38,128 nucleotides of DNA from contig CAYSJY010000001.1 in NCBI GenBank assembly GCA_964431705.1, forward strand, positions 1 through 38,128, given 5' to 3'. Under the pieces are notes generated by a model. It was not told where the DNA came from and did no database searches. It saw only the letters and a list, made by a program, of their open reading frames with translations. This DNA comes from an uncultured Muribaculaceae bacterium (lineage in GTDB: Bacteria; Bacillota_I; Bacilli_A; RF39; UBA660). The position numbers and the translations under genes are program-made. This document shows, piece by piece, positions 1 through 38,128 of the stretch; within the stretch, counting starts at the first letter, position 1, and every line of letters begins with the position of its first letter.

Positions 1-25
1 AAAGCTTATCTTTATGATAAGTTTT

Positions 26-451
26 TTAATGTAATTCTTTACATACACCTTCTGCTGGTTCATAAAAACAATGATTTTTATATTTTCCTGAATTAGCTTG
101 GTTATACCATGTTTGGCTGCAACTATTTCCAGAACCAGGAGCATAAAACCATAACGCATTAGTTGCGGGATGAAAGTATTCTCCTCTTATTACTCTTTTA
201 GCTAAATTTTTTTCAGCGGTTGTTGAAGAACTTTGAAAAAGAGAACTATTTATTCCAGAAAATCCACCGGGTGATTGATATACCATGTCTTCAATTGATC
301 TTATATTCGTAAAATCCAGACAATCTGCTATTACCCTGTTTATACCAACATTACCAACCATTAGCATTCCAAGATTTCCTTCCCCTAGTGCTTCTGCTCT
401 CATTAATCTAGCAAGTAAGTCAAGTTCTTTATCAGTGTATTTAACAATCAT
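26..451 (-). CDS. cwlJ: CwlJ/SleB-family spore cortex-lytic cell wall hydrolase (catalytic Hydrolase_2 domain only)
   Basis: 141-aa ORF, the same size as Bacillus CwlJ. Collinear with it by eye across blocks DLLARLMRAEA-GEG, MLMVGNVGINR, ALWFY, WYNQ and HCFYEP. GGTGAT RBS upstream of the ATG. Confidence 0.85.
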   Translation of the reverse strand: MIVKYTDKELDLLARLMRAEALGEGNLGMLMVGNVGINRVIADCLDFTNIRSIEDMVYQSPGGFSGINSSLFQSSSTTAEKNLAKRVIRGEYFHPATNALWFYAPGSGNSCSQTWYNQANSGKYKNHCFYEPAEGVCKELH

Positions 452-467
452 TTACATCACCAATTTA

Positions 468-677
468 TTATATGCAAATAAAACTTTTATTAATTACTTT
501 TGTTTGCGTCTTCACATCACTTGTATTACTATTTTTTTCATCATTTTGATTTATTATTGCAATAACGATAGATATTGCTAAAAAAGTAATTCCTAAAATT
601 ATAAATACTACATCTCTTGTTATTCTAGCTTTCAATTTTTGTTTTTTAGCTTCTTGTACTTGTTTTTCAAAAGTCAT
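468..677 (-). CDS. small single-pass membrane protein, unknown function
   Basis: 69 aa with a GAGGTGA RBS. Lys-rich N-terminus followed by one hydrophobic helix (VVFIILGITFLAISIVIAII). Ends 16 nt before the cwlJ start, so probably co-transcribed. Confidence 0.55.
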   Translation of the reverse strand: MTFEKQVQEAKKQKLKARITRDVVFIILGITFLAISIVIAIINQNDEKNSNTSDVKTQTKVINKSFICI

Positions 678-730
678 GATTTCACCTCATTATTTATATA
701 ATAACATAAATAGTGATTAAATACATTAAA

Positions 731-2062
731 TTATGCTGGTATTGTTAGTTGCTGACCTATTTGGAGAATATCTGAGGTAATATTATTTAATTTTTTAATG
801 TCATCAACCGTGGTGTTATAAGTATTTGCAATAGTCCATAAAGTATCTCCTTTTTGAACAGTATATAACTTATATTTGCTTGTTGTTGGTATTATTAATG
901 TTTGACCTATTTGAAGTGTGTTAGAAGTCAGGTTATTAGCGCTTTTTATTTCATCAACAGTGGTATCATACGTATTTGCTATTTTCCATAAGCTATCACC
1001 TTTTTGAACGGTATATACTATTTGATTTATGGTATCACTTGTTGGTAATATTAATATTTGTCCAATGGATAAAAGATTAGATGATAAATTATTAATGCTT
1101 TTTATTTCATCGACCGTGGTATTATATTTACTAGCAATTGAGTATAAGGTATCCCCACTTTTAACTGTATAAGTGTTTTCATTTTCTTCACTTTCACTAT
1201 CTGTTGGTAATTTTAGAATTTGACCTATCTGAAGTGTATTAGATGTTAAATTATTTAAAGTTTTTAACTCATCAACCGTAGTGTTATATTTATTAGCAAT
1301 TGAGTATAAGGTATCCCCACTTTTAACTGTATAAGTGTTTTCATTTTCTTCACTTTCACTATCTGTTGGTAATTTTAGAATTTGACCTATCTGAAGTGTA
1401 TTAGATGTTAAATTATTTAAAGTTTTTAACTCATCAACCGTAGTATTATATTTATTAGCAATTGCCCAAAGAGTATCTCCTGATGATACTATATAATAAC
1501 CATCTAAATTTTCAGGTAAGTAACTTATGTTAGTATATGCTGCTATTGCTTTTACCACTGCCTCCGCTAATACTTCTTGATTTTCTTTTAAAAATGATGC
1601 TTCATCTTCGTCTGAAACATTACCATAATCAATTACAATTGTTTGATTACTTCCAGTATTTCTAATTAAATAATCATCATCTAACGCAGTGTCATCTTCA
1701 TTTCTTAACTGAAAATATTTTGTTACATTAGCACCAATGCTTTCTAAGTCAGTAGCTATCTCAGATGCTAAATTACTATTGTTTCTAAGCGGATACATTA
1801 TTTCTACTCCTGTATCTCCTTCGCTTCTTAGTCTGTTTGAAATTACTATTATATCATCGCCAGTACCATAGTTACTTTGAATAGCATTTATTTTTTCATC
1901 AATTGTTAAGTTGTCATCTTCATCCACAAAAAAACTTTCTATACCTAAATTATTTAATCTTTTAGCTATATAACTTGATATTTCATTAGTGTAGTCTTTT
2001 TCATTTATATCATTAGCGGATACGTTTTCATTAGATGAAGTAATCGCAACTTTGTAAGTCAT
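731..2062 (-). CDS. cell-wall binding protein: N-terminal Amidase_3-like domain (apparently lacking the His zinc ligands) plus five LysM repeats
   Basis: 443 aa with a GGAAAGGA RBS. Five copies of Y-x-V-x-x-GD-[ST]-L-[WY]-x-IA-x-x-Y-x-T-T-V-D-[ED]-[IL]-K-x-x-N-x-[LI]-[ST]-S-x-x-L-x-IGQ-x-L-x-[LI]-P, which is LysM. The N-terminal 180 aa follows the MurNAc-L-Ala amidase type-3 layout (EKD..., GVEIMY, IVIDYGNVS). Confidence 0.8.
   Translation of the reverse strand: MTYKVAITSSNENVSANDINEKDYTNEISSYIAKRLNNLGIESFFVDEDDNLTIDEKINAIQSNYGTGDDIIVISNRLRSEGDTGVEIMYPLRNNSNLASEIATDLESIGANVTKYFQLRNEDDTALDDDYLIRNTGSNQTIVIDYGNVSDEDEASFLKENQEVLAEAVVKAIAAYTNISYLPENLDGYYIVSSGDTLWAIANKYNTTVDELKTLNNLTSNTLQIGQILKLPTDSESEENENTYTVKSGDTLYSIANKYNTTVDELKTLNNLTSNTLQIGQILKLPTDSESEENENTYTVKSGDTLYSIASKYNTTVDEIKSINNLSSNLLSIGQILILPTSDTINQIVYTVQKGDSLWKIANTYDTTVDEIKSANNLTSNTLQIGQTLIIPTTSKYKLYTVQKGDTLWTIANTYNTTVDDIKKLNNITSDILQIGQQLTIPA
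1134..1457. repeat. near-perfect 2 x 162-nt in-frame tandem duplication inside the LysM gene
   Basis: Unit gcaattgagtataaggtatcc...tatatttattagca recurs with period 162 nt (54 aa: one LysM module plus the acidic TDSESEENEN linker). I see only one or two mismatches over the unit. Confidence 0.9.
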
Positions 2063-2141
2063 AAAACCAGTCCTTTCCTATGATAATTTTATGTAAATAT
2101 TTATGAAATAAAACAAATATACATTAGTAGGAGGTTATTAT

Positions 2142-2837
2142 ATGTTAGCAATTGTATCTTCAGATAGATGTTATGTAAATGATTTATTAGAAAAACTTAC
2201 TTTTTCTAAAGAATTAAGTCCAAATAAAACAGAACTTTATAAGTGTAATTATAAAGAACATGAGTTTTTAATTATGGTTTTAGGTTATGGAAAAGTAAAC
2301 ACAGGAAGTTCACTAAGGTATTTATGCGAAAAATATAAAATAACAGTAGTACTAACTATTGGAACTTGCGGTAGTGTAAGTGATTCAAATGATATTTTTA
2401 GTGTAATAATACCAACTTCATCATTACAATTCGATGTTGATTTTATGCCAAATGGGTATTTGCAAGCAGTGATTCCAAATTTAAGTAAGGGTGTGTATAA
2501 AACTAATGAAGACGTAAATGATTGTTTAAAAAGAGCTTGTAATTTATCAAATGTTAGTTATTCTACTAACTTAATAGCTTCATCTGATATGTTTGTTTCA
2601 AATTATAGTTTAGCAAATTCAATAAGAAGAGAATATAATGCGTCAGCGGTTGATTGTGAATGTGGTAGTGTGGGGGAATATTGTTTTATTAATAATATTT
2701 CTTATTCATGCATAAAAGGTGTATCTAATTTTGCTAATAACAATGGGATTAAACAATTTAATTTATATGATGATGAATCATCTAAAATAGTACAAAGAGT
2801 TACTTATAAATTTTTAAAAGAATTTTATGAAGCATAA
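2142..2837 (+). CDS. PNP_UDP_1 family protein related to MTA/SAH nucleosidase (possibly catalytically divergent)
   Basis: 231 aa with an AGGAGG RBS. Collinear with E. coli MtnN blocks: GYGKV (GIGKV), TIGTCGS (NTGSAGG), SSDMF (SGDAF), AVDCEC (AVEMEA), KGVSN (RAISD). Confidence 0.65.
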   Translation: MLAIVSSDRCYVNDLLEKLTFSKELSPNKTELYKCNYKEHEFLIMVLGYGKVNTGSSLRYLCEKYKITVVLTIGTCGSVSDSNDIFSVIIPTSSLQFDVDFMPNGYLQAVIPNLSKGVYKTNEDVNDCLKRACNLSNVSYSTNLIASSDMFVSNYSLANSIRREYNASAVDCECGSVGEYCFINNISYSCIKGVSNFANNNGIKQFNLYDDESSKIVQRVTYKFLKEFYEA

Positions 2838-2874
2838 TTTAGTTAAAATTATCTAAAATAATATTGGTGATGTT

Positions 2875-3342
2875 ATGAAAAAAAGAGATTGGAAACGATT
2901 GATAATTATTATTGTAATTACTTTTTTAGTTGGTTCTTTCTTTAGTATTTTAACGATGAATAACATGGAAACTTTTAAGGCACTGGAAAAACCAGTTAAC
3001 GTACCCGGTTTCATTTTTCCTGTTATTTGGAGCATTCTTTATTTATTAATGGGTATTTCTTGTTATATAATAACAACTAAAGATGATGAAAATAAGGATG
3101 ACGCAATTGTTTGGTATGTAATTCAACTTGTTATTAATTCTTTTTGGAGTTTAATTTTCTTTGGTTTTAATGCTTATTTATTTGCGTTTATTTGGCTTCT
3201 TTTACTTTTGATATCAATTATTATTATGATTATTAAGTTTTATAAAATAAGCAAACTGGCTGCTTATTTAAACGTATTTTATATTTTATGGGTTTTATTC
3301 GCAGGATATTTAAATTTAAGTATATATTTTTTAAACAGATAA
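2875..3342 (+). CDS. tspO: TspO/MBR family tryptophan-rich sensory protein
   Basis: 155 aa with five hydrophobic helices. Family-typical blocks KP..VPG.IFPVIWSILYLLMG and NSFWSLIFFG. Confidence 0.8.
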   Translation: MKKRDWKRLIIIIVITFLVGSFFSILTMNNMETFKALEKPVNVPGFIFPVIWSILYLLMGISCYIITTKDDENKDDAIVWYVIQLVINSFWSLIFFGFNAYLFAFIWLLLLLISIIIMIIKFYKISKLAAYLNVFYILWVLFAGYLNLSIYFLNR

Positions 3343-3360
3343 AAAAATTATCTGTTTTTA
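3333..3360 (+). terminator. rho-independent terminator after tspO
   Basis: aaacagata / tatctgttt 9-bp stem followed by a T-run; overlaps the stop codon. Confidence 0.7.
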
Positions 3361-3429
3361 AATTAACACTTGATTTTGTTATATGCATATTATAAAATTA
3401 TAAGGCATATAAAAAAAGGAGGCTATAAA

Positions 3430-3966
3430 ATGAAAAAAAATAATAATAAAGAAAAAGGTTTAAATGAAAAAATATCAGTTGCAGAACTTAGAATGTATGA
3501 GGGGTTTTATGATGGTAAAGACAGGTGTTTACCACTTACTAAAATGATTGTTGCAAGAGACAATGATTTATGTTTAGATATTAAAACAGGAGAAAAATGT
3601 GACGTTTATGAAATGATTAATAATAAACTAGAACCAAAAACTTCATATAGTGATGAGTTACAGTTGGGTGATTTATTCATAATGATTGAAAAAGATTTGG
3701 CTTATAACACAAACATCTTTGATTACATGATTGAAAGTGATGATTTTTATTTTGATAGATTACCTTACCTACAGGAAAGATTTGATTTATATTCTAAATC
3801 ATCAACGTCATACGTATTGCCTGAACTAATAAGATATAAAAAGAAAATAGCAAAAGATCGTGATGAAAGAAGAAAAATGAGATCTTTATTAGAAGAACGT
3901 AAAATATTAAAAAATTATAATAATAAGGTTAAAGTGATTAAAATAAACACCAAGAAAAAGTATTAG
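3430..3966 (+). CDS. hypothetical protein (178 aa, basic termini)
   Basis: ATG at 3430 preceded by AAAGGAGG; the track start at 3370 has no RBS. I recognise no domain. Confidence 0.6.
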   Translation: MKKNNNKEKGLNEKISVAELRMYEGFYDGKDRCLPLTKMIVARDNDLCLDIKTGEKCDVYEMINNKLEPKTSYSDELQLGDLFIMIEKDLAYNTNIFDYMIESDDFYFDRLPYLQERFDLYSKSSTSYVLPELIRYKKKIAKDRDERRKMRSLLEERKILKNYNNKVKVIKINTKKKY

Positions 3967-3985
3967 ATGGTGTTTATTTTATTAA
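3941..3985 (+). terminator. rho-independent terminator
   Basis: aaataaacacc ... ggtgtttattt 11-bp stem spanning the stop codon, followed by a T-rich run. Confidence 0.6.
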
Positions 3986-4062
3986 AAATAATTAATATTT
4001 AAAAAAATAAGTGAAAAATATTGAATTTTATTATATAATATATCATTAAGAAGGTGAGTCAA

Positions 4063-4764
4063 ATGGCTTATATAGAATTTAAGAACGTTGATAAAACATA
4101 CCAAATGGGTGATATAAAAATAAGGGCCTTAAACAAGACGTCCTTTAAAATAAATAAGGGAGAATTAGTTGTAATATTAGGTCCATCAGGTGCTGGAAAA
4201 ACAACTTGTTTAAACATATTAGGTGGTATGGATACCGTAACTAGTGGTGATGTTATGGTAGATGGGGCTAACATTACGAATTATACTGAAAAAGACCTTA
4301 TTATGTATCGTAGAAATAACATCGGTTTTGTGTTTCAATTTTATAATTTAGTACAAAATTTAACAGCTCTTGAAAACGTTGAGTTAGCGGTTCAACTTTG
4401 TAGGGATCACTTAAGTCCAAAAATGATTCTTAATAAAGTCGGATTACAAAAAAGAATTGATAATTTTCCTTCTCAATTATCCGGTGGAGAACAACAAAGG
4501 GTCGCTATTGCTCGCGCGATTGCTAAAAATCCAAAACTTCTTTTGTGTGATGAGCCGACTGGAGCACTTGATTATAAAACCGGAAAACAGATTTTGAAAT
4601 TACTAGAACAAACAGCAAGAAAAGAGGGAATGACTGTTATCATAATTACTCATAATGCCGCGATTGCGCCGATGGCTGATAAAATTATAAAGTTTAAAAA
4701 CGGAAGCGTAAGTGACGTTGTTATAAATAAAAAACCAAAAAGTATTGATGAAATAGAGTGGTAG
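4063..4764 (+). CDS. ABC transporter ATP-binding protein (MacB/LolD/FtsE-like)
   Basis: Walker [10 protein letters not shown], signature [14 protein letters not shown], Walker [10 protein letters not shown]-loop ITHN. ATG at 4063 follows GAAGGTGAG; the track GTG at 4054 lies inside that RBS. Confidence 0.92.
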
Positions 4765-4766
4765 TT

Positions 4767-7700
4767 ATGAAAAACAGAATTAATACTATTTGTTTTAGAG
4801 AGATAAAAAAATCTTTTAAGAGATTTTTATCACTTCTTGTAATGAGTTTACTTGGTGTTGGTGTTTTTGTTGGAATTGCAATGGCAGCACCTTGTATGAT
4901 GAAGTCAATTGATGAGTATTATGATGATAGTAATTATTATGATATAAGACTTATATCCACACTTGGTTTTACTGATGAATCGGCATCAGAAATAGAAAAA
5001 TTAGATTCAATAAGTGCTGTTTATTTATCTAATTCAAAAGATGTTTTAATGGATTTAGCGGATAATGAATCAGTTGTTAAGTTAATATCTATAAATGATG
5101 ATGTAAATCAAATAGAAATAACCAGCGGAAGAAAACCTAAATTGAATGATGAAATTGTTGTAGAAGAGGCGTTACTTACTGATAATAACTTAGAAATAGG
5201 GGATTATATTAGTATAGAAAGCGATGATAGTTTCAAAGAAACTAAACTAAAGATAGTTGGAACAGTTAAAAGCCCGTTATATATAACTAATGCAACAACA
5301 TCATCAAACAGGGGTAATACTAGTTTAGGAACTGGTAAAATAAATTATTATGCATATATATTAAATGATAATTTTAACTTAGATTATTATACAGATATGT
5401 ATGTTACCGTAAAAAACGCTAAAGAAGAAATAACTAATTCTGATAGTTATATTGAATTAATTAATCAAGCCTTAAAGGAAATAGATAGTGTTAAAGAAAA
5501 ATCAGAACAGTTAAGATATGATGAGATATATAGTTTATATGAGGACGAAATATTAAAAAGTGAGCAGGAAGGGTTAGAAAAATTAGATAGTGCTAAACTA
5601 GAACTTGATGATGCTAAACTAGAACTTGATAGTGGAAAGCAAGAACTTGTTGATGCAAAAGCGTCGCTGGATGAGGCTTATTCTTCTCTTTCTTCAAACA
5701 AGGCTTTAATTGATGCTTTTAAAACAGAATTAGATAGTGTTAAATTAGAACTTGATAATGCTAAAAAACAGATAGAACAAGCAATAAATGATGTTAATGA
5801 TAGTTTATCATCATATGGAATCACTTATGAAAATTTATTATCATTAAGTAGTGATTTGTATGATGATACCATTACTAAACCAATTATTATAAGTCTAATT
5901 CCAGAGTCTTTGGAAAATTATGATGATATAATAAATGGTATTAATGAGACGTATGAATTAGGCTTAGATGATAAAATAATAGATTTTATAAAAGGTGATA
6001 TAACTTATGATGAACTTATAAATAGCATTCCAGAAGATAGTGATAATTATGAAGTTATAATAAGTGCCATGTCGGAATTATCATATTTGATTGAAAATGA
6101 TTATTTTAATGAATCAGAAGCAGTTGAAGTGATAATAGATAATTTACCTTCAAGCACTCCTTATTATGAAGAAATAATAAGTTTATTAACTATTTATAAA
6201 GATAATATTGATGATATAAAAACTTTATTTGATTCAGTAGAAAAAATAAAAGAAGCACAAGAAGCATATGAAGATGGGCTAAGTTCATATAATGATAAAT
6301 TATCTGAGTATGAAAGTGCGTATACCTTATACATAAGTTATTATAATGATTATCAAAGTGCTCTTACTTCGTATAATGATGGTTTATCCACCTATAATAG
6401 CAATTTAAATTTATATAATTCTAATTTAGAAGAGTACTATAATAGCAGGGCTTTATTTGAAAAAGAAATAAGTGATGCATATGATAGTTTAGATGAATTA
6501 CCAGAGTGTACTTTGTATGTGTATGACAGATTAGATGATAGTAATTATCAAGAATATATTAATGATAGTAATAGTGTTGCTAATTTAGCTAAGGTATTTC
6601 CAACTATTTTCTTTGTCGTTGCGATATTAATTAGTCTTATTTCTACATCTAGAATGGTAGAAGATGACAGAGGAGAAATAGGAACGTTAAAATCACTTGG
6701 CTTTAGTAATAAACAAATTAGAAAAAAATATATTTTATATGCTTTTTTGGCGTGTTTTATAGGATGCGTTATTGGGTGCCTTTTAGGATTCTTCTTACTT
6801 CCAAGATATATTTTTAACATATATAAAATAATATTTGACATACCTAACTTCGTGATGGCATATGATTTTACTTATGTTATAATAGGGTCTTTAATCGCTA
6901 TAGTATGCATTTGTGGAACAACTATTTTAACAATAAGAAAAGTAGTAAAAGAAAAACCATCAGAGTTAATGAGACCAAAGGCTCCTTCAAAAGGGAAAAG
7001 GGTTTTATTAGAGAAAATACCATTTATTTGGAATAAACTAAGTTTTTCTAATAAAGTTATAGTAAGAAATATATTTAGGGATAAAAAAAGAGTTTTAATG
7101 ACAATAATCGGTATTTTAGGTTGTACTGGACTAATTCTTGCTGGTTTTGGAATTAGGGATTCAATCGTTAACATACCAACATATCAATATGAAAACGTGT
7201 TTGATTTTGATAATATGGTTTATTTAAGCAGTGATTTATCTAGTGATGAAATTGATGATTTGTTTAGTTACGATAAAATAAAAAATACGTTAAACACTAA
7301 CATAATAAGTGGAACATCAAATGGTTATAGTATTAATATATTAACCATGGAAGATGATGAGGATAATAGTATAATTAGTTTAAATGACATTAATACAAAA
7401 GAAGAACTTGATTTAGAGGATAATAAAGTAATAATTACGGATAAGTTAGCAGATTTGGCTAACGTTAAGGTAAATGATACTATTATAATAGAAGATGCAA
7501 ATGGTACAGAATATGAATTTATTGTATCAGGGATATGTGAAAATTACGTTGGGCACTATGTTTTTATGAATAAAACAACATATGAAAATAATATTGGTGA
7601 TTATAGTACTAACGTTGTGTTTTTAAAGGCAACTGATAGTAAATACGAAAATGAAATAGCGAGAACTTTATTAAATAGTGACGATGTAATGACCGTTGTT

Positions 7701-8147
7701 TCAACAGAAAGCACAATAAAAACGGTTGATGATATGTTAGGATCTCTTGATAGTGTTGTTGTCATTTTAATAATTTTATCAGCTTGTTTATCATTCGTTG
7801 TTTTATATAATTTATCATACATAAACATAAGTGAAAGAAAAAGGGAAATAGCAACTCTTAAAGTATTAGGGTTTACCAATAAAGAAGTTGATAATTACAT
7901 TAACAAAGAAACTATTATATTAACTATTATAGGTATAGCTTTTGGACTTTTATTTGGCGTTTTCCTAACTAATATAATAATTAATACCGTTGAAATAGAA
8001 GCGGTAAGATTCATTCATCACATAAATGTTTTAAGCTTTATTGGAGCGGCTTTAATTACCATAGTATTTACTTTTATGGTAACCATAATTACACATTATT
8101 CACTAAAGAAAATTGATATGATTGAATCATTAAAAAGCGTAGAATAA
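4767..8147 (+). CDS. FtsX/MacB-type ABC transporter permease with duplicated FtsX modules and a very large coiled-coil extracytoplasmic insert
   Basis: About 1126 aa, starting 2 nt after the ATPase stop. Two FtsX-type blocks (SLGFSNKQIRKKY... and VLGFTNKEVDNYI...), each followed by TM helices. Between TM1 and the first block lie about 560 aa of heptad-like, Asp/Glu/Leu/Ser-rich sequence (LDSAKLELDDAKLELDSGKQELVDAK...). Confidence 0.85.
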   Translation: MKNRINTICFREIKKSFKRFLSLLVMSLLGVGVFVGIAMAAPCMMKSIDEYYDDSNYYDIRLISTLGFTDESASEIEKLDSISAVYLSNSKDVLMDLADNESVVKLISINDDVNQIEITSGRKPKLNDEIVVEEALLTDNNLEIGDYISIESDDSFKETKLKIVGTVKSPLYITNATTSSNRGNTSLGTGKINYYAYILNDNFNLDYYTDMYVTVKNAKEEITNSDSYIELINQALKEIDSVKEKSEQLRYDEIYSLYEDEILKSEQEGLEKLDSAKLELDDAKLELDSGKQELVDAKASLDEAYSSLSSNKALIDAFKTELDSVKLELDNAKKQIEQAINDVNDSLSSYGITYENLLSLSSDLYDDTITKPIIISLIPESLENYDDIINGINETYELGLDDKIIDFIKGDITYDELINSIPEDSDNYEVIISAMSELSYLIENDYFNESEAVEVIIDNLPSSTPYYEEIISLLTIYKDNIDDIKTLFDSVEKIKEAQEAYEDGLSSYNDKLSEYESAYTLYISYYNDYQSALTSYNDGLSTYNSNLNLYNSNLEEYYNSRALFEKEISDAYDSLDELPECTLYVYDRLDDSNYQEYINDSNSVANLAKVFPTIFFVVAILISLISTSRMVEDDRGEIGTLKSLGFSNKQIRKKYILYAFLACFIGCVIGCLLGFFLLPRYIFNIYKIIFDIPNFVMAYDFTYVIIGSLIAIVCICGTTILTIRKVVKEKPSELMRPKAPSKGKRVLLEKIPFIWNKLSFSNKVIVRNIFRDKKRVLMTIIGILGCTGLILAGFGIRDSIVNIPTYQYENVFDFDNMVYLSSDLSSDEIDDLFSYDKIKNTLNTNIISGTSNGYSINILTMEDDEDNSIISLNDINTKEELDLEDNKVIITDKLADLANVKVNDTIIIEDANGTEYEFIVSGICENYVGHYVFMNKTTYENNIGDYSTNVVFLKATDSKYENEIARTLLNSDDVMTVVSTESTIKTVDDMLGSLDSVVVILIILSACLSFVVLYNLSYINISERKREIATLKVLGFTNKEVDNYINKETIILTIIGIAFGLLFGVFLTNIIINTVEIEAVRFIHHINVLSFIGAALITIVFTFMVTIITHYSLKKIDMIESLKSVE

Positions 8148-8162
8148 AAAATAGTACTTGTT

Positions 8163-8651
8163 TTAAGTACTGTTTTTTTGATTGAATTTTATCTTACTTG
8201 CTATGATTTGTTTTCTTCTTTTAACTTTTAGTTTTGTTTCAATGTTACCAGATAAAGCATTGTATGTTGATTCCCATATGAAAATCCATCCCATTATCAA
8301 AATTATTTCTGTTAAAGCTATTTCTTTATTAATAAAATAATACATAATTAAAAATAACATCCCTATAAAAAACATTATCCAATTTATAACATTTGCTTTT
8401 TTAGATATTTTGATAATTTCACTAACATTAATCCCAAAACAACTTCTTATCATATTAACAAATTGATTTTTTTCCTCATCACTCATTTCAAATTCATGAG
8501 TAATTATAAAATTTATCTTTTTTTTAGGGTCAGTAGCTTTTACTTCCTCTAATATATATTCCCTTAAATTATCTGATAATTTATTTTTGTTATAATTATT
8601 AATATAATCATCTTTTTTTGTTAAATTTATCTCAATTATTTCTTCTTTCAT
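8163..8651 (-). CDS. hypothetical membrane protein (two predicted TM helices)
   Basis: ATG at 8651 has an AAAGGA RBS 8 nt upstream; the track start at 8666 does not. Acidic N-domain, then WIMFFIGMLFLIMYYFI and IILIMGWIFIW hydrophobic segments. Confidence 0.55.
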   Translation of the reverse strand: MKEEIIEINLTKKDDYINNYNKNKLSDNLREYILEEVKATDPKKKINFIITHEFEMSDEEKNQFVNMIRSCFGINVSEIIKISKKANVINWIMFFIGMLFLIMYYFINKEIALTEIILIMGWIFIWESTYNALSGNIETKLKVKRRKQIIASKIKFNQKNST

Positions 8652-8723
8652 TTTATATCCTTTCATAATTAATTATAACAAAAACTTTAGGTTTTTATCA
8701 TTTTATTTTAATAATCGTATTAA

Positions 8724-8737
8724 CAAACATCTGTTTT
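8724..8737. promoter_or_regulatory. candidate LexA/SOS-type operator (AAAC-N4-GTTT)
   Basis: caaacatctgtttt matches 11 of 14 positions of the perfect palindrome at 10539-10552. It lies 73 nt upstream of the minus-strand membrane-protein start. Confidence 0.3.
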
Positions 8738-8961
8738 TTATATAATATCTTAGTTAATAAAATAAGAATTAAATTGAATAAAGTTGATAAAGAATTTAAT
8801 AAATTAGTTGGTGATATGAAAGATAGTAACATTAATTAAAATGGATATAGAAAGTTTTTGGCAAAAAGCTTTGGAAAGATTAAACATAATATTAAAATGA
8901 GCATTCAAAATTATTAATATTTGTTTATCATAATCATGAGAACTTATATAAAAACATACTT

Positions 8962-9279
8962 TTAATGGTACGTTTTTTCTATTTTAATTATGTCGTCAAA
9001 TAATATTTTACTGTTATTTAGGCAAATGATTTTATTTGCTTTATCTATTTTTTTAACCTTGCCAATTGTTTCTATATAATTTACGTTATGATAGTGTTTT
9101 ATTAATACATTATCAATTTTTTTAATGCTTAATATGGTTTTGTTAATATCGTTTAAGTTGTCTTCTGATAACTCTTTTTTATCATCTTTTTGTTTTTCTT
9201 CTTTTTCGATTAGTTCGTAAAAACCTTTTAAAGAGTCAAATGGTAAAAACTGTTTTGCTCTATTTAAGTTACTCTGCAT
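8962..9279 (-). CDS. yolD: YolD-like protein (accessory to UmuC/UvrX-type polymerases)
   Basis: 105 aa. N-terminal RAKQFLPFDSLKGFYELI block and C-terminal G.VKKID....I.L....I.FDDII.I, typical of clostridial YolD-like proteins. Overlaps the end of the polymerase reading frame by 11 nt, the usual uvrX-yolD arrangement. Confidence 0.7.
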   Translation of the reverse strand: MQSNLNRAKQFLPFDSLKGFYELIEKEEKQKDDKKELSEDNLNDINKTILSIKKIDNVLIKHYHNVNYIETIGKVKKIDKANKIICLNNSKILFDDIIKIEKTYH

Positions 9280-10512
9280 TATGACCTCCTATTAGTTTGT
9301 TTCTTTTTTTCTGTGTTGCAAAAGAAAGTAAGCTTATGCATTTTAAGATGGAGTCATTTCCATACTTTTCTTTTATTTCATTTATAATATTTGAAAGTTT
9401 ATCATCATCTTCTTCATTAGAAAATATGTTTAGCTGCTTTAGCTTTCTTTTTCCTACGTTTGTGAAAAACACGCTTATTTTTCTTATTTTGTACTTTGTG
9501 TTTGTTACGTAATCATGTTCACTTAAAAGTAATTCCGTTATTTTGCTTGTATTATTAGTTTGATAATCTAGTGTTTTAGAAACTTTTATGCTTGGGGCCT
9601 CATCTTTAGAATAACCTATTAAAAAACCTATGTGATCAGTAAATAAGTTTTCTTTTATAAGACTTAAATAAAGATTGCTAATCATTTCTTCAAGTACTAT
9701 TTTAGCTTGTTTATAATCATAGTCTTTATCTAGTATTTGGCTATTTGATATAGCATTTGATTTTGGCTTATATGATTTTATTTCTTTTATGGTGCATGGT
9801 TCTATTCCTTTTGAGTGATCAATTAAGAGTTTTGCGTTTATTCCAAAAGTTTTATATAATACGTTTTCGTTTGCTAAAGATATATCATGCATGGTTTTTA
9901 AATGTAGTTTGTTAAGTTTGTTTTCGGTTTTAACTCCTATTTGCCAAAAAACACTTAAAGGCTCGTAATACCATAATTTCTTTTTATATTCATCTTCATC
10001 TAAATAAGCTATATTATCTTTGTTATGCTTTGCCATTATATCAAGCGCTACTTTAGCTATCTAAAGGTTTGTGCCAATTCCGCATGTGGCGGTAATACCT
10101 GTTTTTCTTTTTACATCTTCAATTATTTTTTTAGCAAGATTATAAGCACTTTTGTTATATAGTTTTAAGTATGGTGTAACATATAAAAATGCCTCATCAA
10201 TAGAATACTGAAAAAGGTCAACATTACTTACGCATTTTAAGTATATTTTATGAATTAAAACAGAGTACTCCATGTATTTTCTCATTCTTGGTTTAGCTAT
10301 TATGTATTTTATGTTTTTAGGTATTTCAAATAATCTGCATCTATTTTTAACACCTTGCATTTTCATTTTAGGACTAACCGCAAGACATATTGCACCACGT
10401 CCACGCGTTTTATCAGCAACAACTAAGTTTGCTTAAATGGATCAAGACCTCTTAATACGCATTTAACAGATGCATAAAATGTTTTTAAATCAATACAAAA
10501 ATAAATATTCAT
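9269..10512 (-). pseudogene. disrupted Y-family DNA polymerase (UmuC/UvrX/ImpB type): one 1-nt frameshift plus one in-frame TAG
   Basis: Three collinear pieces. (a) MNIYFCIDLKTFYASVKCVLRGLDPFKQT-stop, with frame-1 TAG at 10423-10425. (b) After a 1-nt shift, ANLVVADKTRGRGAICLAVSPKMKMQGVKNRCRLFEIP...YSIDEAFLYV...TGITATCGIGTNL. (c) In-frame TAG at 10061-10063, where homologues have Tyr/Leu, then IAKVALDIMAKHN... to 9269. Rejoined length is about 414 aa, the normal size. Confidence 0.85.
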
Positions 10513-10538
10513 TTTTCATCACCAGTAATATAATATCA

Positions 10539-10552
10539 CAAACAATTGTTTG
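10539..10552. promoter_or_regulatory. perfect 14-bp palindrome CAAACAATTGTTTG, candidate LexA (SOS box) operator of the polymerase-yolD operon
   Basis: Self-complementary. Sits 27-40 nt upstream of the pseudogene start codon, next to TATTAT/TATATT -10-like hexamers on the minus strand. Same half-site architecture as the Firmicutes SOS box GAAC-N4-GTTC, with G to A in the half-site. Confidence 0.45.
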
Positions 10553-10659
10553 ATAACATACTTTTTTTAAAATGGAAAAAAATGGCAATATTTTTAACTA
10601 TAGCGCATTGCTATGTATAAACAATTATATCTTAATAATGTTATAAGGTAGGTGAATAG

Positions 10660-10688
10660 TTGTTTTGGGATATTAATTATGTTATAAT
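10660..10688 (+). promoter_or_regulatory. sigma-A type promoter with extended -10 for the 723-aa ORF
   Basis: TTGTTT, a 17-nt spacer, then TGtTATAAT (tataat at 10683-10688). It is followed by RBS AGGGTGGTGG and the ATG at 10718. Confidence 0.5.
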
Positions 10689-10717
10689 TTAATAAATAAT
10701 GGTGTAAGGGTGGTGGC

Positions 10718-12889
10718 ATGATATTCAGTAATAAGAACAATAAGCTATTAAATTTATTTGATAATATTGATAGTGATGATTGTAAATCAAAAATTAATAT
10801 ATTAATTGTTTTATTATTAAAATATGTGGATTTAATCAACTACAAACCTAAAATGGTTAATAATAAAGAATATAAAAAAACATTAATACAAAATAAAGAA
10901 GCGATAATGCTATATCTTAGATTAACTTTAGATGTTTTATGCGATCATAATATAAATGAAAAAATCTTAGATAATGAAAATTTGGATTATATATGTGATT
11001 TGAAAGGAAATCTTGATTTAAAATCTTTAAAAGGAAAAAAATTACTTCTTCAGCAAATCAGAAATTCTTTTGCCCATAAAAGTGGAAAAATAATTTTTTT
11101 TATTGAAGATGGTATTAAGAAAGTTCGATTTGATAATAAATCATGGTTTAGTATAAAAGTAAATGTCTCTGATATAAATAAGTTGTTTGAAAAAATAGAA
11201 GTTCTTAATGAAAATAACAAGGCCCAAAAGTTAATTTCATCAGCAATTTCTTTTGTTGACAAAAATGAATTTAGTAAAATAAAAGGTGATTCAAGTATAA
11301 TAATTTTATTGAACCTACTTATGTGTTATAACAAAGAAAGTATTTTTGATGTTTTTATGCAAACCCAGACATCATTTATAGATGCTTCGAAATTTGAAAT
11401 TAATTCTACTGAAAATTCGAGTCAATTTATAGATAAAGCAAAAAAAATATTCTTTGAAAGATATAATATAACATTTCATTCAGAAAAGGATAGATTATCA
11501 TATAACAATGAATGGAAAACTCTATTGGGGGATTATTCAAGCTCAATTTTTTCTCAATTAAATAATACATATAATATAGAAAATATGCCGTATGATACAT
11601 ATACTCGTAAGCATATTCCTGTTCCAATTTTTTTGAAGTATTTAAGGGATGCAAATTCTCATGGAAGGATAAAAATAACAGATGATCATTTTATATTTTA
11701 TAATCAAGAAAAAGGTAGTAATTCAAAACCATATTTTTTTATAAAAATACAAAAGCAAGATTTGATTGAATTTTTGAACAAAGATTATTTTGTAGAAAGT
11801 TTAATAACTTCAATTAATGAACACAGATCTGAGTTTTCAAAAAATTTTTATTTGCTAGAAAAGTCGGAATCTGCTAATTCTATCGCAAATTATATCGACA
11901 TATATAGAAATAGGATGAAAAATATGTCAGAAATAGATGTCATTGAGTATATGTATAAAAATAATAAATTTTCTTCATATCTAATGGAATTCCCTGATCA
12001 AGTTGAAGACTTTATCAATTATAGGTTAAATGATGGAACTTTATTATTGTCTCGTATAACTTCTTTTGAAAATATGAAAATCAATGAATTTCAAAAAAAA
12101 TTGGATGGTAATTACATTAGTGAATTTATGTCTCGTTGCCTTAATAAAGGTCAAAAATTGTATAGTAATTATATAGAAAATAATGATGATAGTTTTTTCA
12201 AAACATTATATTCTTTTAAAAGAAATTTGGATACATTTGAACCAAATATTATAATTAGTGAATTCAATGAATTGAGCAAAGATGATTCAAAAATAATATT
12301 TGAAGGTGCTGATGAAATAAAAGAAGAATTTGAAGAAGGGAATACATATTTAGACATTTCAGAAGAGAGTGCCAGAATTTTGGTTGAATTAGGAATGCAA
12401 ACAAGTAAAAGAAGAGAAATTGATAAAATAATGTTGGCTATAGGTTTAAGAAAAGATAAACAGGTTGATATGAATTCAACCGTTAAAGAAAAAAGATATA
12501 CAATAAAAAATATTCAAAAACATGGTTCATTGGCACATGTTTATTCAAATGCATCAAAAGAAAATTTAAAACTATTTATTAAGAAAAATAGAATGGTATC
12601 AATTGCAATATGCGTTGCTTTAGCTGTTAAATTTTTAAATTTGGGTGTTGCTATATGTGGAGACAAATTAGGATTTAACATTTCTTCATTAGACCCAGGA
12701 TTTTTATTCACGAGTTTATCAAGTACTTTGGCTTTGAGTTTTTCTATTAGATTTGCTGCTCGTACAAAAACAAAATTAGATAATGAAATATTAAAACAAT
12801 CAAAAAGAGCAAAAATGTATTCAGATGATGATATTGGAGGTGAACAGCTTGCAACTAGAAATAATGGATCAAATAACGTTAGAAAATAA
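10718..12889 (+). CDS. large hypothetical protein with two RX4H (HEPN-like) motifs and a C-terminal predicted TM hairpin
   Basis: 723-aa uninterrupted ORF in an AT-rich, stop-rich background, with a strong RBS. Motif 1 is QQIRNSFAHKSGKI (R115-H120, nt 11060-11077). Motif 2 is KYLRDANSHGRIKI (R310-H315, nt 11645-11662). Each is followed by a similar segment (WFSIKVNVSDINKLFEKI vs YFFIKIQKQDLIEFLNKD). Hydrophobic segments at aa 626-648 and 661-681. Confidence 0.6.
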   Translation: MIFSNKNNKLLNLFDNIDSDDCKSKINILIVLLLKYVDLINYKPKMVNNKEYKKTLIQNKEAIMLYLRLTLDVLCDHNINEKILDNENLDYICDLKGNLDLKSLKGKKLLLQQIRNSFAHKSGKIIFFIEDGIKKVRFDNKSWFSIKVNVSDINKLFEKIEVLNENNKAQKLISSAISFVDKNEFSKIKGDSSIIILLNLLMCYNKESIFDVFMQTQTSFIDASKFEINSTENSSQFIDKAKKIFFERYNITFHSEKDRLSYNNEWKTLLGDYSSSIFSQLNNTYNIENMPYDTYTRKHIPVPIFLKYLRDANSHGRIKITDDHFIFYNQEKGSNSKPYFFIKIQKQDLIEFLNKDYFVESLITSINEHRSEFSKNFYLLEKSESANSIANYIDIYRNRMKNMSEIDVIEYMYKNNKFSSYLMEFPDQVEDFINYRLNDGTLLLSRITSFENMKINEFQKKLDGNYISEFMSRCLNKGQKLYSNYIENNDDSFFKTLYSFKRNLDTFEPNIIISEFNELSKDDSKIIFEGADEIKEEFEEGNTYLDISEESARILVELGMQTSKRREIDKIMLAIGLRKDKQVDMNSTVKEKRYTIKNIQKHGSLAHVYSNASKENLKLFIKKNRMVSIAICVALAVKFLNLGVAICGDKLGFNISSLDPGFLFTSLSSTLALSFSIRFAARTKTKLDNEILKQSKRAKMYSDDDIGGEQLATRNNGSNNVRK

Positions 12890-13094
12890 TGCAAAATACA
12901 TTGTTGTAGATATTGCGAATAATAATTCTAAACAGTATTATTTATTGGTTAATGAAGATGACATAAACAATATTATGATTGCATACATAGATGGCAAAGA
13001 ACTTGTGTCAATTGAAAATAGAGATGAATTTAAGAAAATCTTAAAATGTTTTGACTCTGAAAAAATATTAAAAACATGTATATATAAAAATTGA
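12864..13094 (+). CDS. small acidic DUF1292-like protein, overlapping the 3' end of the 723-aa ORF
   Basis: MDQITLENNAKYIVVDIANNNSKQYYLLVNEDDINNIMIAYIDGKELVSIENRDEFKKILKCF follows the DUF1292/UPF0473 pattern (ITL..., Y.V......K.Y.LL...D......IA....G.EL..IE..DEF..I...F). The start is uncertain: ATG 12864, or GTG 12840 / TTG 12849 just after GGAGG at 12836. Confidence 0.5.
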   Translation: MDQITLENNAKYIVVDIANNNSKQYYLLVNEDDINNIMIAYIDGKELVSIENRDEFKKILKCFDSEKILKTCIYKN

Positions 13095-13256
13095 TAGTAT
13101 TTTAGAGATTGGATACGATAAACAAATAAGTGATTCTTTAGAAGAATATAATAAAGTTTATCAGAATAATAAATGTTAAAATATAATTATAAAAACTATT
13201 GACTCTCTAGTTAAGGTTAGGTTTAAGATTTGAAAGAAAAATAAGGAATAGATAAT

Positions 13257-13782
13257 ATGACTACGTTTATAAATGATGATAGAGTAATTGGTAAATAGAG
13301 TCTTATTGGAATAAATAGTTCTAAAGATATTATAACAATAAATTATTAGATGATGATTTTTCTATTAAAGAGTTGTACTTAATGGAAAAACGGTAAAAGA
13401 TACTGGGGTATAGTATGGACTTAAAGGTTACATAATAAATGGTAAGGAAAATCCATACGACGTAGAAAATGATTTAATGTTTGTTAAGGTATACGGAATA
13501 TTTGATGATAGTGAGTATAAGTATTCTGTTTAAAAAAAGGTTGATAATAAAAAATATAACGTAAAAGATTTTATTATTAAAGACGATATTAATAAAGACT
13601 TTGTTTTAGATAATAATTTAACAGGCAACTATATATGTATAGATAGAGTAGATAAAGAGGATCAATTTAACTTAACAACAAGCATTGGAAAGATGAGTTA
13701 TGGGTAGATAAAATGTCGATATATAAAGATGGTAACGTTTTAATATCATACACAGATAACTCTGTTAAAAAAACAAAATAAT
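13257..13782 (+). pseudogene. shattered remnant of an unidentified gene (multiple stops and frameshifts)
   Basis: Protein-like stretches appear in alternating frames (MTTFINDDRVIGK*, YGLKGYIINGKENPYDVENDLMFVKVYGIFDDSEYKYSV*, KKYNVKDFIIKDDINKDFVLDNNLTGNYICIDRVDKEDQFNLTTSIGK, DKMSIYKDGNVLISYTDNSVKKTK*). None exceeds about 60 codons. Confidence 0.35.
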
Positions 13783-13787
13783 AAAAG

Positions 13788-13988
13788 TTATTCAAAGAAT
13801 TTATCCATAGTTATTCCTAATACTACAGATATTTTATATAGTGTTTCAATAGAGCAACCGATTGCTCCTTTTTTATATTCTAATCTTCTTATAAAGTCAT
13901 AATATTTACTGGCTTCAACAGCTAATTATTCTTGTGTGATTCCAACTTTTAATCTATATTTCTTAATATTATTAGATGCTTTTATCAT
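13788..13988 (-). pseudogene. XRE-family HTH regulator with an in-frame TAA (codon 21)
   Basis: Minus-strand reading MIKASNNIKKYRLKVGITQE-TAA-LAVEASKYYDFIRRLEYKKGAIGCSIETLYKISVVLGITMDKFFE. This is the canonical Cro/C1 HTH (R...G.TQE[QE]LA......I...E.G.....I.TL..I...L). The stop (13926-13928) replaces the usual Gln/Glu and is one nt from CAA/GAA. Confidence 0.65.
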
Positions 13989-14154
13989 GAATTTATCATC
14001 AAAGTTAAATTTTCTTTTGAATGTTGCCAATATAATAACCTCATAATTATATTTTTTTACAATAAATTTTACACATTTAATAATAAAAAAATTGTATTGA
14101 TTTACTTTAAAATTATTATATGCTAAGATGAAGTTAAGGTAGGTGATATTGTAA

Positions 14155-14673
14155 ATGAATAATTATGATGTTTCATTAAAAGGTCTTAAGGATGCATATT
14201 ATCAAATGAACAACTATAATTTTACTAGGGATAATTCTGGTAATAGAGTTTTAGTTGAAAAACAAACCGGAAAACTTATTTATGATGAATATCTTATAAA
14301 TAAGTATAGGATGGTATTTGCATGGTTAGAAACTGTTAAGTCATGTTATGGAGGTGTGGATGGTAGTGTTACTAATATTATTACAAAGGAAACTGAAGAT
14401 TTAGCTTTTAGTGATCATGCACATAAAATTTATGCTATTTTGATGGAGAGAGTTAGAAAACAGTTGTTAAATGGAGTTAGTAAATATGATTTCTCTTCTG
14501 GAAACATTAGTAGTTCAACTAGACAAGCTGTAAGAGAAGGTTTGGATAGTGATGGTTTATTATTTGCAGATAGCCTTATATTTAATGGTGGCTGGCGTGC
14601 TTCTGCTACTGTTAATTGGGTGCAATATGCTATACCAAAATTAGAAAATGAAATAGGTCATAGAACTAAATAA
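14155..14673 (+). CDS. hypothetical protein (172 aa)
   Basis: AAGGTAGGTGA RBS. No recognisable motif. Stop lies 14 nt before the next gene's ATG. Confidence 0.6.
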   Translation: MNNYDVSLKGLKDAYYQMNNYNFTRDNSGNRVLVEKQTGKLIYDEYLINKYRMVFAWLETVKSCYGGVDGSVTNIITKETEDLAFSDHAHKIYAILMERVRKQLLNGVSKYDFSSGNISSSTRQAVREGLDSDGLLFADSLIFNGGWRASATVNWVQYAIPKLENEIGHRTK

Positions 14674-14687
14674 AATATGAGGTATGT

Positions 14688-15482
14688 ATGAAATTTAGTG
14701 AATTTAAAGAAGCGTTTAAACGTTTGAAAACTAATTATGAAAGAAAACAATTTATCCATAATAGAGTTAGTGAGTTGATTAATAATTCAAGTGCTGAAAT
14801 TATTGGAAAAGATGTATGTGGAGATTATTCAGGGTTTATTGCACCAGATACCGAAGTTGTATCAAACTCAAGTCCTATGTTTTCTAATATGATAATTGAT
14901 GATTTGGATATTTATGAAAATTTTATGGATTTTATAGAAAATAACGTCGATAATATATCAAGTGAGATATTAACTATAATGATTATTCAACGATTTGTAT
15001 GGAATTATTTTGGGTATAATGCTAAAGATTTATTGTCAAGAATGGACATATATAGTAGACCTGATTTAACGCCAGTATCAATTAAAGAACTAAAAGGTAA
15101 TGATATTGCTGCTTGTTCTGAAAGAAGTGCACTAGTTCAAAACTTATTAAAATTTTTGGGATTTGATACTAGTATTGTTTTTGGAAAGTTAAATAATAAT
15201 GAATCTCATTCTTATATAGTATTTAGGCCAGAAAATGGAAATTTTATAATTCTATATGACCCTATGAATCCAGTTCCGTATAAATATGTTGGAAAAACTT
15301 ATTATGGTATAGGGGTCACAAAAATAAGCAATAAAGAATATGAAAATTTAAAACAAGGGCAACCTATAAAATTCAATTATGATTTAGTAAGAAAAATATA
15401 TGGTGATAATAAAGAATATGAAGAAAAACCAAAAATTTACACTAGCGATAGTATCTTGTATAAAAAGGATAAACAAATTTAA
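14688..15482 (+). CDS. transglutaminase-fold (papain-like Cys-His-Asp) protein
   Basis: 264 aa. Core GNDIAACSERSALVQNLLKFLGFDTSIVFG...ESHSYIVFR...FIILYDPMNP fits the transglutaminase-like superfamily order: Cys143 at a helix N-terminus, His174, Asp191. Confidence 0.6.
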   Translation: MKFSEFKEAFKRLKTNYERKQFIHNRVSELINNSSAEIIGKDVCGDYSGFIAPDTEVVSNSSPMFSNMIIDDLDIYENFMDFIENNVDNISSEILTIMIIQRFVWNYFGYNAKDLLSRMDIYSRPDLTPVSIKELKGNDIAACSERSALVQNLLKFLGFDTSIVFGKLNNNESHSYIVFRPENGNFIILYDPMNPVPYKYVGKTYYGIGVTKISNKEYENLKQGQPIKFNYDLVRKIYGDNKEYEEKPKIYTSDSILYKKDKQI

Positions 15483-15499
15483 TGGTTATGAGGTTTAAT

Positions 15500-15738
15500 A
15501 TGAATAAAGAAGATTATATAAAATTAGTAAATGAAAAAATGGGTGGCAATAAAAAAACTACTAAAACAAATAGAAAAGTTTTATGATGTTTTAAATAACT
15601 ATAAACCCAAAATAAGTAACTATAAAGTAGGAGACTTAGTCCAACTAGATAAAGGAACATTTCTTCATGGGATATATAAAAGCTTTACTTCCTAATTGCT
15701 ATATTTGTAATTTAGATGGAAAGGTGATTATGGAATAA
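15500..15738 (+). pseudogene. frameshifted small ORF relic
   Basis: MNKEDYIKLVNEKMGGNKK runs into an A7 tract (15550-15556). The reading continues only in the -1 frame (LLKQIEKFYDVLNNYKPKISNYKVGDLVQLDKGTFLHGIYKSFTS*), then again in another frame (PNCYICNLDGKVIME*). Confidence 0.3.
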
Positions 15739-15757
15739 ATAAAAGGAGTTATGTTAT

Positions 15758-16963
15758 ATGTTTGAGGAAAAAAATATTTTATATGAGGGTGAATATGGTA
15801 TTAAAATAGAAGGAAAAATATACATCGTTCCTCCTAATCAATCACTGGGTTACAATTGTGGATTTTCTCTATTTATACCAAAGAACTGCCAGGAAAACAC
15901 TACATTATTAGTGCATTCTTGTAATACCGGTGGTCATGGAGTTACAAATGGAAAGTTAGATAAAAATAAAGCCTGTTATCATTTAGATGAAGCTAATGAA
16001 GCAGCTAAGCTTAGTTGCATTAATTTTAATTCCGGAATGTGGTATGCAAGTGATCTTCAAATGCCTGTTTTAACTCCTATTATTCCAAGAGTAGCTGGAT
16101 ATTATACACATGCTTTAGGAAGCAAGGTATATCATAATGATACATCTGGTTTAATTGAAGAACAAAAAAATAGAAATAATGATGAGAAATTGTCTATGGA
16201 AGAAATAGAAAGAGTAAAACTTCAGTGCACGAATTTACCAGAGCAATTAGTAAACATGATTAAAGCAGCAAAAGTATTTTTGGATTCAAAAGGGATTTCG
16301 GTTGATGACAAAGTAATTATGGAAGGATATTCAGCTGGATCTAAATTTGCAAATGGGTTTACTGCTCTTCATCCAGAGGTCGTAAAAGCATTAGTTTGTG
16401 GTGGAAATAGTGGCTTTGGAATATTGCCTATTAAAGAAATGGATGGTTATGATTTAAATTTTCCGTTAGGAGCAAATGATGTTTCAAACTTTAATGAAAG
16501 AGAATTTAAGAGTATCCCACAGCTTTATTACATAGGTACTGAGGATTATAATGATCCTGCCATGTATAAATGCAATTTTAAAAAAGATGAAAGTGGCAAA
16601 TATCTTAAAGACTATGAAGGTTATTATATTCCAGTTACTGATGAAAAAGGAAATATAATTCCAATATTAGATGATGAAGGAAAAATAATGCCTAGATACA
16701 GTGAAAACTATACACAAGATGAAATCATAAAAATTCATACACTTTTAGGTTCTAATCCTCAAACAAGATTTGATAATAATATAAAAATGTATAATAAGTT
16801 GGGTGTTAATGCAATTTTTAAGAAATTTCCAGGAACTCATAATAGCGTCACTATGAATCATGATGGATCTTATGTGTACACAAATGAATGGGTTAAATCA
16901 TTTATTAAAAAAGTTTTAGCTAAAGAAAAAATAATTAGTGAAGAAACGAAAAAACATATTTAA
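15758..16963 (+). CDS. alpha/beta-hydrolase-fold protein (putative esterase)
   Basis: 401 aa with an AAAGGAG RBS. Nucleophile elbow G-Y-S-A-G (IMEGYSAGSKFA). Downstream acidic IGTEDYND and FPGTHNS are candidates for the Asp and His of a triad. Confidence 0.6.
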   Translation: MFEEKNILYEGEYGIKIEGKIYIVPPNQSLGYNCGFSLFIPKNCQENTTLLVHSCNTGGHGVTNGKLDKNKACYHLDEANEAAKLSCINFNSGMWYASDLQMPVLTPIIPRVAGYYTHALGSKVYHNDTSGLIEEQKNRNNDEKLSMEEIERVKLQCTNLPEQLVNMIKAAKVFLDSKGISVDDKVIMEGYSAGSKFANGFTALHPEVVKALVCGGNSGFGILPIKEMDGYDLNFPLGANDVSNFNEREFKSIPQLYYIGTEDYNDPAMYKCNFKKDESGKYLKDYEGYYIPVTDEKGNIIPILDDEGKIMPRYSENYTQDEIIKIHTLLGSNPQTRFDNNIKMYNKLGVNAIFKKFPGTHNSVTMNHDGSYVYTNEWVKSFIKKVLAKEKIISEETKKHI

Positions 16964-17113
16964 AAAATATGCATTATAAAATGTAAACGACTGACTTATG
17001 AATAAGTATTTAAAATCATGTTATATATAGAGTATTTTTATATATGTAAAAAGTAGAAAAATTTTCTAACCAATTAACTTAAAAAAACACTATATTAGTG
17101 AAAGGTGATAAAG

Positions 17114-17587
17114 ATGGATAAAATATATGATAAATATTACTATAAAATATATAATTGGGCATTAAATAAAACAAATAATAAAGAAGATGCTGAAGATTTA
17201 ACAAATAGTGTTTTCTTATCTATATTTGAATATTTAAATAAAGATATTAAAGTTGAAAAACTTGAAAATTTAATATGGAAAATTGCTTATAATTTATGGT
17301 GCACCAAAGCAAAAGGCTACATTAAAGAAAAAAATAATACTGATTTTAATGAGGAACATCAGATTGGATATGAAACAAATATGTTAGATAAGATTATATA
17401 TAAAGAAATAGTAAATAATTTAGATGATATAGGATTAACTAAAAAAGAAGCGTTATCATTTAAAATGTATTATTTAAATGACCTTTCAATAAAAGAGATT
17501 AGTGATAAGTTAAATCTTTCACAATCAAATATAAAATACTATTTATATAGTGCTAGAAATAAGGTAAAGGAGAGATATTATGAATAA
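17114..17587 (+). CDS. sigma-70 family RNA polymerase sigma factor (two-domain, ECF/TcdR-like)
   Basis: 157 aa. Region-2-like EDAEDLTNSVFLSIFEYL...IWKIAYNLW and region-4 HTH LSIKEISDKLNLSQSNIKYYLYSARNKVKE. ATG at 17114 follows AAAGGTGA. Confidence 0.75.
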   Translation: MDKIYDKYYYKIYNWALNKTNNKEDAEDLTNSVFLSIFEYLNKDIKVEKLENLIWKIAYNLWCTKAKGYIKEKNNTDFNEEHQIGYETNMLDKIIYKEIVNNLDDIGLTKKEALSFKMYYLNDLSIKEISDKLNLSQSNIKYYLYSARNKVKERYYE

Positions 17588-18269
17588 TTTAAATCTAGAT
17601 AAGTATTTAAATATTACAAACAAAGAAAAAATAAAAAGAGGGTTAGAAAATTTTATACCGTTATATCCAATGTTAAGAGTAGAAAATAAAAAATTATATG
17701 TTGGTGTAATGATAACTGATGAAAAAGATAATGTTTGGAGTAAAGACGAACAAATCAAAGCTGAATATTGGGTTTTAATTGATATTGAAACTGATAAAAT
17801 ATTAGAATTTAATAAGACTGATGAAAAAGATTTTGTCTGTGGTAAATTAATTTTAAAAGATACCAAAAGTAAAGAGAAAGAAATGTCAAAATATACTGTG
17901 GAAAAAACTTTACAATATAAAGATTATTTGATTAATGACATTAAAAATGAAAAATTACCATTACAAAAAAAATTAGCGGACATATTAGGTGACAATATGA
18001 AAATAGATGGTGAGGAGGTAAATATAAATGATTATTTATTATCTAATTTGGAAGAAGATATTAAACAAAAGATAGATGATTTAGTTGATATATTAGTACA
18101 ATCAAAATATGGCTCTATAACATTTTATTATGATAATTTATTTACTCAAATTATTAATGAATATAAAAAAGATGGAACTATTAGTAATGATAAAATTAAG
18201 TTATGCATAGAAATTATGAATAACTATTATGATGGAGTAATTGCAATAGATAATTTCTTTAATATATAA
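17580..18269 (+). CDS. hypothetical soluble protein translationally coupled to the sigma factor
   Basis: 229 aa. The ATG overlaps the sigma stop by 8 nt. No TM segment and no recognisable anti-sigma zinc motif. Confidence 0.6.
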   Translation: MNNLNLDKYLNITNKEKIKRGLENFIPLYPMLRVENKKLYVGVMITDEKDNVWSKDEQIKAEYWVLIDIETDKILEFNKTDEKDFVCGKLILKDTKSKEKEMSKYTVEKTLQYKDYLINDIKNEKLPLQKKLADILGDNMKIDGEEVNINDYLLSNLEEDIKQKIDDLVDILVQSKYGSITFYYDNLFTQIINEYKKDGTISNDKIKLCIEIMNNYYDGVIAIDNFFNI

Positions 18270-18272
18270 GAA

Positions 18273-18306
18273 AACTAGACAATTTGGTTTGTCTAGTTAT
18301 TTTTAT
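18273..18306 (+). terminator. rho-independent terminator
   Basis: aactagacaa / ttgtctagtt 10-bp perfect stem, 6-nt loop, T-run. Confidence 0.8.
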
Positions 18307-18308
18307 AG

Positions 18309-18340
18309 TGGCAAAAGATGAGAGAATCGAACTTCCGACA
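18309..18340 (-). repeat. tRNA-Trp 3'-half-like fragment (T-arm plus 3' acceptor strand), possible att scar
   Basis: tggcaaaagatgagagaatcgaacttccgaca vs tggcaggggatgagagaatcgaactcccaaca at 22446-22477. 27 of 32 positions are identical, including a 17-nt perfect core, in the same orientation. There is no 5' half next to it. Confidence 0.7.
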
Positions 18341-18412
18341 TTCATGTTTAAAAGTAACGTTGTATAAAAAAATTAAATAATAATGTTATAATAAAATTGA
18401 AAGGTAATTATT

Positions 18413-18949
18413 ATGAGTAAATTATATATTGTACGTCATGGAAAAACTAACTGGAATGAAAAGGGTTTACTTCAAGGATCTAATGATATTCCTTTAAATG
18501 ATGAGGGAATAAAAGAGGCGGAAGAATTATCTTTAAAACTTGATTTAGACAATATAGATATATGCATTTCATCTCCCTTAGAAAGAGCTAAAAAAACAGC
18601 CAGTATTCTAACTCAAGGCAAGGTGAAAATAATTTATGATGATTTGCTTAAAGAAAGAGGCTTTGGTGATTATGAAGGTAAAAAAATTAATTTTGATTTA
18701 ATAGGAAAGCAATGGGATTATAAATTAAATGATTCTTTAAATAACATTGAAAGTATTCAAGATTGTCTAGCTAGAGCTAAAAAGTTTTTAGATAAAATAA
18801 AAAAAGAACTTCCTAATAAGAATATTTTAATAGTATCACACGGTGGCATAATTAAAGCCTTGCATTTTAATTTAGTTAGTTATGATGAAAATACTAACTT
18901 TTTATCTTTTAATCCAAAAAACACAATTTTATATGAATATTGGTTTTAA
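18413..18949 (+). CDS. histidine phosphatase family protein (phosphoglycerate-mutase-like)
   Basis: LYIVRHGKTNWN (RHG motif), SSPLERAKKTA, VSHGGIIKAL. Confidence 0.8.
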   Translation: MSKLYIVRHGKTNWNEKGLLQGSNDIPLNDEGIKEAEELSLKLDLDNIDICISSPLERAKKTASILTQGKVKIIYDDLLKERGFGDYEGKKINFDLIGKQWDYKLNDSLNNIESIQDCLARAKKFLDKIKKELPNKNILIVSHGGIIKALHFNLVSYDENTNFLSFNPKNTILYEYWF

Positions 18950-19061
18950 ATAAGAAGCAATTTTTTTGCCTCTTATTTTTAAAATAACACAAAAAAAACA
19001 TTTTTTTTACATAAAATACTCATGGCTTTTGCGTATATTATTTATTGAAAGGAAGAGATAT

Positions 19062-19757
19062 ATGGTTCAAAACAATTTTAGAAGAGTAGAAAAAAAGTAT
19101 TTATTAGATGAAAATACTTATCATAAATTAATGGATGTGATAGAACCCTACTTAGAACATGACGAGTATTTTAAGTCATCCATCTATAATATTTATTTTG
19201 ATACAAAAGATAATGATTTAATTATAAAGTCATTACAAAAGCCTACCTTTAAAGAAAAGGTAAGACTAAGAAGCTATGGCGTTCCAACTCTTGATGATAT
19301 GGTATTTTTTGAATTAAAGTACAAATATAAAGGCGTTATTGGAAAACGAAGAGTAAGAATGAAATTATCTGATTTTTATTTGTATTTAAATGGAAAATAT
19401 AAACCAAATAGTCAAATAATGAAAGAAATTGACTATGTTTTTAAGTATTATGATTTAAAACCTGCTATTTATATTGGATATGATAGATTAAGTTATAAAG
19501 GACTTAGCAAGGAGTATTTAAGGATAACTTTTGATAGCAATTTAAGAAGCAGAAGAGAAGATTTAAAATTAGAATCAAATAAAAAAGGAAAAAAATTATT
19601 TTCAGAGAATAAATATATTATGGAGATTAAAACGCTAGGTTCGATGCCAAAATGGTTAGTAGATGCATTATCAAAATTAAAAATATATCCTAGCTCTTTC
19701 TCTAAATATGGAGAAATATATAAACAAGAATTGAAGGAGATGAAAACTTTATGTTAG
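19062..19757 (+). CDS. VTC-domain (polyphosphate polymerase-like, CYTH-related) protein
   Basis: FRRVEKKYLL...SIYNIYFDT.D..LI......P.FKEKVRLRSY......VFFELKYKYKGVIGKRRV matches the bacterial VTC domain pattern. ATG at 19062 has a GAAAGGAAG RBS; the longer track start has none. Confidence 0.7.
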   Translation: MVQNNFRRVEKKYLLDENTYHKLMDVIEPYLEHDEYFKSSIYNIYFDTKDNDLIIKSLQKPTFKEKVRLRSYGVPTLDDMVFFELKYKYKGVIGKRRVRMKLSDFYLYLNGKYKPNSQIMKEIDYVFKYYDLKPAIYIGYDRLSYKGLSKEYLRITFDSNLRSRREDLKLESNKKGKKLFSENKYIMEIKTLGSMPKWLVDALSKLKIYPSSFSKYGEIYKQELKEMKTLC

Positions 19758-20422
19758 ATAGCATTTTTGATTCAAGTACAAGTGAAGTTGAATTGCTACC
19801 GATTTTAATAAGTGCTTTTGTAGCGATTATTTTAGGGTTGCTAATTGCATTAATTTATAAAAAAACGGGAAAATATACTAAAAACTTTTTAATAACCCTT
19901 TCAATATTACCGTTATTAGTTGAAATTGTAATTATTATGGTAAATGGTAATTTAGGAACGTCTGTTGCAATTGTAGGAGCTTTTAGTTTGGTAAGATTCA
20001 GAAGCATACCAGGAACAAGCAAGGAAATTTTAAGTGTGTTTTTTGCCATGAGTATTGGTTTAATATTAGGAATGGGATATGTTTTCTTTGCTGTTATCAT
20101 GACCATAATAATAGCAATATGTTTTCTTTTATTTCATAATGTTAAGTTATTTGATAAAAATAATTTAGAAAAACAACTACGTATTACTATGCCAGAAGAT
20201 TTAGATTATACAAGTGTGTTTAATGAAGTTTTTAATAAGTATTTAGATAATTATAAATTAATTCAAACAAAAACCATTAACATGGGCAGTTTATTTGATT
20301 TAAGTTATCGTGTTACATTAAAAAAAGACGTAAGTGAAAAAGATTTTATTGACGATTTAAGAATAAAAAATGGTAATTTAAGAATTATTTTAACTCATGA
20401 TTTAACGGAAAATGATTTATAG
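19751..20422 (+). CDS. DUF4956-family membrane protein
   Basis: 4-5 TM helices, including the family-typical GAFSLVRFRS...SKEILSVFFAMSIGLILGMG. Overlaps the VTC gene by 7 nt. Confidence 0.7.
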   Translation: MLDSIFDSSTSEVELLPILISAFVAIILGLLIALIYKKTGKYTKNFLITLSILPLLVEIVIIMVNGNLGTSVAIVGAFSLVRFRSIPGTSKEILSVFFAMSIGLILGMGYVFFAVIMTIIIAICFLLFHNVKLFDKNNLEKQLRITMPEDLDYTSVFNEVFNKYLDNYKLIQTKTINMGSLFDLSYRVTLKKDVSEKDFIDDLRIKNGNLRIILTHDLTENDL

Positions 20423-20432
20423 GGGGGAAAAT

Positions 20433-22118
20433 ATGAAAAAACTGTTAATAGCACTTTTTATCATTTTAGTAGTAGCATTATCAGTCTTTTTCTTTTTTAA
20501 AAAAGATGATTCTAGTGAAGATGACAGTCAAATAGATATTAACGTTAATATAGATGATGGTGATGAAGACATCAACTGGGATGACTATGAAACATATCAA
20601 ATTGAATTAGAAGAAAGTTTGGAAATAACTGATCCTGGTGTTTATGAGCTAAGTGGCTCATTAAAAGGAAACATTACCATAAACACAGATGATAATGTAA
20701 AATTAGTATTAAATAACGTTAGTATTACTAGTGATAATGGACCTGCGATATACGTAATTGATAGTAAAAACGTAGTGATTGAATTAAGTGATGGAACTTA
20801 TAATACCCTAACAGATAATGAGTCTTACACTTCATATGATGAGGATGTGAATGGTGTTATTTATAGTGAATGCGACTTAATTTTACAGGGAAGTGGCACT
20901 TTATACGTCAATGCTTTATATGAAGATGGAATCGTAGGTAAGGATGATTTAAAAATTATTGATGGCACGTATGTTATCGAAAGTGTTGATGATGCGATAA
21001 GAGGTAGAGATTCCATCTATATTATAAATGGAGATTTTACGATTGAAAGCGGTGGTGATGGACTTAAAAGTACCAAAGATACCGATGATGAAAAGGGCTT
21101 TATTTTAATCGAAAATGGAACATTTAACATTAATGCTGAACTAGATGGTATTCAAGCTGAAATGAAGTTAATTATTTATGATGGAGAATTTAATATAACA
21201 ACCGGTGGTGGAAGTAGTAATGCAAGTACGAATGATACTTGGGGGACTTGGAATTCTCACTCATCTTCTAGTACGACTAACAATTCAGCAAAAGGTTTAA
21301 AAGCAGGTAGTAACCTAGTAATTTATGATGGGGACTTTAACATTAATTCATCAGATGATTCCATTCATTCTAACGGAAGTATTAAATTAGCAAATGGAAA
21401 TTATACAATATCAAGTGGTGATGATGGAGTTCATGCCGATGAGACTTTAATAATCAATAATGGAACGTATGATATTAATCAAAGCTATGAGGGATTAGAA
21501 GCAAGTGTTATTACCATTAATAATGGAACCATTAATATTACAAGTAGTGATGATGGAATAAATGTTGCTGGAGGTAATGATTCATCTAGTATGGATAGAC
21601 CTGGCGCTAATAATTTTTCATCTAATTCTGATCAAACATTGACTATTAATGCTGGAACAATAACGATTGATGCATCAGGAGATGGAATTGACGTAAATGG
21701 TAATGCCTATATTAACGGTGGAAGTATTACGGTTTATGGACCAACATCCGGTGGTGATGGCGCGTTAGACTATGATGGAGAATTCGTAATATCCGGTGGT
21801 ACTTTAATAGCTTTCGGATCTGGTAGTATGGAGGAAAACGTAAGTAGTACATCTTCTCAAGTAGGTGTTATAATTTATCTTGGTAGTAATTATAGTTCTA
21901 GTGATAAGATAAGTATTCAAGATAGTGATGGAAACGAAATACTTTCTACATCTGGTAAAAAGCAATATTCTTCAGTAGTTATCTCATGTTCTAGCTTTGA
22001 ACTTAATAAAAAATATAGTATTTATGTAAATGATAGTTTATATACAACTTTCACTCCAACTTCTACGGCTTACCAAGTTGGAACAAGTAATATGGGTAAT
22101 ATGAGAGGTATTAGGTAA
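20433..22118 (+). CDS. membrane-anchored/secreted parallel beta-helix-like repeat protein (the carbohydrate-binding-domain protein usually found with VTC/DUF4956 genes)
   Basis: N-terminal signal-anchor MKKLLIALFIILVVALSVFFFF. About 10 degenerate repeats carry the [SG]-[DG]-D-[GSA]-[IL]-x motif (VDDAIRG, GGDGLKS, ELDGIQA, SDDSIHS, GDDGVHA, SDDGINV, SGDGIDV) spaced about 25-40 aa apart. GGGGGA RBS before the ATG at 20433. Confidence 0.65.
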   Translation: MKKLLIALFIILVVALSVFFFFKKDDSSEDDSQIDINVNIDDGDEDINWDDYETYQIELEESLEITDPGVYELSGSLKGNITINTDDNVKLVLNNVSITSDNGPAIYVIDSKNVVIELSDGTYNTLTDNESYTSYDEDVNGVIYSECDLILQGSGTLYVNALYEDGIVGKDDLKIIDGTYVIESVDDAIRGRDSIYIINGDFTIESGGDGLKSTKDTDDEKGFILIENGTFNINAELDGIQAEMKLIIYDGEFNITTGGGSSNASTNDTWGTWNSHSSSSTTNNSAKGLKAGSNLVIYDGDFNINSSDDSIHSNGSIKLANGNYTISSGDDGVHADETLIINNGTYDINQSYEGLEASVITINNGTINITSSDDGINVAGGNDSSSMDRPGANNFSSNSDQTLTINAGTITIDASGDGIDVNGNAYINGGSITVYGPTSGGDGALDYDGEFVISGGTLIAFGSGSMEENVSSTSSQVGVIIYLGSNYSSSDKISIQDSDGNEILSTSGKKQYSSVVISCSSFELNKKYSIYVNDSLYTTFTPTSTAYQVGTSNMGNMRGIR

Positions 22119-22149
22119 GAATACATAAAATTACTTATATAAATAATAA

Positions 22150-22186
22150 AAGTAAGATAAATCGATTATATTTATCTTACTTTTTT
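22150..22186 (+). terminator. rho-independent terminator
   Basis: aagtaagataaat / atttatcttactt 13-bp perfect stem followed by TTTT. Confidence 0.85.
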
Positions 22187-22407
22187 AATTAACGGTGGAT
22201 AATCATTAAAGGATAGTAAAGGATTTTTAAAAGTTAACGTAAATATTATGATAGTAAAAATTATTATACCGATAGTACTTTCAATAATAAGTAACATAAT
22301 AATCTAATCATATAAATTTTATAATTTAGTTAGCTTTTATTATCAATCTTTTAAAAATAAAACCTAAGTAAATAAATTTCTCTAGTTAAAAGTCATATTT
22401 GTATGTA

Positions 22408-22434
22408 AACAAAAAAACAGCAACACTGCTGTTT
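22408..22434 (-). terminator. terminator downstream of tRNA-Trp
   Basis: On the minus strand, aaacagca-gtgt-tgctgttt followed by T7, 11 nt after the tRNA CCA end. Confidence 0.75.
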
Positions 22435-22445
22435 AAAATTCTAAA

Positions 22446-22519
22446 TGGCAGGGGATGAGAGAATCGAACTCCCAACAGTGGTTTTGGAGACCATTATTAT
22501 ACCATTTAACTAATCCCCT
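22446..22519 (-). tRNA. trnW: tRNA-Trp (anticodon CCA), CCA-encoded
   Basis: The 74-nt reverse complement AGGGGAT-TA-GTTA...TAAT-A-ATGGT-CTCCAAA-ACCAC...GGGAGTTCGATTCTCTC-ATCCCCT-G-CCA folds as a cloverleaf. 7-bp acceptor stem, GTTCGATTC T-loop, anticodon loop CU-CCA-AA. Confidence 0.92.
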
Positions 22520-22628
22520 AGTAAGAGTAGGCAAGTAAATTATAACATAAAACACTTTGAATTATCAATATATACTTTGAAAAAATACTATTTAATGATA
22601 TTATCTTAATATAGTAGTAGGAGTGTTT

Positions 22629-23162
22629 ATGAAAAAAGTAGTAAAAAGAAAATGGTCTTCCAAAACCCTTAGTAAATTATTAATGATATTTTTTATAGGA
22701 TGCTTGGTAGGATGGATATATGAAGAAATATTTTATTATGTAACTGATAGAATAATAGAAAATCGAGGATTTTTATATGGGCCTTATTTACCAGTATATG
22801 GATTAGGTGCTATCTTAATTTATTTATTGTTAAATAGATTTAAAAAACAACCTTTATTAATATTTTTGTTTTCTTTTATCATTACTGGTATAGTTGAATA
22901 TTTTACTGGTTTTTGGATGTTAAAAGTATATAACAGGCGCTGGTGGGATTATACTGGCTTATTTTTAAATATTGATGGTCACGTATGTTTTAGGTCTTTA
23001 TTAAGTTTTTCAGTAGGTGCTTTAATTCTTATTTATAAGGTAGTTCCTTTAGTGGACAATATCATTAAAAAACTAGGGGATAAAAAAAGTTTAATATTTA
23101 GCATTATTGCGTTAACCATAATGACGTTTGATTTAATTTTAACATTACTTATTAGATACTAA
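22629..23162 (+). CDS. multi-pass membrane protein, CmpB-like 'putative ABC-transporter type IV' family (PF06541-like)
   Basis: GWIYEEIFYYV, GFLYGPYLPVYGLGAIL, EYFTG, RWWDY blocks. ATG at 22629 follows GGAG. Confidence 0.6.
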   Translation: MKKVVKRKWSSKTLSKLLMIFFIGCLVGWIYEEIFYYVTDRIIENRGFLYGPYLPVYGLGAILIYLLLNRFKKQPLLIFLFSFIITGIVEYFTGFWMLKVYNRRWWDYTGLFLNIDGHVCFRSLLSFSVGALILIYKVVPLVDNIIKKLGDKKSLIFSIIALTIMTFDLILTLLIRY

Positions 23163-23350
23163 TTTATATAAAACTTAAAAACGTTTTTACTTCATTATTT
23201 TAGTTATTAATGAAAGATGATGCACATGGATACAATACGCTTAATATTATTTATGCATCTTTATAAATACGGTGTAAAGTTTATTAAAAAAATATAATAA
23301 TAGATAAAATTTTTATAATAATTTGTTAAAATTAAAATAGGGTGATTAGC

Positions 23351-24076
23351 ATGGAGAATTTTATTTTAAACTTTGGTAAATCAGAAATATTAATTTTACT
23401 TGCTATGTTACCTTCTTTTATAATTGGTTTTATAATTTATAAAAAAGATGTTATAGAAAAAGAACCAGTTTTACTACTTTTAAAATTATTTTTATTTGGA
23501 GTATTAGCAACTGGGGTTGCACTGTTTTTTGAAATATATTTACAAAAGATTTTTTTGTTTGATAACTATTTTTTTAACATATTTTTTAAATCATTTTTTA
23601 TAATAGGGTTGTGTGAGGAACTTATAAAATGGCTTTTTACATACGTTATAACATGGAAAGAAAAAAACTTTAATTATACTTATGATGCTATTGTTTATTC
23701 TGTTTTTATTGCACTTGGTTTTGCTACTATTGAAAACATTATGGTTATATCATTTAATGATTCTAGTGTGATTGTTTCTTTATTAAGAGGAATAATTACC
23801 GTTCCTGCTCATGCTTTTTTTGCAATAACTTCTGGATATTATTTAGGTCTTTCAAAGAAATACTTAACTAGAGGTTGGATTAAAAGATACCGAAAAAACA
23901 AAGCATTAAGTTTATTGTTGCCTGTTTTTTTTCATGGGTTATTTGATTTTTTATTACTTGCTGATAATGTGATATCACTTGTTTTCATTGTAATTTTTAT
24001 TATATACTTATATTTTTCTTCGTATTTAAAAATAACACGTGCTTCAAAACAAAGTAAAAAAATAACGGAAAAGTAA
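23351..24076 (+). CDS. prsW: PrsW-family intramembrane metalloprotease
   Basis: Motifs EELIKW, GFATIEN, HAFFAITSGYY and HGLFDF in the expected order across about 8 TM helices. Confidence 0.78.
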   Translation: MENFILNFGKSEILILLAMLPSFIIGFIIYKKDVIEKEPVLLLLKLFLFGVLATGVALFFEIYLQKIFLFDNYFFNIFFKSFFIIGLCEELIKWLFTYVITWKEKNFNYTYDAIVYSVFIALGFATIENIMVISFNDSSVIVSLLRGIITVPAHAFFAITSGYYLGLSKKYLTRGWIKRYRKNKALSLLLPVFFHGLFDFLLLADNVISLVFIVIFIIYLYFSSYLKITRASKQSKKITEK

Positions 24077-24090
24077 ATTTTTCGTTATTT

Positions 24091-24795
24091 TTATTCTTCA
24101 TCAGAATCTTCATTATCACTTTTAGTTTCTTTTACATGTTCCCAAGTTATGTTTATAACACCAGGATCAGAACTTATTTTATTTATTAACATTTCTACTT
24201 TACTTGGGGTAGATGTTACCATGATTGCTTTAAGTTTTATCTTGTTATCAGTTATCGTACTTCTTTCAAAACTTGTAAGTACTAAATCATTGCTGTCTAC
24301 CGTTTTAGCAAAGTTTTCTCTTACTTTTTCTTCTTTTTCTCTTTTACAACATATTCTTATGGTATATCTTTCTTTCGCACTTTGTTTTACTTTATTCATA
24401 ATATATTGTGAGATAAGTCTTAGTATTATGTTTGAAAGTAAAACAAATATAGTGCCTAGTGTTGCTTCAATAACTAACCCTGATGCACAAAGCGTTCCAA
24501 TCGCTGCAACACACCATAAAGTAGCCGCAGTGTTAAGCCCTTTTACTTTATTTCCGTCTCTTAATATTACTCCTGCGCCTAAAAAACCTATTCCAGATAC
24601 TACTTGGGCAGCTATTCTGGTTTTATCACTTACGTCTGTTCCATATGATAAGTAAACGAATAAAAACGCCCCAATACATACTAAAACGTTAGTTCTTAAA
24701 CCTACCATTCGGTGCCTTAACTGACGCTCAAGTCCTATTAAAATACTTAGGATAAAACATATACAAAGCCTTATTATAAAAGTTGTAAGATCCAT
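24091..24795 (-). CDS. mgtC: MgtC/SapB family membrane protein
   Basis: GLERQLRHRMVGLRTNVLVCIGA, VSGIGFLGAGVI, GLNTAATLW blocks, plus a soluble ACT-like C-domain. ATG at 24795 has AAAGGA 8 nt upstream. Confidence 0.85.
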   Translation of the reverse strand: MDLTTFIIRLCICFILSILIGLERQLRHRMVGLRTNVLVCIGAFLFVYLSYGTDVSDKTRIAAQVVSGIGFLGAGVILRDGNKVKGLNTAATLWCVAAIGTLCASGLVIEATLGTIFVLLSNIILRLISQYIMNKVKQSAKERYTIRICCKREKEEKVRENFAKTVDSNDLVLTSFERSTITDNKIKLKAIMVTSTPSKVEMLINKISSDPGVINITWEHVKETKSDNEDSDEE

Positions 24796-24869
24796 AAAAA
24801 TCATCCTTTCTAGTAGAAACTAATTATATCATATGTTATAATTTATGTACAAGGTTTGGAGATGTTAAA

Positions 24870-25895
24870 ATGAATAAAAATTTGTTTTTAGAATGTAAAG
24901 ATAAAATAGAACAAAAAGTAAATGAAATATTTGATAAAGAAATAGAAAAGTATAATAATAATGAATTTATAAAAGAATCAATTGAAGAACTTAAAAGACT
25001 ATCATCGTCTGGAAAAAGAGTGCGTGGGTATTTAATTAAGTTAGGTGCTATGTTATTTGGCAAAGATGATGATGCTTTCGTTGATTTAGCCGCCGCCATA
25101 GAAATATTTCAAACGGCAATATTAATTCATGATGATATTATAGATGAGGCTACAAAAAGACGTGGTATGCAAACAATTAACAGTAAGTATCCAGGACACA
25201 TTGGTATTTCTAAAGCAATATGCATAGGAGATTTAGGTTTTTTCATATCATACAGAATAATTAATAACGCAAACATAAGTAAAGAATTAAAAGAAGAAAT
25301 AGTAAAGATTTATTCTAAAACTCTTCATAACACGGTTAATGGTGAAATAGTAGACGTAGAATTACCACTAAAACCATTAGATTACCATAAGTGTATGAGT
25401 GAAAAGATAATATATGACATATACGTTAACAAAACGGCTTGGTATACGATAATAGGGCCTGTTTTGATTGGCGCGGCAAGTGCTGGAGTAAAAGAAGAAG
25501 ATAAACAAAAATTAATAGAAGCCGGGACTAATTTAGGAATTGCCTTCCAAATAAAAGATGACTTGTTAGGTATTTATTCAGACACTAATAAAATGGGTAA
25601 AACGTTAAATGACATCAAAGAAGGAAAACAAACGATTATTTATAAATACGCAATCGATCATGCAAATACTGATGAGTTAAAGATAATAGAAAAATATTAT
25701 GGGAATCCTTTGGTTACTAATAAAGAAAGCATAGAAATTGCTGAGTTATTTGAAAAACTTGGCGCAAAGAAAAACGCTTGTGATTTAGCAGAAGAGTATA
25801 CCAACAAAGGAATAGGTGTTATAAATAAAATGGACGTTCAAAATAAGGATCTTTTTATAGCGTTTGCAAATTATTTGTTAAATAGGGAAAATTAA
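24870..25895 (+). CDS. polyprenyl diphosphate synthase (trans-isoprenyl diphosphate synthase family)
   Basis: First Asp-rich motif LIHDDIIDE plus RRG, second Asp-rich motif FQIKDDLLG, and downstream GKT..DI.EGK. Confidence 0.87.
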   Translation: MNKNLFLECKDKIEQKVNEIFDKEIEKYNNNEFIKESIEELKRLSSSGKRVRGYLIKLGAMLFGKDDDAFVDLAAAIEIFQTAILIHDDIIDEATKRRGMQTINSKYPGHIGISKAICIGDLGFFISYRIINNANISKELKEEIVKIYSKTLHNTVNGEIVDVELPLKPLDYHKCMSEKIIYDIYVNKTAWYTIIGPVLIGAASAGVKEEDKQKLIEAGTNLGIAFQIKDDLLGIYSDTNKMGKTLNDIKEGKQTIIYKYAIDHANTDELKIIEKYYGNPLVTNKESIEIAELFEKLGAKKNACDLAEEYTNKGIGVINKMDVQNKDLFIAFANYLLNREN

Positions 25896-25899
25896 AAAA

Positions 25900-26376
25900 T
25901 TATCGGAAGATTGATAATTTTTTTTCTTTTTTCTTTTCTGGTTCTGGCTTTCTGTTTTTTTCGTAGTTATCTATTTTTTCAATTAGCATTTGAAGTTGAA
26001 GCAAATTTTTTCTTATTGTGTTTGCTTCTTCATCGGTTGTTTTGATTATAAAAAATGTAAATTTTTTATATGTCCTAGGTGGTGTACCAATCACGTTTTT
26101 GAAAGTTTCTGAAAAATACTCTAAAGAATTAAAACCATTATTTAAAGCAACTGTTAAAAAAGAATCATTCGTGTTTTTAATTTGCATTAGGGTATCATAA
26201 ATTCTTTTTTTATTAATGTATTCATTTATTGAAATACCCAATTCTTTTTTAAAAAGCTTCATTATGTAAAAACGATTAAAATAAAAATCATCAGCGATGT
26301 TTTGGATGTTTATTTTATTTTTTATGTTTTGATTTATATAATTTATAATATCGCATACAAGGCCATTAGAGTACAT
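25900..26376 (-). CDS. AraC-family HTH protein (DNA-binding domain only, with Lys/Glu-rich tail)
   Basis: I.NIADDFYFNRFYIMKLFKKELGISINEYINKKRI......I......S...VALNNGFNSLEYFSETFKNVIGTPPRTYKK is the tandem AraC HTH. No ligand-binding domain is present. Confidence 0.75.
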   Translation of the reverse strand: MYSNGLVCDIINYINQNIKNKINIQNIADDFYFNRFYIMKLFKKELGISINEYINKKRIYDTLMQIKNTNDSFLTVALNNGFNSLEYFSETFKNVIGTPPRTYKKFTFFIIKTTDEEANTIRKNLLQLQMLIEKIDNYEKNRKPEPEKKKEKKLSIFR

Positions 26377-26486
26377 ATAAAAGTTCCTTTCAATAATTAT
26401 TTTATCATTTTTCTTATAAAAATACCACTATTGTTTAAATTTATTTATAAAATAATGTTAGATTATTAGTGAAAGGAGGAAAAAAT

Positions 26487-27794
26487 ATGAATTACGCATA
26501 TTGGGCATCAATAGAAGATGTCAAAAAAAACTTAAAAAAGGTAGACTTAAAAAAAGAAATTAAAAAATCTGGAATTCCAATAGCTTATGATGATGAAGGT
26601 ATTTATATTAATGATGGTGAGGGCCATACGTTAGTTGTTGGTGCGGAAGGCTCAGAAAAAACACAGCTTGTAATATTACCAGTAATTAATTTATCGATGA
26701 AAGCTGGTGAGTCAATATTAGTAAATGATGTAAAAGGAGAGCTTTATAAAAATACAAGCGTTAAATTACTTGAAGAGGGATATGATGTTAAAGTAATTGA
26801 TTTTAATGATTTTACCAAAGGGGACTTTTGGAATCCATTTGATTTGGTAATAAGAATATACAAAGAAAATAAAGATTATGCAAAAGAACTTATTAACATC
26901 ATTGCAAGTTACTTAATACCCGTAAGTAATCCGGATGATTTTTGGTCAAATTCAGCTTCTAACTTATTTACTGGAGCAGCTTTATACTTACTTGAGAATA
27001 ATAAGGAATTATCACTAAATTCTATATTTGATTTGATTAGTAGATTCGAAGATGAAAAAGAAATTTCTAATTTTAAAAATAAATTAAATAAAAAGGCGGC
27101 TTCATACGCTTATCTTACAAGTGTTTTAGCATCTCTGAAGGAAACAAGATTAAGCATTATATCTGTATTAAATCAGACTCTAACTGATTTAATATCTAAT
27201 GCATCATTAAATGATACTTTATCAAAAAGTACGTTTGATATCATGAGTTTTAACAGTTCTAAAACAGCTTTATTTATCATACCTAACAGGTTTAAAAAAT
27301 ATATTAACTTGCAAAGTCTTTTTATAAATGAAATATATGAAGCGATTAACTACGTAGGAGTTAAAAATAATGTTAACTTTATTCTTGATGACTTTGATGA
27401 ATTAGATGAAATCAAAAACATAAGTTCAATGTTAAGTTATTCAAGAGGGTTAAGAATAAGATTTATTAATTGCATTAGAAGTTATTTAAACCTTGAAAGA
27501 GTATATAAAAAACATAATATAGAGCTTTTGGAAATGTGTTTTTCTAACATAATTTATTTATACTCTAATGATTTGCATACGCTAGAAAAAATAAGTAAAT
27601 TATGTGGTGATAAAAAAGATGAGAAAGGTAATGTTGAACCATTTGTAACCAAAGAAGAGTTAAGGGTTATTAATAGTATGAACGCTATTGTGATAATGGC
27701 AAGGACAATGCCTTTAAAAACTAAGATGATTCCTAATTATAAAATAAATTGGGGATATGAAGTAAAAGAAAATGAAATTCCAGAAAAAGAATAA
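26487..27794 (+). CDS. soluble VirD4/TraG/TraD-like (type IV coupling protein family) ATPase homologue with degenerate Walker A
   Basis: GHTLVVGAEGSEKTQLVILPVINLS...ESILVNDVKGELY......L.EEGYDVKVIDFND...GDFWNPFD...DDFWSNSASNLFTGAALYLL and Walker-B-like NFILDDFDEL are collinear with T4SS-DNA_transf proteins. There are no N-terminal TM helices. Walker A reads GAEGSEKT (nt 26640-26663) instead of GxxGxGKT. AAAGGAGG RBS before the ATG at 26487. Confidence 0.65.
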   Translation: MNYAYWASIEDVKKNLKKVDLKKEIKKSGIPIAYDDEGIYINDGEGHTLVVGAEGSEKTQLVILPVINLSMKAGESILVNDVKGELYKNTSVKLLEEGYDVKVIDFNDFTKGDFWNPFDLVIRIYKENKDYAKELINIIASYLIPVSNPDDFWSNSASNLFTGAALYLLENNKELSLNSIFDLISRFEDEKEISNFKNKLNKKAASYAYLTSVLASLKETRLSIISVLNQTLTDLISNASLNDTLSKSTFDIMSFNSSKTALFIIPNRFKKYINLQSLFINEIYEAINYVGVKNNVNFILDDFDELDEIKNISSMLSYSRGLRIRFINCIRSYLNLERVYKKHNIELLEMCFSNIIYLYSNDLHTLEKISKLCGDKKDEKGNVEPFVTKEELRVINSMNAIVIMARTMPLKTKMIPNYKINWGYEVKENEIPEKE

Positions 27795-27827
27795 AATTAT
27801 AAAACCTTTTGTGTTTTTTCACGTAAT

Positions 27828-27865
27828 GCATATAGGAAGTATGAAACCTATATGCTCTTTTATTT
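27828..27865 (+). terminator. rho-independent terminator
   Basis: gcatatagg / cctatatgc 9-bp perfect stem, 10-nt loop, T-rich tail. Confidence 0.75.
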
Positions 27866-27964
27866 CACCTTGTTAGTCTGTTTTGACATAATTATTTACA
27901 TTGTAAATTAAAATTTATACTAATAATATTAGAATTTTGATAAAATTAAATTGGAGGGTTATAT

Positions 27965-28615
27965 ATGAGTACAACTATTTATATTACAAGACATTCTATT
28001 CCTATGAACATGTATCCATCGATTAAAAATGAGGATGAATTTCAAACTAAAAATGAAAAGCAAATACTTTCGGTAGAAGGAGAAAAAAGGGCCAAAAAAC
28101 TAAGTAAATTAGAAGAATTACAAGATGTTGATATTGTTATATCAAGTAACTATGTAAGGGCTATTGCAACTGCTAAATACGTAGCGAACAAAAATGATAA
28201 AGATATAATAATACACGATGATTTTGGAGAAAGAAAATTTGGTAATATTAATTCATATAGTGAGTTACCAGAAGATTTTTATGAATGTCAAGCAAAAGAT
28301 GAAACGTATAAACTTCCTGGTGGTGAATCAAGAAAAGAGGTTGCAGAAAGAATTTTTAATGCGTTAAATTATGTTTTAAATGAATATAAAAACAAAAAGA
28401 TTTTTATCGTAACACATGGTACCGCGTTATCCTGCCTTTTTTCTAAAATAGCGAAAGTTGTGGTTACTGATTATAAGGAATATAAAATGAATTTATATTT
28501 TAATGATAAGTTAATATTTGATGGTATAAGATTCGATGCACCAGAATTATTTAAACTAGAGTTTGATGAGAATAATAAATTAACCAATTTAAAGAACATA
28601 AAAATAAAATATTAA
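27965..28615 (+). CDS. histidine phosphatase family protein
   Basis: IYITRHS (RH motif), SSNYVRAIATAKY, GGESRKEV, VTHGTAL. GGAGGG RBS. Confidence 0.72.
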   Translation: MSTTIYITRHSIPMNMYPSIKNEDEFQTKNEKQILSVEGEKRAKKLSKLEELQDVDIVISSNYVRAIATAKYVANKNDKDIIIHDDFGERKFGNINSYSELPEDFYECQAKDETYKLPGGESRKEVAERIFNALNYVLNEYKNKKIFIVTHGTALSCLFSKIAKVVVTDYKEYKMNLYFNDKLIFDGIRFDAPELFKLEFDENNKLTNLKNIKIKY

Positions 28616-28639
28616 TTATTCAATTTTAAAGGAAGCTTA

Positions 28640-29860
28640 ATGATGAATAAAAAATATTTAAAGGTAATGTTTGGCAATACTAGCGGTGCAGACAAAGCTT
28701 TAAAATATAAATTAAATGCGGTTAATGTTGCAAAAAAATGGAATCCTAAGGCTAATAATCCAGAAGATATGGGAGGATTTAACTTTAGTGTGGAAGATAA
28801 AATATTAAGATGGCTAGTTAGAGGGGATACTTTATATGATGTTACCATTCCAGAAGATGCTGATATTATTGATGTAGAAAGTAAATCTGCACCTCATGGC
28901 GTGTTTAGATCAAACAAAATAATGTTATCAAACCAAAGAAAAATAACCGATGATATAGCGATGGATTTATACTTAAAATCAGATTTACCAGAAAAATCAT
29001 ATTATAAAGCTTTGATAGGATGTGCGGTTAGAGGATATAAGAATACTTGTTTTAAAATTATAAAAGATAAAATAAATAAAAATAACATTGATATTGTTTT
29101 AAGCGAAGCAAATGACTTTATCGAACCTTATAAAAAAGATGATAATTCTAAAAATAAAAATGAAGTATTGGATGAGGTTCTTGAGTGTTTAAATGAAATA
29201 AAAAGTAATACACTAATTAGTATGTTTGTTGATAAAAAAACGTATTTTAAGAAGATAAGTAGTGATAAGGTTATTAATATAACAGGTGAATCAGGAAGCG
29301 GGAAGTCTACTTATACAGATAAATATTTAAATGATGATAATTATATCATAATAGATACTGATTTAGTATTTAATAATGATTTAGTAAATAATAAATACTT
29401 AAATGAAATAAGGAGTTTGTTTAAAGATAAAGAAAAAGATATTTTGATAAATGATTTTGATTACTTTTATAAGACTATTACAGATTATTTTAAAGAAAGC
29501 AATAAGACATTGGTAATTGATTCCGCACAATATCGAAATATTAAAGATTATTCAATATTAAAAGGAACTATAATAATTCTTAGAATAAGTGCTAATACAT
29601 GCTATGAAAGATGTATTAATAGATGGAAGAATAATCATAAAAATTATAGTAATGAGGAGCTTACTAAGTTTATGAAAAAGAAAGAGGGTATATATTCTTG
29701 GTATAAATATTTAAATTGCTTTATAGAAAAAGTGGATAAAATGAAGGAATATAAGATTTTTCCTAATAAAGAAACTTTTAATGCTATAAATAGTGCCTAT
29801 GAAGACGATGAAAAAATTTTTAATTCAGTAGACGATTTATTTAAAGAGCTTAATAAGTAA
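28640..29860 (+). CDS. three-part protein: unknown N-domain, P-loop nucleoside/nucleotide-kinase-like domain, DinJ/RelB-like C-terminal peptide
   Basis: 406 aa. Walker A GESGSGKST (nt 29285-29311), IIIDTD, VIDSAQ and an RxxxR lid-like CYERCINRWK. The last 32 aa, PNKETFNAINSAYEDDEKIFNSVDDLFKELNK (nt 29762-29857), resemble the toxin-wrapping C-terminus of DinJ (PNQLTIQSIKNSEAG...DADDLFDKLGI, recalled from memory). Confidence 0.6.
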   Translation: MMNKKYLKVMFGNTSGADKALKYKLNAVNVAKKWNPKANNPEDMGGFNFSVEDKILRWLVRGDTLYDVTIPEDADIIDVESKSAPHGVFRSNKIMLSNQRKITDDIAMDLYLKSDLPEKSYYKALIGCAVRGYKNTCFKIIKDKINKNNIDIVLSEANDFIEPYKKDDNSKNKNEVLDEVLECLNEIKSNTLISMFVDKKTYFKKISSDKVINITGESGSGKSTYTDKYLNDDNYIIIDTDLVFNNDLVNNKYLNEIRSLFKDKEKDILINDFDYFYKTITDYFKESNKTLVIDSAQYRNIKDYSILKGTIIILRISANTCYERCINRWKNNHKNYSNEELTKFMKKKEGIYSWYKYLNCFIEKVDKMKEYKIFPNKETFNAINSAYEDDEKIFNSVDDLFKELNK

Positions 29861-29878
29861 GTTCTTTTTTTATTGAGA

Positions 29879-29907
29879 TTGACTATTTGGTTGGTATTTG
29901 ATATTAT
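29879..29907 (+). promoter_or_regulatory. sigma-A type promoter
   Basis: TTGACT, exactly 17 nt of spacer, then TATTAT; 32 nt upstream of the GTG at 29940. Confidence 0.55.
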
Positions 29908-29939
29908 ATAAAACGCTTATAAAAAGAGGGGGATAAAAG

Positions 29940-30947
29940 GTGAAATTAAATACGCAGGAAAAAATAAGGATGGGTGAAATAGCATTATTATTAAGTGGTG
30001 GAGTAGCATATTACTTATTAGAAAATCCAGATGTTAATGCTTATATGATATCTAATTTGATGGGACTTCCTTATGTTTTGGACGTTATTTCTTCATTTAG
30101 AACACAAAAGTTTACTGATGAGTGGAAAGAGTTAAAGAAACTAGATGATAATATTGTTTCTAATACCGCTTATATAATTGATTATATAGGGAATAATAAT
30201 CCTATTGGTATATTTGCAAGTTATATTTATTTATATAGACAAGGTTATTTATCTTATAATAAAAACTTTACGTATGATGCTGATATGAAAGATTTTTCAA
30301 CACTGCTTAGTGTTGATGTTTATAGGGGAAAAGGTGTTTGTAGATCAATTTCTGAATTATTAACAAAAATTTATAGAAAACTTGGTTATGATTCAAAAAC
30401 TTTAGTAGTAAATACAAATGAAATGGCTATAAAAGATAATATACATTTATCAAATATTAGTTTGCAAAAATCACAAACTGGTGGAAAATTAGCTGATAAG
30501 GTTATGAAAATAACAAGTGCTTTTCATACTCCAAATCATGCTATTACCTTAGTAAGTGATGGTATAAATAATTATAAATTAGATCCAACAAATGATTGTA
30601 TGTTTTTAACTGAAAATAAAAATAGATTTTTATCACCAACGTGTAGTTGGGGTGTTGTTAAAAATTATAGTTTTTTTAATACATTGTATAGTGTATTAGG
30701 TTTTTTAGATAATGATGTTAATATGTTTGGTGGTGTTAATCAATATGATAGGCCAGATATAGACATAAATCTTTATAAAGAACTATATTTGCAAGCATTA
30801 GAAATTTGTAGTCAAAATGAAAGCCTTTTTGATTATTTTTATGAAGACAATAAACCATTATATAAAGATGTAAATGAAATTTCAAATGCTCAAGGTAATA
30901 TTATAAAAAGATTGTTTCCAATAATTCCTAATAAAAAAGGTATTTAG
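29940..30947 (+). CDS. transglutaminase-fold (Cys-His-Asp) protein with N-terminal hydrophobic segment
   Basis: GTG start after AGAGGGGGA. GEIALLLSGGVAYYLL hydrophobic N-terminus. YRGKGVCRSISELLTKIYRKLGY (Cys134), PNHAITLV (His200), YKLDPTND (Asp215). Confidence 0.55.
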   Translation: MKLNTQEKIRMGEIALLLSGGVAYYLLENPDVNAYMISNLMGLPYVLDVISSFRTQKFTDEWKELKKLDDNIVSNTAYIIDYIGNNNPIGIFASYIYLYRQGYLSYNKNFTYDADMKDFSTLLSVDVYRGKGVCRSISELLTKIYRKLGYDSKTLVVNTNEMAIKDNIHLSNISLQKSQTGGKLADKVMKITSAFHTPNHAITLVSDGINNYKLDPTNDCMFLTENKNRFLSPTCSWGVVKNYSFFNTLYSVLGFLDNDVNMFGGVNQYDRPDIDINLYKELYLQALEICSQNESLFDYFYEDNKPLYKDVNEISNAQGNIIKRLFPIIPNKKGI

Positions 30948-30973
30948 ATGTACCTTTTTTAAATTAAAATATA

Positions 30974-31000
30974 TTAGCACTCTTGCTTGACAAGTGCTAA
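30974..31000. promoter_or_regulatory. CIRCE operator (HrcA binding site)
   Basis: TTAGCACTC-ttgcttgac-AAGTGCTAA against the consensus TTAGCACTC-N9-GAGTGCTAA: 17 of 18 positions match and the spacing is exact. Confidence 0.85.
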
Positions 31001-31015
31001 TGATTGCTATATAAT
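30987..31015 (+). promoter_or_regulatory. consensus sigma-A promoter of clpB, overlapping CIRCE
   Basis: TTGACA (30987-30992), 17-nt spacer, TATAAT (31010-31015). Confidence 0.8.
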
Positions 31016-31070
31016 GTATTAAGTAGCATGAAATAATGCAAATTATATTTATAGAATTGGGGTGAATAAT

Positions 31071-33176
31071 ATGTTTAATATGAATGAAGAACAAGAAGAA
31101 AATGTTTTAGAAAAATATGGTAGAGATATTACCAAACATGTTAAAGATGGAAAGGTAGATCCAGTAATAGGTAGGGATGATGAAATACGTTCTATTACTC
31201 GTATTTTATCTCGTAAAACAAAGAATAATCCGGTTTTAATTGGTGAGCCTGGTGTTGGTAAAACTGCTATTATAGAAGGACTTGCTGGGCGTATAGTCAA
31301 AGGTGATGTACCAAGTTCTTTAAAGGATAAAACGATTTGGGAACTTGATATGGCATCATTAATCGCTGGTGCAAAATATCGTGGTGAGTTTGAAGAAAGA
31401 TTAAAAAACGTTCTTAATGAGATTAAAAAGTCCGATGGTAACATTATCATGTTTATTGATGAAATTCACATGATTGTTGGTGCTGGAAAGCTAGAGGGTG
31501 CAATGGACGCTGGTAACATGTTAAAGCCAATGCTTGCAAGGGGTGAGATACACTGTATTGGTGCAACGACTTTAAATGAATATCGTAAGTATATTGAGTC
31601 TGATGGTGCCTTAGAAAGACGTTTTCAAAAAGTATTAGTTAAAGAACCTACCGTATCTGATACGATAACTATTTTAAGGGGATTAAAATCACGTTTTGAA
31701 GTTCATCATGGAGTTTCAATTTCAGATGGTGCTTTAGTCGCGGCAGCGACACTTTCAAATAGATACATAACTGATCGTTTCTTACCCGATAAGGCAATTG
31801 ATTTAATAGATGAGGCTTGTGCTACAATTCGGGTGCAAATGGATTCAGTGCCTGAAAACCTAGATAGCTTAACTCGTAGGATAATGAAACTACAAATTGA
31901 AAAAGAAGCTATTAAAAAAGATAAAGATGATATTAGCAAGCAAAGAGTAAAAGAATTAGATGTTCATATTAAAGAAATGAAAGATGAAGAATCTAAGTTA
32001 AGAAATGATTGGGAAAAAGAAAAAAACATACAAGCAGATATTAAAAAGACTAAAAAAGACTTAGAAGATGCACGTTTTAAACTTGAAATGGCAGAAAATA
32101 ACTATGATTTAGAATCTGCAGCAAGATTAAGACATGGCATTATTCCAGAGCTTGAAAAAAAGCTTGATAACTTAAAAAATAAAAGTGAAAATAAGATTTT
32201 ATCTGATAGAGTAACAGAAGAGTCTATCGCTAGCGTTATTTCAAGATGGACAAATATTCCAATTGCTAAATTATCGCAAGGGGAAAAAGAAAAAGTTTTG
32301 CACCTAGAAGAAAACATGAAAAAAAGAGTAAAAGGTCAAGATGAAGCATTAAAATTAGTTGGTGATGCTATTATTCGTTCAAGATCAGGTATTAAAGATG
32401 AAAACAGACCAATCGGTTCATTTATTTTCCTAGGACCAACTGGTGTTGGTAAAACCGAAGTTGCAAGAACACTTGCATATGAGTTATTTGACGATGAAAA
32501 ACACATGGTTAGAATTGACATGAGTGAGTACATGGAGTCTCATTCTGTTGCAAGATTAATTGGAGCACCTCCAGGATATGTTGGTTATGATGAGGGAGGA
32601 CAATTAACCGAGGCAGTAAGGAGAAATCCATACAGTATCGTCTTATTTGATGAAATAGAAAAAGCTCACAAAGACGTTTTAAACATTCTTCTTCAAATAC
32701 TAGATGATGGAAGAATAACGGATGGACATGGTCGTACGGTTGATTTTAAAAACACCATAATAATCATGACTTCCAACGTTGGAAGCCAGTATGTACTTGA
32801 TGGTAAAGTTGATGAAGATGTTGTAAAAGCTGAGTTAAAGAATTATTTTAGACCAGAATTCTTAAATCGTGTAGACGAAATAATCGTGTTTAACGCTTTA
32901 GAAAAAAACGTTATTTATCAAATACTAGATAAGTTAGTAGATGATTTAAATAAAAAGTTAAAACATCAAAGAATAACTATCAAGTTAAATGATAAATCAA
33001 GAGATTGGATCGTTGATAATGGTTATGATCATAACTTTGGTGCAAGACCTTTAAAAAGATTTTTATCTAAAAACTTAGAGACATTGCTTGCTAAAAAATT
33101 AATTGATGGAAGTATTATCACTGGTGATAATTTAACCATTGATGTTAAAAATAATGATTTAGTTATTTCAAAATAG
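31071..33176 (+). CDS. clpB: ClpB disaggregase lacking the N-terminal domain
   Basis: Two AAA+ modules (GEPGVGKT...FIDEIH; GPTGVGKT...[10 protein letters not shown]). A long coiled-coil middle domain lies between them ([18 protein letters not shown]...[10 protein letters not shown]). The protein starts directly at the LEKYGRDIT...[12 protein letters not shown] linker. ATG at 31071 follows GGGGTG. Confidence 0.92.
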
Positions 33177-33200
33177 AATCTTTGTTGATTCTATTTTTAT
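33172..33200 (+). terminator. rho-independent terminator after clpB
   Basis: aatagaatc / gattctatt 9-bp stem overlapping the TAG stop, followed by a T-run. Confidence 0.75.
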
Positions 33201-33278
33201 GTTAATTTAATACTCGAAAAGTATAAAAATTAAAATATTGGTTTTTTATGATATAATAACTTTTAAGGAAGTGATGTT

Positions 33279-34130
33279 ATGGGTACTTTGTTTATTGTTG
33301 CAACACCAATAGGTAATTTATCAGATTTTTCCATAAGAGGTATTGAAACTCTTAAAAATTGTGATTATATTTTAGCGGAAGATACAAGACAAACGGTAAA
33401 ATTATTAAATCACTTTGATGTTAAAAACAAGATGGTTTCTTATCATAAATATAATGAAGAAAAAAGAAAACAAAGCATTATAGATGATTTGAAAAGTGGT
33501 AAAACAATAGCACTCGTATCAGATGCCGGAACTCCATGTATATCAGATCCTGGATACATCCTTGTAAAACACGCAAGAAAAAATAATATAAAAGTTGTTG
33601 CAATTCCTGGTTGTTCTGCACTAGTAGCAGCTTTATCAGTCGCAGGCTTAGATACTTCTTCTTTTACTTTTTACGGTTTTGTACCAACTGAAAACAAGCT
33701 AAAAAAAGAACTGTTTTATGATATAAAACACTCAAATGTGAAAACAAAAGTGGTTTATGAATCTCCTAAAAGAATAATTAAATTTTTAATGGAATTACTA
33801 CATGAAATACCAGGCTGTGTGGTCTGCGTAGCTTCTGAAATAACAAAGATTCATGAATCTTATGAATATGGTAAAATAAAAGATGTATACGAAAAAATGA
33901 AAAATAATCCAGACTCATTAAAGGGTGAATACGTTATTTTGATACAAAATGAAAAAGAAGAAGAAAAAGAAAATGAAATGTCAATTGAAGCTATGTTAAT
34001 GGATGTTATCGTAAAAGAAAGATGTACAATAAAAGACGCAATTAAAATACTAAGTGAAAAGCAAAAAGACATCTCTAAAAAAGATATATATAATGCTAGT
34101 TTAAACTTAAAAGATATATTAAAAAAATAA
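33279..34130 (+). CDS. rsmI: 16S rRNA (cytidine1402-2'-O)-methyltransferase
   Basis: LFIVATPIGNLSDFSIRGIETLKNCDYILAEDTR, SDAGTPCISDPGY, IPGCSA, ESPKR are the tetrapyrrole-methylase-fold RsmI blocks. Confidence 0.9.
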   Translation: MGTLFIVATPIGNLSDFSIRGIETLKNCDYILAEDTRQTVKLLNHFDVKNKMVSYHKYNEEKRKQSIIDDLKSGKTIALVSDAGTPCISDPGYILVKHARKNNIKVVAIPGCSALVAALSVAGLDTSSFTFYGFVPTENKLKKELFYDIKHSNVKTKVVYESPKRIIKFLMELLHEIPGCVVCVASEITKIHESYEYGKIKDVYEKMKNNPDSLKGEYVILIQNEKEEEKENEMSIEAMLMDVIVKERCTIKDAIKILSEKQKDISKKDIYNASLNLKDILKK

Positions 34131-34453
34131 TATATTATAATATCTAACTTAGTATGTTTTCATATAATATATTATGAAAGTTCATATTTTATTTAATTTG
34201 TTTATCCAAATATTCATAATTTTTATAAGTTCTAACTTGTTTTTTTATTCATCTCCGTTTAAGTTTGTAATTTCTATATTTATTATTTGGCTTGTTTTTG
34301 TCCCTTATTTTATAGAAATGTATAAAAGTAGCAGTATAAATACGTGTTATCATTATGTTTTTAGTATATTTTGTTTAATATTATTCATATTTTTAATTGT
34401 TTTTTAATAACTTTGTTATATAATAAAAGTATAAAAAGAATAGGAGATATGAC

Positions 34454-35164
34454 ATGAATAGTAATTTTAATGATATAATTGATGTTATTTTAACGTTTGT
34501 TGATGATGAAGAAATTAAGAAAAACGTTGCGGTATCTGGTAGTATCGTTCCTTATTTGGTTTCGAATAAAGAGTCGTTAGAAAATCATACTGACTTTTAT
34601 ATATTAGTTAAAAATAAAAAAATGACTCTAGTGAGAAATAAAATAAAAGAGTTTACCAAAGAGTATGAACTTGACTTTGTAACCGATTCTAAAAAATATA
34701 GTAAAGAAGATTATGGTTTTAAAGTAAAATATCAAGGAACAACAATAGGTTTTTTCCCGTACTCAATCATTGATAATAATTTAACTATTAAAACATATTC
34801 CATTAATAAAGATAAAGATAAGATTTACTTAAAGAAAAAAAGTATACCTAACGTAAGGAAAAGTAGCGTAATAAGACTTATTAACTTTCAAAAAAAACAA
34901 ATAAGAATAATGACTCCAGAATTTATTTTAGCGGATAAAGAAACCCATGAAAAAGAACCAGGTAATCCGACTGATGAAACCATGAGGTTATTAGATAAAA
35001 TTTGTGATGAGGATATTCTTAAATCCGTAAGACAAAGTGTAAGTGAAGAAAATATTAAAATAACTGAAAAAGAGTTGAATAATAACAATTATATTTTAAT
35101 TGCAATACTAGCAGGTTTAGTTATTCTTCTTATTGTTGTAGCATACATTTGTTTTAAAAATTAA
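34454..35164 (+). CDS. hypothetical C-terminally membrane-anchored protein
   Basis: 236 aa with a GGAG RBS. C-terminal helix YILIAILAGLVILLIVVAYICF. The N-terminal AVSGSIVPYL...DFYILV is only weakly reminiscent of a nucleotidyltransferase fold. Confidence 0.5.
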   Translation: MNSNFNDIIDVILTFVDDEEIKKNVAVSGSIVPYLVSNKESLENHTDFYILVKNKKMTLVRNKIKEFTKEYELDFVTDSKKYSKEDYGFKVKYQGTTIGFFPYSIIDNNLTIKTYSINKDKDKIYLKKKSIPNVRKSSVIRLINFQKKQIRIMTPEFILADKETHEKEPGNPTDETMRLLDKICDEDILKSVRQSVSEENIKITEKELNNNNYILIAILAGLVILLIVVAYICFKN

Positions 35165-35211
35165 TCCCAATTAGGGGATTTTTTTAGTATAATAATAGTG
35201 AGGTGATAAAA

Positions 35212-36414
35212 ATGCAAAAAATAATATTTCATGTTGATGTTAATAATGCGTTTTTATCATGGCAAGCAGTTGAAATGCTAAAGACTGGAAGTTCTCTTGA
35301 CATAAGGAAAATACCCGCTGTTGTTGGTGGTGATGAGCAAAAAAGAAGGGGCGTTGTAGTCGCTAAAAGTTATCCTGCTAAAAAACTTGGGATAACAACT
35401 GGAGAGCCTATTTATTTAGCAAGAAGAAAAGCATCTGATTTATACGTTGTACAATCTAATAAAGATAAATATAAAGAATACTCAGATAAATTATATAATT
35501 TACTTTGTAAATATTCACCAGTAATAGAAAGGTATTCAATAGATGAGTGTTTCATGGATATGACTGGAATGGAATTAATGTATAAAGATCCGGTAAAGTT
35601 GGCATATCAAATAAAAGATGAGGTTGAAAAAACACTTGGTTTTACCGTTAACGTTGGGGTTGCAAACTGTAAGGTATGTGCTAAAATGGCAAGTGATTTT
35701 GAAAAACCTAATAAAGTGCATACGTTATTTGATTACGAAGTAAAAGAAAAAATGTGGCCTTTAAAAGTAGAAGATTTATTCATGGTTGGTAAAAGTTCTA
35801 GTGATAAACTTCATAAACTAGGAATTAACACGATAGGTGATTTAGCAAAGGCTGATTTAAATCTTTTAACTAGGTATTTTAAATCACAGGCAAAAACGAT
35901 GCATGGTTATGCAAACGGAATAGATGACTCAAAAGTAGAAAGACCAGTTCCTAAAAACAAAGGAATAGGGCACTCTACGACGCTTCCTTATGATTTGACT
36001 AGTATTTCGGAAATTAAGGCTGTTTTAAGAAAACTTTCAGATATGGTTGGAATAAGATTAAGGAATGAAAAAAAGCTTGCAACGGTTGTTCACGTACATT
36101 TTAAAAATAGTTCATTCATAAGTTATGGTCATCAAAAAAAATTGGTTAACCCAATTTCATCAAATGAAGATATATATGAGGTTGCTTGTGATCTTGCCAA
36201 AGCATCATGGAAAAATGATCCCATAAGGCTTGTTGGTTTAAGAGTAAGTGATTTAACAGATAAAGCGTATGAGCAAATGTCTTTGTTTGAAGAAGCAGGA
36301 AAAATAGAAAAAAGAGATAAAGTTCAAAAGGCAATAGACGAAATAAATAGCAAATTCGGCTCAAATACCATTAAAAGTGCATCTTTATTTAATAAAAAAG
36401 AAAACAAGTTTTAG
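35212..36414 (+). CDS. dinB: Y-family DNA polymerase (Pol IV / ImpB-MucB-SamB type), intact
   Basis: IIFHVDVNNAFLSWQAVE, GGDEQKRRGVVVAKSYPAKKLGITTGEP, YSIDECFMDMTG (catalytic DE), GFTVNVGVANCKVCAKMASDFEKPN, little-finger region present. ATG at 35212 follows GTGAGGTGA. Confidence 0.85.
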   Translation: MQKIIFHVDVNNAFLSWQAVEMLKTGSSLDIRKIPAVVGGDEQKRRGVVVAKSYPAKKLGITTGEPIYLARRKASDLYVVQSNKDKYKEYSDKLYNLLCKYSPVIERYSIDECFMDMTGMELMYKDPVKLAYQIKDEVEKTLGFTVNVGVANCKVCAKMASDFEKPNKVHTLFDYEVKEKMWPLKVEDLFMVGKSSSDKLHKLGINTIGDLAKADLNLLTRYFKSQAKTMHGYANGIDDSKVERPVPKNKGIGHSTTLPYDLTSISEIKAVLRKLSDMVGIRLRNEKKLATVVHVHFKNSSFISYGHQKKLVNPISSNEDIYEVACDLAKASWKNDPIRLVGLRVSDLTDKAYEQMSLFEEAGKIEKRDKVQKAIDEINSKFGSNTIKSASLFNKKENKF

Positions 36415-36926
36415 TTTTCTTTTTTGTATCCAATATACGGTAAATTTCTATAGTTTTGATCATAATCAAGACCATAACCAATAACAAATTTATCTTCTAT
36501 TTCAAAACCAACATAGTCAGGTTCAAAATCAACTATTCTTCTTGCTTTTTTATCTAGTAAAGTACATACTTTAATACTTCTTGGTTTTTCTTTTTCTAGA
36601 TAAGGTATTAAATAATTAAGGGTTTTACCAGTATCAATAATGTCTTCTATTATTATGATATCATCATCTTTTATATCATTAAGCATGTTAGCTACTAACT
36701 TTATTTCACTACTGTTTTCTCCAACATAACTTTCTACTTTTAAAAAGTCTATTTTTACGTTTTTACTTATGTACCTAGATAAGTCACAAGTAAAAAATAT
36801 AGATCCTTTTAAAATACATATCAAATGAATGTTTTTATCCTTATAATCAGATTCTATTTGATGTGCTAATTCTTTTGTTCTTTTTTGTAATTCTTCTTCG
36901 TTTATTAATGTTTCTATATTATCCAT
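36411..36926 (-). CDS. hpt: hypoxanthine(-guanine) phosphoribosyltransferase
   Basis: 171 aa. PRPP loop IIIIEDIIDTGKTL, DFLKVESY, KFVIGYGLDY. Confidence 0.9.
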   Translation of the reverse strand: MDNIETLINEEELQKRTKELAHQIESDYKDKNIHLICILKGSIFFTCDLSRYISKNVKIDFLKVESYVGENSSEIKLVANMLNDIKDDDIIIIEDIIDTGKTLNYLIPYLEKEKPRSIKVCTLLDKKARRIVDFEPDYVGFEIEDKFVIGYGLDYDQNYRNLPYIGYKKEN

Positions 36927-37039
36927 GTTACACTCCTATATAAAAATTATATCACATTTTTATAAATATATATTGATTTATTTTTATATGTTTGTTAAAA
37001 TACTATTGCATTTGTTAAGTGCAATTATTACTTATACTT

Positions 37040-37116
37040 GGCGGAATTGGTGAAGTGGTTAACACGCCGGATTGTGGCTCCGGTATGCATGAGTTCGATC
37101 CTCATATTTCGCCCCA
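37040..37116 (+). tRNA. trnH: tRNA-His (anticodon GTG) with encoded G-1 and CCA
   Basis: G-GCGGAAT...CCGGA-TTGTGGC-TCCGG...ATGAG-TTCGATC-CTCAT-ATTTCGC-C-CCA. The extra 5' G pairing with discriminator C is the bacterial tRNA-His hallmark. Confidence 0.92.
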
Positions 37117-37127
37117 TATGAAAATAT

Positions 37128-37156
37128 AACCAGCTCTTGGGAGTTGGTTTTTGTTT
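37128..37156 (+). terminator. terminator after tRNA-His
   Basis: aaccagctc-ttgg-gagttggtt stem (with G:U pairs) followed by TTTTGTTT. Confidence 0.65.
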
Positions 37157-37362
37157 GTTAAAAAAGAATTGGCAACTCAAACCCAACAATATGGTATAAT
37201 AAAAAAGTAATGTTAGGTGTGAGGTTTTTTCAATAATTTAAACTATTTTTATATAGAATATCAGTATTTTTTATATTTTTTCATACTCATTAGAAAATAA
37301 ATTCCTTATAGAAGAGAGAATTTTAAAAATAATTAATATAACAAAGTAGTGGGAGTGATAAT

Positions 37363-37896
37363 ATGTGTGCAAATGAAATAAAAAATAATGAAAAAGCTAT
37401 TAAAAATAAAGAGAGTCTAATAAACAAAATAAACTACAACAAAATAACCATTGATGAATTTTTGAAACTTGATGAAAATAATTTGATGTTAGCCACGAAT
37501 CCTGGAAGAATGGGTGATGAAGATGGCTCATATTTTATTATGAAAGATAATGATAAGTTTGTAGCTTACAGAATAAGTGGCTGGATGTATGGACAAAAAG
37601 AGAATAATTATGTTTCGTTTGACATGATGTGTTCTCATTTTCCTAAATGGAAAGAAGCATGGGAAAATTATGCTAAAGAAGACTATGATGGTAAATATAA
37701 GTATGTATATATGGGATTTGGCAATGGATTATGCATAGATAAAAGAATTTATGAAGAGTTTAATAAATTTCTTGAACTTGTTGTATCGCAAAATCCTAGG
37801 TATAAAAGTGAAGGGAAAATACCAGCTTTATATTATAATTCTTGGGGAAAAGCATTATTGTTATATGTAAAAGAAAAGAAGATAGAACTTATATAA
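37363..37896 (+). CDS. hypothetical protein (177 aa)
   Basis: GGGAGTGA RBS. No recognisable motif. Confidence 0.6.
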   Translation: MCANEIKNNEKAIKNKESLINKINYNKITIDEFLKLDENNLMLATNPGRMGDEDGSYFIMKDNDKFVAYRISGWMYGQKENNYVSFDMMCSHFPKWKEAWENYAKEDYDGKYKYVYMGFGNGLCIDKRIYEEFNKFLELVVSQNPRYKSEGKIPALYYNSWGKALLLYVKEKKIELI

Positions 37897-38066
37897 AGGC
37901 AATAGGAAATAATGAAAAAGTGCTAGGAAACAGATAAGAATGATATTAAATTGTCTTCTTCTATAAATAAAAAATATTTAAGTAAAAAATAACGTAACAC
38001 AAAATAATACTTATAGAAAATATGGATAATGTGGTACAATGATATAGAAATGTTAGGTGTGATAAT

Positions 38067-38128
38067 ATGAACGAAAAAGATTTTGATTCTAGTATGAATC
38101 CTTATCAAGAAAAACAAAAGCCTAAAGG
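38067..38128 (+). CDS. 5' end of a CDS running off the window
   Basis: ATG preceded by AGGTGTGA; open to the window edge (MNEKDFDSSMNPYQEKQKPK...). Confidence 0.35.
   Translation, partial: MNEKDFDSSMNPYQEKQKPK

Follow-up and report, generated by a model that had tools for sequence, protein, structure and literature searches.

A rare gene pair of uncultured gut Bacilli encodes a probable twin-HEPN protein and a DUF1292-like partner

In the RnlAB system, a large HEPN gene is followed by a small partner gene. RnlA–RnlB and LsoA–LsoB share with the locus analyzed here the order of a large multidomain HEPN protein and, directly behind it on the same strand, the gene of a small partner, and the RNase LS family is classed as HEPN (PMC3710099). 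Known HEPN toxin–antitoxin pairs differ from our locus in having one HEPN per chain and acting as dimers, with antitoxins unrelated to the small protein described below. Cas13, including compact Cas13an, resembles our large protein in carrying two HEPN-type motifs per polypeptide, and has been proposed to have arisen when two HEPN genes of the defence type fused (PMC12165695). The original prediction took twin HEPN sites to be the hallmark of Cas13; yet the feature is not exclusive, as a HEPN dyad is also listed for Csx1 (PMC3710099). In Csx1 of the MJ1666 type, the dyad lies in one chain and β-strands are inserted directly after Rx4-6H (PMC3710099). This dyad and its β-hairpin insert provide a precedent for single-chain units with post-motif strands such as those of our large protein, which lacks the CARF/Rossmann sensor fusion and the CRISPR association of Csx1. 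A further point of comparison is the pEK499_p136 family (PF18736; 'HEPN family nuclease' WP_000528932, plasmid pEK499). Here as there, a helix is ended by the motif (R-N-x-x-A-H in pEK499_p136), and short strands and then an 'ELLxFL'-type helix come after it. Members of pEK499_p136 are single-domain proteins of ∼160 aa, presumed to be homodimers, and their hosts are mostly Proteobacteria and Bacteroidota. Our locus, by contrast, places two diverged units within a single chain of 723 aa, adds ∼350 residues to them and supplies a small partner of its own.

The locus lies in a stretch of 38,128 nt (hereafter, the window). Its large ORF (10718–12889, +) starts with ATG and encodes, as predicted, an intact protein of 723 aa, a member of an unnamed family of twin HEPN-like proteins. 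Pfam, NCBIfam, PADLOC and PHROG models gave no match to this protein, nor did a profile search against PDB sequences. The family is unseen by these four model collections, so its members are currently annotated only as 'hypothetical'. AlphaFold returned a model of the full-length protein with pLDDT 83.6 and pTM 0.81.

Unlike Cas13, the cassette is accompanied by no CRISPR array, conserved ncRNA or cas gene. The absence of CRISPR, claimed earlier for the neighborhood, was confirmed across the whole 38-kb window, where TRF and a repeat search revealed neither a CRISPR array nor a tandem repeat and where the only Rfam families were those of two distant tRNAs; nor was a cas or MNT gene present, again as claimed. 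With Rfam, TRF and the repeat search negative, a guide RNA or CRISPR array can be ruled out. An upstream guide RNA is also disfavored by the shortness of the intergenic regions, down to 32–52 nt at two related loci (L009 and L005). A conserved upstream gene of 167 aa was considered as well and ruled out, the similar-sized upstream ORFs of the window, L016 and L018 being unrelated. Similarity to Cas13 itself, in sequence or fold, was not found by PADLOC, the PDB profile search or Foldseek. The two would also differ in HEPN lineage, that of Cas13 being AbiD/F-like and that of the cassette pEK499_p136-like.

The large protein contains exactly two Rx4H matches, RNSFAH and RDANSH, at the positions originally reported. 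The first, R115-N-S-F-A-H120 (aa 115–120; 11060–11077, +), is followed by KSG, and the second, R310-D-A-N-S-H315 (aa 310–315; 11645–11662, +), by G316. So short a motif could arise by chance, as the original prediction cautioned, yet these two did not. The protein has just 26 R and 9 H, and in 20,000 shuffles the probability of at least two R[NDH]x3H matches was 0.0012; two copies with the trailing G appeared in none of the 20,000. Moreover, both R-[ND]-x3-H-G motifs show little or no variation within the family. In a wide alignment of 25 sequences, H120 is invariant, N116 is at least 90% conserved, and R115 is missing only in P0034, P0038 and P0039, which have T or S instead. Neither family alignment shows any variation at R310, H315 or G316. 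This conservation extends to members at 18–25% identity, including short forms without the C-terminal half. Hence the proposed check on conservation of the R and H residues came out clean for H120, R310 and H315, but not for R115, which is lost in the three distant members.

Each motif sits in a larger repeated unit. In module 1 (aa 1–185; 10718–11272, +), DSSP analysis of the models assigned helices, among them the motif helix (aa 104–119), followed by three strands (aa 124–149) and another helix (aa 150–160). In module 2 (aa 186–375; 11273–11842, +), the models place a conserved LLMCYNKES helix and an insert ahead of the motif unit, which consists of the motif helix (aa 302–314), three strands (aa 318–345) and a helix (aa 346–353). 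Profiles of the two modules align over 56 columns (hhalign Prob 94.8%, E = 5e-8), and the alignment spans the motif helix, the strands and the following helix. The similar stretch noticed behind each motif thus reflects a genuine internal duplication, and the two motif units are, by profile comparison, homologous to each other. Against relatives with ∼93% nucleotide and 94–95% amino-acid identity, dN/dS was 0.28–0.32 for the large gene as a whole. Purifying selection was strongest on the twin-module region (0.12–0.17) and on the small ORF (0–0.05).

Profile comparisons also connect the units to pEK499_p136. Module 2 aligned with a set of 32 genuine pEK499_p136 proteins (hhalign Prob 88.5%, E = 2.7e-6), and a pooled unit profile did so similarly (Prob 89.2%, P = 2e-6). 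The match is of moderate strength and confined to ∼50–60 columns around the motif; reversed decoys gave P = 0.05–0.6, and a C-terminal control gave Prob 0.1%. No alignment with pEK499_p136 was obtained for the N-terminal halves (Prob 0.5%), and the conserved N-terminal NCLLGLIVxPKE helix of PF18736 has no counterpart alignment in the window protein. Equating that helix with the LLMCYNKES helix of module 2 was tried and rejected (hhalign Prob 0.5%, worse than decoy). PF18736 was matched at E ≤ 1 by only 2 of 25 family members, and the window protein did not match it even at this cut-off. One distant member, P0045, matches PF18736 in module 1 with 29.2 bits, the gathering score being 26.6. Of the near-hits to Pfam obtained with family members, the two with the best support are HEPN-clan models. 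With a home-made pEK499_p136 HMM, used solely to show consistent register, single members scored at most 9.7 bits; both modules were matched in the same register, and nine matches outscored every reversed decoy. Two AlphaFold models predict that the motifs end helices, R115–H120 ending helix 104–119 and R310–H315 ending helix 302–314. The HEPN motif has been described in this place, 'at the end of helix-3', where the loop leading to helix-4 begins (PMC3710099). In both copies, a polar residue (N or D) directly follows the motif R, as in the HEPN signature. These data suggest that the units are probably related to the pEK499_p136 HEPN family.

The small partner ORF (12849–13094, +) most likely starts at TTG 12849; from there it encodes a mildly acidic protein of 81 aa (pI 4.7) and overlaps the large ORF by 41 nt. 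The ATG at 12864 given in the original prediction (76 aa, 26-nt overlap) exists but is internal. The TTG is the likelier start, because homologues and a GGAGGTG Shine–Dalgarno site (12835–12841, +), located inside the 3' end of the large ORF, both point to it. The same start is used in the gene calls of related loci, and in five other loci equivalent GGAGG/AGGAG sites precede the partner start by 6–9 nt. Across the main subfamily, the partner almost always overlaps the large gene by 35–41 nt and has a Shine–Dalgarno site upstream, whereas in L005 the large gene is truncated and the two genes are adjacent and non-overlapping. Thus, within the main subfamily the downstream ORF is a real gene that is conserved in a translationally coupled arrangement and invariably accompanies the large gene, as comparison across these loci indicates. 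It is missing from the P0021/P0022 subfamily and from the short relatives of P0045 type.

All seven orthologues, including the small ORF itself, match PF06949, the model of DUF1292 (UPF0473, YrzB-like), over most of its length, with a best E of ∼1e-4. Every score stays slightly below the gathering cut-off of 24 bits, at 22.4 bits for the 81-aa form and 23.9 bits for an 89-aa form, and we call the protein DUF1292-like on the strength of a match just below threshold. In Firmicutes, canonical DUF1292 genes adjoin ruvX, which encodes a nuclease of the YqgF family (PMC13014144), whereas the small ORF stands beside a HEPN-like gene.

We think that the cassette probably represents a new RNase module of the toxin/antitoxin-like kind, with activity predicted from its sequence features. 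The explanation we prefer, tentatively, pairs a twin-HEPN RNase that has an intramolecular composite site with an antitoxin-like, DUF1292-like partner. The large protein would comprise two diverged pEK499_p136-type HEPN units in one chain, each built from a helix ending in R-N/D-x3-H-G, a three-stranded β-meander and a further helix. If HEPN dimers and Cas13 are a guide, the two units may pack as an intramolecular pseudo-dimer, bringing R115/H120 and R310/H315 into a single composite, metal-independent RNase site. The helical middle domain of ∼225 aa and the hydrophobic-tip hairpin could serve regulation and/or localization, possibly by membrane tethering. The DUF1292-like protein, made from the same mRNA by translational coupling, would be an obligate partner. 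Most plausibly it would act as an antitoxin-like inhibitor, keeping the RNase silent until some signal of stress or invasion sets it free. This scheme predicts RNase activity, a composite site, toxicity and a role for the partner, and it sits uneasily with the P0021/P0022 and P0045 subfamilies, where the gene of the supposedly obligate antitoxin is missing. More doubtful is a fuller version, in which an independent non-CRISPR fusion, of pEK499_p136 rather than AbiD/F lineage, forms a composite RNase site restrained by the DUF1292-like partner and makes up an undescribed toxin–antitoxin or abortive-infection system.

The original prediction was of a stand-alone, membrane-associated abortive-infection or toxin effector. 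The motifs, the duplication and the partner speak for it, but fold, defence context and membrane hairpin are weak. Because these last three are unsupported or weaker, abortive infection is one possibility among others, and a toxin/antitoxin-like framing is the better supported. If our preferred explanation is true, a self-sufficient twin-HEPN RNase fusion arose outside the Cas13 lineage, from a different HEPN clade. It would offer a natural parallel to the joining of two HEPN domains from which Cas13 has been proposed to originate (PMC12165695). The known bacterial conflict systems would gain a compact RNase effector that stands alone and comes with its own small partner, and the DUF1292-like fold would acquire a first functional role, as nuclease partner or inhibitor. 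DUF1292-like proteins are widespread in Firmicutes and uncharacterized, and the prediction would give them a testable function. We would describe the cassette as a likely architectural variant of HEPN-type conflict modules, and we infer everything about it beyond the sequence features themselves.

The family is very rare, uncharacterized and confined to uncultured gut Bacilli. It forms 24 clusters among 5.8 billion proteins, has 31 representatives in a set of 1.84 billion, and was found in 5 of 185,579 species genomes. Its distribution is patchy as well as rare, and the right flank of the cassette varies between strains (L011 versus L012, L006 versus L008). Relatives were absent from 2.9 million viral contigs, and megablast searches of phage and plasmid collections gave no matches, which rules out a phage origin. 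A PADLOC census of 121 neighboring ORFs at 13 loci placed recognizable defence genes at about 1–2 of the 13 (a raw count). Only L012 lies in a clear defence neighborhood, with a type II R-M system and an OLD/AriA-like ATPase; L005 has a STAND NTPase nearby, and the remaining PADLOC matches elsewhere are generic enzymes. This census did not support a defence-island context. The cassette had also been described as surrounded by pseudogenes. This applies to a split UmuC gene upstream and a MerR deletion remnant downstream, but the other neighbors are intact and unrelated to mobile elements.

The scarcity of nearby defence genes and the lack of phage-borne copies would suit an active HEPN-type RNase engaged in physiological RNA processing or turnover in gut Bacilli with small genomes such as these, with the DUF1292-like protein as cofactor or adaptor rather than inhibitor. 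So would the position of the short relative P0045 in a dnaX-recR-holB-pth housekeeping block. The placement of canonical DUF1292 genes beside ruvX in Firmicutes (PMC13014144) likewise makes a nuclease-partner role for the DUF1292 fold conceivable. Yet we consider a physiological role unlikely. A family with so few representatives and species, with strain-variable flanks and, in the window, decaying genes adjoining the cassette, fits the pattern of accessory or selfish genes and not that of housekeeping genes.

Structural comparison was less favorable to a HEPN assignment than the profiles. Foldseek matched no HEPN structure with either AlphaFold model: the full-length model against PDB and BFVD and the aa 1–375 model against PDB gave insignificant matches only (best E = 0.68 and 1.2). 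These were coiled coils, Polo-box domains and one RnlA, whose likeness to the large protein is itself insignificant (E = 4.3, prob 0.04). Furthermore, the modelled units are α/β rather than plain four-helix bundles. Because fold searches with confident models retrieved no solved HEPN structure, HEPN ancestry of the large protein is probable rather than proven, with a HEPN fold expected from the profile link to pEK499_p136. The HEPN-like reading of the original prediction thus keeps that link, whereas Pfam searches with the window protein and the fold search were negative. It is conceivable, though we think it improbable, that the units are not HEPN at all but a new α/β repeat fold, convergent with the RNxxxH-plus-strands pattern of pEK499_p136. 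Profile–profile probabilities below 90% over only ∼55 columns, weak single-sequence HMM scores and the lack of a structural match would all agree with convergence. The HEPN status of pEK499_p136 is moreover itself computational, because no member has a solved structure. Against convergence stand the P0045 score, above the curated Pfam threshold for PF18736, the matching of both modules in one register with nine matches above every reversed decoy, an equal order of secondary structures in the two families, and clean decoy controls.

C-terminal to the twin units lies an all-helical middle domain (aa 376–600; 11843–12517, +; delimited on the model) with a conserved YMYxNNKFSSYLxExP block. No relatives of this domain are known, and as a negative control against the HEPN profile it gave Prob 0.1%. 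Beyond it, the model shows an antiparallel pair of long helices (aa 604–650 and 660–700; 12527–12817, +), possibly a membrane-inserted hairpin, whose hydrophobic tip (aa 626–648 and 661–681) is flanked by KKNR and RTKTK. As read from the sequence, these flanking charges agree with the positive-inside rule. The first hydrophobic segment is clearly TM-like (aa 629–647; Kyte–Doolittle 19-mer = 2.35), in keeping with the C-terminal TM hairpin originally proposed, but the second (aa 661–681) stays below 1.3, and the signal is weak or absent in several homologues, with no segment reaching 1.3 in six full-length ones. The hairpin is also the fastest-evolving region of the large protein (dN/dS = 0.66–0.82). 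A C-terminal membrane hairpin is thus marginal, and membrane association of the large protein is conjectural.

The long middle domain and terminal hairpin might instead belong to a membrane-anchored sensor or scaffold whose RNxxxH units are non-catalytic. Inactive or binding-type HEPN domains do exist (PMC3710099), and both the missing nuclease fold match and the loss of R115 in three distant members would be in line with such a protein. This too seems improbable to us: R310, H315, G316 and H120 are invariant, and the N/D after R belongs to the catalytic signature, which inactive HEPN lineages usually lose. In addition, the motif-bearing region has the lowest dN/dS in the large protein. Finally, a polymorphic exported toxin with a downstream immunity protein is very hard to credit: the gene order (large protein, then small acidic protein), a weak Imm50 match of the small ORF (E = 0.012–0.027) and the fast-evolving C-terminal region recall such systems, but neither a signal peptide nor any delivery domain (LXG, WXG, Rhs or another) was found, the conserved putative catalytic part is N-terminal rather than C-terminal, and the C-terminal region that varies forms a helical hairpin rather than a swappable toxin domain.

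Ahead of the large gene lies a putative promoter (10660–10688, +), read from the sequence as TTGTTT at 10660–10665, a 17-nt spacer ending in TG at 10680–10681, and TATAAT at 10683–10688. The elements of the extended –10 promoter originally proposed are therefore present. Yet a generic promoter scan did not list the site, because its –35 element falls below the threshold of that scan, and the number of sites listed was no greater than in shuffles; for these reasons we regard the promoter as a consensus match only. Closer to the gene, a purine-rich, Shine–Dalgarno-like sequence, AAGGGTGGTGG (10706–10716, +), precedes the ATG at 10718.

The large gene is an intact, uninterrupted ORF at 10718–12889 (+) that encodes a single chain of 723 aa, as originally predicted. 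Its product has few arginines (26) and histidines (9), yet contains exactly two Rx4H matches. RNSFAHKSG (aa 115) and RDANSHG (aa 310) both show the expected extension, R-[ND]-x3-H-(x0-2)-G. Among 20,000 composition-preserving shuffles of the protein, at least two R[NDH]x3H motifs arose by chance with P = 0.0012, and two G-extended copies arose in none. GC content of the window is ∼25%. Upstream of the gene are an extended –10 element at 10660–10688 (+; TTGTTT-17 nt-TATAAT, spacer ending in TG) and a purine-rich SD-like stretch. The elements thought to give the gene its own promoter and ribosome binding site are hence present, but a generic promoter scan gave no excess of sites over shuffles, so we regard the promoter as a consensus match only. 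Also ∼60 nt upstream of the gene, and followed by a 10-codon mini-ORF, lies one copy (10619–10655) of a 37-nt direct repeat (70% identity). The other copy (14110–14146) forms the Shine–Dalgarno region of ORF 14155–14673, and both end in TAAGGTAGGTGA. The repeat may be a chance match or the relic of a former gene start.

The large-protein family is unnamed and very small, with 24 clusters among 5.8 billion proteins and, by profile search, 31 representatives among 1.84 billion. It occurs in 5 of 185,579 species-representative genomes. Each of the five is a MAG, from uncultured gut Bacilli or from Clostridium-like organisms; the nearest is Candidatus Aphodocola excrementigallinarum (94% identity). 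No copies were found in 2.9 million viral contigs, by megablast in phage and plasmid collections, or by profile search among PDB sequences. In the 24-sequence alignment, R310, H315, G316 and I318 are invariant, and conservation is at least 90% at Q113, I114, R115, N116, A119, H120, K121 and G123. A wider alignment of 25 sequences reaches down to 18% identity and takes in short relatives (444–536 aa) that lack the entire C-terminal half. There, H120, R310, H315 and G316 are still invariant, N116 is at least 90% conserved, and R115 is substituted only in proteins P0034 (T) and P0038/P0039 (S). The four proposed catalytic residues therefore held up, apart from these changes at R115. Motif conservation over this range, short relatives included, indicates that the family inherited the twin arrangement from its ancestor; no positions in it are more constrained than the motif residues.

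Proteins P0034, P0038 and P0039 (family alignment A4) are longer and distant, with motif 1 reading ITNAFSH or ISDIFAH and motif 2 intact. Loss of arginine from motif 1 alone suggests functional asymmetry between the two sites. Another member, the metagenomic P0024 (448 aa, alignment A1), has the family N-terminal part without the first motif region, after which comes a small GTPase domain of Ras/Arf/Roc type (PF00071, PF00025, PF08477). Either the fusion is natural or the sequence is chimeric through assembly. The short relatives P0045 (locus L017, 8001–9611), P0049 and P0050 keep both RNxxxH units and lack the small partner. P0045 is surrounded by a housekeeping block of dnaX, ybaB, recR, holB, a PSP1-domain gene and pth.

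Searches of Pfam, PADLOC, NCBIfam and PHROGs gave no match to the large protein, whose family is recognised by no current library. P0045, a distant member, matches Pfam PF18736 (HEPN pEK499_p136) in two stretches at 29.2 bits versus a gathering score of 26.6. The two best-supported Pfam near-matches among 25 members are both to the HEPN clan, namely PF18736 (2 members) and PF18737 (1 member). The founding protein, from plasmid pEK499, is annotated as 'HEPN family nuclease' and matches PF18736 with E = 1e-49. For comparison, we used an alignment of 32 diverse members of the founder's collected family. Its layout, LIxKMRNSVAHF followed by three strands and ELLPFLxYY, is that of modules 1 (aa 1–185) and 2 (aa 186–375). 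In hhalign, module 2 matched this alignment with Prob 88.5% (E = 2.7e-6) and module 1 with Prob 12–64%; the C-terminal half, as a control, gave 0.1%. The modules also matched each other (Prob 94.8%, E = 5e-8), in agreement with the predicted internal duplication. When all 50 units were pooled, the resulting profile matched pEK499_p136 with Prob 89.2% (P = 2.2e-6); reversed-sequence decoys gave P = 0.05–0.6. The match spans only ∼55 columns (motif helix, strands and next helix), and the N-terminal helices of the modules gave no alignment to pEK499_p136. A simple HMM from the 32 sequences scored single members at ≤9.7 bits, with a decoy maximum of 4.1 and the register always correct in both modules. 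The units probably descend from a HEPN unit like that of pEK499_p136. The large protein is not itself a member of PF18736.

AlphaFold2 models built with the family alignment had pLDDT 83.6 and pTM 0.81 (full length) or 82.8 and 0.86 (aa 1–375). Motif 1 is modelled at the C-terminal end of helix 104–119, followed by three β-strands (124–149) and helix 150–160. Motif 2 is placed likewise, at the end of helix 302–314, with three β-strands (318–345) and helix 346–353 after it. Such a placement agrees with HEPN domains, in which the motif closes helix-3; in Csx1, a β-hairpin directly follows the motif (PMC3710099). Foldseek found no significant match for either model in PDB or for the full-length model in BFVD (best E = 0.68, 1.2 and 0.11), and the resemblance to solved HEPN domains that had been anticipated did not emerge, with no HEPN structure among the meaningful matches. 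Sequence search found no solved structure of any pEK499_p136-type protein. At the C-terminus are two very long antiparallel helices (604–650 and 660–700) with hydrophobic residues at the tip, bordered by KKNR and RTKTK, which in the model is compatible with a membrane-inserted hairpin. Of the predicted TM pair, the first segment is TM-like in hydropathy (2.35), but the second falls below 1.3, and six full-length homologues have no segment ≥1.3. Membrane association is possible.

An ORF of 81–104 aa lies directly 3' of the large gene in every main-subfamily locus examined (the window, L001, L005, L006, L009, L011, L012, L015/L024, L021, L022 and L026). The two ORFs usually overlap by exactly 41 nt (35–38 nt in more distant loci), with GGAGG/AGGAG 6–9 nt upstream of the small-ORF start. 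The predicted DUF1292-like ORF is thus real and conserved, but its ATG at 12864 is internal; alignment with orthologues puts the start at TTG 12849 (+), with GGAGGTG at 12835–12841. All seven orthologues searched (7/7) matched DUF1292, the best with E ∼1e-4, just under the gathering score. The small-protein family, at 40 clusters, is as small as that of the large protein, and even its most divergent members are encoded at the end of a large gene of the family. The partner has a pI of 4.7 and the large protein 8.7. No partner is present in the P0021/P0022 subfamily or beside P0045. Canonical DUF1292 genes adjoin ruvX, a YqgF-family nuclease gene (PMC13014144); this adjacency is a lead for a possible nuclease-partner role, nothing more. 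The 41-nt overlap (12849–12889; equivalents in L001, L009 and L011) is conserved dual-coding sequence in two reading frames, keeping the large-protein tail G-S-x-N-I-R-R and the small-protein N-terminus M-K-I-E-L-M-D. The Shine–Dalgarno site of the small ORF falls on the conserved 'GG' in the KYSDxxxGG tail of the large protein.

We compared the window with two relatives (93–94% identity), where counts were small, at 18–80 substitutions per segment. dN/dS was 0.28–0.32 for the whole large gene, 0.12–0.17 for the twin-module region (aa 1–375), 0.26–0.28 for the middle domain (aa 376–600), 0.66–0.82 for the C-terminal hairpin (aa 601–709) and 0–0.05 for the small ORF.

The best-supported reading of the cassette is a two-gene conflict-type module. 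The large protein would act as a HEPN-like RNase in which one chain forms a pseudo-dimer, under the control of a small partner that is obligate and co-translated; the key geometric prediction is that the two motifs of the large protein face each other. We infer the RNase, composite site, toxin and inhibitor roles from the conserved motifs, by analogy with HEPN dimers, Cas13 (PMC12165695) and HEPN toxin–antitoxin pairs. That the large protein is instead a physiological RNA-processing enzyme is unlikely, and that it is a non-catalytic HEPN-like scaffold somewhat more so. HEPN-like identity gains from the profile link to pEK499_p136 (Prob 88.5–89.2%) but has neither a library match for the large protein nor Foldseek support; a convergent non-HEPN fold seems just as doubtful as the scaffold. 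It is very improbable that the cassette encodes a polymorphic toxin and the matching immunity protein. HEPN RNases, HEPN dyads (as in Csx1 MJ1666; PMC3710099) and TM-fused HEPN proteins are already known. The cassette is new in joining a twin pEK499_p136-like unit to a helical domain and a hydrophobic hairpin, and in pairing these with a DUF1292-like partner.

The window is chromosomal, with genes for amidase-LysM, PNP, TspO, an ABC transporter, His_Phos, VTC and others, and the cassette sits in a variable islet. As predicted, no CRISPR array lies near the large gene, nor does any tandem repeat or Rfam family, the only Rfam matches being two distant tRNAs. The surrounding stretch was described as pseudogenised, which is true in part. 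Upstream, in 8962–10366, a YolD-like gene (8962–9279, –) adjoins a Y-family polymerase (UmuC/IMS) gene split into ORFs of 255 aa (9269–10036, –; IMS_C) and 101 aa (10061–10366, –; IMS). The gene is intact (417 aa) in the near-identical locus L006 and is therefore a recent pseudogene in the window. Downstream, ∼1 kb (13095–14154) has no ORF ≥50 aa and, aligned to L006, holds a MerR-family remnant lacking the 5' as well as the 3' end; the window has also lost a further ∼2.8 kb that in L006 carries two genes (228 and 544 aa). The remaining neighbours, however, are intact. Flanks vary among strains with the same protein (L011 versus L012, L006 versus L008). When 121 neighbouring ORFs at 13 loci were screened with PADLOC, clear defence genes occurred only in L012 (type II R-M and an OLD/AriA-like ATPase). 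A STAND NTPase is encoded at L005, and the other matches are generic enzymes. This points to accessory, variable surroundings rather than to a demonstrable defence island.

An uncharacterised block at 14155–18269, with no Pfam, PADLOC or PHROG assignment, contains genes of 172, 264 and 401 aa, then an ECF-like sigma factor (17105–17587) and an overlapping 229-aa ORF. It is partly common to L006 and L008, the latter version including a protein with a weak HopA1 match. At 731–2062 (–), an N-acetylmuramoyl-L-alanine amidase carries five LysM repeats, encoded by a tandem repeat at 933–1464 (162-nt unit, 2.4–3.3 copies, 84–95% identity).
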